From positions 766,719 to 830,718 of the forward strand of contig OZ244717.1 of assembly GCA_965218975.1 (NCBI GenBank): a DNA stretch of 64,000 nucleotides. The letters are read 5' to 3'. Positions 1-64,000 of the stretch are shown here, in pieces. The position numbers and the translations under genes were made by a program. Under the pieces are notes generated by a model. The model saw only the letters and a program-made list of their open reading frames with translations. It was not told the origin of the DNA and ran no database searches. Each line of letters begins with the position of its first letter. Positions within the stretch are counted from its first letter, which is position 1. This DNA comes from Candidatus Oxydemutatoraceae bacterium. Lineage in GTDB: Bacteria > Pseudomonadota > Gammaproteobacteria > Poriferisulfidales > Oxydemutatoraceae.

Positions 1-525
1 GGAGGGATTCGCAAATTGGATGATGTACGGGTTCTCCTCAATGCTGGCGCCGATAAAGTAGCGATTAATACCGCCGCAGTTTTTGACCCTGATTTTATTC
101 GTCATGCGGCGGATAAGTTCGGGTCGCAATGTATCACAGTGGCGATTGATGCCAAGCAAACCAGCGAGCATCCGATGCGGTGGGAAGTTTACACGCATGG
201 CGGACGACGATCGTCGGGTAAAGATGCGGTAACATGGGCACGGCAAATGGCGCAATTCGGCGCCGGTGAGATTTTGCTGACGAGCATGGACCGCGACGGC
301 ACTAAAATCGGGTTTGATCTGGCGCTGACGCGTACGATATGTGCTGCGGTTTCTATTCCGCTCATCGCTTCCGGCGGGGTCGGCACATTGGAACACCTCT
401 ATGACGGGTTAGTTGAAGGAACCGCCGATGCGGTCTTGGCAGCAAGCATCTTTCATTTTCAGGAATATACTATCCGTCAGGCTAAGGAGTACTTACACCA
501 ACGCGGGGTCGCCGTGCGCCTGTGA
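1..525 (+). CDS. hisF: Imidazole glycerol phosphate synthase cyclase subunit HisF, C-terminal part (5' end upstream of window)
   Basis: Frame is open from nt 1 ([27 protein letters not shown] ... ASGGVG). HisF barrel phosphate-binding motifs are present; hisE follows. Confidence 0.9.
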
Positions 526-575
526 GTGTGCGCTTGGGGTTATAATGGAGACGTTCGGTTTGAGGGAGAGGTTTT

Positions 576-899
576 ATGCAAAATTCCGGTATTCTTGAAA
601 AAATCGCCATGGTGTTGGATGCACGTAAATCTGAGACAGCAGAAAAGTCTTATGCCGCATATCTGTATCAACAGGGGCGCGAGGCTATTCTTGATAAAGT
701 GAACGAGGAAGCTGGAGAGATGTGTGTGGCGGCACGTCAAGACGACAAACAGAATCTGGTGCATGAAGTTGCCGATCTGTGGTTTCACTGCATGGTTTTG
801 CTTGCGCATCGGAATATTCGTCTGCAAGAAGTGTTTACCGAACTAGAGCGTCGTTTTGGAACTTCGGGGCATGCGGAGAAACGTCGGCGGAACAAATGA
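576..899 (+). CDS. hisE: Phosphoribosyl-ATP pyrophosphatase HisE
   Basis: 107 aa with MazG-like helices (SYAAYLYQQG ... EEAGE ... EVADLWFHCMVLL). Located next to hisF. Confidence 0.9.
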   Translation: MQNSGILEKIAMVLDARKSETAEKSYAAYLYQQGREAILDKVNEEAGEMCVAARQDDKQNLVHEVADLWFHCMVLLAHRNIRLQEVFTELERRFGTSGHAEKRRRNK

Positions 900-948
900 C
901 GGATGGCGAAGCGTCCGTTATAAAATCTAACAAGAGAGGTGGAGAAAT

Positions 949-1143
949 ATGTCGTGGGGACCCTTGCAAATATTAGTTGTACTGGCAATTGTTTTGCTGC
1001 TGTTCGGAACAAAAAAGTTGCGTAATCTTGGTTCTGATTTGGGTAGCGCCATCAAAGGATTTAAAAAATCCATGAACCAAGACGAGGAGAAAGAGACAGC
1101 GGCGACAAAACGCAACCCTGTCAACGAAGACGACAAAAACTGA
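949..1143 (+). CDS. tatA: Twin-arginine translocase subunit TatA
   Basis: 64 aa with an N-terminal TM helix and amphipathic helix ([32 protein letters not shown]). First gene of a tatABC order. Confidence 0.9.
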
Positions 1144-1152
1144 AAATAAGTT

Positions 1153-1587
1153 ATGGCAGATTTCGGCTTTTGGGAGTTTATGCTGGTCATGCTCATCGCT
1201 TTGCTTATCGTAGGCCCCGATCGTTTACCGCGTCTGGCGGCGGAGACTGGGAAATGGGTCGGTAAGATCAGACGACTGGCAGCGAGTTTTAAAGATGAAC
1301 TCGCACAGGAGATTGACAGGGACGAATTGAAGAAGACCATCGGTTTGCAGAATGATGAGCTGCAATCGTTAAAGGAAGATTTCCATCAAGTTGCCGAAAC
1401 GGTGAACCGGGATTTGCGTGATCTTGATCCGGTGGCGAAGTCTATGGAAGAGCAGATTGACAAGGGGCGGTTTGTTTCTGCCGATATGACGGATGCGCTG
1501 ATTGAGGAACCTATTCTGAGCGCTAAAGATACAGCGCATGATATGAAGGAAGTGCCGGATGACAAAGACAAAGGAACCGGTACCTGA
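1153..1587 (+). CDS. tatB: Twin-arginine translocase subunit TatB
   Basis: 144 aa with FGFWEFMLVMLIALLIVGPDRLP followed by an acidic tail. Lies between tatA and tatC. Confidence 0.85.
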   Translation: MADFGFWEFMLVMLIALLIVGPDRLPRLAAETGKWVGKIRRLAASFKDELAQEIDRDELKKTIGLQNDELQSLKEDFHQVAETVNRDLRDLDPVAKSMEEQIDKGRFVSADMTDALIEEPILSAKDTAHDMKEVPDDKDKGTGT

Positions 1588-2335
1588 TAGCGATAAAGGA
1601 AGCAGCTTAGTTTCTCACCTCACCGAACTGCGCGGCCGTTTACTCAAAGCCGCCGCCGCGGTGGGCGTTATTTTTTTGATTTTATTCCCGTTCGCGAATG
1701 ACCTGTATCAGTATTTGTCGGTACCGCTTCTGCGTTATTTGCCTGAGGGTGTTTCAATGATCGCCATTGAAGTCGCCTCACCTTTTTTAGTGCCGTTTAA
1801 GCTTGCACTGCTGTTGTCGTTTTTTCTGACGATGCCGTATTTGCTGTATCAGGTATGGGCCTTTGTCGCGCCGGGCTTATATCGCAACGAACGAAGAATT
1901 GCTTTACCGTTGATTGTCTCAAGCACGATATTGTTTTATCTTGGTATCGCATTTGCTTACTTTATCGTGTTTCCTCTGATGTTCGGTTTTTTTACCGCCG
2001 TCGCGCCGGTCGGAGTGACAGTGATGACGGATATCGCACACTATCTGAGCTTTGTATTCAAGATATTCATCGCCTTTGGTATCGCTTTTGAAGTACCGGT
2101 AGCAACCGTGTTATTGGTCAAGGTCGGAACGATGACTTCCGGCAAACTTGCCGCGAAACGTCCGTACGTAATCATCGGAGCGTTTGTCGTCGGCATGATT
2201 TTAACGCCGCCGGACGTGCTTTCTCAGGTATTACTGGCGATACCGATTTGGATATTATTTGAACTAGGGCTATTATTCACTCGCTGGTTACCAGCAGCAC
2301 AAGATACTACAGATACACGAAATAGCACGACATGA
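1559..2335 (+). CDS. tatC: Twin-arginine translocase subunit TatC
   Basis: 258 aa polytopic protein ([15 protein letters not shown] ... six TM segments). Its stop overlaps a gpmI-type ATG as ATGA. Confidence 0.9.
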
Positions 2336-3620
2336 CAGCAATGGATCGACTGCCTGGGCAACGTACAGTGCTGGTGATTTTAGATGGTTTTGGGGTGAGT
2401 CCAAGCAAGTCCAATTCGGAGCGTTTGTCGTCGGCATGATTTTAACGCCGCCGGACGTGCTTTCTCAGGTATTACTGGCGATACCGATTTGGATATTATT
2501 TGAACTAGGGCTATTATTCACTCGCTGGTTACCAGCAGCACAAGATACTACAGATACACGAAATAGCACGACATGACAGCAATGGATCGACTGCCTGGGC
2601 AACGTACAGTGCTGGTGATTTTAGATGGTTTTGGGGTGAGTCCAAGCAAGTCCAATTCGGAGCGTTTGTCGTCGGCATGATTTTAACGCCGCCGGACGTG
2701 CTTTCTCAGGTATTACTGGCGATACCGATTTGGATATTATTTGAACTAGGGCTATTATTCACTCGCTGGTTACCAGCAGCACAAGATACTACAGATACAC
2801 GAAATAGCACGACATGACAGCAATGGATCGACTGCCTGGGCAACGTACAGTGCTGGTGATTTTAGATGGTTTTGGGGTGAGTCCAAGCAAGTCCAATTCG
2901 GAGCGTTTGTCGTCGGCATGATTTTAACGCCGCCGGACGTGCTTTCTCAGGTATTACTGGCGATACCGATTTGGATATTATTTGAACTAGGGCTATTATT
3001 CACTCGCTGGTTACCAGCAGCACAAGATACTACAGATACACGAAATAGCACGACATGACAGCAATGGATCGACTGCCTGGGCAACGTACAGTGCTGGTGA
3101 TTTTAGATGGTTTTGGGGTGAGTCCAAGCAAGTCCAATTCGGAGCGTTTGTCGTCGGCATGATTTTAACGCCGCCGGACGTGCTTTCTCAGGTATTACTG
3201 GCGATACCGATTTGGATATTATTTGAACTAGGGCTATTATTCACTCGCTGGTTACCAGCAGCACAAGATACTACAGATACACGAAATAGCACGACATGAC
3301 AGCAATGGATCGACTGCCTGGGCAACGTACAGTGCTGGTGATTTTAGATGGTTTTGGGGTGAGTCCAAGCAAGTCCAATTCGGAGCGTTTGTCGTCGGCA
3401 TGATTTTAACGCCGCCGGACGTGCTTTCTCAGGTATTACTGGCGATACCGATTTGGATATTATTTGAACTAGGGCTATTATTCACTCGCTGGTTACCAGC
3501 AGCACAAGATACTACAGATACACGAAATAGCACGACATGACAGCAATGGATCGACTGCCTGGGCAACGTACAGTGCTGGTGATTTTAGATGGTTTTGGGG
3601 TGAGTCCAAGCAAGTCCAAT
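2175..3620 (+). repeat. Six identical head-to-tail copies of a 241-bp unit (tatC 3' end plus gpmI 5' start)
   Basis: Copies start at 2175, 2416, 2657, 2898, 3139 and 3380. I saw no mismatch by eye. Junction reads ...gtccaat|tcggagcg... Confidence 0.95.
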
Positions 3621-5081
3621 AATGCGGTTTATCTTGCCGATACGCCGCGGCTGGATGATTTGTTTGCCCGTTATCCGCACACATTGCTCGAAGCATCGGG
3701 GCCGGCAGTGGGATTGCCGGTCGGGCAAATCGGCAACTCCGAAGTCGGACACATCGCGATGGGGTGCGGTTGTACCATTGAACAAGATATCGTACGGATT
3801 AATGCTGCGATTGAAGACGGCTCTTTTTTTGAGAATCCTTCATTGGTTTTTGCGATGAAAAAAATTGCCAAGGGCAATCGGCGTATGCAGCTGATTGGGT
3901 TAGTGTCGGACGGCGGTGTTCATTCGCATATCGCACATTTGAAAGCGCTGATTAAATTATGCAAGCAACATCGGGTGCGGCCGTTTTTGCATATGATTAC
4001 CGACGGACGCGATACCGCGCCGCGATATGCGCAAGAGTTTATCAGTGAAGTGGAGCCATTGCTTAAATCTGCGGGCGGTGCGATTATAACTATTATGGGG
4101 CGCTATTATGCAATGGATCGCGATCAACGTTGGGAGCGAACCGAACAAGCGTGGCGAGCGATTATATGCGCCGCGGGCGAGAAATTTATTTCTGCGATGC
4201 AGGCAGTGCATGCCGCATACGCTTCGGGTATCGGAGATGAATTTATTCGTCCCGCAGTGTTGTCGGGCGCGCAACCGCTGACTCAAAATGATCCGTTTAT
4301 CTTGTTCAATTTCAGAAACGACCGACCACGACAGTTGATGTATGCGTTGACAATGCCCGAGTTTGACAATTTTGACCGCGGCGATGCGCCTTTGGTTGAT
4401 GTGACGACTATGACCGAAGTTGATAAGAAGCTGCCGAGTTTGATTGCGTTTGCGCCGATTCGCCCGAAAACTACTTTAAGCGGCGTGATCAGCGAGGCAG
4501 GATATAAGCAATTTCATTGCGCAGAAACGGAAAAATACCCGCATGTAACTTTTTATTTCAACGGCGGTGTGGAGAGTCCGCTCGCCGGTGAAGACAGAAC
4601 CTTGATTCCGTCGCCGAAAGTTTCAACATACGATTTGCAACCACAGATGAGTGCGGCGGAGGTTACTGCGGCGGTGATGCAAGCGATGCGTAACCCCGAG
4701 TATGCGTTTATTGTCGTCAATTTTGCCAATACCGATATGGTCGGACATACCGCTCTTGCGGAGCCGCTGATTCAAGCGGTCAAAACGGTGGATTTTCACA
4801 CCGGGCAGATTGTCGATGTGGCATTTGAGCACGACTGGGCGGTTTTGATTACTGCCGATCATGGGAATTGCGATGAGATGCTGGATCCGCAGACGCAACA
4901 ACCCAATACGCAGCATACATTAAATCCGGTGCCCTGTTTAATTGTCAGTGCGCACAATTGTCAATTGGCGAGCGGATGCAGCATCAGCAGCATCGCGCCG
5001 ACGGTACTTGATTTGATGGGGCTTGAAATTCCTCGCGAAATGGAAGCGCCGTCGGTGATTGTGCGCAGTAGTGACGGTTGA
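3537..5081 (+). CDS. gpmI: 2,3-bisphosphoglycerate-independent phosphoglycerate mutase
   Basis: 514 aa with [15 protein letters not shown] and ADHGN motifs of iPGM. Confidence 0.92.
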
Positions 5082-5099
5082 CGAATGCCTTATTTGCGT

Positions 5100-5834
5100 T
5101 CAACCGACAGTGCGCGTTGCGCGTGCGGCATAACTTTTAAGCAGGGTGACGATGCGAGCGATTGCCACATCCTTACGGATGGGAATGAAAGTGCCGTCTT
5201 TACGGATTGTGCTGCGGTATTTTTGCAATAATTCTCTTTGTAAATCGCGCGGATATTCGTCAAAGCGGCTGAGCAGTTTGCGCTGCACTTTCCCGACCAC
5301 TTCAATTTCGCGTTGTCCGATAAAGAAGTATTTGCGTTCAAAATCTTTCACCTTGAGGTTGGGAAAATGGATGCGGTAGCGCACGTCAGGGCAAGCGCGA
5401 GTGCGCCCCTCCACTTCGGATGTTTTGCCGGCGGTAACGCAAAACTTACGCGTGTATTCCAATTTTTTAGGCGTTAGTTCAATGTCCCACCCGGCAATTG
5501 CCGTCCGTGCAAGCAAAATGTCGTCGGCAATTTTTTTCTCGGCGCGCAATGTGCGTTCCAGTTCCAAATCAGGGTCTTCGTGCGCTTGATAGCGGCCCCT
5601 TTGCCGGTTATCGGATGAAGAGTTGCCGCCGCAGATTGCTGTAACTTGTTCGTGGCTGAATCCCTTCTCTAAGTAGTAGTTGACGTCCCCGCGTGAGCAT
5701 TCCGCCGCCGTATGACTGCACGCGAACAGACACATCAGACTGCCGATGATCCGAATATGTTTTGATAAGAAATTACGTTGATACAAGAGACCGATCATAG
5801 GCGCACACTGTAAACAATTTTTTCGGTAGGACAA
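5100..5834 (-). CDS. Hypothetical lipoprotein (start possibly at internal Met, 5798)
   Basis: 244-aa ORF with a signal peptide and lipobox-like LFAC. No recognisable catalytic motif. Confidence 0.5.
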   Translation of the reverse strand: MSYRKNCLQCAPMIGLLYQRNFLSKHIRIIGSLMCLFACSHTAAECSRGDVNYYLEKGFSHEQVTAICGGNSSSDNRQRGRYQAHEDPDLELERTLRAEKKIADDILLARTAIAGWDIELTPKKLEYTRKFCVTAGKTSEVEGRTRACPDVRYRIHFPNLKVKDFERKYFFIGQREIEVVGKVQRKLLSRFDEYPRDLQRELLQKYRSTIRKDGTFIPIRKDVAIARIVTLLKSYAARATRTVG

Positions 5835-5855
5835 CTATGTGTTCTAACAAGAGCG

Positions 5856-5921
5856 GTCGACACCATCACATCAACCGGAAAACTGATGTTCCATGTCTTC
5901 GGAGCTCTGGCAACTGAAAGC
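5856..5921 (+). pseudogene. Serine recombinase (resolvase/invertase) fragment
   Basis: VDTITSTGKLMFHVFGALATES resembles the conserved (L)DT.T..GKLMF.V.GA(L)AEFER block. No remainder of the gene is present. Confidence 0.4.
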
Positions 5922-5981
5922 TCCGACACAAAAAAACCGCCTTCGGATGGCTTTTTGTGTTCCATTTGGTGGAGAGTGAAG

Positions 5982-6199
5982 TTAATGATGCAGTGCGAGC
6001 ACGCCGGTATAGACGCCTACGACGCCTGCGATCGTCACGATTGCACCGATAAGGATACCGACGACCCACTGAGTCGTACTGATTTTTGCTGGGCAATTTC
6101 GATCTTCAGCTCATGTAGTCCCTTTTCGAGCTCATACTGTCCTTTTTCAAGATTCAGCAATCGCCGGTCAACGTCTTCAAGCGTTATTTCCATATCCAT
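5982..6199 (-). pseudogene. Small coiled-coil protein with C-terminal TM helix, frameshifted (paralog of 15411-15632 and 17572-17802)
   Basis: M(D)MEITLEDVDRRLLNLEKGQYELEKGLHELKIEIAQQK continues as STTQWVVGILIGAIVTIAGVVGVYTGVLALHH only after a 1-nt shift in the A5 run near 6085. The span is 218 nt, which is not divisible by 3. Confidence 0.45.
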
Positions 6200-6457
6200 T
6201 CTTTTTGATTATTCCCGCATGGAAACTCACCCTGCGGGTTAAACAAATTGAGTCGCCGACCATATAAAACTAGTCATGAGAACTCATACCGCAACGCTTA
6301 TTATCATTGCATTGAATGATGACCCGAACCGTCCGGTTTGTCAAGTTTATGTACGATGCCACCTTAAATGGGATTTTTGAAGGGCTTCGGGGGGAAGCGT
6401 TCGGCAGTAACATTCGGATCGGTGCTTTCTGTCCGTTGCCGGCATGAGGACGGTGCA

Positions 6458-7961
6458 GGGTGAGACGCGCCGCTGAAAACCGATTGGGTTTCAGCGGCGA
6501 ACGACTCGACAAGGACGTCAGGGCTGGCGCTCATTGACAGAACCAAGTCTCGTCATGGGTGAGACGCGCCCGGAAAACCAATTGGTTTTCAGCGGTGAAC
6601 GACCCGACAAGGATGTCGGGGCTGGGGCTTGTTGACAGAACCCAGTCGCGTCATGGGTGAGACGCGCCCGGAAAACCAATTGGTTTTCAGCGGTGAACGA
6701 CCCGACAAGGATGTCGGGGCTGGGGCTTGTTGACAGAACCCAGTCGCGTCATGGGTGAGACGTGCCCGGAAAACCGATCGGTTTTCAGCGGCGAACGACC
6801 CGACAAGGATGTCGGGGCTGGGGCTTGTTGACAGAACCCAGTCGCGTCATGGGTGAGACGCGCCCGGAAAACCAATTGGTTTTCAGCGGCGAACGACCCG
6901 ACAAGGATGTCGGGGCTGGGGCTTGTTGACAGAACCCAGTCGCGTCATGGATGACAGGCACTTTGCCGACAATCCGGCACAATTCGCCAGCAAACACAAA
7001 ATGGTTTCATCAGCTCAAAGATTTTACTGCTGCCGAGATTCGGATAAGCTTGGCGCAGGGTGGGACGCGCCCGGAAAACCGATCGGTTTTCAGCGGCGAA
7101 CGACCCGACATGGATGTCGGGGCTGGCGTTCATTGACAGAACCAAGTCTCGTCATGGGTGAGACGCGCCCGGAAAACCAATTGGTTTTCAGCGGCGAACG
7201 ACCCGACAAGGATGTCGGGGCTGGGGCTTGTTGACAGAACCCAGTCGCGTCATGGATGACAGGCACTTTGCCGACAATCCGGCACAATTCGCCAGCAAAC
7301 ACAAAATGGTTTCATCAGCTCAAAGATTTTACTGCTGCCGAGATTCGGATAAGCTTGGCGCAGAGTGAGACGCGCCCGGAAAACCGACTGGTTTTCAGCG
7401 GCGAACGACTCGACAAGGACGCCGGGGCTGGGGCTTGTTGACAGAACCCAGTCGCGTCATGGGTGAGACGCGCCCGGAAAACCAATTGGTTTTCAGCGGC
7501 GAACGACCCGACAAGGATGTCGAGGCTGGGGCTTGTTGACAGAACCCAGTCGCGTCATGGATGACAGGCACTTTGCCGACAATCCGGCACAATTCGCCAG
7601 CAAACACAAAATGGTTTCATCAGCTCAAAGATTTTACTGCTGCCGAGATTCGGATAAGCTTGGCGCAGAGTGAGACGCGCCCGGAAAACCGACTGGTTTT
7701 CAGCGGCGAACGACTCGACAAGGATGTCGGGGCTGGCGTTCATTGACAGAACCAAGTCTCGTCATGGGTGAGACGCGCCTGGAAAACCGATCGGTTTTCA
7801 GCGGCGAACGACCCGACAAGGATGTCGAGGCTGGGGCTTGTTGACAGAACCCAGTCGCGTCATGGGTGAGACGCGCCCGGAAAACCAATTGGTTTTCAGC
7901 AGTGAACGACCCGACAAGGATGTCGGGGCTGGAGCTTGTTGACAGAACCTAGTCGCGTCAT
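6458..7961 (-). repeat. Array of 12 x 98-nt structured units (A) interleaved with 3 x 109-nt B modules
   Basis: Unit starts are 6458, 6557, 6655, 6753, 6851, [B 6949-7057], 7058, 7156, [B 7254-7362], 7363, 7461, [B 7559-7667], 7668, 7766 and 7864. The period is 98 (99 once). Confidence 0.9.
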
Positions 7962-8230
7962 GGATGACAGGCACTTTGCCGACAATCCGGCACAATCCGC
8001 CGACAACACGGCAACAAGCGCAAAACGGTTTCACACTGAATCGGTTGCGGCCAGATCCGCTGGCGCCTCTTACGCGGCGCTTTGCCGCGATCATGTAAGG
8101 CGCTGAGGCCAGTGCGGCGATAACGCCGACGCCAGCGGTACAAAGTACTGCGACCGATCTTGAATGCGTTCGGGAGTTACAACCCTCCCAAAATGAGGGC
8201 ATCATATTTTTGTTGAGCCGTTGTGTTCAT
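7958..8230 (-). pseudogene. Transposase N-terminal HTH remnant (rve/IS481-like) with in-frame TAA
   Basis: MNTTAQQKYDALILGGL*LPNAFKIGRSTLYRWRRRYRRTGLSALHDRGKAPRKRRQRIWPQPIQCETVLRLL, after which the frame runs into repeat sequence. No catalytic domain follows. Confidence 0.6.
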
Positions 8231-8496
8231 AATGGCCTCTATTTTTGAAGCAAAATTGGCTCATATAGAAACCTTTGATGCGGTGGCCGATGTGCTGATA
8301 TTGCATATCGGTTACCTTTTTGAGTCGTGCCGTAAATCCCACATGTATCTGGCACTGTACACCTCCTTATGCCAAGAAATATGTACAGTGCCGATATGCG
8401 CCGGACTTTTGCAGTTTGTCCGGGGGCAGTATCCGGAATAGAGGCTGTTTTGCCGGCCGCTTGCGTGCAATGGACGGTAGGAGGATAGCCGTATCA

Positions 8497-8874
8497 TCAT
8501 AAATAATGCTTGCGGTGGTGCGAGCGTGTTCCGGATCGTTGCACGATCACGCCGCGAATGACCTCTAAGCTTTTTATTGCAATGGATGGATACTCTCGGT
8601 TAACCGGTGTCAGGAAATAATTACCGTCATGGGAGCTCAGCCGGCGAAAAATGAATCCTTCGTCTTCCAGTTCGGCAACCACGTAGTTGCCGATTTCCGC
8701 GGTGGTTGCCGGCTCTATAATAATGACACATCCGTCGGGAAATTCCGGTTCCATGCTGTCGCCGAGAGCACGCAAGGCATACGGTTCTTTCGACGCGCAG
8801 CTCGCCTCATCTTCAGTTAGCCTAAGTTGCGAAGATGGCGTTTTCAACTCATCGCTCATGCGAAAACCACCCAA
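8497..8874 (-). CDS. S24 (LexA/UmuD-like) peptidase domain protein without DNA-binding domain
   Basis: 125 aa. GDSMEP carries the Ser nucleophile. VVAELEDEGFIFRRL aligns to LexA VVARIDDEVTVKRL. Confidence 0.75.
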   Translation of the reverse strand: MGGFRMSDELKTPSSQLRLTEDEASCASKEPYALRALGDSMEPEFPDGCVIIIEPATTAEIGNYVVAELEDEGFIFRRLSSHDGNYFLTPVNREYPSIAIKSLEVIRGVIVQRSGTRSHHRKHYL

Positions 8875-9464
8875 GTTGTCGCAATGTACTTGACGCTTTT
8901 TTTCAATACGGCGCCGCGGTGTTCATGTGTCCAAAAAGGAGGGAACAACACCCGCTTGCCTTGTTCCGGTTTAATGCGAACTTGCCGGACCAAGAATTCG
9001 GTTTCACCCCCCCGGCCGGGGATATCATTGAGATACCAAATCGCCACTAATTGACGCATACTGAAATCGTGACTGCCGCCGTCTATGTGCCAATGGTAGT
9101 ACTCGCCGGGTAAGGCACGTTGTATGCCATAGCCCATATCCTTGAATTTACCTTTGAAGTATGGGAACGCTTCGCGAAACTCTCGCAAAGAATCTGCCAA
9201 TGAGAGAAATAATTGCCGGTCAATCGCCTGCCAATGTTTTTTACCGCTAATAAATAAATCGGTGGAGCGTTTAATCGCGCGCATTGTTTGACCGGTTTGT
9301 CCGGTGCGTTCTATGTATTGTTTGTCTTTAGCGGATTCAAACTTTTTAATTATCTCTTTGCACAATTCGCCGGACGAGGAGGATTTACGCTCAAAGATGA
9401 ATGTCTGCGGTGTCGGCTCGTGTAGAGTACCGAGCGATTTGTGCGTTGTAACCGGTTTAATCAT
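8856..9464 (-). CDS. 2OG-Fe(II) oxygenase superfamily protein (prolyl-4-hydroxylase-like)
   Basis: 202 aa with H-x-D (HWHIDGG) and a distal H (FWTHEHRG) facial triad. Overlaps both neighbours. Confidence 0.75.
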   Translation of the reverse strand: MIKPVTTHKSLGTLHEPTPQTFIFERKSSSSGELCKEIIKKFESAKDKQYIERTGQTGQTMRAIKRSTDLFISGKKHWQAIDRQLFLSLADSLREFREAFPYFKGKFKDMGYGIQRALPGEYYHWHIDGGSHDFSMRQLVAIWYLNDIPGRGGETEFLVRQVRIKPEQGKRVLFPPFWTHEHRGAVLKKSVKYIATTWVVFA

Positions 9465-10579
9465 AGCGCTTTTGTTGCGGCGAAGTCGGCAATTTCAGTT
9501 TCCGCTTCCGCTCCTTTTCTACGGAATATATTCAGTATGGTTTGCGCGGTATTCAGCCAATACCGCATTGCTTTAGAGGTCTGTGCCGTCAGCATAGCCC
9601 AATCACCGTTTTCGTCCCATCGTTGCGCGGTCTTCTGCAACGACGGAAACAACTGCTTGCGCGTTGGGGTTTGGGTCGCAAAGTATAAATATAACGAAGG
9701 CATTGATTGATCGGCAATCAACCGCGGTAGTGTTGAAAGCATGTCTGCCAGATGATCTTTCACTGCGCGAGCGACTAATTCCGCTTTTGGATTAGTGAAT
9801 CCGACCAACATTTCATGCCACTCATCGCCTAGCATTTCGCTGGCTTGCATTTCTCCCATTTCGTGCAAGATCAATGTATTGACTTCGTTGTCGCACATTT
9901 GCTCGAGAGATTCATCCAGTTGATTGTCAAAATTATAAAAACTTAGTGCTTTCTCCATCATCCCGGGAGCACGATGCCAACGCCATTCGTTGAGTCTCTC
10001 CCATAGCATCCGTTTCAGGGATTCGCGCCGGATGAAAATAGTCTTACCCATGCTCATTGCAGGCGGCGCGGTTAAATCACGTGCGCATTCGGCATCTGCA
10101 ACGAGCACGAGATAATCGCGGTGGAGCTCTTCCTTCAATAGTTGCCCCATAAAAAAGTGCGGGGTTGTCCGCAAGCCAATGCCGCCCGAATAGATATAAC
10201 CCTGCGGCAGCAAAGACTGATTGATCCCGTCGGTATCGAACGGATCAAAAGTTTGCCCGTTAATAGTCAGGGACATATAAGGTTGTTCTTCGATATCCTC
10301 CCATAACTGCTCGCGCTCGGTGAGCCACGGACCGATCACTTCCTGCGGCAAAGCCTGATTGAAACGGTAGCCGTTTTCCCAGCGGAAATACTCGCGCATT
10401 TTTAGCAGATAAGTGCATAGGGTGTAGTTCGATGCATGGCGCGCATCGCTGATGTTGCAGTTATGCTGCACTGTTTCACATAATGATGTCCATGGCGGGC
10501 CGGAAGATATTTTTCGCATCATAATGTGGATTATAATCCGCACTGGATAGAAGAGAAACACGACAATGGTGCGACTCAA
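9461..10579 (-). CDS. Hypothetical protein (372-aa ORF; likely start at MMRKISS, about 10522)
   Basis: Long ORF with an ATGA overlap onto the oxygenase gene. I recognise no motif. Confidence 0.55.
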   Translation of the reverse strand: MSRTIVVFLFYPVRIIIHIMMRKISSGPPWTSLCETVQHNCNISDARHASNYTLCTYLLKMREYFRWENGYRFNQALPQEVIGPWLTEREQLWEDIEEQPYMSLTINGQTFDPFDTDGINQSLLPQGYIYSGGIGLRTTPHFFMGQLLKEELHRDYLVLVADAECARDLTAPPAMSMGKTIFIRRESLKRMLWERLNEWRWHRAPGMMEKALSFYNFDNQLDESLEQMCDNEVNTLILHEMGEMQASEMLGDEWHEMLVGFTNPKAELVARAVKDHLADMLSTLPRLIADQSMPSLYLYFATQTPTRKQLFPSLQKTAQRWDENGDWAMLTAQTSKAMRYWLNTAQTILNIFRRKGAEAETEIADFAATKAL

Positions 10580-11150
10580 AACTCGTTGGAACCAACCGCA
10601 ACGTACCCGCAGCTTGCAAGATACCGGCAGTGTGGTGGCGGTGAATCTGTGGAAACTTGCTGCCGACAGTTTATTACAGATTGAAAATGAGGGGTTTGAG
10701 ACACAAACCCGAATGCAGCGTCTTGATGTGATAACCGAATTGCTTGCTTATCTGCTGCATTTGCTTGATCGTGTCGCTTACGAGTATGGCGATCATGAAA
10801 TCCGCGCCGCATTGGTTGGGGCAACCGCGCAAAAGTTGGTTGAGCTGGTACGCAATAACTATACTGAGATCGGTGGGGAGGGCGACTGTCGAGGAAAGTT
10901 GACCGGCTTATTGAATGCGCGCGGTACGGAGTATGCCGATTGCAGCTTTTATGAAGGCAAACCCGGATTCACGTTGCGCCGTCTGTTCGGTGAATTCGTT
11001 CAACAAGTGCTGGGCGAGAAAGATCGACGGTGGGCGTCGGACTATGTGATGGATGTGGTCGCGCCGAAAATGTACGCCGATTTACATCGTGCGATACGTT
11101 CCTTACTCTCTTCATTGCCTGCTTCCTCGCCATCCGTAGCAAATAAGTAG
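10566..11150 (+). CDS. Hypothetical protein
   Basis: 194-aa ORF divergent from 9461-10579. Predicted helical; no motif recognised. Confidence 0.45.
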   Translation: MVRLKTRWNQPQRTRSLQDTGSVVAVNLWKLAADSLLQIENEGFETQTRMQRLDVITELLAYLLHLLDRVAYEYGDHEIRAALVGATAQKLVELVRNNYTEIGGEGDCRGKLTGLLNARGTEYADCSFYEGKPGFTLRRLFGEFVQQVLGEKDRRWASDYVMDVVAPKMYADLHRAIRSLLSSLPASSPSVANK

Positions 11151-11153
11151 TCT

Positions 11154-11357
11154 TTACTGATTTTTCTTCGTCCAAGTTTTGAAATTGTCAGTAACTTTGT
11201 TTCGTCCGTCTTCGTAGCCGGCGGTATAGGCATCCGTTATGCGTTGAGATTCGCGTTTCGGGTGTCCCAAATAACCGCCTTCCCAGCCTAAGATATACTC
11301 GGGGTCGGTGGTGTTTTTTTCCATTTTGCTCACGGTATCGCGATAAGTTTTGTCCAT
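11154..11357 (-). CDS. Small hypothetical protein
   Basis: 67-aa ORF, hydrophilic, upstream of the TrpD-like gene on the same strand. Confidence 0.35.
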   Translation of the reverse strand: MDKTYRDTVSKMEKNTTDPEYILGWEGGYLGHPKRESQRITDAYTAGYEDGRNKVTDNFKTWTKKNQ

Positions 11358-11397
11358 AAGTTTTTTTACTCCTGAAATAATATTTTTTACAGTCCGA

Positions 11398-12564
11398 TCA
11401 TCTGATTATTGCGGCATTGAATTTTTCCAGCGCCGCGCCGGAGAAAATTTTTCGGCGTACGCGATCGGCCGCTTCGGACAACGAAACATTATGCTGTAAG
11501 TGAGTCAGTACGATGGCTCCCGCGTAAACCAAAGCATCGAATGCCGCACCTTGCGTACCCCGCAATGCCGCCAGACCGGTCTCAAGGCAGACTTCGGCAA
11601 GGGCATTAGTGTCGATATCAGCGGCAACCTCATCGCCTGTTTGGTTTGCCGACGGGATATTTTTCGGTATGGGTACCGCACGTGTTGTTTGCTCAATACC
11701 TGCTTGTTGCGGAATAACTTCGCGCAGTGTTTCGTTTTCTTGATCGTAGTATTCAAATAAGTTTGCCGCTTGTTTCAATGATGGGATTACACCGCCTTCG
11801 ACACCGCGTACAATCATTGCCGAATCGAAACCGGCCACTCGAGCAAGATGCGCGTAAACCGACGGATACGCTTTATGCACATAGCCGGTTAGGATGTGCG
11901 TTTGCTTCCGTGCGCGAATTGGGTTGGCTAAAACTTCAACCGTTGTTAACACCGGACGCTTAACGATGCGGGCGCGTAGCGGCACTAAATTATGCAGTTG
12001 TGGGCAAAAATTCTTTTGGTCGATATAAGCCCAGCCGATATCCGGATTGGCAATTTGCCGGCAAGCATTAACGACGCTGAGTTCGGTTGCAATTCCGGCA
12101 AGGGCAAATAATTTATGTGCGGTGAGACCGAACTTTGGCCCGACGAATCGAACACCGTGTGAAACGGCCGGTAGTCCGCACGCGGCAAGTACCGCCGGAA
12201 CGAACGGCGCCATCGGTACGCTGCGGGTGTAGCCGTCGTACATATCAGCGACATCAATTAAGTGATCCACCTCGGCAACTGCTTGAGGGTTGCTATCTAT
12301 AATCGCTTTTAGGATTCCGCTTGTCTCATCGTCCGTTTCGCGCTTCATCCGCAAAGCAATCAGGAAAACAGCGGATTGGACCGGGTCTGCATCGCTTTGC
12401 AGGATCGCTTGGGTTGCCGCATAGGCTTCATCAAAATCCAAGTCCTTGCTGAATTCCGGACCGGTGGCCACTTTCTGAATACAACGACGCAGAAGCAAAA
12501 AATCTTGATCAGGTTCTTTGTCTACAGGTACATTGTCGGTTTGAGTTCCCATCGGCAGAAGCAT
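11398..12564 (-). CDS. Glycosyl transferase family 3 / anthranilate phosphoribosyltransferase-like protein (TrpD paralog)
   Basis: 388 aa. It has an N-terminal helical bundle (AVFLIALRMKRET) and a GT3 core (VLAACGLPAVSHG ... VRGVEGG). Confidence 0.7.
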   Translation of the reverse strand: MLLPMGTQTDNVPVDKEPDQDFLLLRRCIQKVATGPEFSKDLDFDEAYAATQAILQSDADPVQSAVFLIALRMKRETDDETSGILKAIIDSNPQAVAEVDHLIDVADMYDGYTRSVPMAPFVPAVLAACGLPAVSHGVRFVGPKFGLTAHKLFALAGIATELSVVNACRQIANPDIGWAYIDQKNFCPQLHNLVPLRARIVKRPVLTTVEVLANPIRARKQTHILTGYVHKAYPSVYAHLARVAGFDSAMIVRGVEGGVIPSLKQAANLFEYYDQENETLREVIPQQAGIEQTTRAVPIPKNIPSANQTGDEVAADIDTNALAEVCLETGLAALRGTQGAAFDALVYAGAIVLTHLQHNVSLSEAADRVRRKIFSGAALEKFNAAIIR

Positions 12565-12632
12565 TGATTCGTTTGCGCATTATAGATTGCTTAAAGATCT
12601 ACATTGAAGATCAAAGTATATCTTATCAATCA

Positions 12633-13424
12633 TTAGGCTTGAAGCACTGCCGCGATTTTTTCTGCCATCACTTTATACAACTGCGGATTCGCCGCCAAAG
12701 TATCGCCGACGATTAAGTGATGATGACCGCCGGATAAGTCGCCGACCATCCCGCCCGCTTCTTGCACCAGCAAACTACCGGCGGCAATATCCCATATATT
12801 CAGATTAAATTCCCAAAAACCGTCTAAGCGTCCCGTCGCGACATACGCTAAATCTAAGGACGCCGCACCGGCGCGGCGCACACCCGATGTGCCACGAATT
12901 AAACCATCGAGTACACGCATATACTCGGCGATATTGCTCTGATGTTGATAGGGAATACCAGTGCCGAGAAGCGCCGATTGCAATGTTGGCCTGTCGGCAA
13001 CGCGGATTTTCCTTTGGTTAAGCAGAGCGCCTTGCCCTTTTGCTGCGGCAAACAGTTCATTGCGATTCGGGTCATAGACTACACCGGCAACCACTTCCTG
13101 TTTGTGCATCAGTGCGATGGAAACGGCAAAGTGCGGAAAGTTGTGCAGGAAATTGGTCGTGCCGTCCAAAGGATCGATTAACCAACGATAGTCGCTGTCT
13201 TTGTCTCCGTGCAGTCCGCTCTCCTCGGATAAAACAGCATGCTTCGGGTACGCTTTCAAAATAATACGGAGTATCTCTTTTTCACAAGCAATGTCCACTT
13301 CGCTCACAAAATTGTTGGGGGTCTTTTCCCAAATATCGAGATACCGGATATCGGAGAACTTTAGCGACATGATTTTACCGGCGGCGAGCGCCGCTCTTTC
13401 AGCAATATGAAGGTAAGGTGACAA
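12633..13424 (-). CDS. suhB: Inositol monophosphatase family protein SuhB
   Basis: 263 aa with EESG, WLIDPLDGTTNF and WDIAAG motifs. Divergent from trmJ as in E. coli. Confidence 0.9.
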   Translation of the reverse strand: MSPYLHIAERAALAAGKIMSLKFSDIRYLDIWEKTPNNFVSEVDIACEKEILRIILKAYPKHAVLSEESGLHGDKDSDYRWLIDPLDGTTNFLHNFPHFAVSIALMHKQEVVAGVVYDPNRNELFAAAKGQGALLNQRKIRVADRPTLQSALLGTGIPYQHQSNIAEYMRVLDGLIRGTSGVRRAGAASLDLAYVATGRLDGFWEFNLNIWDIAAGSLLVQEAGGMVGDLSGGHHHLIVGDTLAANPQLYKVMAEKIAAVLQA

Positions 13425-13561
13425 TATTTCTCGTCCGATTAATTATTAGTTTACTCAATGTGCGCAGACAAGTCTTGCTTATTGAATCTTTCAGCGCTTC
13501 ATTTTACGCATTATTAAACGGATGCGGAACAAAGATTCTATGCCGATCGGTATAATTCCCG

Positions 13562-14338
13562 ATGATGAATACAAATGATGCTAAACATAGCGGCGGTGGG
13601 AGCGGTATTTTGGAATGCAGTGCCCGACTACGCTTCGTGTTGGTTGAGCCGACTCATCCCGGCAATATCGGGGCGACGGCGCGTGCGATGAAAACGATGG
13701 GACTGACGCGCTTGGCAGTGGTGCAATCATGTTGTTTCCCTGATAATCATGCGACAGCGATGGCGGTTGGAGCCGCAGATGTGTTGGAACAAGCGACTCG
13801 TCCCGATTCGTTAGCGGATGCGGTTGCCGATTATCACCTAGTGATAGGGACAAGCGCACGTGCCCGGCATTTGCGTTGGCCGATAATATCGCCGTCTGCG
13901 GCGGCGGAGAAAATTTGTGGGTTATCTGTAAATTTGCGGGCGGCGATTGTGTTCGGACGAGAGAGTGCCGGTTTGAGCAATGCGGAGCTGGACCTGTGTC
14001 AGTATCTGGTGCATATTCCTTGTAATCCTAATTTCAATTCGCTTAATCTTGCATCGGCAGTGCAGGTGATCGCGTATGAAATTTATTGTTGTGCAACAAG
14101 CTTAGCGTCGGCGAAAACGGTTCTTGTCGATGCGATGGATTTACCCGCACCTTTGACTGAAGTTGAAAGATTCTTCGCTCATCTCCAAAATGCGCTGCAG
14201 GGTTCCGGCTTTTTGAAAAACCGGCAACCGGTTTCATTGATGCGTCGCCTACGCAGGTTGTTTCATCGCGCACACTTGACACAACGTGAAGTCAATATAT
14301 TGCACGGAATGATTAGTGCATTCGAAGAGAAAAATTGA
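13562..14338 (+). CDS. trmJ: tRNA (cytidine/uridine-2'-O)-methyltransferase TrmJ
   Basis: 258 aa SpoU/TrmH fold (RFVLVEPTHPGNIGATARAMKTMG ... FGRESAGL ... SLNLASAV). Confidence 0.85.
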   Translation: MMNTNDAKHSGGGSGILECSARLRFVLVEPTHPGNIGATARAMKTMGLTRLAVVQSCCFPDNHATAMAVGAADVLEQATRPDSLADAVADYHLVIGTSARARHLRWPIISPSAAAEKICGLSVNLRAAIVFGRESAGLSNAELDLCQYLVHIPCNPNFNSLNLASAVQVIAYEIYCCATSLASAKTVLVDAMDLPAPLTEVERFFAHLQNALQGSGFLKNRQPVSLMRRLRRLFHRAHLTQREVNILHGMISAFEEKN

Positions 14339-14475
14339 GCGGATGCTTCTTGATATATTGTTGTTTTATACGGGCATGACAGGAAAATTCATACGATTTC
14401 TTGCTAAAAGTTCCTAAGCATCTATCCGTTTGCTTCAAAGCGGAAGCAGGTAATGAGCGACATCCTTCAAGGCAT

Positions 14476-15230
14476 TGTACGTGTCCGGATACATACTGGA
14501 TTCTTGGACGTCAATAAAAAGGTGACCGACATGCAATACCAGCACATTGGCCACCGCATCAAAGGTTTCTATATGAGCCAATTTTGCTTCAAAAATAGAG
14601 GCTATATAGAGGCTATTATGAACACAACGGCTCAACAGAAATATGATGCCCTATTATTTTTGGAGGGTTGTAACTCCCGAACGCATTCAAGATCGGTCGC
14701 AGTACTTTGTACCGCTGGCGTCGGCGTTATCGCCGCACTGGCCTCAGCACCTTACATGATCGCGGTAAAGCGCCGCGTAAGAGGCGCCAGCGGATTGTCA
14801 GTAAAGTGCTTGTCGTCCATGACGAGACTTGGTTCTGTCAATGAGCGCCAGCCCTGACGTCCTTGTCGAGTCGTTCGCCGCTGAAAACCGGTCGGTTTTC
14901 CGGGCGCGTCTCACCCTGCGCCAGGCTTATCCGAATCTCGGCAGCAGTAAAATCTTTGAGCTGATGAAACCGTTTTGTGTTTGTTGGCGGATTGTGCCGG
15001 ATTGTCGGCAAAGTGCCTGTCATCCATGACGCGACTTGGTTCTGTCAACAAGCCCCAGCCCCGACATCCTTGTCGGGTCGTTCGCCGCTGAAAACCGGTC
15101 GGTTTTCCGGGCGCGTCTCACCCTGCACCGTCCTCATGCCGGCAACGGACAGAAAGCACCGATCCGAATGTTACTGCCGAACGCTTCCCCCGAAGCCCTT
15201 CAAAAATCCCATTTAGAGTGGCATCGTACA
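14476..15230 (+). mobile_element. IS-derived head-array-tail repeat cassette, copy 2 (H - A' - B - A - T)
   Basis: The left end is tgtacgtgtccggatacat. Modules: A' 14819-14916, B 14917-15025, A 15026-15123, tail 15124-15230 ending ggcatcgtaca. Confidence 0.7.
14618..14818 (+). pseudogene. Transposase N-terminal HTH remnant (2-nt indel plus stop relative to copies 1 and 3)
   Basis: Same sequence as 24314-24586 and 7958-8230. The HTH (FKIGRSTLYRWRRRYRRTGLSTLHDRGKAPRKRRQR) is out of frame with the ATG. Confidence 0.55.
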
Positions 15231-15410
15231 TCGGTTTGACAAATCGCCGGAACGACGTTATTCTCGTTTACAATAACGTTATGAGCCTTGAGGTAACTAA
15301 TGCTCATAACCGGCGATGTTGTCGGCGCCTCAAAACCGATACTTGTCCATGATGCGGGACGAACATCCCGTGCGGGCGTTTCTCCATGCGGGCGTAGCCC
15401 TCAACTTAAA

Positions 15411-15632
15411 ATGGAGACGATTATAGAAATTACTGCTGAGAAATTTGAACAGGAAATTCGAAAGCTTGAGCAGGGACAAAAGGACCTTGAGCAGGGACAA
15501 AAGAACCTTGAGCAAAAGCTGTCCGACTCTCATCGTGAATTTATTATCTGGGTGGTCGGTTTGTTCATCGGCACCGGGGTGCTGATGACCGCCTTGGGCA
15601 GCCTGTATATCAACATTCTGCTTGTGAATTAG
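15411..15632 (+). CDS. Small coiled-coil protein with C-terminal TM helix
   Basis: METIIEITAEKFEQEIRKLEQGQKDLEQGQKNLEQKL ... IIWVVGLFIGTGVLMTALGSLYINILLV. A terminator follows. Confidence 0.5.
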   Translation: METIIEITAEKFEQEIRKLEQGQKDLEQGQKNLEQKLSDSHREFIIWVVGLFIGTGVLMTALGSLYINILLVN

Positions 15633-15688
15633 GTTTCAGTTGCTAGGTCTTTGGTTATACTGACGAAGCTTTGCCGAGCGCAACACGG

Positions 15689-15714
15689 AAAGCCGCCTTC
15701 GAGCGGCTTTTTCG
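15689..15714 (+). terminator. Rho-independent terminator
   Basis: aagccgc-cttcga-gcggctt followed by tttcg. Confidence 0.6.
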
Positions 15715-15877
15715 TGTCAGGACTTTAAGTTGCCTGCCTGCCCCGCGGCGTTTTCGTCCGTTTCGGCGTCTCCGGCGAAAAATCGACAGCGAAACTCGCC
15801 CGTAGCGCGACGATTCGGAAGGTAAAAAGTATCCCGCGCGATACCCCCTAATTCGGCGCTTCGGTTTTCGGTCGAGA

Positions 15878-16093
15878 GTGCCAAATGTTATGGGCCTATA
15901 CAGTGAGTTTCAAGGACAGTTTGCCCGGCTCATCCGGGAATCACCCGCGATTGAGCAGTGGCTAACCTATCCCAAGTGTCCAAAAATGAACGCGCACATC
16001 GAGCGCTTCAACCGCACCGTCCAAGAAGATTGTATCGATCATGCGGAAGACCTGCTATTTACCGATACGGAAGCATTCAATGACCGGTTATGA
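15878..16093 (+). pseudogene. DDE (rve-type) transposase C-terminal fragment
   Basis: ...SEFQGQFARLIRESPAIEQWLTYPKCPKMNAHIERFNRTVQED... is the conserved P..P..N..(I/V)ERFNRT block. The fragment is cut after FNDRL by repeat sequence. Confidence 0.65.
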
Positions 16094-16249
16094 AACCGTT
16101 TTGTGTTTGTTGGCGGATTGTGCCGGATTGTCGGCAAAGTGCCTGTCATCCATGACGCGACTTGGTTCTGTCAACAAGCTCCAGCCCCGACATCCTTGTC
16201 GGGTAGTTCGCCGCTGAAAACCGGTCGGTTTTCCGGGCGCGTCTCACCC
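16094..16249 (+). repeat. Partial cassette: linker X (gaaaccgttttg...gtcatcc) plus one 98-nt A unit (16152-16249)
   Basis: Near-identical to the X and A modules of the full cassettes. Confidence 0.85.
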
Positions 16250-16294
16250 TGCTCGTCCATGCCGAGACTTGGCGCTGCCGAACGCATCCTCGTA

Positions 16295-16543
16295 ATGGCA
16301 GAGCAGGACGTTCAACATATGCGCAATTTTGAGAACAAGGCTTTAGACGCCGCCCGTTACCAACAACTCACGGGACAGGTCTGCGGTTTTATCATCGGCA
16401 TCATCGCATTATTCGCAGCGGTCGCCGCTTTATTCCTTGGCCATGAAGTTGTCGCTGCGATTATCGGCGCTACAACGGTAGCTAGCCTCGGTGCTGTTTT
16501 TGTAACAGGAAGGATCGCCAAGCCAAAAGGCAGAGGCATATAA
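16295..16543 (+). CDS. DUF2335-like membrane protein, N-terminally truncated (ORF formally opens inside the repeat at 16103)
   Basis: (G)AAERILVMAEQDVQHMRNFENKALDAARYQQLTGQ followed by 2 TM helices. The DUF2335 assignment is from memory of the PGAAERIL.MAE motif. Confidence 0.5.
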   Translation: MAEQDVQHMRNFENKALDAARYQQLTGQVCGFIIGIIALFAAVAALFLGHEVVAAIIGATTVASLGAVFVTGRIAKPKGRGI

Positions 16544-16923
16544 CGCTTTGGAGAATGTATACACCGCCGGTTGAAGTGTGCCCCGCTTTCTCATTAATAA
16601 CCTACGTGAATTAGCGGCAACCGAGATGAGGGGCACGAAACCGCTTCAAAGTTTTGTTTTAATTAAATTGCGGAGATTTAGCACATCCAAGTCAAGCGTC
16701 TAAGTCTGCCGGAATGATAGAATACAAACCGACATAAATCCGAACCGCGATAAAGTGAACAGCGCAATGTTTCAAGTTCACTTCAAAAAGCATAGATTCA
16801 AGGGGATACGAGATAGACTCAAAAGAGTTGAGTGCCTTCTCTCGCCGCGGTGAATAATCTGTTTGAGGCAGCGGACACCGTCTTAAACGAAGGACGTTTA
16901 ATCTTGCTTTAACTGCCACTTAA

Positions 16924-17337
16924 TTAGCGAATACGCCAGGGTTTCAAAAACTGGGATAAAAGAAAAGAAACACCTAGTAACCCTAACCCGCCCGCGGCCC
17001 ATCCATGGCCGCTTATTGCCAAATAAGTACCAAGAAAAAGTCCTAACACCGCTAAGAAAAAAGCCATATATTGACCACGCTTTACATGCCCATTTGCCTG
17101 AGCTAACCCATGGCTTTTCATATCAATGATATGCTTTTGCCTGTCCTCCGCCATGCAAATAATGCGGTCAGCCGCCCCTTTAATCACATCCTCGTACTTT
17201 TGCAATTCCGACGAGCGTGGTAGAGGGCCCTTATGCTGCTCCATCTGCACCACACGACGGAGGTCCTTGCTTTGATCAGGGACGTTGCGCGGCTTGCTTT
17301 TCTGTAACGGCTGCTTTGTACTCTTCCGTTTGCTCAT
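16924..17337 (-). CDS. DUF2335-like membrane protein (full length)
   Basis: 137 aa: LPRSSELQKYEDVIKGAADRIICMAEDRQKH ... RGQYMAFFLAVLGLFLGTYLAISGHGWAAGGLGLLGVSFLL. Confidence 0.6.
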   Translation of the reverse strand: MSKRKSTKQPLQKSKPRNVPDQSKDLRRVVQMEQHKGPLPRSSELQKYEDVIKGAADRIICMAEDRQKHIIDMKSHGLAQANGHVKRGQYMAFFLAVLGLFLGTYLAISGHGWAAGGLGLLGVSFLLSQFLKPWRIR

Positions 17338-17571
17338 AATCGTTCAGAGCATCACGCAAGCAGCTGCCGACACCGGTCCAAACTAATTCCTCTATTTCTT
17401 CCTCGCTCTTGCGCGATGGGATGTTCATAGGAGAAATCAGCGATAGAGCCCCCCGCAAAAGATTTTTCGCAATTATGCTTTCCATGATTCTCATCCTAAT
17501 ACTATATTCAAAAAACGATTCAAGTGTACGATGCTGTATAGGCCCATAACATTCGGCACTCCAGGTGGTGA

Positions 17572-17802
17572 TTACCAGATCAGAGTCAGGACGCCGATGA
17601 CGGCGAACAGCGTCGTGAACGCGAGCGTCACGAACCACGTCTTCACCGAGTCGACTTTGCTTTCCAGTTTCTCAAAGCGGCGATCGAGCGCTTGATCGCG
17701 TTTGTCGAGTTCTTCTTTGAATTTGACCTTCAGCTCTTGTTGCTGTTGACAGATCGTCTCTAAAGTAATTTCCATCATCGTCTTCATTATAGGTTGATTC
17801 AC
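17572..17802 (-). CDS. Small coiled-coil protein with C-terminal TM helix
   Basis: (M)MEITLETICQQQQELKVKFKEELDKRDQALDRRFEKLESKVDSVKTWFVTLAFTTLFAVIGVLTLIW. Same architecture as 15411-15632. Confidence 0.5.
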   Translation of the reverse strand: MNQPIMKTMMEITLETICQQQQELKVKFKEELDKRDQALDRRFEKLESKVDSVKTWFVTLAFTTLFAVIGVLTLIW

Positions 17803-17957
17803 AAGAAAATGCCCTAATGGATTCGGCCCCTTACAGGAGCGCCATCCCGTCGGGGCAAGTATCGGTTTCGAGGCGCTGGCCGGGTCGTGAGCAGTTAATG
17901 CCTCCGAAGCTCATAATATTGTGCTTAAGAATACGCCGTTCCGGTGGTCCGTCAAAT

Positions 17958-18566
17958 TTAATGAAAGCGCCGAAATTTTGGAGGTTTTTTCAACCGTGAT
18001 AATTCGGTTTTTAACTCATCTATCTTTGCTTCGAGCCTGGCTACGTCGGTCTTGGTTGCGGATTCATTCGTATGTGCGAATGTTGGCGGAAAGTTTAGAT
18101 AGTCTGCTGTGTGGCATCTGGAAATTTTAGCATCGCGATCATGCGGAGCAAATTTACTCAGTAACGAAGCTATGGTATCAAACGGAGTAAAATCCGGAGT
18201 AAAATCACATAGCTGCTGAATTGACTTTTGAAGCCGGCGCCGAGGAGCATCTATTTGGGCAAGACGTTGCACTGATTCCTGCATCTGCTGTAACGGCTGA
18301 TAGAAGTTCTGCTTTGCGATGGTTGCCAAAGCTCTCTGTAGAGACTTTGCTGAGAACTTATTTTGTTCATCTAAAAACCTTTGTCTGTTCATAAAATTTT
18401 CCTGAAGCTGGCGCTGAGTAGCAACTATTTGGTCAGGACGTTGCACTAATTCCTGCATCTGCTGTAACGGCGGATAGAAGTTCTGCTTTGCGATGGTTGC
18501 CAAAGCTCTCTGTAGAGACTTTGCTGAGAACTTATTTTGTTCATCTAAAAACCTTTGTCTGTTCAT
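17958..18566 (-). CDS. Hypothetical Q-rich coiled-coil protein with internal 58-aa tandem duplication
   Basis: 202-aa ORF. Residues 1-58 and 59-116 are near-identical (MNRQRFLDEQNKFSAKSLQRALATIAKQNFY...). Confidence 0.45.
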   Translation of the reverse strand: MNRQRFLDEQNKFSAKSLQRALATIAKQNFYPPLQQMQELVQRPDQIVATQRQLQENFMNRQRFLDEQNKFSAKSLQRALATIAKQNFYQPLQQMQESVQRLAQIDAPRRRLQKSIQQLCDFTPDFTPFDTIASLLSKFAPHDRDAKISRCHTADYLNFPPTFAHTNESATKTDVARLEAKIDELKTELSRLKKPPKFRRFH

Positions 18567-18657
18567 AAAATTTTCCTGAAGAATATTCTAATAAATAATA
18601 ATCAAAAGTTAATAGAAGCCCGGATGAAAAAAGCCGCCCGAAGGCGGCTACAATCAA

Positions 18658-18939
18658 GTGGTTCCCGGCGCTGCCGAACGCATCCTCGTAATGGCAGAGC
18701 AGGACGCTCAACATGTGCGCAATTTTGAGAACAAGGCTTTAGACGCCGCCCGTTACCAACAACTCACGGGACAGGTCTGCGGTTTTATCATCGGCATCAT
18801 CGCATTATCCGCAACGATCGCCGCTTTATTCCTTGGCCATGAAGTTGTCGCTGCGATTATCGGCGCTACAACGGTAGCTAGCCTCGGCGCCGTCTTTGTA
18901 ACAGGAAGAATCGCCAAGCCGAAAGGCAGAGGCACATAA
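18658..18939 (+). CDS. DUF2335-like membrane protein, N-terminally truncated (duplicate of 16295-16543)
   Basis: VVPGAAERILVMAEQDAQHVRNFENKALDAARYQQLTGQ plus 2 TM helices. I estimate about 95% nt identity to the 16.3-kb copy. Confidence 0.5.
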   Translation: MVPGAAERILVMAEQDAQHVRNFENKALDAARYQQLTGQVCGFIIGIIALSATIAALFLGHEVVAAIIGATTVASLGAVFVTGRIAKPKGRGT

Positions 18940-19029
18940 CGCTTTGGGAAATGTATACACCGCCGGTTGAAGTGCGACCCGCTTCCTCATTAATAACCTA
19001 CGCGCATTAGCGGCAACCGAAATGAAGGG

Positions 19030-19341
19030 TGTACGATGCCACCCTAAATGGGATTTTTGCAGCGCTTCTCTGTCTGCATACTCACAGGCAGGCACGCACA
19101 AGCAGGGTCTCGTCATGGGTGAGACGCGCCCGGAAAACCGATCGGTTTTCAGCGGCGAACGACCCGACAAGGATGTCGGGGCTGGGGCTTGTTGACAGAA
19201 CCCAGTCGCGTCATGGATGACAGGCACTTTGCCGACAATCAGGCACTTTGCCGACAATCAGGCACTTTGCCGACAATCCGGCACTTTGCCGACAATCAGG
19301 CACAATCCGCCGAACATCCGCCAACAAACACAAAACGGTTC
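19030..19341 (-). repeat. Partial cassette: tail end fragment, one A unit (19117-19214), and linker X with the 19-nt iteron expanded to 4 copies
   Basis: Starts with tgtacgatgccaccctaaatggg... The iteron ggcactttgccgacaatc(a/c) occurs at 19223, 19242, 19261 and 19280. Confidence 0.8.
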
Positions 19342-19620
19342 AGCCGATTGTTGAACGCTGTACGTGTCCGGTATTCCGGACATAGTAGGAAAGTTGCCGA
19401 GCAATGACTTGATAACGAAGTCATATCGTTTAGTTCTCGGTGGAGGGCGCTCGACGTCGTAACGTTGTAGGTCATTAATCATCCGCTGGTAAAACTCACC
19501 GATGTCTTCAAGTAATTATTCTCTTTGGTAGTCGATAAATTCTTCTTAGACAATACGGCCGAAGCGCTCATTTCAGCATTCATCTTCGGACATTCCGGAC
19601 CGGGTAACTTACTATCTCAA

Positions 19621-20277
19621 TCAATCCTTATCCCGGGTGTCAATCTCATATTCCACCGCCATGACTGCCGCTTCGACTCGTGAATGCACTCCGAGCTTGC
19701 GTAAAATCGCTTTCACATGCAATTTCACTGTTCCTTCCGAAATACCTAATTGATTAGCGATAGATTTATTGCTTTGTCCTTCGGCAAGCAAATTCAATGC
19801 CTCGCGTTCGCGCGGCGTTAACGTTTTAATCGGATGATCCTGGCGCATACGGCGACGATAGAGGGCACGCGAATATGATTGTCGCATCGCCGGCGAAAAC
19901 ACAATTTCACCGACAACCGCTTTACGCAATGCAACCACCAAGTTATCCGGGTCAATATCTTTAAGCAAATAACCCTGTGCTCCGGCCTGCATGGTCCGGA
20001 CAACATCTTCCTCATTTCTGCTGGTCGTAAGCACCACAATCGCCTGCTTCATTTTCTTCGCAATCAACTGCTTCAACACTGCCAAACCATTCATATCGGG
20101 CATACGCAAATCAAGTAAAACAACATCGGGAGCGGTCCGCTTCACCTGTTCAATCCCTTCCTGTCCGCTGCCGACCGATGCGACCACTTCGATATTGCGG
20201 CTAACAAGCAAACGTTCCAATCCTTCGCGAAACAGGGTGTGATCGTCAATCACTACGACACGCAATTTATTCGCCAT
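19621..20277 (-). CDS. Two-component response regulator, NarL/FixJ (LuxR-type HTH) family
   Basis: 218 aa with a receiver domain (VVIDDH ... DLRMPDMNG) and a C-terminal LTPREREALNLLAEGQSNKSIANQLGISEGTVKLHV. Confidence 0.9.
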   Translation of the reverse strand: MANKLRVVVIDDHTLFREGLERLLVSRNIEVVASVGSGQEGIEQVKRTAPDVVLLDLRMPDMNGLAVLKQLIAKKMKQAIVVLTTSRNEEDVVRTMQAGAQGYLLKDIDPDNLVVALRKAVVGEIVFSPAMRQSYSRALYRRRMRQDHPIKTLTPREREALNLLAEGQSNKSIANQLGISEGTVKLHVKAILRKLGVHSRVEAAVMAVEYEIDTRDKD

Positions 20278-20282
20278 AATGT

Positions 20283-21866
20283 CTAGGCTGTTTTAACAGC
20301 CGTCGGATAACGAAACCGCAATTTAACCCGCGTCCCCTCACCGGGTTCGGTATCGATAACCAATTCGCCTTTGATGCGAGCGGCACATTCGCGCATCATA
20401 GTCAAACCAAAATGCCCTTCTTTCACAGTCGTTAACGCGACGTTTTCCATACCGCAGCCGTTATCTTCGATCATGACGAAATAATTGTGATCTTTATCAT
20501 CGCGTAACAATAATCGGACAAAATCAGCCCCGCTGTGTTTATACACATTGGCAAGCGCTTCTTGAATGACCCGTAAAATTTCATTTTCGTATTCCACCGG
20601 CAAATCTTGCACTGCCCACTCTTTTTGCACAAACACTTTTATCTTCGGATGATTCCGACGAAACCGCCGCACAAATTCATCAATCGAACGAAAGCTCTTC
20701 TTATGCAACGAAGCGGGGGACGTATCTCGGAAATGAACAATTAAATTGCGTACCTCGCGGTTTGCCGACTCAATATCATTCTCAAGTTTTTCCAGCTCCC
20801 GCCAAGCGGTTTCCTCGTCATTCTCATGCATTGCTTGATCCAACACACGTGCCTGAAATCGCAAGCTGCTGATTGTTTGCGCCAATGAGTCGTGCAGTTC
20901 GTGCGCAATCCGAGTACGCTCCTTCATAATGGACAAACGCTTGGTTTCCTCATCCAAGCGCGACTTCACCACTACCATTCCAAGGTGATAACCGACACTG
21001 GCAAATAATTCATCCAACACGGAGCGGCGAGAAAAAGTTTCCTGATCAAGGTACAAACAACATATTCCGAGCACATCGCCATAATGCTTCAGCGGAATCA
21101 CTAATCGGCGATACTTCGGCGAATCTTTTAAAAACGGATTGTCTTCCGCCATAAACCGAATGTCCTCGATTGCAGGAACCGTACCGGTTTGCGCGACTCG
21201 CCACATTCCGCCGTTTTCCAAGCGTAGGCGAATCATCGCGCCGTCCAAATTGAAGATGTCTTCCAATGTTTTGAGCACATTGTTGAACACCTCATCCATA
21301 CTCTGCAATGTATTGATGCTGGTTGCAATCCGATACAACGCGGCAAGCGAGCGTGTTTTTTGCGTGATGTGCTCAGTGTGTTCGCGCAATTGTCTCTCGG
21401 CATAACGCGATTGCGTTTCAAGCATCGTCGCCAATGTGTTCAAATCGGCGTTAATACAGGCGAAATTGGCCGCAACCGATTCGGGCAAACGCGCGGACAA
21501 ATTGCCCGCATGTATTGACAACAACCATTGCTTTAATTGTGCCATCGGTTTCAGAAAGTCCGACCACAACCAATACAACGCACCGAACAAAACCGCTAAC
21601 GCGGCGGATAATCCGTACATCCACCATATCGGCAATGCATCCGATAAAGAAATAGCGGCGGAGGTATTCATCCGGCTACTAACCGCGGCAATCGCCAGCA
21701 CCACCGTCATCAGCGCGAAAAAAACCAACGCGATAATACTGCGTTGCGCGAACGGCTTATTTAAAAAATCGGAACGTTGTTGCGCTAAGCGTTGCGACGT
21801 TAAATCCGCCGGTGCGGACTCCGCCAAAGACGATTCACGATTCAATTTGAAAGTTTTGAATAGCAT
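20283..21866 (-). CDS. Sensor histidine kinase (2 TM - HAMP - GAF - HisKA_3 - HATPase)
   Basis: 527 aa with H-box RIAHELHDSLAQ and N/G boxes (EALANVYKH ... DNGCG ... GLTMM). Confidence 0.88.
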   Translation of the reverse strand: MLFKTFKLNRESSLAESAPADLTSQRLAQQRSDFLNKPFAQRSIIALVFFALMTVVLAIAAVSSRMNTSAAISLSDALPIWWMYGLSAALAVLFGALYWLWSDFLKPMAQLKQWLLSIHAGNLSARLPESVAANFACINADLNTLATMLETQSRYAERQLREHTEHITQKTRSLAALYRIATSINTLQSMDEVFNNVLKTLEDIFNLDGAMIRLRLENGGMWRVAQTGTVPAIEDIRFMAEDNPFLKDSPKYRRLVIPLKHYGDVLGICCLYLDQETFSRRSVLDELFASVGYHLGMVVVKSRLDEETKRLSIMKERTRIAHELHDSLAQTISSLRFQARVLDQAMHENDEETAWRELEKLENDIESANREVRNLIVHFRDTSPASLHKKSFRSIDEFVRRFRRNHPKIKVFVQKEWAVQDLPVEYENEILRVIQEALANVYKHSGADFVRLLLRDDKDHNYFVMIEDNGCGMENVALTTVKEGHFGLTMMRECAARIKGELVIDTEPGEGTRVKLRFRYPTAVKTA

Positions 21867-21896
21867 GCCGACTAATGCATTACGGCTTTCGGCACA

Positions 21897-22232
21897 TTAC
21901 ACCGGGGGCGATTCCTGTTCGGGCGGAACATAAGCGGGATCATTCGGATTTAAGAAAATAAAGTTAAACTCGCCTTTCTCCATCTCCACAAAGTCTATCG
22001 CCATATCCTTTACCAACATTAAAGCCTCGCCCGAGACGACAATATTGATTCCTGCGCTTTTGCAAGTCAAATCATCCTGATAACTCGCATCGTCGAACCC
22101 CATCGCATAATGGAAACTATCATCCGGTTTGCGCACCACCGCAATCCGCAGAGACAAACCTTCCATATTCCCGTCTTTTGCGGATTGTTTAATACGCGCC
22201 GCCGCCGCCTCTGTCACTGTAATCATGCGCAT
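21897..22232 (-). CDS. HesB/IscA-fold protein lacking the canonical Cys ligands
   Basis: 111 aa. ITVTEAAAARIKQ ... LRIAVV ... GFDD resembles A-type carriers, but there is no GCSG and no C-terminal CGCG. Confidence 0.6.
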   Translation of the reverse strand: MRMITVTEAAAARIKQSAKDGNMEGLSLRIAVVRKPDDSFHYAMGFDDASYQDDLTCKSAGINIVVSGEALMLVKDMAIDFVEMEKGEFNFIFLNPNDPAYVPPEQESPPV

Positions 22233-22278
22233 AGTTTAACCGAACTCGTCGGCTTTCTCCGTAACGCGATCGCAGTAC

Positions 22279-22309
22279 AAAAAAAGGGGCGTCCCGGCAG
22301 GACGCCCCT
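22279..22309 (-). terminator. Rho-independent terminator downstream of the porin gene
   Basis: The minus strand reads aggggcgtcc-tgcc-gggacgcccct followed by ttttttt. Confidence 0.75.
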
Positions 22310-22362
22310 TAAAAGCTGCCATTGATCAGCGCAATGCAACGATGAACGTTTGCAAACGCCGA

Positions 22363-23754
22363 TTAGTCAAACCAATGAATGATACCAAAGGAGACTGCGT
22401 CAATGTCTCCACCTTTAACGGGATTCCCAGTGTTAATACCAAAATCATATTGCGAATTAGCCTCGTTGTCCACTTCCGAATACGTCAGACGCAATTCGGT
22501 GCCGGCCGGCATCGTGTAGAACAAACCAAGGTTATAAGCTTTGGCGTCGGTGTCTTTCTCTTGCGCGCTGGTGCAAGCAGAATCGGAACCGCACTCCCAT
22601 TCATCGCCATCCATGTACGAGAAGCGAAAATCAAAACCGTTGCCGAAGGAGTGCTTGCCCGAGATCATCCAAGCCTCGCGCTCGACATCCGTCCATACCG
22701 CTTGAACTTCGCCCGTTGCGTCATTGCCATAGCCAGGGGTAGCACCCTCATTAAGTTCAATACACCCGTCAGCATCGTAATCGAGTTCTTCCCACATTGC
22801 GGCAAGCCAGGTTTTCATACCGTTGCCCCAGTCGTGAACATAACGACCGGCGATTCTAATGCCTTCGTCATTCGAATCAGTACAGGAGTTTGCAATTTTT
22901 TGTGTTTGATCATTAGCAAAACTGTTATTGAGATCCGTGATACTGAGGTCATCGTGCTCTTGATAGGCTGCCGCAATCCAGAATTGATCGCCGTTCGCCA
23001 GATTATGCTGATAAGACACACCCGTCGATATGATGCGCGGATCAACAGTGACTCCACTGGGGTGAGATTGGTCGTCTGTCGCACTGCCTTCGGTGACCGC
23101 GAAACGGAACTGAAAACCGTCGCGCGCCTGCGAAGCCATCGCGCTGGTGTTCGGCCAAACATACATGACCACACCTTCCTGACGACGGTTGAACGCGAGC
23201 GCTCCATAAGCTTCACCGAAATCATCGTCGAAGCTGCCATTATAGTAGAGATATGAAAAATCTCCGCCACCGGAAGCACCTGCTTCTGGCTGTGTAGCAC
23301 TTTGCCCGAGATTACCCATAATGCTGGTATGCGAATTGGTGTCGGCATCGTAGAATGGGTCTATCCACCCCGCAACGATTTCGTTATACGGCAACAGCCA
23401 CTGAGCGAACATGATCTCACCCATCATCTCGTGACGCAAGCTGATCTTGGAATTACGATTGCACCAGTCGGTGTATTTGTTGTTCCTGCCCCAGTAGGTA
23501 AACTGCTCGCAACGCAGACCGACTTGCAAACCGGCAATGCCCGTATCCATGTGCGACATGAAACCGATGTTACCGGCATCGTTGCTCAGGCGATCTACTT
23601 CCTTGCCTCCATCAGCATCAACAAATTCATACGACCAGTTTTGCCAACTGTAAAGGTTGATGTTTTCTTCAGCGCCCATACCGGCCATGCCGCTCAGCGG
23701 AATGACCGCCAGCGCAATGCCGAGTACTGAAGAAAGCAAAAGTTTTCTAACCAT
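22363..23754 (-). CDS. Putative outer-membrane beta-barrel porin
   Basis: 463 aa with a signal peptide (LLLSSVLGIALAVIPLSGMAG), alternating aromatic/Gly-rich strands and a C-terminal ...SFGIIHWFD. Confidence 0.6.
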   Translation of the reverse strand: MVRKLLLSSVLGIALAVIPLSGMAGMGAEENINLYSWQNWSYEFVDADGGKEVDRLSNDAGNIGFMSHMDTGIAGLQVGLRCEQFTYWGRNNKYTDWCNRNSKISLRHEMMGEIMFAQWLLPYNEIVAGWIDPFYDADTNSHTSIMGNLGQSATQPEAGASGGGDFSYLYYNGSFDDDFGEAYGALAFNRRQEGVVMYVWPNTSAMASQARDGFQFRFAVTEGSATDDQSHPSGVTVDPRIISTGVSYQHNLANGDQFWIAAAYQEHDDLSITDLNNSFANDQTQKIANSCTDSNDEGIRIAGRYVHDWGNGMKTWLAAMWEELDYDADGCIELNEGATPGYGNDATGEVQAVWTDVEREAWMISGKHSFGNGFDFRFSYMDGDEWECGSDSACTSAQEKDTDAKAYNLGLFYTMPAGTELRLTYSEVDNEANSQYDFGINTGNPVKGGDIDAVSFGIIHWFD

Positions 23755-24313
23755 TATTTTTCTCCCTTTGAATTATTCAAAAGCCCCTGATTCTTTTTAA
23801 TTAAGAATGCCGGGTATTGTTGTTATTGTGCACAATCCTGTGCTCAACATACAACGGCGCTGTTAAGAAATACCATATAGCACTCTTCACAAAGGCCGCC
23901 GCGGAAATCTCACACGGTGTTTTTGCAACATTCAAACCGACACCGGAACCCAATGGGTTCACGTAATCGCCTCAAACGGGGAGTAAGGATAAACCAACCG
24001 TTTCAAAAAAGCAACAATAAAATGTATATCGCATTCAAACAACACCGAAAGTCTCGACGGATGAAGTTTGCCCTTAACGCAAGCCTTAGAAAGTTGTCCG
24101 GATATTGCCATTCGATGGTAAAACTTTAATTGTCTCTAATTGTCTCTTTTTCACAACAAAGTAATTATTTACTATCCGCAAGTACATAAAGCTCAGAAAC
24201 CTTTGATGCGGTGACCGATGTGGATGCGGTGACCGATGTGCTGATATTGCATATCGGTCACCGCGTCAAAGGTTTCTATATGAGTCAATTTTGCTTCAAA
24301 AATAGAGGTTATT

Positions 24314-24586
24314 ATGAACACAACGGCTCAACAGAAATATGATGCCCTCATTTTGGGAGGGTTGTAACTCCCGAACGCATTCAAGATCGGTCGCAGTACT
24401 TTGTACCGCTGGCGCCGACGTTATCGCCGCACTGGCCTCAGCGCCTTACATGATCGCGGCAAAGCGCCGCGCAAGAGGTGGCGGCGAGTCTGGCCACAAC
24501 CGATTCAGCACGAAACCGTTTTGCGCTTGTTGCCGGATTGTCGACGGATTGTGCCGGATTATCAGCACAGTGCTTGTCGTCCATGA
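24314..24586 (+). pseudogene. Transposase N-terminal HTH remnant with in-frame TAA (24365-24367)
   Basis: MNTTAQQKYDALILGGL*LPNAFKIGRSTLYRWRRRYRRTGLSALHDRGKAPRKRWRRVWPQPIQHETVLRLL... Confidence 0.6.
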
Positions 24587-25608
24587 CGCGACTGGGTTCT
24601 GTCAACAAGCCCCAGCCCCGACGTCCTTGTCGGGTCGTTCACCGCTGAAAACCAATTGGTTTTCCGGGCGCGTCTCACCCATGACGAGACTTGGTTCTGT
24701 TAATGAGCGCCAGCCCTGACGTCCTTGTCGGGTCGTTCGCCGCTGAAAACCGATCGGTTTTCCGGGCGCGTCTCACCCTGCGCCTGGCAGAATTTCGGCA
24801 GCAGTAAAGTCTTTGAGCTGATGAAATCATTTTGTGTTTGTTGGCGGATTGTCGGCGGATTGTGCCGGATTGTCGGCAAAGTGCCTGTCATCCATGACGC
24901 GACTGGGTTCTGTCAACAAGCCCCAGCCCCGACATCCTTGTCGGGTCGTTCACCGCTGAAAACCGATCGGTTTTCAGCGGCGCGTCTCACCCATGACGAG
25001 ACTTGGTTCTGTCAATGAGCGCCAGCCCTGACGTCCTTGTCGGGTCGTTCACCGCTGAAAACCGATCGGTTTTCCGGGCGCGTCTCACCCTGCGCCTGGC
25101 AGAATTTCGGCAGCAGTAAAGTCTTTGAGCTGATGAAACCATTTTGTGTTTGTTGCCGTGTTGTCGGCGGATTGTGCCGGATTATCAGCACAGTGCTTGT
25201 CGTCCATGACGCGACTGGGTTCTGTCAACAAGCCCCAGCCCCGACGTCCTTGTCGGGTCGTTCACCGCTGAAAACCAATTGGTTTTCCGGGCGCGTCTCA
25301 CCCATGACGCGACTGGGTTCTGTCAACAAGCCCCAGCCCCGACATCCTTGTCGGGTCGTTCACCGCTGAAAACCAATTGGTTTTCCGGGCGCGTCTCACC
25401 CTGCGCCAGGCTTATCCGAATCTCGGTAGCAGTAAAATCTTTGAGCTGATGAAACCGTTTTGTGTTTGTTGGCGAATTGTGCCGGATTGTCGGCAAAGTG
25501 CCTGTCATCCATGACGCGACTTGGTGCTGTCAATGAACCCCAGCCCCGACGTCCTTGTCGGGTCGTTCGCCGCTGAAAACCGATCGGTTTTCCGAGCGCG
25601 TCTCACCC
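24583..25608 (+). repeat. Array: A, A', B, A, A', B, A, A, B, A'
   Basis: A units start at 24583, 24681, 24894, 24993, 25206, 25304 and 25511. B modules are 24779-24893, 25091-25205 and 25402-25510. Confidence 0.9.
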
Positions 25609-25791
25609 TGCACCGCCCTCATGCCGGCAACGGACAGAAAGCACCGACCCGAATGTTACTGCCGAACGCTTCCTCCGAAGCCCTTCAAAAATCCCATCTA
25701 GGGTGGCATCGTACAAATTCTTGCGTAAAACGCTTGGTTATTATAAAATAGACCTTATTTAATAATTGAGCGAATTGAGCGAGGGTTTTTT

Positions 25792-26289
25792 ATGCGACTA
25801 ACAACACGTGGGCGATATGCGGTGACCGCGATTTTAGATTTGGCGCTACATCAGAAAGACGGTCCGGTTACGCTGAGCGAGATTTCTAAGCGACAGGATA
25901 TTGCCGCATCTTACTTAGGGCAATTGTTTTCGCAGTTGCGTAAACACGGGTTGGTCAACAGTCAACGCGGACCGGGCGGCGGTTATTATCTTGCTAAAAC
26001 GGCGGAAGATATCGCTCTTGTCGATGTGATTGATGCTGTCGATGAGAAATTGGACACCACTCGTTGCGGCGGTAACGTCAATTGTCAGAATAAACAGCGA
26101 TGTCTGACGCATAGCTTATGGGAAAACTTGGGACGTAAAATACATCGTTTCTTATCCGATATTTCTTTGGCGGAAGCAATTTCAGATCATGCTCTGTTGG
26201 AAGTTTCCAGACGTCAAGATCGGCAGATGGCAGACACTTTTCCAAAGACTCGTCTGCTCGGCACGTCGCATACTTCGGAGTGCTTCTGA
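25792..26289 (+). CDS. iscR: Fe-S cluster assembly transcriptional regulator IscR
   Basis: 165 aa Rrf2 family ([18 protein letters not shown] ... GPGGGY) with three Cys in the [13 protein letters not shown] region. Precedes iscS. Confidence 0.9.
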
Positions 26290-27512
26290 TGAGCGACTTG
26301 AAACTACCTATCTACCTCGACTACAGCGCGACAACGCCGATGGACCCGCGTGTTGCGGAAAAAATGATGCAATACCTAACTCCGGAAGGTATTTTTGGCA
26401 ATCCCGCTTCGCGTAGTCATGTATTCGGCTGGCGGGCGGAAGAGACCGTGAAGCAGGCGCGTGAACAAGTGGCCGCGCTTATTAACGCCGACCCGCGCGA
26501 AATTATTTGGACGAGCGGCGCGACCGAATCGGATAATCTTGCGATTAAAGGAGCGGCGCATTTCTATCAGAAAAAAGGCAAGCATATTGTTACATTGAAA
26601 ACCGAACACAAGGCCGTGTTGGATACGTGTCGTCAGCTTGAAAGAGAGGGTTGCGAAGTAACTTACTTGGAACCGGAGAGTAACGGACTTTTGGATTTGC
26701 AGAAATTGATAGCGGCGCTACGTGACGATACGGTGGTGGTTTCGATTATGCATGTGAATAATGAGATCGGTGTAATCCAAGACATTAAAGCAATTGGTGA
26801 AATTACTCGTGAACGCAGAATTATTTTTCATGTCGATGCGGCGCAAAGTGCCGGCAAAGTGGTGATTGATTTGCAGGATTTAAAAGTTGACTTGATGAGT
26901 TTTTCGGCGCATAAAATCTACGGCCCGAAAGGTATCGGTGCACTCTATGTACGGCGTAAACCACGAGTAAGAATTGAAGCGCAAATGCATGGCGGCGGGC
27001 ACGAACGCGGATTACGTTCGGGCACTTTGCCGACTCATCAAATTGTCGGCATGGGCGAAGCGTTTCGTATTTCCAAGGAGGATATGGCGGCGGATAATGA
27101 GCGGATTCGCTTGTTTTCTCGGCGTTTGTGGGAAGGGCTGAAAGGGTTGGATGAGGTTTACTTAAACGGCGATTTGGAGCAACGTATCCCGGGGAACTTA
27201 AACGTTAGTTTTAATTTTGTCGAGGGCGAATCTTTGATTATGGCGCTGAAGCATATTGCGGTATCCAGCGGATCGGCTTGCACTTCTGCTTCGCTTGAAC
27301 CTAGTTATGTATTACGTGCGTTAGGGCGCAACGACGAATTGGCACATAGTTCCATTCGTTTTACAATTGGGCGCTTTACCAAGGCTGATGAAATTGATTA
27401 CACCATCTCCCATGTTCGCAAGGCCGTTGAAAAATTACGTGATTTGTCGCCGTTATGGGAGATGTATCAGGAGGGTGTTGATCTTGATTCAATTGAGTGG
27501 GCGGCGCATTGA
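26289..27512 (+). CDS. iscS: Cysteine desulfurase IscS
   Basis: [17 protein letters not shown] ... [10 protein letters not shown] (PLP Lys) ... SSGSACTS (active Cys). The ATG overlaps the iscR stop. Confidence 0.95.
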
Positions 27513-27561
27513 TGCCGACTACGCTAATTTTTTTTTATTAAAGTAAAGTGAGGGAGTAATT

Positions 27562-27951
27562 ATGGCATACGGAAATAAAGTACTAGACCATTATGAAAAT
27601 CCGCGGAATGTCGGTTCCATGGACAAAAATGATCCTACTGTCGGAACCGGTATGGTGGGTGCGCCCGCGTGCGGTGACGTTATGAAACTACAAATTAAGG
27701 TTGATGATAACGGTGTCATTGAAGAGGCCAAGTTTAAAACCTATGGCTGCGGTTCTGCGATAGCGTCTTCCAGTCTGCTCACCGAATGGGTGCGAGGCAA
27801 GCGTCTCGATGAGGCGGAAGAGATCAAGAACACTCAGATCGTCGAAGAGTTATCGCTGCCGCCGGTGAAAATTCATTGCTCGATTTTGGCAGAGGACGCG
27901 ATCAAAGCGGCAATTGCCGATTATCGAGAAAAGCACGACAAAGCTGATTAA
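27562..27951 (+). CDS. iscU: Fe-S cluster scaffold IscU
   Basis: 129 aa: [11 protein letters not shown] ... [11 protein letters not shown] ... LPPVKIHCS. Confidence 0.95.
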
Positions 27952-27974
27952 AGCAGCTGCGATCGGGTATTGAA

Positions 27975-28298
27975 ATGACGGTTTCATTGACCGATGCCGC
28001 CGCCAACCATGTCAAACGCTACTTGGCAAAGCGTGGTAAGGGTGTGGGGATTCGTCTAGGAGTGCGTACTACCGGCTGTTCGGGGATGGCGTACGTTATT
28101 GAATTTGCCGATAGAGTCGACAACAATGATGTAGTGGTGAAAGAAAAAGGTGTCACGATTGTGATTGATCCGAAAAGCGTCTTTTATCTGGGAGGCGCTG
28201 AGTTGGATTTCGGAAGAGAAGGTCTGAATGAAGGGTTTAAGTTCACAAACCCCAACGAGACGGGGCGCTGCGGTTGCGGGGAAAGTTTTAGCGTGTAG
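27975..28298 (+). CDS. iscA: A-type Fe-S carrier IscA
   Basis: 107 aa: [12 protein letters not shown] ... CGCGESF. Confidence 0.93.
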
Positions 28299-28353
28299 CC
28301 GATTCGGGCTTGAGTATATTACCGGTTGCACACTCATAAGCGTATAAATCATC

Positions 28354-28881
28354 ATGTCACTACAGCTTGCTGACAACTACTTCGAGTTGTTAGGTGTTGA
28401 TATTGATTTTCATGTGGCGCAAGAGAAAATTGACGACCAATATCAAAAATTTCAAATAATGTTGCATCCCGATCGTTATGCCGGTGCAAGTGAGCAAGTG
28501 CGACGGGTCGCTGCGCAAAAATCGGCTAGCATAAACGAAGCGTATCGCGTGTTGAGCGATGATTGCGCCCGTGCCGCCTACCTGCTTGAGTTGGAGGGAG
28601 TGCGATCCGACAGCGAGAAAGAAACGATCAAAGATCCCGAGTTTTTAGCGGAGCAAATGGGATTACGCGAACAATTGGCCGATGCTGGCGATGACGTTAC
28701 GACGTTGAAAGAAATTCGACAGACAGCGCAAGAAAAATTAACCGAATACGGTAAAGCCTTTGATCAAGCATATACGGGAAAAGCATTTGCTCAAGCCGGC
28801 ATGATATTGTTCCGAATGCAGTTTGCTCGTAAATTAAGCGCGGAAGCGAATGCAAAAATCAAATCTATTGCGCCGAACTAA
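28354..28881 (+). CDS. hscB: Co-chaperone HscB
   Basis: 175 aa with a J-domain (HPD in MLHPDRY). Confidence 0.9.
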   Translation: MSLQLADNYFELLGVDIDFHVAQEKIDDQYQKFQIMLHPDRYAGASEQVRRVAAQKSASINEAYRVLSDDCARAAYLLELEGVRSDSEKETIKDPEFLAEQMGLREQLADAGDDVTTLKEIRQTAQEKLTEYGKAFDQAYTGKAFAQAGMILFRMQFARKLSAEANAKIKSIAPN

Positions 28882-28889
28882 GATTAAGC

Positions 28890-30767
28890 ATGGCACTGAT
28901 TCAAATCACTGAGCCCGATAGCGTACCTGCGACTCGTCTGCGACGCTATGCTGTCGGTATTGATTTAGGGACCACCAATTCACTTGTTGCCACTGTGCGG
29001 GATGGTGTTGCCGTTACTTTACCTGATGCGGAAGGGCATCATAGCTTACCGTCTGTCGTACGCTATTCAAACGGCGAGGTGACAGTGGGTCGGGCGGCAG
29101 CGGCAGAGAGCATTGCCGACCCGTTCAATACGATTGCTTCGGTGAAACGCTTGCTCGGACGGCAGCCCGGGGAACTGAAAATATTATCCGATCGGATGCC
29201 GTATCGATTTGTCCGACAAGATACGGCAGTCGCGCACATTCGGACGGCGGCGGGTGTGAAAACTCCGGTAGAAGTTTCAGCAGATATTCTTCGTACGTTA
29301 TCGAAACGGGCAAAACGCAACATGGCAACCGATTACCTTGACGGAGTCGTGATTACCGTGCCCGCCTATTTTGACGATGCGCAACGTCAAGCGACGAAAG
29401 ATGCGGCAAAGCTTGCGAATCTAAAAGTATTGCGTTTATTAAATGAACCGACTGCAGCCGCGGTTGCGTACGGTTTGGATAGCGGTCAAGAAGGCACAAT
29501 TGTAGTTTATGACCTCGGCGGCGGGACTTTTGACGTATCGGTGTTGAACTTGGAGAAAGGAGTTTTCAAAGTGTTGGCGACCGGTGGCGATACCGCATTA
29601 GGGGGTGATGATTTCGATCGTTTGATTGCCGAGGACATGCTGCAAACCGGCAAGCGGATGATGTATGTCAATGAGGCTCCGACCACTTTACGTTATTTGA
29701 CACAGAGCGCACGTGAAATCAAAGAGGCGCTTAGCGAGCGGGAGACAGTGTCGCAAAAAATATGTTTGCCGGAGGGCGGGCAGTGGAATTACTCGCTATC
29801 GCGGCAGCAGTTTGAACGAATGATTGCGCCGTTAGTAACCAAGACGGCTCAAACATGCCGGCGTGTATTGCACGATGCCGATGTTATGCTGCAACAAGTT
29901 CGAGAAGTCATCATGGTCGGCGGGTCAACACGGGTGCCGCTCGTGCGTGATCAAGCGACTCGAATATTCGGACGTAGCCCGCGTGTCGACATTGATCCCG
30001 ATAAAGTAGTGGCAGTCGGCGCCGCGATACAAGCGGATATCCTCGTCGGCAACAAACCGGATAATGATGCGCTTTTGCTTGATGTAATTCCGTTATCGCT
30101 CGGTGTCGAGACGATGGGCGGATTGGCTGAAAAATTAATTCCACGCAACACAACAATCCCTGTGGAGCGAGTCCAAGAATTTACCACATTTCGCGATAGT
30201 CAGACCGGAATATCTATCCATGTGCTGCAAGGCGAACGCGAGCTTGTTCGTGACTGCCGTTCATTGGCAAAGTTTGAGCTGAAAGGATTACCGCCAATGG
30301 TTGCGGGCGCGCCGCGTGTTCGTGTTACTTTTCGAGTGGATGCCGACGGATTGCTGTCGGTTGAAGCGGCAGAGCAAACGCAGGGCATTAGCACCCGTGT
30401 CGAAGTACGTCCTTCCTATGGTCTAACGGACGGCGAGATTGAACGAATGTTGGTTGATTCGGTAGAGTATGCTAGAGAAGATATGCATGTGCGTAAGTTA
30501 AGAGAACAGCAAATTGAGGCAAAACGAGTGATTGAATCTTTGCAATCGGCTATGGCAAAGGATGCGGGTCAGCTATTAAATGCGGATGAACTTGCGCTGA
30601 TTAATGCGGCGAAGAAAGATTTACAGGCGGCGCTAACGGGCGATGATGCCGATGAAATTCGTTGCAAGGTGGAAGCTTTGGAGCAAGCGAGTGAAGCGTA
30701 TGTTTCTCGGCGAATGAATGATAGTATTCGTGCCGCGATGCTCGGCCGAAACGTGGATTATTTTTAA
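28890..30767 (+). CDS. hscA: Fe-S chaperone HscA (Hsp70 family)
   Basis: 625 aa: GIDLGTTNSLVA ... VYDLGGGTFDVS ... VGGSTRVP. Confidence 0.95.
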   Translation: MALIQITEPDSVPATRLRRYAVGIDLGTTNSLVATVRDGVAVTLPDAEGHHSLPSVVRYSNGEVTVGRAAAAESIADPFNTIASVKRLLGRQPGELKILSDRMPYRFVRQDTAVAHIRTAAGVKTPVEVSADILRTLSKRAKRNMATDYLDGVVITVPAYFDDAQRQATKDAAKLANLKVLRLLNEPTAAAVAYGLDSGQEGTIVVYDLGGGTFDVSVLNLEKGVFKVLATGGDTALGGDDFDRLIAEDMLQTGKRMMYVNEAPTTLRYLTQSAREIKEALSERETVSQKICLPEGGQWNYSLSRQQFERMIAPLVTKTAQTCRRVLHDADVMLQQVREVIMVGGSTRVPLVRDQATRIFGRSPRVDIDPDKVVAVGAAIQADILVGNKPDNDALLLDVIPLSLGVETMGGLAEKLIPRNTTIPVERVQEFTTFRDSQTGISIHVLQGERELVRDCRSLAKFELKGLPPMVAGAPRVRVTFRVDADGLLSVEAAEQTQGISTRVEVRPSYGLTDGEIERMLVDSVEYAREDMHVRKLREQQIEAKRVIESLQSAMAKDAGQLLNADELALINAAKKDLQAALTGDDADEIRCKVEALEQASEAYVSRRMNDSIRAAMLGRNVDYF

Positions 30768-30790
30768 CCTGAGATTTTTTAGATCTAGCG

Positions 30791-31129
30791 ATGCCGACCA
30801 TTACATTTATGTCGCATGAAGTGCTTTGCCCGCAAGGCAAAGTAGTTGAAGTTGTGTCGGGCACGAGCATTTGTGATGCGGCGCTTGATAACGGTATTGA
30901 GTTGGAACATGCTTGTGAAAAATCATGTGCTTGCACAACATGCCATGTTTATGTGCGTCGCGGTTATGATTCTTTGGCCGAGCCAAGTGAAAACGAGGAG
31001 GATTATTTGGATAAAGCATGGGGGCTTGATCCGGATTCGCGATTAGGTTGCCAAGCAAAAGTTTCGGATGAAGATTTGGTCGTGGAAATTCCAAAGTACA
31101 CGATTAATCTTGTTTCCGAGCAACATTGA
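30791..31129 (+). CDS. fdx: [2Fe-2S] ferredoxin of the isc operon
   Basis: 112 aa: CEKSCACTTCHV ... SRLGCQ. Confidence 0.92.
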   Translation: MPTITFMSHEVLCPQGKVVEVVSGTSICDAALDNGIELEHACEKSCACTTCHVYVRRGYDSLAEPSENEEDYLDKAWGLDPDSRLGCQAKVSDEDLVVEIPKYTINLVSEQH

Positions 31130-31153
31130 CTACTCAATGGTAACAGAGGGAAG

Positions 31154-31354
31154 ATGGCTTTGAAATGGGTTGACAGTTTGGAAATCGCACTTGTTCTGGA
31201 AGAAGCGTATCCCGATATAGACCCGCGGTATGTTCGGTTTACCGATTTGGCAAAGTGGGTGTGCGAACTAAAAGATTTTGACGACGACCCTAATCATTGC
31301 GGCGAAAGAGTTTTAGAGGCGATTCAGTCCGCGTGGATTGAAGAGCGCGCATAA
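31154..31354 (+). CDS. iscX: Fe-S assembly protein IscX
   Basis: 66 aa acidic protein ([24 protein letters not shown]). Positioned after fdx. Confidence 0.88.
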
Positions 31355-31413
31355 TTTATCATCGCGGCGATATTCCAGCCAGCCTGCAACATCGTTTTAA
31401 GGGGAAAATTATA

Positions 31414-31842
31414 ATGCTTGAAAAGACTTTGTCTATCGTAAAGCCGGACGCGGTCCGCAATAATGCTATCGGCCGCATTTACGCATGTTTTGAACGTGCC
31501 GGTTTACGGGTTATTGCGGCAAAGATGTTACATTTATCCGTTCGACAAGCACAGGAATTCTATGCAATTCACCGCGGCAAATCCTTTTTTGCCGCGTTAA
31601 TTGAATTTATGACCTCGGGACCAATAATGGTGCAGGTACTTGAGGGCGATAATGCCATCGCGAAAAACCGTGAGATTATGGGTGCGACGGATCCTCAAGA
31701 AGCGGCGGCAGGCACTATTCGCGCCGACTTTGCCGCTTCAATTGACCAAAATGCGGTACATGGATCGGACGAACAAGATACCGCCGAGCGAGAAATTAAT
31801 TTTTTCTTTAACGCTGATGAAATGTATCCGAGACCCGATTAG
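31414..31842 (+). CDS. ndk: Nucleoside diphosphate kinase
   Basis: 142 aa: [10 protein letters not shown] ... NAVHGSD. Confidence 0.93.
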
Positions 31843-32083
31843 ACCGAATATGATGGAAGCGCTACGCACTTGTTTTTCAACTTTTAATCTGTTCGGATTT
31901 AATACCGTTGTCTTCCCGCAACCGCTATATTTTAATTTATGTTTTAAACCTGCCGGTGGCGATTATGCACACAATACCTTACCTTACCTTACCTTTTATA
32001 AGATTTGCTGCATTCGCTGATTTAATTCGATCAATGTGCCGTGAGTATGTCCGACGATTCGGCTATCGGTTTGAGAAAAGGCG

Positions 32084-33160
32084 ATGGTAGCGAGCAGCGA
32101 AGCAATCAACTTTCCGAAACAGAGAAATCCATCCGAAAACAAACCGGATAATATATTAGGGATGCCGCGCCGGCATTTTGTTTCACGGTTGCGGCAATGG
32201 GGAATCAAACCGGCGCATGCGCCGACGATTATGCGACAAATACATAAGCGTGGGGTTCTGTCGCCTAAAGAAATGTTTGGCATCAATGCGACTTCTCGCG
32301 CTCGATTGACGACGCATTTGGCAACTTCCTTGCCTAAGTTGTGTGCTTGCAAGATCTCAACAGACGGCACACAGAAATGGCGGTTACATTTTTCTGATGG
32401 GGTATCCGCTGAAAGCGTCATCATTCCCGGCGCACGACGTATCACCTTATGCGTTTCGTCGCAGGCTGGATGCGCCTTAAATTGCGCCTTTTGTGCGACT
32501 GCTAAAAGCGGATTCGTACGCAATTTGAGTTCGGCCGAGATCATTAGTCAGTTATGGCTCGCCAACCGAGCACTTGCGCCGCAGGCAAAAACAATATGTA
32601 ATGTCGTATTTATGGGAATGGGTGAACCATTATTGAACTTTTCTGCTGTCGCCTCTGCTATCGAAATTATGCGCGATGATCATGCATACGGATTAAGCCG
32701 GCGCAGAGTGGTTGTCAGTACTGCCGGACATATTGCGGGTATGCGTAAGATAGCTCGTTACACTGATGCAAGTCTGACAGTTTCGTTACACGCGCCCGAT
32801 GATAAACTGCGCGACTATTTGGTGCCCCTGAACAAGAGATATCCCATAGAGAAACTATTGGATGCTTGTTACGACTATCTCAATCACCGACCGGCAAGTG
32901 AAAAGATAATTTTGGCTTATACGATGCTAAAGAACGTGAATGACGGCATTGATTGCGTCAAGCGTCTTGCCGGTTTGATCAAAGAATTGCCTGCCAAAGT
33001 TAACCTGATCCCTTTCAATTCGTTTCCGGGCAGCAGTTTTGAGTGCGCAACCTCCGATGCAATTTCTGCCTTTCGCGATGTACTGATGGAGCATGATATT
33101 TTTACTGTTGTCAGGCGTCCTCGCGGTGACGCTATTTCTGCGGCATCCGGAATATTATAA
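32084..33160 (+). CDS. rlmN: Radical SAM 23S rRNA/tRNA A-C2 methyltransferase RlmN (variant C-terminus)
   Basis: 358 aa: TLCVSSQAGCALNCAFCAT (CxxxCxxC) ... GMGEPL ... RGDAISAASGIL*. Confidence 0.85.
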   Translation: MVASSEAINFPKQRNPSENKPDNILGMPRRHFVSRLRQWGIKPAHAPTIMRQIHKRGVLSPKEMFGINATSRARLTTHLATSLPKLCACKISTDGTQKWRLHFSDGVSAESVIIPGARRITLCVSSQAGCALNCAFCATAKSGFVRNLSSAEIISQLWLANRALAPQAKTICNVVFMGMGEPLLNFSAVASAIEIMRDDHAYGLSRRRVVVSTAGHIAGMRKIARYTDASLTVSLHAPDDKLRDYLVPLNKRYPIEKLLDACYDYLNHRPASEKIILAYTMLKNVNDGIDCVKRLAGLIKELPAKVNLIPFNSFPGSSFECATSDAISAFRDVLMEHDIFTVVRRPRGDAISAASGIL

Positions 33161-33204
33161 AAATGAGGTCAAGTGTTAATCTTGGCGGATTTCATTGATG
33201 GCCC

Positions 33205-34236
33205 TTGAACGCAATGAATTTTTATAGGTATATACTTGGCGGAAAATCCCTGACGATTGTTTACGCAAAGAGAATTCTCCATGAATTTCGCCCGATGAAG
33301 CGTTGGCTATTACTCCGGTTAGTCAATTTAGAAGCAAATCTTTTTAACAAAATCAAGCCGCGTTCTTGGCATAAAAAGTTAGGGGGTATAAATATCAGAG
33401 AGGAAGTCCAAGCCTATCTGCATGAAGATTCCAAAGTGATGTATCTTGCGATTCACAAATCGGCAAGCACATCGCTGAGGCGCACTTTTCTGGGCAGTGA
33501 GACAGTGCGGGAGCAGCTCGACCAAGAAAAGAAAAAAGCATCGCATAATTGCAAGGTTTCTTTTACCAGCGGCGATATATCCATTGCACTTATTTTCAGC
33601 AAGGGTAGTAGTAGTAGTAGAAGGATATTCGCAGATAGCAAAATAAGAGCGCTATCCGATTTTGAGGGTGGCGGCACGTTATCTATTTCCAGTTATGACA
33701 AAGAGGGGAAGTTCAATGCTCGCAAGGTCGGCATAGAGGAAATTAACGCTTATTTCATTTTTACTTTCGCACGTAATCCTTTCGCTAGATTTGTTTCTTG
33801 CTTTGTCGACAAATATCCCCCCCCTCGTTCCGGTTCAGACCAACACACTTTCAGGGATAATATTTTCCCGTACATTTATAGAGTGCGTAATTTTTTGGAT
33901 TTGGCACGTAGAGTTTCCCGCTTACCTCACAGTTATTTGGATAGGCATCTTCTACCGCAATTTTTTCATATAGAGAGATTCACCCGCTATGGCTGCAAGC
34001 TTGATTTTATCGGCAAAGTGGAAAATATTGCCGAAGATTTTGCACCGATCCGGGAAAAGTATGGTTTATTACCGTTAGAAACGGTGAATCAAAAATTACG
34101 TCTCAGGCGGCAAAACTGGCAAGATTATTACACGCCTAAAACAGCAAAACTAGTTTATGGCATATACCGCAAAGACTTTGAACTTTTTGGTTATGAAGAA
34201 GAGTACCCCAAACTTTTGGCTTATCTGCGGCGATAG
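33205..34236 (+). CDS. Sulfotransferase family protein (Sulfotransfer_2-like; start may be an internal Met)
   Basis: IHKSASTSL matches the 5'-PSB-like motif and FARNPFARFVSCF the 3'-PB-like RxPxxRxxS motif. The gene is visibly AT-richer than its flanks. Confidence 0.65.
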   Translation: MNAMNFYRYILGGKSLTIVYAKRILHEFRPMKRWLLLRLVNLEANLFNKIKPRSWHKKLGGINIREEVQAYLHEDSKVMYLAIHKSASTSLRRTFLGSETVREQLDQEKKKASHNCKVSFTSGDISIALIFSKGSSSSRRIFADSKIRALSDFEGGGTLSISSYDKEGKFNARKVGIEEINAYFIFTFARNPFARFVSCFVDKYPPPRSGSDQHTFRDNIFPYIYRVRNFLDLARRVSRLPHSYLDRHLLPQFFHIERFTRYGCKLDFIGKVENIAEDFAPIREKYGLLPLETVNQKLRLRRQNWQDYYTPKTAKLVYGIYRKDFELFGYEEEYPKLLAYLRR

Positions 34237-34887
34237 ATGGAATTTTAGTCGCCAACATAAAAAGTTAGCTGAGCATTTATAAAATGAGAGTAACAGCAAA
34301 CGGTATTCCAAAGATTATTTGGATGATGTGGTATCCGAACCCTACGCAATCCTCTCAATCTTGGAACGCCGCTCCTGATCATGCTGGCAATCATGGCGTT
34401 GCCATAACCGCGACTGGAAAGTCACTTTAATCAACGAGCGAAACTTTTCACAATCGGAGCGGGAGCCGGCGACTCGGCTTACTGTTCCGGTATGACAATC
34501 CGCAATCAGGCAAAATATGTTCAAATGCAATACCAAAGTAATCAGTATCGTCGCACGACGGTGATCGTTCTTTATGATTGAAGCGAAATTGTCGCGACAG
34601 TAAGCTGGAGTACGCCATACAGCGAGTCTCACAGGTCAGACTGTTCCGGCGGGCGGAGTATGAAAACCGTAGCTGGTTCAAAACGGACTAAAGTAACGTC
34701 AACCGATGTTTTTGAAACGTTAAATTGGGATTTGCGGATTTTATGTATATAATTTCTTTCCGAGAAGAGAAGGGTTGATTCGGCTAGGTTAAGGAGCAAG
34801 GCAAGGCGTTATTGCCTGTGTGATTGTAGTCCGTGCCGCATCATCATAGAATATCGCCTATTTCCTTACTCAATTAGAGATTACGAT

Positions 34888-35766
34888 GTGTTTGTTACAC
34901 TTAAAGACGGCAAAATGCAGAATGAAGCGTATAACTCTACGAATATTGGCGAATATTTAGCATACCAGCGAGAAAAGCAGGGTCTTTCTCAAGAGAAAGT
35001 CGCACAAGGACTGTGTCTGTCGGTCGAACGTGTCCGAATGCTTGAAAAATTAACCGGCGAACCGAGTCTGCACGATGTGTATACGCGAGGCTACTTACGC
35101 AGTTACTGTAAATTGCTGAAGCTTGAGTCCGGCATGATGTCTTCGTTGATGAACACCAAAGCGCCGCATTATACCGACGAGTCGGACACGGTGACGGATG
35201 AGCGTACACATGAATTGATTCGAATTTGGGGGTCCGCCGTCATTATCACGGCTATTGTCGGATTGCTTGCGCTATGGTGGATAGAGCAAAACAGTAAAAT
35301 TTCGGGAACTGAAATAATAACGCCGACATATTCCACGCAGGGGACCCCGTCTGACAAAATACCCAATGAATCATTTATTCCGATGCCCGATTTAATTTCT
35401 AGTAGAACGGCGACCTCCGCCTTTGAAACAACCGGACAGTCGGAGCAGTTATCGACGCCGGATGTAACTAAAGGCGAGGATGCGATATTTCGGGGAGTGC
35501 GCAATGATGCGAGTAGCCATTTGACTTCTTTGACAATCTACGCGGATAAACAATGTTGGACTTACATCTCCGATCGGGTTGGCAATGTGATTGTGAATCG
35601 TTTGCTTGAACCTGGCTATCGACGAACGGTATTCGGATTTGCCCCGTTTAAGGTTAAATTCGGTGATGCAACCGGAATCCGATTATGGGTGAATGATGAA
35701 CCTTACAATCTGCACCGGCATATTTCGTCACTCCGTACTGCGTTTTTTGAACTGCAGGTTAAATGA
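34888..35766 (+). CDS. rodZ: Cytoskeleton protein RodZ
   Basis: Has an N-terminal Cro/C1 HTH (GEYLAYQREKQGLSQEKVAQGL), one TM helix, and a C-terminal DUF4115-like domain (CWTYISD ... FKVKFGDATGIRLWVN). Confidence 0.8.
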   Translation: MFVTLKDGKMQNEAYNSTNIGEYLAYQREKQGLSQEKVAQGLCLSVERVRMLEKLTGEPSLHDVYTRGYLRSYCKLLKLESGMMSSLMNTKAPHYTDESDTVTDERTHELIRIWGSAVIITAIVGLLALWWIEQNSKISGTEIITPTYSTQGTPSDKIPNESFIPMPDLISSRTATSAFETTGQSEQLSTPDVTKGEDAIFRGVRNDASSHLTSLTIYADKQCWTYISDRVGNVIVNRLLEPGYRRTVFGFAPFKVKFGDATGIRLWVNDEPYNLHRHISSLRTAFFELQVK

Positions 35767-35787
35767 CGTATTAATACGGGTTTCGGA

Positions 35788-37161
35788 GTGGAAAGAGTTC
35801 AATCGGTTAAAGGAATGCATGACGCCTTACCTGAGCAGGTATGCGCGTGGCGTTTGATTGAAAGTCGCGCAAGCGAATTACTCAATGGCTATGGCTATCG
35901 TGAGATACGGCTACCAATCCTTGAGAAGGCCGAATTATTTAGGCGTTCGATCGGTGATGTAACCGATATTGTTGAGAAGGAAATGTACACATTTAAGGAT
36001 GTGGGTGAGGATTTATTGAGCCTGCGTCCGGAAGGCACTGCAAGTTGCGTACGTGCATGCTTACAGCATGGTTTGATCGGCAAAGGTCGGCGGGAGCGGC
36101 TTTGGTATAGCGGACCTTTTTTCCGCCGTGAACGCCCGCAGAAAGGGCGTTACCGACAGTTTTATCAAATAGGAGCGGAGGCCTTTGGCTTTGAAAGGCC
36201 TGATATTGACGCTGAGCTCATCATTCTTCTTGATTCTTTAATTACCCATAGATTGCCTGTGATCGGCGATTTTTCGATTGAGATCAACACGCTTGGCAAC
36301 GCCAAGTCGCGAGTGCGCTATCGTGCCGTTTTGACTGATTATTTAAAGAGATACGAAAAAGAGATGGACGAAAATGCGCGAAAACGGATACTGACCAATC
36401 CATTACGTGTATTAGATAGCAAAGATGAAAAAACCCAAAAGATTGTTTGCGACGCGCCGAAGATTGAAGATTTTTTGGATGATCCTTCCCGCAAACATTT
36501 TGATCGGTTGCAAACTCTATTACAAAAAGCCGGAGTCGTTTACCGTGTGAATCCCCATTTAGTGCGCGGACTTGATTACTACACGCACACTGTTTTCGAG
36601 CTTGTTTTGTCGGGTGTAACCGACGGCGGTTACGCATTGTGTGCCGGCGGGCGTTACGATAATCTGGTTGAACAGTTAGGCGGAATGTCAGTTCCCGCAG
36701 TTGGCTTTGCTATTGGGGCGGACCGTCTGGCTTTGCACTTGGGGCGGCAAAATCCGCTGCCTCAATCGGCGGACATTTATGTCGTCGCGGTCGGAAGAGA
36801 GGCTGAGGATTACGCCCAAAGTTTTATTGCAAAATTGCGCAAAAATATGTTTCTCAATGAACAAAGCAATCTAAAATTCATTCGTGATCAGCGCCAAAAG
36901 GATTTGAACAGAAGAGATATTTATCCGCAACCGAAACGTGAGCCACGCATTGTCGTCAATATCGGCGGTGAAAAAATCAGTTCGCAATTAAAAAAAGCCA
37001 ACAAGTCGGGTGCGTCTATCGCACTGATTTTCGGGGATGAAGAAATGGCGAGTCGGACTGTAACGGTTAAGTTTATGCGATCATCGTGCGATCAGGAATG
37101 CATTCCCGCCGCTGATATTTGCGAACAATTAAGCGCATGGCAATCCAAAGGGCTGTGGTAG
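35788..37161 (+). CDS. hisS: Histidine--tRNA ligase
   Basis: 457 aa: VKGMHD ... LRPEGT ... FRRERPQKGRYRQF ... GGRYD. GTG start. Confidence 0.93.
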   Translation: MERVQSVKGMHDALPEQVCAWRLIESRASELLNGYGYREIRLPILEKAELFRRSIGDVTDIVEKEMYTFKDVGEDLLSLRPEGTASCVRACLQHGLIGKGRRERLWYSGPFFRRERPQKGRYRQFYQIGAEAFGFERPDIDAELIILLDSLITHRLPVIGDFSIEINTLGNAKSRVRYRAVLTDYLKRYEKEMDENARKRILTNPLRVLDSKDEKTQKIVCDAPKIEDFLDDPSRKHFDRLQTLLQKAGVVYRVNPHLVRGLDYYTHTVFELVLSGVTDGGYALCAGGRYDNLVEQLGGMSVPAVGFAIGADRLALHLGRQNPLPQSADIYVVAVGREAEDYAQSFIAKLRKNMFLNEQSNLKFIRDQRQKDLNRRDIYPQPKREPRIVVNIGGEKISSQLKKANKSGASIALIFGDEEMASRTVTVKFMRSSCDQECIPAADICEQLSAWQSKGLW

Positions 37162-37198
37162 AATCAGTTGGTTTTTAAGTAGCACCAAGAGGGATACT

Positions 37199-37837
37199 AT
37201 GGCAAAAAAGCGATCGGTTTTCCGCGTCGGTACCGAACGTACCGAAGAGGAAACGCTGACGGCGGCACAAGCTTGGTGGAAGCAGCGCTGGCCGGCAATT
37301 ATCGGTGGGTTGGCGCTTGGTATTACCGGAGTCGGCGGTTGGTACGGTTGGCAAAATTATGTGGAAAATCGGCGTCAGACGGCGTCGGAAATCTACCTGG
37401 ATCTTGTTCGGCAAGAAGATTCGGTCGAAAGTGTAAAACTGCTTGCGCAGTTGGAAAATTATCCGGGCACGGTGTATTTATCGCTTGGAAAAATGCAACG
37501 TACGCGTACTTTGGTCGAGGAAGGTGATTTGGAAAAAGCGGCGGAGTATTTGCAGTGGGTCATTGACCATTCACCGCAAAGTGCGATGGTTTTACTTGCG
37601 GAGTACCGACTGTTACGGGTCTTCCTGGCTCAGGGAAAGTATCAGGAAGTTTTCGATATATTGCAAGAATATAACTACAGCATTGCCGCAGAATCTTATT
37701 TTCTTGAGCTGAAAGGCGATGCATTGGTCGGTTTGGGTCGTTATAACGAAGCAGTGAGCGAATATCGGAAAGCGTTATCCGATAATCCTAATCCGACTGC
37801 TCTACTCCGGATGAAGCTCGATAACCTTGGCGGTTGA
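37199..37837 (+). CDS. yfgM: YfgM-like TPR membrane protein
   Basis: 212 aa with an N-terminal TM anchor then TPR-like helices. Sits in the conserved position between hisS and bamB. Confidence 0.75.
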   Translation: MAKKRSVFRVGTERTEEETLTAAQAWWKQRWPAIIGGLALGITGVGGWYGWQNYVENRRQTASEIYLDLVRQEDSVESVKLLAQLENYPGTVYLSLGKMQRTRTLVEEGDLEKAAEYLQWVIDHSPQSAMVLLAEYRLLRVFLAQGKYQEVFDILQEYNYSIAAESYFLELKGDALVGLGRYNEAVSEYRKALSDNPNPTALLRMKLDNLGG

Positions 37838-39050
37838 TTTCTGCAAACGACGTAATCGAGTCATTCGATTCGGTATTATACCGGCGTTATTCGGTTCATT
37901 GCTGACTGCTTGCGGTTGGCTGTCCGACTTTAACCGGCGGTTAGTCAATGACGAAGACGAAGACTGGCGGATTGCCGCGCTTGAAGATTTTTCCGAACGT
38001 TTGAAATTAAAAAAAGTATGGTCGCAGTCTATAGGCGATGCGCGAGGCACGACGTTACGACGTCAGCTATTACTGCAAGGTAATGTCGTGTTCGGCTGTG
38101 GCCCGGATGGGAATGTGTTTGCTTTTTCAGCGCGTGACGGGAAACGTTTGTGGAGTCGCGAGTTTGACACCGAGACTTCTTTTTGCATCGGCGGTAGCGG
38201 ACAGGCATTAATGATTGGCGCTATCACGGGTGAAGTGATTGCTTTTTCAGTAAAAAACGGTAATCAGCTATGGCGTACTCGTTTACGCGGCGGGGCGATT
38301 AGTGCTATATCAAAAGTCCGCAACGGCAAAGTTTTAGTCCGTAGCGCTAAGGGGAATATTACTGCCTTATCAGCGCGTAATGGTAAAACACAATGGCAGA
38401 TAAAAGAGAAACTGCCGTCGCTGACGCTGCGGGGCATGAGTGTTCCGGTTTTATATGAGCAACAAGCGCTGGTCGGTCTCGATGACGGGCGGTTGGTAAT
38501 ACTGTCGTTTGAAGATGGTCGAGTACTCCGGGAAATTCGTGTCGGGCTGATTAAAGAAGGCGACGATCTTGACCGGATTGTTGACATTGACGGAAAGATT
38601 GAAGTGCGTGACGGAATATTTTATGTTACCAGCTACCAGGGACGTACAATCGCGTTTGATCTGCAAAGAAATTCAATATTGTGGTTCGCCGAAGTAAGCT
38701 CTTATCAAGGAGTGGCGCTTGGCAAGGATCATGTTTATTTGGTCAATTCTAATGGCGAATTATTAAAGCTTGATCGCTATGTCGGTAGCGAAGTATGGAC
38801 GAATGCGGCATTTTCAATACGCGACTTAACGGTTCCTTTGGCGCTTGGTCAATGGATTGTTGTCGGTAGTGACGACGGCTATCTCTACTGGATTGATGCG
38901 GAAGACGGTAAGATTGTAGCGCGTTTTAACTCCCGCGATGAGATTGTTAGTCCTCCGCTGCGGTTTGGCAATCAAGTGATCGCAGTGGATCGCGACGGGG
39001 ATTTGTTCGCGGTTAAAATAACCGCACGTCTTATTGCCACTAAGAATTGA
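37827..39050 (+). CDS. bamB: Outer membrane protein assembly factor BamB
   Basis: Lipobox LLTAC and repeated PQQ-like beta-propeller blades (G.V.A......G...W). Confidence 0.85.
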   Translation: MAVDFCKRRNRVIRFGIIPALFGSLLTACGWLSDFNRRLVNDEDEDWRIAALEDFSERLKLKKVWSQSIGDARGTTLRRQLLLQGNVVFGCGPDGNVFAFSARDGKRLWSREFDTETSFCIGGSGQALMIGAITGEVIAFSVKNGNQLWRTRLRGGAISAISKVRNGKVLVRSAKGNITALSARNGKTQWQIKEKLPSLTLRGMSVPVLYEQQALVGLDDGRLVILSFEDGRVLREIRVGLIKEGDDLDRIVDIDGKIEVRDGIFYVTSYQGRTIAFDLQRNSILWFAEVSSYQGVALGKDHVYLVNSNGELLKLDRYVGSEVWTNAAFSIRDLTVPLALGQWIVVGSDDGYLYWIDAEDGKIVARFNSRDEIVSPPLRFGNQVIAVDRDGDLFAVKITARLIATKN

Positions 39051-39054
39051 TACA

Positions 39055-40377
39055 GTGTTAAAAGTCGCGATTGTCGGGCGTCCGAACGTTGGTAAGTCCA
39101 CTTTGTTTAATTCTCTGGTCCGTGCCCGTGAAGCGCTGGTTGCGGAAGTTGCAGGTTTGACGCGCGATCGCCGCTATGGGATTGGCGATTATGGAAAACA
39201 TCAGTGGCTATTAATTGATACCGGCGGTATTGTTTTTGATGGTGTCGGTTTGGAGCGGCAGATTCTTTGGCAAACACGATTAGCTATTGATGAGGCCGAT
39301 TTAATTTGCTTAGTGGTGTGCGCACAAGAAGGGCTGGTACCGTTGGATTTGATGATCGTTGAGGAATTACGCCGCACAAGCAAACCGCTGTGGTTGATTA
39401 TGAATAAGCTCGACGGTCGTGATGAGTCGTTCATTCAGGCGGAATTCTCGAAACTGGGTATCCGGCCAAGCTTCTGCGCCACGGCATTACACGGCAGATA
39501 TGTAGACAATCTACGCCAAACGCTTGCCGAATACAGTGCGGATTACACAAATGGTGCTGTGTCGCAGAATACGGATGAGACGACAATACGGCTGGCTTTC
39601 TTAGGCCGCCCGAATGCCGGCAAGTCGACTTTAATTAATAAAATTCTTGGTGAGGAACGTTTACTGACTTCGGATCGAGGCGGCACGACGCGAGACAGTA
39701 TCGCCGTGTCTTTTAAGTGTAACGATATACAGTTTCTCTTAATTGATACTGCCGGAATAAGGCGGCGTAAAGCGACCACCGATGCGGAGAAACTCAGTGT
39801 GCTTAATGCGTTTGAAAATGCGTTGGCGTCGGATGTCGCGATACTGGTTTGCTCTGCAGAAGAAGTTGCCGAGCAAGATGCTTCGCTTGCAGCACAGGCT
39901 TTGAAGGCCGGTTGCGCTTTAGTTGTTGCGCTGAACAAAAGTGATTTGATAAGCCGGGATAACCGCGTCGCATTGCGCGACGCTATTGATCGGCGGCTAC
40001 GCTTTTTACGTCGTTTTGACATTGTATTCGTTTCGGCATTGAACGGTAGCGGGATTGAACGATTATTACGGGCGGCGCAAAAAGCGTGGCAAGCGGCGCA
40101 GACGCGTCTGACCGCATCGCAATGTACACGTATGTTGCAATCTGCGGTTTCATCACATCAGCCGCCGTTGGTCGGAGGTGGTCATGTAAAGTTACGCTAT
40201 GCTCACCAAGGAGGGGTGCGTCCGCCTCGTTTTATTATTTACGGAAGTCGTGTTGATCGTCTGACATATTCATACCGACGCTATCTGGAAAACTTCTTCC
40301 GCAAGGAACTACATTTAGTCGGCACGCCATTGGCGCTAGAGTTTCGCCGCACTGAAAATCCCTACCGCAAGCAGTAG
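39055..40377 (+). CDS. der: Ribosome-associated GTPase Der/EngA
   Basis: Two G domains (GRPNVGKSTLFN; GRPNAGKSTLIN) plus a KH-like C-terminus. A GTG at 39055 gives MLKVAIVG; the ORF track opens at 39034. Confidence 0.92.
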   Translation: MLKVAIVGRPNVGKSTLFNSLVRAREALVAEVAGLTRDRRYGIGDYGKHQWLLIDTGGIVFDGVGLERQILWQTRLAIDEADLICLVVCAQEGLVPLDLMIVEELRRTSKPLWLIMNKLDGRDESFIQAEFSKLGIRPSFCATALHGRYVDNLRQTLAEYSADYTNGAVSQNTDETTIRLAFLGRPNAGKSTLINKILGEERLLTSDRGGTTRDSIAVSFKCNDIQFLLIDTAGIRRRKATTDAEKLSVLNAFENALASDVAILVCSAEEVAEQDASLAAQALKAGCALVVALNKSDLISRDNRVALRDAIDRRLRFLRRFDIVFVSALNGSGIERLLRAAQKAWQAAQTRLTASQCTRMLQSAVSSHQPPLVGGGHVKLRYAHQGGVRPPRFIIYGSRVDRLTYSYRRYLENFFRKELHLVGTPLALEFRRTENPYRKQ

Positions 40378-40409
40378 CGGTATGATTGGATGCAGTTATA
40401 GAAAACCGG

Positions 40410-40799
40410 TTAAGGCAGCGGCGTTTTTGCGGGCGGTTGCCAATTCGGCGCTTGGTGTTCAACGATAACCGTCGTATGGAGTCCGCCGCGAACATTGAAC
40501 TTCGCGGTTAAGCGCATAAAACGCGGGGCGATGGCTACGCAAAGATGCCGGAGTATTTCGTTGCTGACTTTTTCGTGAAATGCACCGTGATCGCGAAATG
40601 ACCAAAAATAATTTTTGAGGCTTTTTAACTCCAAGCATAGTTGATCGGGCATGTATTCAATTTTAATTGTGGCAAAATCAGGTTGACCGGTGAGCGGGCA
40701 TAAGCAAGTAAATTCCTGTGTTTCAATGCGGATCAAATAATCCCTATTTTTGGCGGGATTTTCAAAGGTTTGCAAGTTTATATCGGGGTTTTCCGACAT
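40410..40799 (-). CDS. queF: NADPH-dependent 7-cyano-7-deazaguanine reductase QueF (short type)
   Basis: 129 aa: [15 protein letters not shown] ... [14 protein letters not shown] ... FHE. Confidence 0.9.
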
Positions 40800-40858
40800 T
40801 TGGTTTATACTGTTATAAATTTGGAAATTATAGCCATTTTTGAATAAACAAGGTAACC

Positions 40859-43800
40859 ATGAGACTCGAGAAGATTCATCTTGGTGGCTTCAAGTCTTTT
40901 GCAGATGCGGTTTCTGTAGAATTGAAAGATCAGATGATTGGGATTGTCGGTCCCAACGGATGCGGTAAATCAAATGTTGTCGATGCTGTCCGTTGGGTGA
41001 TGGGCGAAGCTTCCCGCCATATCCGTGCGATGAATCTTGAAGATGTTATTTTTAGCGGCACAATCAGCCGCAAGCCGGTTGAGCAAGCATTTGTCGAGCT
41101 TATTTTTGATAATGCTCAGGGCAAGTGCGGCGTACAGTACGCTCAATACGGTGAAATATCAATCCGCCGAACAGTGTCGCGCGATCGCGATTCAAAATAC
41201 TATATCAACGGAAAACGTTGTCGACGTAAAGATATTGCCGATATTTTCTTCGGCACCGGTCTGGGCGCGAATAGTTATGCGATTATTGAACAGGGAATGA
41301 TTTCGCGTATTGTTGAAGCGAAACCCGATGAGATGCGTTCTTATGTTGAAGAAGCGGCAGGTGTTTCAAAATATAAAGAACGCCGCAAAGAAACGGAAAT
41401 CCATATTCGTCACACCCGCGATAACCTTGATCGGGTGATGGATATTCGCGAGGAAATAGATAAACAATTACGCAAACTAAAGAGACAAGTGCGGGAAGCG
41501 AAACGATATGCGCAATTGAAGTCGAAAAAAGACATGCTGCGGGCGGGTTTGATGCTGATGCGGCTGCGTTATTATGAAGCCGAGCAGAAAAATGCAAAGA
41601 AAGTTTTATCCGAGAAACGGATGAGTTTTGACCAAAGCGAAGTATCCATACAAGCGACGGAGGCAAAGATTGAACGGCAGCGCACAGACTTGGAAATGGC
41701 AAATAATAAGTTGCATACAGTGAGGGAGGCGCTATATCGCTTGGATGCCAAAGCAACCGCTTTAGAAAGTGAAATCACTTCTCAGGAACAAGACGCCGAG
41801 CGGATTCGGCGAGAGCAAAAAGAGATTGAAGAAACATTGCGGGATATTTCTAGTGAGTTGCGAACCGAGCGGGAAAGGTATCAGAAATTTGAAGCCCGTG
41901 TCGCCGAGTTGCAAATCATTCGCGAGCGATTAACCGATGATACCGCCGCCAATCGGGAGAATGCCGAGGATAGTGAAAATGAGTTGAATAAGTTATACAA
42001 AATGCGCGATCGTCATCACAGCGAGTCGCGTGAATCTTCGGAAAAACTAAAAGTTGAGAAAGCGCGCGGCGAACTATATCGACAATCGATATCGGAAATA
42101 GATAAAAGCGAAAGTGAGATTGATAAACAACGTGAAGAAATTGATCCGTTTTTATTGGAGGCGGAAAAAAAAGAAAATATACATCGCTTGAAACATAGCC
42201 GCTATGAAGCGGAGCAAAGTTTGCAGATGCTTGAGCAGGCATCCGCCGATATCAAACGTTTACGCGGCTGTGTGCAAGCACTGAGCGGAAAGCTCAACGA
42301 AGGACAGGTGCAGGCACAGGAAGCGCAAGGGCAAATTTCTTCGTTGGAAGTGTTACAGGAAGCGGCGCTTGGTCATGATACCGAATCTTTTTATGTCTGG
42401 TTAGAAGAAGCGGAGTTGTCCGATAAGGACTTAGTGTCTGAAAATATTGCAGTGGAACGCGGTTGGGAGGATGCGGTCGAACTTGTGTTAAGTGCCTTTT
42501 TGGGCGGCGTCAGAATTGATTCGTTGGACCGGCAGGCACAAAATCTGGATTCTTTTAATCAGGGAAATTTGGTTCTGATTGAATCAAGTCTGTCGGTTGC
42601 ATCCGCCGGACAGGAGACGCTTGCCGACAAAGTATCAAGCGAAATCGGATTACACGATTGGTTGTCACGGGTGTTACTTGCCGAAAATATCACCGATGCA
42701 ATGACGAGACGTCATTCATTGAGCGTCGGCGAATCTATTGTTACCCGCGACGGCGCTTGGGTCGGAAAGAATTGGCTGCAGCTACGCCGCTTTAGCCAAG
42801 GTGACGAAGGAGTATTGATGCGCAAGACTAAAATTGAGTCTCTGCGTAGGCAGCTTGATGAGCTACAGGAGTCGTCTGATGCGGTGAAGCGCGAACTGAA
42901 CCAAGCTCATATTGATTTGTCTGCACAAGAAGCGGTACGCGACCGCGAGCAGGAGCGACGGCTTGCTTATTTGAAAGAAATTGCAACGCTTGAATCGAAA
43001 ATCACCCATTGCGATGAGCAAATAGATCAACAATGTGCGCGGTCGGAAAAATTGGATCAGATGAAAGCGGAAATTGCGCTACGCCGCGAACGGTTAATCG
43101 TCGAGCATCGCCAATCGCGCCGAGAGTACGAACAAGCGCAGGCGCAAGTGCAAGAAATGAATACCCGCTTTGATGAGCTTGCCAAAAATATTATGCGACA
43201 GGCAAATAAACTTGCCGAGACGAAGCGTTTATTTCATCAAACGCGCGACACCCTGCATCAAGCGGAAATAGAAAACGAGTCGGCGCGGGTGAATTTAGCT
43301 GCCGCGCAGAAACATATTGAACAACTGCAACGTCAAGAAGCATCATTGAAACAACATCAGACAATTTTGCTGGAGTCTATGAATCACTTGACCGCGCCCT
43401 TATCCGATAGCCAGCGGCAACACGGACAATTGCTCAAGGAGCACCTTGATTCTGATGAAAAACTTGCCGGCGCCAACCGAAATGTATCGGCGAAGCAGGC
43501 AAAAATTGGCGAACTGGAAAGTGAACGTAATCGGTTGCGTGAACAATTCGATGCGAGACGCAAAGCGAACGAAGACGCGCATGCCGCTTTGCAAGTCAGC
43601 GTTGCGCGCTACCATGACGCGAAAGCGGCATTTGATAAATTCGCCGTTGATATTGTCGAGGTTGAAGCAAGTTTGAGGGCAGACGTAACGGTTCAGGCAC
43701 AGGAAGCGGCATTGCAGGAGGTGCAAGAGAAGCTTGGTCGGCTCGGTGCGATTAACTTGGTTGCGCTGGGTGAATTTAATGAGTTGAGTGAACGCAAAAC

Positions 43801-44356
43801 TTTTATAGATTTACAATACAAGGATTTGACTTCGGCGCTGAGTAATTTGGAAGCGGTGATTAAGAAAATTGATCATGAGACCCGTAGCCGCTTTAAGAAG
43901 ACGTTCGAACGCATCAATGAAAATCTGCGCAAACTGTTTCCCGCATTATTCGGCGGCGGAGAGGCTTACTTGGAAATGACCGAATCGGATTTGCTAAACA
44001 CCGGAATTACGGTGATGGCGAAGCCCCCGGGGAAACGCTTGTCGACGATACAGCTCATGTCGGGCGGTGAGAAAGCGCTTGCCGCGGCCGCTGTCGTATT
44101 TTCGATCTTTGAATTGAATCCTGCGCCATTTTGTCTTCTTGATGAGGTAGATGCGCCGCTTGACGAGCACAACATTGAGCGTTTTTGCAGTATGATCAAA
44201 GATATGAGTCGCCGTATTCAGTTTGTTATGATTACGCATAGTAAGCTGACGATGGAGTATATGGATAGTCTGATCGGTATTACGATGTATGAGGCAGGGG
44301 TATCAAGATTGGTATCGGTTGATATGGACGAAGCATTAAAGATGGCATCCGCCTAG
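40859..44356 (+). CDS. smc: Chromosome partition protein Smc
   Basis: 1165 aa with Walker [14 protein letters not shown], long coiled coils and a hinge, and C-terminal LSGGEKAL ... [10 protein letters not shown]. Confidence 0.95.
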
Positions 44357-44359
44357 TCA

Positions 44360-47064
<2,705 letters not shown>

Positions 47065-47235
47065 ATTTAAGAGTGAGACCACGAGACTATTTGGCCGTTA
47101 TATATCTTTATTTTAGATAAGTAAATTATTTTTTAACATTTTTATTTATATAAAGTTTGTCGGATAATGCCCCTAATGGTGTTGTCATGTTCGTTTGACA
47201 ATAGATTTTTAACAGAAATTAAGAGGTGTATAGCG

Positions 47236-47574
47236 ATGAAAATGGTGGTTGCGGTGATTCAACCGCATCAGCTTGACAATATTCGTGAAGCTTTGTCCGA
47301 TGCCGGCGTGCACGGAATGACGGCGATGGATGTCAAGGGCTTTGGCCGGCAGAAAGGTCATACTGAGATATATCGTTCCTCGGAATATGTAGTTTATTTT
47401 CTACCGAAAGTGAAACTTGAAATTGCAGTTTCCGACGATCAAGTGGAACGAGCAATTGAAATTATATCTAAAACAGCCAACACCGGGAAAATCGGTGATG
47501 GAAAAATATTTGTTTTACCGCTGGAACAAGTTATTCGAATTCGTACCGGCGAAAAAGGAGAGGAGGCACTGTAA
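47236..47574 (+). CDS. glnK: Nitrogen regulatory protein P-II (GlnK)
   Basis: MKMVVAVIQPHQLDNIREAL ... GFGRQKGHTEIYRSSEY (T-loop Tyr). aagagg RBS. Upstream of amtB. Confidence 0.9.
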   Translation: MKMVVAVIQPHQLDNIREALSDAGVHGMTAMDVKGFGRQKGHTEIYRSSEYVVYFLPKVKLEIAVSDDQVERAIEIISKTANTGKIGDGKIFVLPLEQVIRIRTGEKGEEAL

Positions 47575-47577
47575 ATC

Positions 47578-48867
47578 ATGATACGGTATTTGAAAAAAAA
47601 TCTAGTTTTATTTCCGGTATTCCTTCCGACAGTGTCGTTTGCCGATACATTAGATACCGGTGACACGGCATGGCTGTTGGTATCAACCGCATTAGTGTTG
47701 TTTATGACGATCCCGGGCTTATCGCTGTTCTATGCCGGCTTAGTACGGAGTAAAAATGTCTTGTCTGTATTAATGCAGTGTTTTTCAATCACTTGCCTTG
47801 CTTCATTTACATGGTTGCTTTTCGGATACAGTTTGTCGTTTGGTGATGGCGGCGGACTGAACGCGTTTATCGGAGGCTTGGAAAACTTTCTGTTAATGGA
47901 TGTTACGCGCGAAGCGGTTTCCGGAACAATACCGGAAACAGTATTTGTGATGTTCCAAATGACATTTGCAATTATCACACCTGCATTGGTCATCGGAGCT
48001 TTTGCCGAAAGAATGCGATTTTCTGCGATGATGCTATTTACCTTGTTTTGGTTGTTCTTAGTTTACTTCCCTATCTGTCATCAAGTATGGGGAGGCGGAT
48101 GGCTCTCTGAAATGGGTCTGTTGGACTTTGCCGGAGGTACGGTCGTGCATTTGACCGCAGGTGTCGGCGCGCTGGTTGCCGCTTTAGTGTTGGGACCGCG
48201 CAGCGGTTTTGGCAAAGTTAACATGTCGCCGCATAACCTGGCCATATCGGTTGCCGGAGCGGGAATGCTATGGGTTGGTTGGTTCGGTTTTAATGCCGGC
48301 AGTGCGGTTGCGGCAAACGGGGATGCGGGAATGGCTATGTTAACCACCCACATTAGTGCGGCAGTGGCATCATTGGTCTGGATGTTCTTGGAATGGATGA
48401 AATACGGTAAGCCTAGCGTGCTCGGCATTGTAACCGGGATGGTCGCAGGTCTAGGTTCGATTACACCGGCATCCGGATTTGTCGGTCCGGTCGGAGCATT
48501 GATAATCGGTGTTTCCGCCGGCGCAATCTGCTTTATGGTGACAAACTTTATGAAGAGAAAATTAAAGGTTGACGATTCGCTTGATGTTTTTCCGGTCCAC
48601 GGCATCGGAGGGATTCTTGGCACTTTACTGCTTGCGGTGTTTATCTCCGAATCATTTGGCGGCGTCGGCTACGGTGATGGAATGACGCTGATCGGTCAGC
48701 TCAAAGCACAGTTGACAGGCGTTGTTTTTGTAATAGTCTGGACTGCGGTGGCGACTTTCGTCAGCCTAAAAGTGGTCGGGATGATTACACCGGCCCGAGT
48801 GGCGGAAGACACTGAAGAGAAAGGTTTGGATATTACTGAACACGACGAGAAAGGTTACATCTTGTAG
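47578..48867 (+). CDS. amtB: Ammonium transporter AmtB
   Basis: 429 aa polytopic protein: DFAGGTVVH ... VHGIGG. Confidence 0.93.
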   Translation: MIRYLKKNLVLFPVFLPTVSFADTLDTGDTAWLLVSTALVLFMTIPGLSLFYAGLVRSKNVLSVLMQCFSITCLASFTWLLFGYSLSFGDGGGLNAFIGGLENFLLMDVTREAVSGTIPETVFVMFQMTFAIITPALVIGAFAERMRFSAMMLFTLFWLFLVYFPICHQVWGGGWLSEMGLLDFAGGTVVHLTAGVGALVAALVLGPRSGFGKVNMSPHNLAISVAGAGMLWVGWFGFNAGSAVAANGDAGMAMLTTHISAAVASLVWMFLEWMKYGKPSVLGIVTGMVAGLGSITPASGFVGPVGALIIGVSAGAICFMVTNFMKRKLKVDDSLDVFPVHGIGGILGTLLLAVFISESFGGVGYGDGMTLIGQLKAQLTGVVFVIVWTAVATFVSLKVVGMITPARVAEDTEEKGLDITEHDEKGYIL

Positions 48868-48870
48868 CCT

Positions 48871-49560
48871 TCATTGGCACGCAATGATATGGCTGGCAAG
48901 TTCGGATAATTGTTGTTGGCGATCTTGCGCATATTGAATGTCGAAGATCGGAACATCGGTCAAGCTTGCCAGCTCCTTTGGGTTATTCCAATCGCAACGA
49001 TCTGCTTTGAAGTCCGGCGAAGCGGATAGCCGGTTGATTGCTACTGCGAGTACTTTTATACGGCGTCTTTGCGCCGCTTCCAATGTCAGCAGCGTTGAAC
49101 TAAGGCAGCCGAGTCGATTGGGGCATACCAATAATAGAGGCAGTTGCAATTGTTGTGCTAAGTCCGCATTCAAACCGTCTTGGGCAATAGGCGAGTAAAA
49201 TCCGCCGGCGCCTTCAATCAATGAAAAAGCGGTAGTATCCGTCGCGCATGCTGCGACCAAATCGGCAATTCGCAGAGGGATATTTGCCAATTCCGCAGCG
49301 CGTGCCGGCGAAGCGGCGGCTTGCAGGCGATAACGGCAAACCTGCTCTAAAGTTTCGATGTAACCGGCGGCAGCAAGTAGCATTTGAGCATCTTCGGCAA
49401 ACAGATGTCCGTTTTGATCATGGCAGCCGCTTTCAACCGGTTTACGTACTTTCAATGGCAGCAAGTGTGCTTGTAGGAGAGGTATAAGCCGGCAAGCGAG
49501 CCAAGTTTTGCCGACACCGGTATCGGTTGCGGTGATAAATATCCCGCGCTTGTTCATCAT
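48871..49560 (-). CDS. bioD: Dethiobiotin synthase BioD
   Basis: 229 aa: GIFITATDTGVGKT ... KPVESG ... EGAGG. Confidence 0.88.
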   Translation of the reverse strand: MMNKRGIFITATDTGVGKTWLACRLIPLLQAHLLPLKVRKPVESGCHDQNGHLFAEDAQMLLAAAGYIETLEQVCRYRLQAAASPARAAELANIPLRIADLVAACATDTTAFSLIEGAGGFYSPIAQDGLNADLAQQLQLPLLLVCPNRLGCLSSTLLTLEAAQRRRIKVLAVAINRLSASPDFKADRCDWNNPKELASLTDVPIFDIQYAQDRQQQLSELASHIIACQ

Positions 49561-50444
49561 ACCGTCGGGTGAATCAACATGGTTTTTACCTGCTGATATT
49601 TTTGGGCGGTTTGCTGAATAATTTCTTGCGGTAGTTTCGGTGCGGGCGGAGTTTTGTTCCAGTCCGAAGATTCCAGATAATCGCGCACGAATTGCTTGTC
49701 GAAGCTTGCCGGACTTTTACCGACTTGATATCGTTCAAGGTCCCAAAAACGGGATGAGTCGGGTGTGAGCACTTCGTCAATCAGCATGAGCTGCCCGTCC
49801 CCGGATAAGCCGAATTCAAACTTGGTATCGGCAATAATAATACCTTTCTGTAGTGCATAATCTGCCGCGAATTGATAAATTTTAAGCGCGTAATCGCGAA
49901 CCTGCCGCGCAAATTCTTCGCCGAGAGAAGTGATCATCGTTTGAAATCCGACATTTATATCATGGTTGCCGACCGACGCTTTGGTTGAGGGGGTAAAAAT
50001 TGGCTCGTCTAACTTTTGTGCAAGCCGCATATTTTTTGGTAGGCGAATACCGCATATCGCGCGATGATTTTGATAATCTTTCCAACCGGAACCCGCAAGA
50101 TAGCCACGGACAATGGCTTCAAACGGGAGCGGTTTTACAGATCGGATGACGCTGCTGCGTTGCGCTAGCGCGCGACGCATATCGACAGATAATTCGGATA
50201 TGTCGGTTACTGTCTTGTCTGTGAGATGGTTGGGTATTAAATGTTGAGTTTTAACGAACCAGAAATGGCTCAGCTGCGTTAAAACTTCTCCTTTCCCAGG
50301 AATCGAATCGGGTAAAGTCACGTCAAACGCCGAAATGCGATCGCTTGCAACCATCAATAGGTGATGGTCGTCTAAAGCATATAAATCGCGCACTTTACCG
50401 CGGTGTAACAGCGGTAGCCCGACATGAAAAGATTTATTTCCCAT
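49557..50444 (-). CDS. purC: Phosphoribosylaminoimidazole-succinocarboxamide synthase PurC
   Basis: 295 aa: GKVRDLY ... ASDRISAFD ... ADTKFEFG. Confidence 0.92.
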   Translation of the reverse strand: MGNKSFHVGLPLLHRGKVRDLYALDDHHLLMVASDRISAFDVTLPDSIPGKGEVLTQLSHFWFVKTQHLIPNHLTDKTVTDISELSVDMRRALAQRSSVIRSVKPLPFEAIVRGYLAGSGWKDYQNHRAICGIRLPKNMRLAQKLDEPIFTPSTKASVGNHDINVGFQTMITSLGEEFARQVRDYALKIYQFAADYALQKGIIIADTKFEFGLSGDGQLMLIDEVLTPDSSRFWDLERYQVGKSPASFDKQFVRDYLESSDWNKTPPAPKLPQEIIQQTAQKYQQVKTMLIHPTV

Positions 50445-50517
50445 CCGATAAATAATACCGCGTCTTGTTTAATGATAAAATAAAAATTTACCTGTCTGAC
50501 ACGAGTATTCGGAGATC

Positions 50518-51006
50518 ATGAACCAAGCTAAAGTAGGAATTATTATGGGTAGCGACAGTGATTGGTCGGTGATGCGTCTTGCCGCCGAACAGCTAAAGGA
50601 GCTGTCGGTTGTGATTGAAAAGCAGGTTGTGTCCGCCCATCGCACACCGCGGATGATGTTTGAATATGCGCAATCTGCTGAGGCGCGAGGTTTGAAATGT
50701 ATCATTGCCGGCGCCGGAGGCGCCGCGCACTTACCTGGGATGGTTGCTGCGCTGACTAGTCTGCCGGTCCTTGGTGTACCGATCCCGAGCCAACATTTTT
50801 CCGGACAAGATTCATTGCTTTCTATCGTGCAAATGCCGAAGGGCACTCCGGTTGCCACTTTTGCCGTCGGTGAGGCCGGCGCAATCAATGCCGCACTCTT
50901 TGCGTGCAAAATACTGAGTTTCAATGACCGAGCGCTACGCGAAAAATTATGCCGGATGAGTGAGGCACAAACAAAAAAAGTGAAAAACATAAAACTAACG
51001 GATTAG
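50518..51006 (+). CDS. purE: N5-carboxyaminoimidazole ribonucleotide mutase PurE
   Basis: 162 aa: [11 protein letters not shown] ... SAHRTP ... [10 protein letters not shown]. Confidence 0.93.
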
Positions 51007-51042
51007 TCCGCAAAGGTCTCTAATATTGCCGCTGATATCGCC

Positions 51043-52188
51043 ATGCCGACGACAATTTTGCCGAATTCAAACTTAGGCGTTTTCGGTGGCGGCCAATTGG
51101 GCAGGATGTTCGTTTGTGCGGCGCGCACCATGGGGTACCGCACGACAGTTTTTGATCCTGATCCGGAAAGTCCCGCGGGTAAAATTGCCGACCGACACCT
51201 GTGCGCCGCTTATGATGATGAAGCCGTTTTACACCAATTTGCCGAATCCTGCGCGGCGATAACGATTGAGTTTGAGAATATACCTATTGCTGCACTCAAT
51301 GCGATACAATCGAAAACGCGTCTGTTGTCGGCGGACAATGTGTTGCCGATCATTCAAGATCGGCACTTAGAAAAAACTTTTTTATCTGAGAGCGGAATTA
51401 AAACCGCTAATTTCCACGCGGTCCTGCAAGCTGCGGACATTGCCGCTGCCGAGTCTTTGTTCGCTTCAAGCGCGATTCTTAAAACGGCGCGTCTAGGTTA
51501 TGACGGCAAAGGCCAGTATGTGGTAGATAGCGTATCGGCGGCTGAACAAGCGTTCGCCGAATTGAACGGCCGCGCGTGTATTCTTGAAGAGAAGATTGAT
51601 TTTAAGTGCGAATTGTCGGTTATTGTTGCGCGCGCTGAAGATGGCACGGTCGTATGTTACCCGCCGTCGGAGAATGAGCACCGTGGCGGAATTTTGCATC
51701 TGAGTAAAGTTCCGGCAGATTGCGGCTCGACAATAACACGGCGGGCGCGACATATTGCGCAAAATGTTGCTCGGGCATTGCAATATTGCGGCGTGTTAGC
51801 GGTAGAATTTTTTGTCACTCGGGATAATCAATTGCTTGTCAATGAAATTGCGCCGCGTCCGCATAATAGCGGACACTATACGATTGATGCTTGTACCGTT
51901 TCTCAGTTTGAACAACAAGTGCGTATGATGTGCGGTTTGCCGGCGGGAGATGTGCGGTTATTATCCCCCGTTGTGATGGTTAATATTCTTGGTGATATTT
52001 GGAGAGATCATCAGGTTTCGCCGGATTGGAAACCGATACTGCAGCATCCTTGTGCAAAGTTGCATCTGTATGGAAAACAAACAGCGCGTGCCGGACGCAA
52101 GATGGGGCATTTTTGTATTTTGGACTCTGATCCCGATCGCGCCGAGCAGCAAGCGCGAACATTGTATGCGGCATTACACGACGAATGA
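51043..52188 (+). CDS. purK: N5-carboxyaminoimidazole ribonucleotide synthase PurK
   Basis: 381 aa ATP-grasp protein: GVFGGGQLGRM ... YDGKGQ ... NEIAPRPHNSGH. Confidence 0.92.
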   Translation: MPTTILPNSNLGVFGGGQLGRMFVCAARTMGYRTTVFDPDPESPAGKIADRHLCAAYDDEAVLHQFAESCAAITIEFENIPIAALNAIQSKTRLLSADNVLPIIQDRHLEKTFLSESGIKTANFHAVLQAADIAAAESLFASSAILKTARLGYDGKGQYVVDSVSAAEQAFAELNGRACILEEKIDFKCELSVIVARAEDGTVVCYPPSENEHRGGILHLSKVPADCGSTITRRARHIAQNVARALQYCGVLAVEFFVTRDNQLLVNEIAPRPHNSGHYTIDACTVSQFEQQVRMMCGLPAGDVRLLSPVVMVNILGDIWRDHQVSPDWKPILQHPCAKLHLYGKQTARAGRKMGHFCILDSDPDRAEQQARTLYAALHDE

Positions 52189-52192
52189 AACG

Positions 52193-53188
52193 ATGCCGAT
52201 CGGTGTATTTGAAGCTTTCCGGATTTACCAGAGCCAAGGCGGTTTTCATGCCGCGATAGAATCGTTGCGAATCAGTGATTTGACTCCGGGGGATGTGGTT
52301 ATTCGAGTTCGATATTCGGCAATTAATTATAAAGATGCCCTTGCGGGCAGCGGGAATGCGCCAATTCTTCGCAAAAGCCCTTTGAACGGCGGTATCGATC
52401 TTGCCGGCACGGTTCTTGAAAGCGATTCTCATCGTTATGCACCGGGTGATGATGTATTTGTTCAAGGCGCCGGATTGAGTGAGATATATGACGGTGGCTT
52501 TTCACACTACGCACGTTTGCCGGCAGAAATCTTATTGCCGTTATTGAATACTTTAAGCGCATGCGATGTGATGACGATCGGCACTGCCGGGTTTACCGCG
52601 GCACTGTGTATTGATCGGATGCGTAACAACGGACAGTCTCCGGAGACGGGACCTGTATTAGTGACCGGCGCAAGCGGCGGCGTCGGCAGTTTTGCCGTAT
52701 GTTTATTATCCCAGCTTGGTTACGAATGTATTGCTGTCAGTCGCAAACCTAGCGCAAAAGAGTATCTTGTATCACTTGGCGCTAGCAAGGTGATCGCTGA
52801 AGTTGAAGAAACTTCCGCAGCGTTGACAAAGCAGCAATGGGGCGGCGCGATTGACACGCTTGGCGGAAATACATTGGCGGCGGTGATTAAAGGGACGCGA
52901 ATGCACGGTAATGTCGTCAGCGTCGGACTGGTGCAATCGGCGCAATTATCCGTATCGGTGATGCCGTTCATTGTCAGAGGTGTTAATCTGTTAGGTGTAA
53001 CGTCGGCAAATTGTCCAATGCAAACTCGCCGATATATTTGGCGATTGCTGACAAGTGAAATGAAACCGGAGCGCTTGGATAGAATCGCCAACGAAGCGGT
53101 CGGGTTAAGCAATTTGCCAACCCAATTCCGGCGGTTGCTTGCCGGCGAAGTATGCGGACGAGTACTGGTAGATTTGAGTCTTGTCTGA
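52193..53188 (+). CDS. yhdH: MDR-family NADPH:quinone/acrylyl-CoA reductase (YhdH/AcuI-like)
   Basis: INYKDALA ... GIDLAG ... TAGFTAALC ... VTGASGGVGS. I chose ATG 52193 because the longer ORF from 51989 overlaps purK. Confidence 0.8.
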   Translation: MPIGVFEAFRIYQSQGGFHAAIESLRISDLTPGDVVIRVRYSAINYKDALAGSGNAPILRKSPLNGGIDLAGTVLESDSHRYAPGDDVFVQGAGLSEIYDGGFSHYARLPAEILLPLLNTLSACDVMTIGTAGFTAALCIDRMRNNGQSPETGPVLVTGASGGVGSFAVCLLSQLGYECIAVSRKPSAKEYLVSLGASKVIAEVEETSAALTKQQWGGAIDTLGGNTLAAVIKGTRMHGNVVSVGLVQSAQLSVSVMPFIVRGVNLLGVTSANCPMQTRRYIWRLLTSEMKPERLDRIANEAVGLSNLPTQFRRLLAGEVCGRVLVDLSLV

Positions 53189-53245
53189 TAAGCCGCGCGA
53201 TTTGTAGTAAAATGTCTCCAATTGTATTGTTTAAGGGGATAACAG

Positions 53246-53563
53246 ATGGAGTCGACCGAACGAATCAAAAAACAAGTTGAGGAAAATGCGATCATCATTT
53301 ATATGAAAGGCACGCCGCAACTGCCGCAATGCGGTTTTTCCGGCCGAGCGGTACAAGCATTACAGCAATGCGGCAAAGAATTCGCCTATGTCAATATTCT
53401 GATGGACCGGGAAATCTTTCAAAATCTGCCTCAATTCTCTAATTGGCCGACTTTCCCGCAGATTTTTGTAAAAGGCGAATTAATCGGCGGTTGCGATATC
53501 GTTTTAGACCTGTTTGAAAAAGGTGAATTACAAAAGATGGTTGATGTGGCGACATCGGCCTAA
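53246..53563 (+). CDS. grxD: Monothiol glutaredoxin Grx4/GrxD
   Basis: 105 aa with CGFS active site and WPTFPQ. Confidence 0.93.
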   Translation: MESTERIKKQVEENAIIIYMKGTPQLPQCGFSGRAVQALQQCGKEFAYVNILMDREIFQNLPQFSNWPTFPQIFVKGELIGGCDIVLDLFEKGELQKMVDVATSA

Positions 53564-53596
53564 CACCAAGATAAAAGTAAAAGTAATAGAGCTGCG

Positions 53597-54127
53597 ATGC
53601 AGATCGGCGATATAGAAATCGGTGATAATCCTCCGCATGTAGTTAATGCCATCATTGAAATTCCCGCGCAATCCGGCCCGGTTAAATATGAGTTGGATAA
53701 AAACAGCGGGGCAATTTATGTTGATCGTTTCATCAATGTGCCAATGTATTACCCGTGCAACTACGGATTTATTCCGCACACTTTATCCGAAGACGGCGAT
53801 CCGGTTGATGTGTTGGTTGCAACTCCAGTACCGGTGCTGACCGGTGCGGTGATTGCTTGTCGTCCTGTCGGGGGGTTGGAGATGACTGATGAATCGGGGC
53901 GCGATATTAAACTTTTGGCGGTACCTGCGGCGAAGATGAACGGCGGCTATGACGATGTGGCGTCAATATTTGATTTGCCCGAAGCGATACGTTTGCAGAT
54001 TGAGCATTTTTTCAGATATTACAAAAAACTTGAGTCAGGTAAGTGGGTTGAAATAGGCGAATGGTTTGAAATCGAGATCGCCCATCAAGAAATCCGCTCA
54101 AGTATCCGACGTTATCCGTCTTCGTAA
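53597..54127 (+). CDS. ppa: Inorganic pyrophosphatase
   Basis: 176 aa: NAIIEIP ... YPCNYGFIP ... DGDPVDVLV. Confidence 0.93.
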   Translation: MQIGDIEIGDNPPHVVNAIIEIPAQSGPVKYELDKNSGAIYVDRFINVPMYYPCNYGFIPHTLSEDGDPVDVLVATPVPVLTGAVIACRPVGGLEMTDESGRDIKLLAVPAAKMNGGYDDVASIFDLPEAIRLQIEHFFRYYKKLESGKWVEIGEWFEIEIAHQEIRSSIRRYPSS

Positions 54128-54130
54128 GCG

Positions 54131-55984
54131 ATGCGTTTTCGCGGCAAATCAATTTTTCAACGCCGCTTGATTATCGCAACGGTTGTTATCGTACTTTTAA
54201 AAATTTCTTTGATTGCGCATTTATTTGTCTTACAAACGCAACAGCGCTTGCTTTACGCCACAATGGCGGATGAAAACCGTCTGCGTGTGTCGGCGGTTGC
54301 GCCGACACGCGGCTTAATTTACGATCGTAACGGCGAACCGCTGGCACGTAACCAAACTGTTTATCGTTTGGAGGTTCGATCGGCGGCGGTGGTTGATCGA
54401 GATAAACTGCGCACCATGCTGCCGAAGCTGATTGTATTAAATGATAAGCAGATTTCTCTTTTGGAGCGAGAACTTTCTCGGCATTCTTCGCTGAAGAGTG
54501 TGGTTGTCAAAGATCGTTTAAGCAATGAAGAAGTTGCAAAATTTGCTGTCAACCGTCATCACTTCATTGGCGCGGCGGTGATTGGCGAACCTAATCGTTA
54601 TTACCCTCACGGCGAAGTTTTTTCTCATGCCATCGGTTACCTTAGTAAGTTGACGTCCCAAGACTTTCGAACGGTTGATGCGCGCAAATACCGTCATTCG
54701 GGGCACATAGGAAGGACCGGAATTGAGCGTCGCTATGAGGATGTTCTATATGGGGAAATCGGATTGGATACGATCGAAGTGAATGCGGAAGGTCGTACAT
54801 TGAGGACAGTGAGACGACGCAGTCCGATCGCCGGCAGTGACGTTATGTTGACTTTGGATAAGAATCTGCAGGAGCTTGCCTACCAAGCGATGGGTGATAT
54901 GGTAGGTGCCGTAGTCGCGTTGGATCCGCGTAATGGTGAAGTTTTGGCATTGGTGAGTAAGCCTGCATTTGATCCTAATCAACTGTTTCAAGGTATTAGC
55001 GCACAAGCATATCAGGCGATGCTCAATCAGCCCGATCGCCCTTTTTTTAACCGAGCGATTTCCGGGCAATATCCGCCGGGATCAACGATTAAACCGGTTG
55101 TTGCGTTGGCAGGGCTGCACTATGGCGTCACATCGGCACACTACCAGATGTATGCCGGACCGAATTTCGCATTGCCCGGAAGCAAACGCCGGTTTCGTGA
55201 CTGGCGAAAGCAGGGACACGGCTGGGTGGACTTGCAAGACTCTATTGCGCAATCCTGCGATGTGTTTTTTTATGATTTGTCGCATAGAATCGGGATTGAT
55301 CGCTTGCAGGAAACATTTCGGCAATTCGGGCTAGGAAACGCGACAGACATTGATTTACCTAATGAACAGAGAGGTTTAGTGCCGTCGCGCGAATGGAAAA
55401 GAAGAACTCATCGCCTACCGTGGTACCCGGAAGAAACAATTATTTCCGGAATCGGTCAAGGTTACTTGTTAGCAACCCCGCTGCAACTGGCAGTGATGAC
55501 CGCTACGATCGCTACTCGCGGTATTCAGTCGCAACCGCAGATGGTTCGGGCAGTTCGCACTGCAGGACAGGTCGAATGGCGATTGAAAGAATTGATCGTC
55601 AAAAATCGTTTGCATTTTTCCTCCGCACATTGGAAGAGCATTGTCGATGGGATGATTGATGCGGTGCATCGTCCGAATGGCACCGCTTATTCAATCGGTC
55701 ACGATGCGCCTTATATGATGGCGGGGAAGACCGGTACCGTACAATTGTATCAACTAAGCCAAGATGAAGAGTATGATAAGCAAGCGATTGACAAATCTTT
55801 GCGTGACCACGCGCTATTTGTCGTTTTCGCGCCGGTGCAGGACCCGACTATAGTCGTTGCGGTGGTTGGCGAAAATGCAGGCAGCGGTTCGCGGTCTGCC
55901 GCGCCGGTCGCGCGTAGTGTCCTCGATGCTTATTTTGGAGCTGTGCATTCTGCTGATCGCGGTAAAGGACAATCCGCCGGCTAA
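54131..55984 (+). CDS. mrdA: Penicillin-binding protein 2 (elongasome transpeptidase)
   Basis: 617 aa: PPGSTIKP (SxxK) ... KTGT. Confidence 0.92.
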   Translation: MRFRGKSIFQRRLIIATVVIVLLKISLIAHLFVLQTQQRLLYATMADENRLRVSAVAPTRGLIYDRNGEPLARNQTVYRLEVRSAAVVDRDKLRTMLPKLIVLNDKQISLLERELSRHSSLKSVVVKDRLSNEEVAKFAVNRHHFIGAAVIGEPNRYYPHGEVFSHAIGYLSKLTSQDFRTVDARKYRHSGHIGRTGIERRYEDVLYGEIGLDTIEVNAEGRTLRTVRRRSPIAGSDVMLTLDKNLQELAYQAMGDMVGAVVALDPRNGEVLALVSKPAFDPNQLFQGISAQAYQAMLNQPDRPFFNRAISGQYPPGSTIKPVVALAGLHYGVTSAHYQMYAGPNFALPGSKRRFRDWRKQGHGWVDLQDSIAQSCDVFFYDLSHRIGIDRLQETFRQFGLGNATDIDLPNEQRGLVPSREWKRRTHRLPWYPEETIISGIGQGYLLATPLQLAVMTATIATRGIQSQPQMVRAVRTAGQVEWRLKELIVKNRLHFSSAHWKSIVDGMIDAVHRPNGTAYSIGHDAPYMMAGKTGTVQLYQLSQDEEYDKQAIDKSLRDHALFVVFAPVQDPTIVVAVVGENAGSGSRSAAPVARSVLDAYFGAVHSADRGKGQSAG

Positions 55985-55989
55985 AATCC

Positions 55990-57111
55990 ATGTCTCGGGT
56001 GAGCGATAATTTTTCTTCCGTACAAGGTACATTTATGCGGACGGATGTTGATCGTGCCTTGTGGTTGTTGCTGATTACACTGACATTGTTTAGCTGCATC
56101 ATGCTATACAGCAGCAGCAAGCAGGATATTGAACTAGTTTTGCATCAAGGGGTCAAAATCCTAATCGGCTTTTCTTTGATGGCGGCATTGATGCGGGTAC
56201 CGATAAATGTTTACCGTTGGTGGGCGCCATGGTTTTATGCGAGTGGCATCTTATTATTGTGTATATTATTTTTGTTCGGCAATCCGATTAAAGGTGCGCA
56301 ACGATGGCTTGATCTTGGGATTGTTCGTTTTCAGCCCTCCGAGATATTAAAAATCGCAACTCCGCTGCTGTTATGTTTGATCGTGACTTCGGAATCGTCG
56401 CATGTACGCTCAATGCGCTTTTTCTTAGCGGCATTGCTGCTGACGATTCCGGTCGTTTTAGTCGCTATCCAACCTGATCTCGGCACTGCATTTCTTATTG
56501 CAATCTCCGGGTTGATAGTGATTTTTCTCGCTGGCATCGCTTGGAAATGGATTTTGGGATTGATTGTTGCCGGTGTACTCGTAACTCCACTGATTTGGAG
56601 TTTGTTGTTGGATTATCAAAAGAAACGCCTTTTGACTTTTTTAAACCCTGAGCAAGACCCTTTTAATAGCGGATACCATATTATTCAGTCAAAAATTGCC
56701 ATCGGTTCCGGAGGTTTATGGGGCAAAGGCTGGTTAAATGGGACGCAATCGCAGTTGGATTTTATTCCCGAGCGTTCAACGGATTTTATCTTTGCTGCGT
56801 TTGCCGAAGAGTTCGGTTTTATTGGCGTATGCGTTTTGCTTCTGACTTATTTTTTGATTATCGGCTATGGTATTCGCATCGCTGTCAATGCCGCTGATGA
56901 ATTCGACAGATTGCTTGCCGCAAGTCTAATTTTGGCTTTTGCAGCTTATGTCTTTGTAAATATCAGTATGGTCAGTGGAATCGTACCGGTTGTCGGTGTA
57001 CCATTGCCGCTGATTAGTTATGGTGGCACTTCAATGATTACTTTATTGGCATCGTTTGGAATCTTAATGGCAGTCTCAAGACAACGTATGTTTCTGAAAC
57101 AGAAACACTAA
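55990..57111 (+). CDS. rodA: Peptidoglycan glycosyltransferase RodA
   Basis: 373 aa SEDS polytopic protein: RFQPSEILKI ... PERSTDFIFA. Confidence 0.92.
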   Translation: MSRVSDNFSSVQGTFMRTDVDRALWLLLITLTLFSCIMLYSSSKQDIELVLHQGVKILIGFSLMAALMRVPINVYRWWAPWFYASGILLLCILFLFGNPIKGAQRWLDLGIVRFQPSEILKIATPLLLCLIVTSESSHVRSMRFFLAALLLTIPVVLVAIQPDLGTAFLIAISGLIVIFLAGIAWKWILGLIVAGVLVTPLIWSLLLDYQKKRLLTFLNPEQDPFNSGYHIIQSKIAIGSGGLWGKGWLNGTQSQLDFIPERSTDFIFAAFAEEFGFIGVCVLLLTYFLIIGYGIRIAVNAADEFDRLLAASLILAFAAYVFVNISMVSGIVPVVGVPLPLISYGGTSMITLLASFGILMAVSRQRMFLKQKH

Positions 57112-57129
57112 AGAAACAGCGACAAAATT

Positions 57130-58143
57130 TTGAAATTACAGTTTTACATTTTTCTAGTTATAGGCCTAGTGAGTGTCGGCTATTCCATCGGCGTGTATGC
57201 GGACGGGTATATTACTCGTCCCGAAGTACAAGCATATATTGGCGATCTGATTCGGGAACATCAATTTGATGAAGCTCGGCTGACGCAATTGTTTCGGGAA
57301 GTCAAAAAGCAAAACCGGGTTTTACAAATTATTGAAAAACCGGCAGAGAGTAAACCTTGGTATCTCTACCGGAGGCATTTCGTCAATTCCAACTACATTG
57401 ACAGAGGGGTGTTATTTTGGCTTCGTCATCAGGCGCTTTTGAGAAAAATTGAAAAGCAACATCAAATTCCGACTGAGATTATTCTTGCCATCATAGGTAT
57501 AGAAACGATTTATGGTGAAAATACGGGCCGCTTTCCAGTGATTGACACCCTCGTAACTTTGAGTTTTGATTATCCGAGACGTAGTAAATTTTTCCGCAAA
57601 GAGCTGACCGATATGTTGCTTCTAGTACGCGAAGAAGGCTATTCGAACTACCGCAGTTTCAAAAGTTCTTATGCCGGTGCGATGGGCATCGGGCAATTTA
57701 TTCCGAGTAGCTACCGCAGGTATGCGGTTGACTTTGACGGTGACGGGCATCGTGATTTATGGGGCAGTATCCCGGACGCCGTTGCCAGCGTTGCCAATTA
57801 TTTGGCACGCCATGGTTGGCAGCCCGATCAGCCGGTCGCCAACGTCGTTCATTTTACCGAGCAAAAGAAGGTATTGCGCGATCAACTAAACGCCCGGCTT
57901 AGACCGCATCTGGGAATGGCTGAGGCGGCTGATCTAGGCATTATTGACCCGCAATCTTCGATTAGTAATCAGTTTGCTTTGTTTTCTCTTGAGATTGGCA
58001 AAGGACATTATCAGTATTGGGCGGGGTACCAAAATTTTTATACTATTACCCGCTATAATCATAGCCGTCGCTATGCAATGGCAGTCTATCTATTGAGCCA
58101 GGCGATCAAAGAGAAATATCTGGCGCGTGTTGGGGAGAGATAA
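57130..58143 (+). CDS. mltB: Lytic murein transglycosylase B
   Basis: 337 aa: IIGIETIYG ... GAMGIGQFIPSSY ... DFDGDGHRDLW. Confidence 0.85.
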   Translation: MKLQFYIFLVIGLVSVGYSIGVYADGYITRPEVQAYIGDLIREHQFDEARLTQLFREVKKQNRVLQIIEKPAESKPWYLYRRHFVNSNYIDRGVLFWLRHQALLRKIEKQHQIPTEIILAIIGIETIYGENTGRFPVIDTLVTLSFDYPRRSKFFRKELTDMLLLVREEGYSNYRSFKSSYAGAMGIGQFIPSSYRRYAVDFDGDGHRDLWGSIPDAVASVANYLARHGWQPDQPVANVVHFTEQKKVLRDQLNARLRPHLGMAEAADLGIIDPQSSISNQFALFSLEIGKGHYQYWAGYQNFYTITRYNHSRRYAMAVYLLSQAIKEKYLARVGER

Positions 58144-58146
58144 GGT

Positions 58147-58680
58147 ATGCATTATCGGTATCGTTTGTATTCCGGCGCTATCATGGGATTGCTTGTCATC
58201 GCTGTCCTATCCGGTTGCGCAGGGAAATCGGCTTATCGGCATGAGGTTCAGCCTATTGTCAAATCGGAAGTGCGACGAATCATGCCGTCGGCGGTTTGTT
58301 CAGGAACGTCTGCCACTTATGTTGTGAAAAATAAAAGGTATTGGGTGCGTCCCGCCGAAGTTGGGCAGATTGAACACGGGTTGGCATCTTGGTACGGAGA
58401 ACCGTTTCATGGACGGCGCACTGCAAGCGGCGAAATCTTTGATATGTACCGTCGCACCGCCGCACATAGAACTTTGCCGATGTTTTCGACGGTTGAAGTT
58501 ATCAATTTGAAAAATTTACGTAAAATCGTCGTATCAATTAATGATAGAGGGCCTTTTATCAAAGATCGCCATATTGATTTGTCTTATTTTGCTGCTAAAG
58601 AATTAGGGATGTTGAACGCAGGCGTTGTTCCGGTGGAAATTAAGGTATTAGCTCTTCCGAAGCAAGAAAGCTTGGGTTGA
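58147..58680 (+). CDS. rlpA: Septal ring lytic transglycosylase RlpA family lipoprotein (no SPOR domain)
   Basis: Lipobox LSGC. DPBB domain: GLASWYGEPFHGRRTASGEIFD ... AAHRTLP ... INDRGPF. Confidence 0.85.
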   Translation: MHYRYRLYSGAIMGLLVIAVLSGCAGKSAYRHEVQPIVKSEVRRIMPSAVCSGTSATYVVKNKRYWVRPAEVGQIEHGLASWYGEPFHGRRTASGEIFDMYRRTAAHRTLPMFSTVEVINLKNLRKIVVSINDRGPFIKDRHIDLSYFAAKELGMLNAGVVPVEIKVLALPKQESLG

Positions 58681-58687
58681 TCGTAAA

Positions 58688-59866
58688 GTGATTCGGTGTC
58701 TTTTTCTTTCCAACGGTGCGCTGCCGAGTAAGAGATTTATACGCATCTCATTGCTTGGTATTTTTCTGTTGTTGCCGTTCTCGGTAACCGCTTACGAGGC
58801 AATCGTTCCCGACCCACCGCTGTTGTCGGCAGAAAGTTATATTTTGATGGACTATCACACGGCGATGGTACTGGCAGAAAAGCGTGCGGATGCGGCACAT
58901 TCCCCGGCTAGTCTGACTAAAGTGATGACCGCCTATGTCGTATATCAAGCGTTGGAAGACGGATTGATTCATTTAAGCGATCAAGTAAATATCAGCCGGA
59001 AAGCACGCCAAGCAATCGGTTCGCGAATGTTTGTTGAGCAAGGATCAAAGGTTGCGGTTGAAGATCTGTTACTCGGTGTTGTTGTCCAGTCGGGTAACGA
59101 TGCGAGTATTGCGCTTGCCGAATATGTCGGCGGATCAGAGGCGGGATTTGCCGACCTGATGAATGCGCAGGCAAATCGATTAGGTTTGACCAATTCTTAT
59201 TTCATGAATGCCACCGGTTTGTCTGAAAAAAACCACTATATGACCGCACGCGATAATGCAATATTGATCCGGTCTCTGATTCAAAAATTTCCGACACATT
59301 ACCGTGTTTATGCGCAAAAGGAATATATCTATAACAACATCCGTCAGTACAACCGCAATCAGCTGTTGTGGAGAAATCTAGGTGTTGACGGAGTGAAGAC
59401 CGGCTATACCGAAGCTGCCGGCTATTGTTTTTCGGCATCGGCAAAACGTGACGGGATGCGTTTAATCGCCGTTATTTTAGGTAGTTCCGGCGAACAGCAG
59501 CGACTAGTAGATGCCGAGCGCCTATTTAACTACGGCTTTCGGTTTTATAAGACTTATCGCCTGTATCAAGCGGGCAAATCTCTGCATCAATTGCGTGTTT
59601 GGGGTGGTAAGCAAAAGTATGTTCGTGTAGGAGTGCCGCAAGATTTTTATGTTACGGTGCCGCGCAACGCGACCGGTCAACTAGAGGTCGAGAAAACTAT
59701 TCATCAAGCGGTTGATGCGCCGGTAAACTATCATCAGCCCCTTGGCGTTGTTGCTGTTAATGTGACGGAAAAATCCTCGCAGTCAATGCCTTTAGTAGCG
59801 TTAACCCCAGTGCAAAAAGGTAGTTGGATCATTCGTTTGTATGATGCTTTCTTAAAACTATTTTGA
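58688..59866 (+). CDS. dacA: D-alanyl-D-alanine carboxypeptidase (PBP5/6 class)
   Basis: 392 aa: SPASLTKVMT (SxxK), SGND and KTGYT. Confidence 0.88.
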   Translation: MIRCLFLSNGALPSKRFIRISLLGIFLLLPFSVTAYEAIVPDPPLLSAESYILMDYHTAMVLAEKRADAAHSPASLTKVMTAYVVYQALEDGLIHLSDQVNISRKARQAIGSRMFVEQGSKVAVEDLLLGVVVQSGNDASIALAEYVGGSEAGFADLMNAQANRLGLTNSYFMNATGLSEKNHYMTARDNAILIRSLIQKFPTHYRVYAQKEYIYNNIRQYNRNQLLWRNLGVDGVKTGYTEAAGYCFSASAKRDGMRLIAVILGSSGEQQRLVDAERLFNYGFRFYKTYRLYQAGKSLHQLRVWGGKQKYVRVGVPQDFYVTVPRNATGQLEVEKTIHQAVDAPVNYHQPLGVVAVNVTEKSSQSMPLVALTPVQKGSWIIRLYDAFLKLF

Positions 59867-60723
59867 ATCGATTGTCTGCGATCGCCTATTTGAACGGCAA
59901 ATTTTTCCCACTGGAAGAATGTCGTATTTCGGTATTGGACCGTGGGTTTCTATTTGGCGATGGGATCTATGAAGTCATTCCGGTATATAACCGCAGTGTA
60001 TTTGAATCCGAGTTGCATTTTGAACGGATGCGCCGAGGGCTTGAAAGAATAGGTATTGCTGTGCCACAGACTGATGCGAAATGGCTGGATATTTTTGCCC
60101 GCTTAATCCGCGACTCGAAGTGTGACAACTTAGCAATTTATTTACAGATAACCCGCGGTGTCGCACCGCGTAGCCATTACGTTGTCGATCATATACAACC
60201 GACTACATTCGCAATGACTATGGCACTTAGTCGCACGGCAGATGATGTTCTGTGTCAGGGAACCACTGCGATTACCGCCGAAGATACACGTTGGCATCAT
60301 TGCGATATCAAAACAATCAGCTTGGCGGCAAATGTCTTATTGCGTAAAAAGGCAGTTGAGGCAAATGCTTACGAGGTCATTTTGTTTCGTGATAAAGTTT
60401 TAACCGAAGGTGCGGCAGCAAATGTCCTTATTGTTTTCGGCACATCTGTTGCTGAGGCGCAGCTTGCGACTCCTCCTAAGGATAATTGGATTTTGCCGGG
60501 TATCACCCGTGAGGTGGTAAAGCGTCTCGCCGTTGAGCATTCGATTCCGTTTGTTGAAAGACGAATTAGCGAAGAAGAAATAAAAGCGGCGGACGAAGTA
60601 TGGCTGACGAGCTCTACCAAAGAAATTTTACCGGTGGTTTCAATTGACGGCCGAACGATTGGCGGCGGAAAACCCGGAGTGGTACGAGCGCAGTTTAGCC
60701 GGTGGTTAAATGCGCTTAAATGA
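59863..60723 (+). CDS. dat: Class IV aminotransferase, D-amino-acid transaminase-like
   Basis: 286 aa: VLDRGFLFGDGIYEV ... CDIKT ... LPGITR. Confidence 0.8.
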   Translation: MNRLSAIAYLNGKFFPLEECRISVLDRGFLFGDGIYEVIPVYNRSVFESELHFERMRRGLERIGIAVPQTDAKWLDIFARLIRDSKCDNLAIYLQITRGVAPRSHYVVDHIQPTTFAMTMALSRTADDVLCQGTTAITAEDTRWHHCDIKTISLAANVLLRKKAVEANAYEVILFRDKVLTEGAAANVLIVFGTSVAEAQLATPPKDNWILPGITREVVKRLAVEHSIPFVERRISEEEIKAADEVWLTSSTKEILPVVSIDGRTIGGGKPGVVRAQFSRWLNALK

Positions 60724-60898
60724 CCGGGGGATCAGCACAACCCTATTGTCGGCAGCGATTACGAATATCACTGATTGCGGTGGCGGTGATCATTGCTCCG
60801 GACCGTGCTCAACTTGGGGTGTTCTCGATGGGAATTATATACATTCCTAGACAAAGGGGGCACTCGACAAACTCTATCACGCTTTGTAGTATCGTCGC

Positions 60899-61456
60899 AT
60901 GCCGAAAACATTCTTGGAGAAAACAAAGGGCATATTACGGTTCTTTGGTTGGGAAGCCTTTCAAGCGTGGGTACTCCCATCATTATCTGTACCGGTGGCT
61001 GTCGTGATAGGTTGGTTGTCATCAGCCCCGTGGTTTTTAGTTTATCTAGGAGCACTGTTCGCCTTTGCAATGACCGCGACTGGCCTCTTGCGATTTAGTG
61101 AATGGCGATTCAAAGTCACGGCACATCACAAGCTGTCATTCTCAAAAATTCTGTTACAGAAAGTGGTATCGGACGAAGGACAGATGCATAGTATCAAATT
61201 TGGTTTTTATCTGTACAACGCAGCCTCTTTCCCTATTGAGTACATCATTCAAGAGATAAGAACCGATTTAGATGGAGAGTACTCGCCGAACAAGGAGCAT
61301 GAGAAGGATGCTTATGTGATTCCGGCATTTGCGTTTGGTTGGTTTTACAATCATGCCATCCCTTTAAGACTTGATCATCCTACAGGGAAGTTTGTAGAGG
61401 GTGGGCTTCATGCCAAACTCAAGTATGGTCGCCCACAAAACCCTGTCTGCGAATAG
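60899..61456 (+). CDS. Hypothetical membrane protein
   Basis: 185-aa ORF with two predicted TM helices (VLPSLSVPVAVVIGWL; FLVYLGALFAFAMTATGLL). No motif recognised. Confidence 0.4.
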   Translation: MPKTFLEKTKGILRFFGWEAFQAWVLPSLSVPVAVVIGWLSSAPWFLVYLGALFAFAMTATGLLRFSEWRFKVTAHHKLSFSKILLQKVVSDEGQMHSIKFGFYLYNAASFPIEYIIQEIRTDLDGEYSPNKEHEKDAYVIPAFAFGWFYNHAIPLRLDHPTGKFVEGGLHAKLKYGRPQNPVCE

Positions 61457-61583
61457 GAGATCAAGCAAAAGATTATCGTGAAGTTTAATAATGACGGCGA
61501 TGTAGAGAACATAGAGTGTTACGACTTATAATCGTCACGAATCTATCAAGGGATGGCCCTTTGCATTTCAGAACTCAAAACTC

Positions 61584-61612
61584 TTGACACCAACTCCTAT
61601 TTTTGGTAGATT
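61584..61612 (+). promoter_or_regulatory. Sigma70-like promoter of the IS1595 transposase
   Basis: TTGACA (61584-61589), 17 nt, TAGATT (61607-61612). The aaggag RBS sits 8 nt before ATG 61652. Confidence 0.4.
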
Positions 61613-61651
61613 ACTAGACAACAGATAACGACCAAATAAGGAGTGAAGCAC

Positions 61652-62594
61652 ATGCCGAAGAAAGCCCCTGGAAAGCATTACCGAAACGGAATCAGCCTTG
61701 TTGAACTGATTGACCGATTCCCTAATGAAGCCTCAGCGCGAGCATGGTTTGAATCTATTCGATGGGCGAAAGGCAGGACGTGTCCCTACTGTGCATCCGA
61801 ACACACCAACCCCGTCCCGAACGACAATCCCATGCCTTACCATTGCACGACCTGTCGGAAGTATTTCAGCGTGAGAACGGGAACGGTGATGCAATCCAGT
61901 AATCTTCCCTTGAGAAAGTGGGTGATCGGGTTCTATCTGATGTCCACAAACCTCAAAGGCGTGTCCAGCATGAAACTGCATCGGGATTTGAAGGTGACGC
62001 AAAAGACGGCGTGGATGATGGCTCAAAAGATTCGGCAAGCATGGGATATGGACAAGGCCTCATTGACTGGGCCGGTCGAAGTGGACGAGACCTATATCAG
62101 GGGGAAAGAGAAGAACAAACACCAGAGCCGGAAGCCGAAGAAACTCAGAGGAACCACGGGGAAGCAGGCCGTCTTGGGGCTGCGTTCACGTGAGGGTCAG
62201 ATCACGGCCAAGCCGATTCCAGGCACGGATAGGCAGACATTGTGGGGCGAGATTCAACAGCATGTCGAAAAAGGGAGTACCCTCTACACGGATGATCATG
62301 GAGCCTATCGTGGGTTTGGACTTGTCTGATTACGACCATCATGTGGTCAATCATTCAGCCAAGCAGTATGTGGACGGACAGGCCCACACCAACGGGATTG
62401 AGTCCTTTTGGGCCTTACTGAAACGTGGCTACCACGGGACGTTTCACAAAATGAGTGTCAAACACCTTCATCGTTACGTGAATGAATTTGCCGGACGCCA
62501 TAACATTCGTGAATCAGACACGATTGAACAGATGACATTCTTGGCTCAAGGTGTGGTGGGGAAACGTCTGCCCTATAGGGAGTTGGTGGCGTAA
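61652..62594 (+). mobile_element. IS1595-family (ISXO2-like) transposase gene, interrupted by a 1-nt frameshift near 62312-62320
   Basis: N-terminal Zn-ribbon (CPYC ... CTTC). DDE part ...LYTDDHGAYRG / (L)DLSDYDHHVVNHS ... HTNGIESFW is split over the two ORFs 61643-62329 and 62190-62594. Confidence 0.8.
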
Positions 62595-62611
62595 TTGGAA
62601 CATTTCGTAAG

Positions 62612-63598
62612 ATGAAGAATAACCCACTGCCACGACTCGATAGATCACCAGAATTGCGGAGCAAATTGTTGCCGTATTGTCGTCTTCAATTAGGAGATAT
62701 TTGGGTGGATAAAGTGCGTGGTCATCGTGTTGGTTGTCTTGATGCTTCAAATCGTATGGCTGTAGACAGTATTATGGCTGGGGAACAGGCACAGTTGGCG
62801 ATTCATGATCCACCGTATAATCTTGCAGCGTTTGAAAAAAGATCAATAACAGAATTTATATCTTGGTGTCAGACATGGGTATCTCATACTTACAACGTAT
62901 TAGCTCCTAATTCTTCGTTATATGTCTGGATCGGTGCTGATCAAAATGATGGATTTCAACCTTTACCCGATTTTGTTCTCATGATGCGTGATCAATCTTT
63001 TCGTCCACGAAGTCTCATTACGATGAGAAATCAACGAGGATACGGTACTCAAAAAAATTGGATGGCTATTCGCCAAGAGTTACTTTATTACACAAAAGGA
63101 AATCCTCATTTCTATGTTGATGCCGAATACACAGATATCCCCAAAATCCTTCGTGGGTATTATAAAGAAGTCAATGGTAAGACTACGGAAAATCTGGAAC
63201 GAAGTCGTTCAGATACAATTCGAGCAGGTAATGTTTGGGTTGATGTTCAGCAAATATTTTATCGAATGGAGGAAAATGTTTCAGGGTGCTACGCACAAAA
63301 GCCCATAAAGTGTATTGATAGAATTGTTCGAGCAAGTTCTTCCCCTCATGATGTCGTGATTGATTTTTTTGCACACTCAGGAACGACTTTGATTGTATCT
63401 GAATTGCTCAACCGAAAATCCTTTACATTTGATGTTGATCCGATCTATGCCGAAATAACAATTCGTCGCCTTGAGCGATTTCGCTCTACGGGTCTCACGG
63501 GATGGCAAAATGGGAATCCTTTTGAGAAGGATGTACCCCACATCGGACTTGGGGAAATAATCATCCCTGAAACTGATTTCCAAGATACACTTTTTTGA
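62612..63598 (+). CDS. DNA methyltransferase, beta-class (probable N6-adenine)
   Basis: DPPY (IHDPPYN) lies N-terminal to the SAM-binding motif I (VIDFFAHSGTT), which is the motif order IV...I. Confidence 0.85.
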   Translation: MKNNPLPRLDRSPELRSKLLPYCRLQLGDIWVDKVRGHRVGCLDASNRMAVDSIMAGEQAQLAIHDPPYNLAAFEKRSITEFISWCQTWVSHTYNVLAPNSSLYVWIGADQNDGFQPLPDFVLMMRDQSFRPRSLITMRNQRGYGTQKNWMAIRQELLYYTKGNPHFYVDAEYTDIPKILRGYYKEVNGKTTENLERSRSDTIRAGNVWVDVQQIFYRMEENVSGCYAQKPIKCIDRIVRASSSPHDVVIDFFAHSGTTLIVSELLNRKSFTFDVDPIYAEITIRRLERFRSTGLTGWQNGNPFEKDVPHIGLGEIIIPETDFQDTLF

Positions 63599-63608
63599 GT
63601 TTTATCTT

Positions 63609-64000
63609 ATGGAGCGTTTAGAAAAGGTGCTCAATGGCTTGTTGATGCAGCTTTCTAATGAGAGCGACATCAGAGACAGACTCAGCAATCTTAAATCGGT
63701 CTATCCATTCAATGAGTATGAATACATTATATCCCATCTGCTTGCAATGAATGTTCTCACCTTGGATGGTTATTTTGAACTCCGAGATGAATACATGGAA
63801 AGAAATATGTTTCTTTATATTTTTGAAATCAGTGCACCTCGAACTTTTGGAGAATCATGGGCTCAAGGGCATTTGAAAGAGCTAGTGCAAAGTTTAAAAA
63901 AACCATCAAAGAAAATAGACCCAAATTATTCCAGTCAATATGATTTTTATTTAGATGGAATTCGCATTGAAGTAAAAGCCTCACGTGTAGTTGATGCGAA
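63609..64000 (+). CDS. Hypothetical protein with PD-(D/E)XK-like motif, possible cognate restriction endonuclease (3' end outside window)
   Basis: ATG at 63609, open to the window end. ...QYDFYLDGIRIEVKASR fits a D...E-x-K nuclease core. Starts 10 nt after the methyltransferase stop. Confidence 0.45.
   Translation, partial: MERLEKVLNGLLMQLSNESDIRDRLSNLKSVYPFNEYEYIISHLLAMNVLTLDGYFELRDEYMERNMFLYIFEISAPRTFGESWAQGHLKELVQSLKKPSKKIDPNYSSQYDFYLDGIRIEVKASRVVDA

Follow-up and report, generated by a model that had tools for sequence, protein, structure and literature searches.

Head-array-tail cassettes that probably derive from an IS481-family insertion sequence

Three head-array-tail cassettes and two related fragments lie in a 64,000-nucleotide stretch of gammaproteobacterial DNA (the whole stretch that was analysed, hereafter the window). 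We find that these cassettes originate from an insertion sequence (IS) of the IS481 family. It is probable, in our assessment, that they are dead, non-autonomous derivatives of a single such IS, in which an insert in the transposase linker gave rise to the array, the catalytic core was deleted, and the resulting form was dispersed and then expanded or contracted locally.

Modules, copies and terminal repeats

The initial annotation described a family of modular elements, each composed of a head (H), modules termed X, A and B, and a tail (T). BLASTN comparison of these five modules with the window recovered the claimed layout, and all checkable counts proved exact: three copies, of 2012 bp (copy 1), 755 bp (copy 2) and about 1520 bp (copy 3), plus fragments at 16092–16247 and 19030–19345. 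Independently, TRF reports the 98-nt period of the A unit, higher-order periods of 305 and 312 nt, and repeats of 11 and 19 nt within X. The 18-bp palindrome of the A unit, GAAAACCNNNNGGTTTTC, occurs 23 times versus 0.02 expected by chance. Two of the module definitions need amendment. The A unit is 98 nt long, as described, but comes in two subtypes (A1 and A2) rather than one; and X can be called a linker only in its iteron part, since its 5′ start (GAAACCRTTTTG, encoding KPFC) is transposase coding sequence.

Copy 1 (6350–8361, minus strand) has 12 A units and three B modules, arranged H, X′, three A, B, X, two A, B, X, two A, B, X, five A, T. Its left inverted repeat (TGTACAGTGCCAGATACATGTGGGATTT...) spans 8330–8361, and an inverted 11-nt duplicate of the tip of this repeat lies at 8382–8392. 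The head (8036–8329) comprises a predicted hairpin that covers the RBS and start codon (8282–8316) and a pseudogenised transposase N-terminus (MQYQHIGH..., with the HTH ...GRSTLYRWRRRY...RKRRQRIWPQPIQ), which contains an in-frame TAA at 8177–8179. In the first X (X′, 7962–8035), the ETVLRL coding start is fused to the iteron part of X. Next come A units 1–3 (A1, A1, A2; 7670–7963), B module 1 (7619–7669; LRQAYPNLGSSKIFELM, corresponding to transposase residues of about 78–94) and X 1 (7559–7618), which consists of the KPFC codons and GGATTGT iterons. The BLASTN matches then place A units 4–5 at 7365–7560, B module 2 at 7314–7364, X 2 at 7254–7313, A units 6–7 at 7060–7255, B module 3 at 7009–7059 and X 3 at 6949–7008. 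These are followed by A units 8–12 (6460–6950), four near-identical A1 and then an A2, and by the tail (6350–6459), in which the transposase C-terminus (LHRPHAGNGQKAPIRMLL...) runs into a right inverted repeat ending in GGCATCGTACA.

Copy 2 (plus strand) is the simplest, with two A units and one B module in the order H, partial X, A, B, X, A, T. Its left inverted repeat and head occupy 14476–14790 (TAA at 14671–14673), and its tail, with the right inverted repeat, 15122–15230. The body between them (14791–15121) consists of the partial X (14791–14818), an A2 (14817–14914), B (14915–14965), X (14966–15025) and an A1 (15024–15121). Copy 3 (plus strand) has seven A units and three B modules. Its head (24195–24511; TAA at 24365–24367) is truncated, the left inverted repeat being lost and an inverted duplication of head positions 46–95 standing in its place (24195–24262). 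The body (24512–25606) reads X A A B′ X A A B′ X A A B X A, where B′ is a variant of B that is 5 nt shorter and is found, twice, in this copy only. The tail and its right inverted repeat lie at 25607–25715, with iscR 76 nt downstream.

Both fragments are composites. The one on the plus strand (16092–16272) is made up of X, an A1 and an A2 of which 16 nt at the start remain, and it is fused to a DUF2335 gene that is itself truncated. The one on the minus strand (19030–19360) contains AFNNRL codons, an X with 4.4 copies of the 19-nt iteron, an A1 and a variant tail, along with the right inverted repeat; beside it, on the plus strand, lies a solo tip of the left repeat (19359–19373).

The outer ends of the cassettes, as had been claimed, are imperfect inverted repeats. 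Left ends read TGTACGTGTCC or TGTACAGTGCC...TGGATTC or GGGATTT, and the right end reads TGTACGATGCC...GGGATTT. Both begin with TGTAC, and hence with the TGT of IS481-type terminal repeats, and both share a GGATT block some 20 nt inward. No target-site duplication of 3–10 nt is present in the flanks of copies 1 and 2, and copy 3 has no left end. That the defective form transposed is thus suggested only by how it is dispersed and by the lesions that the copies share.

IS481 descent and the place of the array in the gene

That the elements are IS-derived is borne out by both ends. H and B match the NCBIfam model for IS481 transposases (NF033577) over positions 22–90 (E = 4.7e-12), and T encodes a transposase C-terminus: its translation, ...LHRPHAGNGQKAP..., aligns to the conserved C-terminal RPH...P motif of transposases and is followed by the right inverted repeat. 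Pfam matches in the transposase remnants are to HTH_32, HTH_28 and rve_3. When concatenated, the remnants score 74 bits against NF033577 (E = 1.3e-20), and loss of the catalytic core keeps them below the curated cut-off of 224 bits. To judge from these matches, the IS481 descent of the remnants appears clear, yet the copies are not intact members of the family. The absence of a transposase catalytic domain holds for all three copies, but not for the window, which contains a C-terminal remnant of this domain (...NAHIERFNRTVQEDCIDH...AFNDRL, model positions 199–258) at 15878–16093 on the plus strand, adjoining the fragment that begins at 16092.

The same in-frame TAA interrupts the HTH region of all three heads, and there are frameshifts as well. 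This shared stop codon implies that the copies descend from an ancestor that was already defective. In a collection of 5.8 billion proteins, the closest full-length transposases are 54% (P0003) and 44% (P0007) identical, and every closer hit is a short ORF on one 2.08-Mb contig, which evidently belongs to the source genome. Protein searches yielded no intact transposase ORF on that contig, where no matching protein exceeds 157 aa; for this reason the transposase family looks extinct there.

It had been suggested that the array replaces the body of the transposase. Loss of the core is real, but replacement is too simple a description: the array lies inside a gene that had a catalytic domain, and the core appears to have been deleted afterwards. 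The relevant evidence comes from searching 1.84 billion representative proteins exhaustively with HMMER: the A-encoded part of the query is covered by only five small ORFs of 120–151 aa (P0030, P0027, P0031, P0024 and P0021). For four of these, all but P0031, the contig was looked up and is the 2.08-Mb one. P0030 is open in a single frame through ...A/LRQAYPNLGSSKIFELMKPFCVCCRIVGKVPVIYDATGFC...GRVSP/CLSVRTIARLIADAPDKMRCIPQRLNAKG (slashes mark joints), in full ...A/LRQAYPNLGSSKIFELMKPFCVCCRIVGKVPVIYDATGFCQQAPAPTSLSGRSPLKTNWFSGRVSP/CLSVRTIARLIADAPDKMRCIPQRLNAKG. P0024 and P0027 read ...GRVSP/CPSVRTIARLIADAPDKMR...KPKHFKAQYPGHCIALDTIV, and GRVSP/CPSVRTIARLIADAP runs on into the catalytic domain. 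In relatives from the same search (P0032, P0034, P0040 and P0043), and in P0007, KP[WF]C is followed by 6–7 residues and then by CPS[VA][RS]TIGR, with no insert. Together, the ORF fragments of the contig and the uninterrupted relatives indicate that the 3′ part of X plus A constitutes an insert, specific to this lineage, in the poorly conserved linker that separates the HTH (...KPFC) from the CPSVRTIARLIADAP/DDE core. The insert is absent from all relatives in the protein libraries searched.

A single unit adds about 43 codons, in frame and without stops. A unit of 98 nt is not a whole number of codons, so that gaining a second one disrupts the reading frame. It is improbable, in our view, that the 98-nt unit serves the transposase gene as a translated in-frame insert whose copy number acts as a switch, open with one unit and closed by tandem gain. 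If this were true, the IS would have a built-in and possibly reversible means of self-inactivation, based on a hairpin-prone coding insert, and the arrays would represent the birth of a minisatellite from transposase coding sequence in a bacterium.

A second X-A block is found further downstream in the gene, between AFNDRLW and LHRPH, in P0005, P0023 and the window fragments at 16092 and 19340; in P0001, this second site is uninterrupted (C-terminus AFNDRLWGYVAWYNLHRPH). The KPFC codons of the first site are present in the second-site block too (NRFVFVG...), which shows that this block was derived from the first site through recombination and did not arise by fresh insertion.

As to the source of the A sequence itself, its derivation as a copy of the native linker was considered and rejected as unsupported: a profile of 15 full-length relatives fails to align to X-A, and A, when aligned with frameshifts allowed to the native linker peptide (CPSV...PGHC), scores no better than shuffled sequence. 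X-A does score 37–44 against P0007, versus 25.5 ± 4.2 for shuffles, a match carried mainly by KPFC and IHDA. A local duplication followed by divergence is hinted at by the 3′ part of X (RIVGKVPVIHDAT), which is similar to native RTIARLIADAP.

Joints, proposed history and competing readings

The 3′ junctions of the array all fall at the same edge, ...GCGTCTCACC (...CTCACC/CTGC...), after which CTG follows. The joint is CTGCCCG where native CPSV continues, CTGCGCC at the start of B, CTGCACC at the start of T and CTGCTCG at 16248; CTGACC... is deduced for LTDGG in P0005. Native codons at these joints are back-inferred from protein fragments of other loci. The array-to-tail joint also recurs elsewhere with different flanks (P0035 and P0038). 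This recurrence, together with the shared TAA, speaks for dispersal of the defective form after it had arisen.

These joints suggest the following order of events. The linker between the HTH region (...ELMKPFC) and CPSVRTIARLIADAP would first have gained the 3′ part of X and one 98-nt A unit. This segment, which is rich in hairpins and palindromes and has short iterons at its borders, may then have been multiplied by replication slippage or unequal recombination, destroying the reading frame. Later events would have reused the array edge ...GCGTCTCACC beside CTG(C) microhomology. Joining of this edge to the start of B (CTGCGCC) would have created the B-X-A-A higher-order repeat, and joining to the last ~35 codons (CTGCACC) would have removed the whole catalytic core, generating the head-array-tail form. 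The first X could have come to lie directly behind the head when the ETVLRL codons (GAAACCGTTTTGCGCTTG) recombined with the KPFC codons (GAAACCATTTTGTGTTTG). The defective form, with both of its terminal inverted repeats, would have been copied to several loci, presumably by transposase supplied in trans, and each copy would then have gained or lost its own 11-, 19-, 98- and ~305-nt repeats. Within this scheme, the IS481 origin, the place of the array in the gene, the lack of the insert in relatives, the lesions common to the copies and the local homogenisation are seen directly, and we infer the slippage mechanism, the mobilisation in trans and the lack of a present-day function. Slippage or unequal exchange fits the presence in the same elements of tandem repeats at four scales (TRF periods of 11, 19, 98 and 305/312 nt) beside strong hairpins. 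The recurrent use of one exact edge could instead point to a site-specific process rather than to random slippage.

The final step, local change, is directly visible. The 23 A units are 86–100% alike, with the A2 subtype mostly occupying the last position before a B module or the tail. Within copy 1, X 1 to X 3 are identical, as are B modules 1 and 2. Identical A units likewise occur within a copy: the first and fifth of copy 3, and the tenth and eleventh of copy 1. Such within-copy homogenisation means that repeat content has changed locally since dispersal. The claim that repeat content varies between copies therefore stands, and comparison of the units indicates that the differences are of local origin.

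An alternative is that A, with part of X, is an independent palindromic mobile element of MITE- or REP-like kind, which invaded the transposase gene twice and also inserted next to itself, the IS being merely its carrier. The unit has inverted termini (GACGCG...CGCGTC), three internal hairpins and a fold z-score near −4; it is absent from the transposase of every relative, and it occupies two positions in the gene, the linker and the site between AFNDRLW and LHRPH. A possible 4-nt duplication (TGCC) around the linker insertion, deduced from protein fragments only, would also be in keeping with this reading. Nevertheless, A is always preceded by X at its 5′ side in the window and always has the sense orientation of the transposase, and the KPFC codons carried to the second site speak for recombination over insertion of A alone. 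Moreover, exact degenerate patterns for the A unit have no occurrence in species-representative genomes (185,579 species), patterns for the A unit and tail have none in JGI metagenomes or IMG/VR (two patterns each), and BLASTN of the whole of copy 2 finds no match in plasmid or phage collections. We thus regard an independent A element as unlikely. A protein search with the translated A array also returned zero candidates; as the database holds the known A-containing ORFs, this result reflects a word-index limit and not absence.

It is also quite unlikely, in our estimation, that the arrays are functional and kept by selection, whether as tandem structured RNAs or as protein-binding arrays of palindromes and iterons (transposase decoys or promoter-proximal regulatory modules). 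A1 does fold far better than its shuffles (z = −3.9 and −4.3). But A1 folds equally well on both strands with RNA or DNA parameters (z = −3.5 to −4.3), which is the signature of a DNA palindrome, and A2 folds poorly (z = −1.7), with pairs broken in helices 1 and 2. One change that would favour selection on pairing is seen at the centre of the 18-bp palindrome, where CAATTG is replaced by CGATCG (11 G-C, five A-T). This is the only one of 32 pairs to be changed on both sides, a count reached by 487 of 500 shuffles, and covariation in the A fold was accordingly rejected. Rfam 15 gives no hit at gathering score anywhere in the window and no family match to copy 1 up to E = 10, the hits within 6200–8500 being chance-level miRNA-like hairpins (E > 0.9). 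Because there is no Rfam match, the two strands fold equally and A2 breaks two helices, a functional RNA from the arrays is unlikely.

Protein binding has its own points in favour. The X iterons (CGGATTGT) resemble the GGATT motifs of both terminal repeats, and it is a possibility, predicted from this resemblance, that they act as internal decoys for transposase. In copies 1 and 2 the tail stops 5 nt short of a promoter-like site (TTGACA with 17-nt spacing) that heads paralogous small genes; a third paralog (17572–17960) has no element, and the placement before these genes may reflect target preference or chance. Against any selected function, the composition of the arrays varies freely among copies, and conservation outside the source genome is absent. 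Separately, we dropped the proposal of a −35 hexamer adjoining copy 3 ahead of iscR, as TTGCGT matches at three of six positions and the promoter scan did not report the hexamer. Comparison of empty sites by way of IscR loci gave no useful synteny, the best relative of IscR, from a Cocleimonas MAG, being 61% identical; the genome collection has no close relatives of the host, a gammaproteobacterium.

Finally, it is highly improbable that assembly errors created the arrays or set their lengths, although the unit counts given here are those of the assembly. The window does contain six tandem copies (6.0 by TRF) of a 241-bp unit that are 100% identical, as an assembler error or a very recent amplification would produce, but the A units differ in a patterned way, with two subtypes and a higher-order arrangement, and the same joints recur, both at three window loci and in ORFs from elsewhere on the contig. 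The sequence TGTACGTTGCC in this 241-bp repeat was also considered as an IS end and rejected; it lies within the first codons of a phosphoglycerate mutase gene and matches by chance.

Relation to known elements and repeats

If these cassettes are indeed dead derivatives of one IS481-family IS, they offer a stepwise case of IS decay into a MITE-like element with a minisatellite, in which the preserved joints order the events: linker insert, tandem gain, core deletion at microhomology, dispersal and local expansion. Little is known of how BOX, BrickBuilt and other modular repeats of bacteria arose, so that a traceable IS parent makes for a useful reference case. On the practical side, such arrays mislead gene callers, with many spurious small ORFs here, as well as assemblers. 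Understanding of IS481 elements is otherwise unchanged.

The architecture was initially held to be unlike that of any described IS, MITE or repeat family. This is true of the unit, which is found in no public collection searched, but the head-array-tail plan has bacterial precedents in BrickBuilt and BOX. The cassettes resemble the IS481 family (NF033577) in their model match, in inverted repeats that start with TGT, in a single transposase gene that fills the element and in a hairpin over the start codon. They differ in having no catalytic core, in the arrayed, lineage-specific insert of ~43 codons between HTH and DDE, and in that no target-site duplications are seen.

As in MITEs, there is no transposase (all three heads contain stops or frameshifts), terminal inverted repeats are present, and copies are dispersed, three in full within the window and array-to-tail joints at at least two other loci (P0035 and P0038). 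MITEs are usually smaller than ~0.5 kb; the present copies, at 755, about 1520 and 2012 bp and with no target-site duplications, depart from them in this respect. Pneumococcal BOX elements, boxA-(boxB)n-boxC, and enterobacterial BIMEs also consist of a head, an internal module of variable number and a tail, and can form stable secondary structures. This modular plan is shared by the cassettes, whereas the modules of BOX and BIMEs are of 35–60 nt, are not transposase-derived and have no IS-type terminal repeats.

The closest architectural parallel is the BrickBuilt MITE of Porphyromonas gingivalis, which has a leader, a tandem minisatellite, a tail and small inverted-repeat ends; its copies are numerous in a genome, vary in repeat number, lie in intergenic regions and are limited in host range (PMC4596501). 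Set beside that description, the likeness is one of architecture only: the leader-array-tail plan, inverted-repeat ends and variable repeat number (PMC4596501). BrickBuilt repeats are 23 nt long and have no spacers, and the abstract names no parent IS or transposase remnant (PMC4596501); here, in contrast, a 98-nt unit is nested in a higher-order repeat of ~305 nt, between recognisable pieces of a transposase gene. A more distant parallel is provided by satellite-like arrays in eukaryotic non-autonomous transposons, for example the Helentron-borne satDNA of an oyster (PMC7492417). There too, tandem repeats arise inside a non-autonomous element and are dispersed along with it (PMC7492417), although the transposon class and domain of life are different and the arrays here are short, at 2–12 units. 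The present elements are thus IS481-family by descent and MITE-like by behaviour, while being larger than typical MITEs. New in them are a traceable IS parent, a repeat that originated inside the transposase reading frame and a nested repeat hierarchy.

Inverted duplications and iterons of the defective IS481-derived element

Inverted self-duplication recurs beside the left end of the element, the head-side end carrying the left inverted repeat, and is seen at 8351-8392, 19359-19385 and 24195-24262. In copy 1 of the element (6350-8361, minus strand), the 11-nt tip of the left end is duplicated in inverted orientation 20 nt upstream; at 19359-19385, a TGTCCGG/CCGGACA inverted pair marks the left-end tip; and in copy 3 (24195-25715, plus strand), a 68-nt inverted duplication stands in place of the left end. 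The recurrence of these duplications suggests snap-back rearrangements at the left end of the element.

The ~60-nt X modules of the array vary in iteron number and contain iterons of two types, one of 11 nt (GGATTGTCGGC-like) and one of 19 nt (CAGGCACTTTGCCGACAAT), the latter repeated 4.4 times in the fragment at 19221-19303. GGATT forms the core of the X iterons and is also present in both terminal inverted repeats.

Small-gene cassettes and DUF2335 genes

Of three paralogous small cassettes in the window, the one at 5850-6349 (minus strand) immediately follows the tail of copy 1 and the one at 15231-15730 (plus strand) that of copy 2. The third (17572-17960, minus strand) adjoins no element. 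In all three, a TTGACA-17-nt promoter-like site is accompanied by a conserved leader rich in hairpins (...CCATGCGGG) and by a short ORF encoding a coiled coil. One copy is frameshifted (6035-6199), and each of the two intact ORFs encodes a membrane segment at its C-terminus. The cassettes at 5850-6349 and 15231-15730 show a terminator hairpin.

A membrane-protein gene of the DUF2335 type has its 3′ part duplicated (16271-16633 and 18667-19029; 94.5% identity), each copy truncated or abutted by an element fragment, and a third DUF2335-like ORF (16924-17337, minus strand) occupies part of the interval between the two. For the element right end at 19030, the empty-site counterpart is the paralogous site at 16620-16636.

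Tandem duplications

The array at 2175-3620 comprises 6.0 copies of a 241-bp unit with 100% identity. The unit starts within a tatC-like ORF, of which it includes the last ~53 codons, crosses the intergenic space and extends ~28 codons into the phosphoglycerate mutase gene (3537-5081). The array reflects either an assembly artefact or an amplification that took place very recently. Elsewhere, a 202-aa ORF (17958-18566, minus strand) contains a 174-bp tandem duplication (95% identity), and a 21-nt repeat occurs 2.4 times within a small ORF (15465-15514). Tandem duplications seem to be generally frequent in this genome.

The trmJ-iscR interval

Between trmJ and iscR (14339-25791) lie copies 2 and 3 of the element, small-gene cassettes, the DUF2335 genes, a LuxR-type response regulator gene (19621-20277) with an adjacent 527-aa ORF, and a porin gene (22363-23754). 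These insertions total ~11 kb; in E. coli, the trmJ-iscR interval is short.
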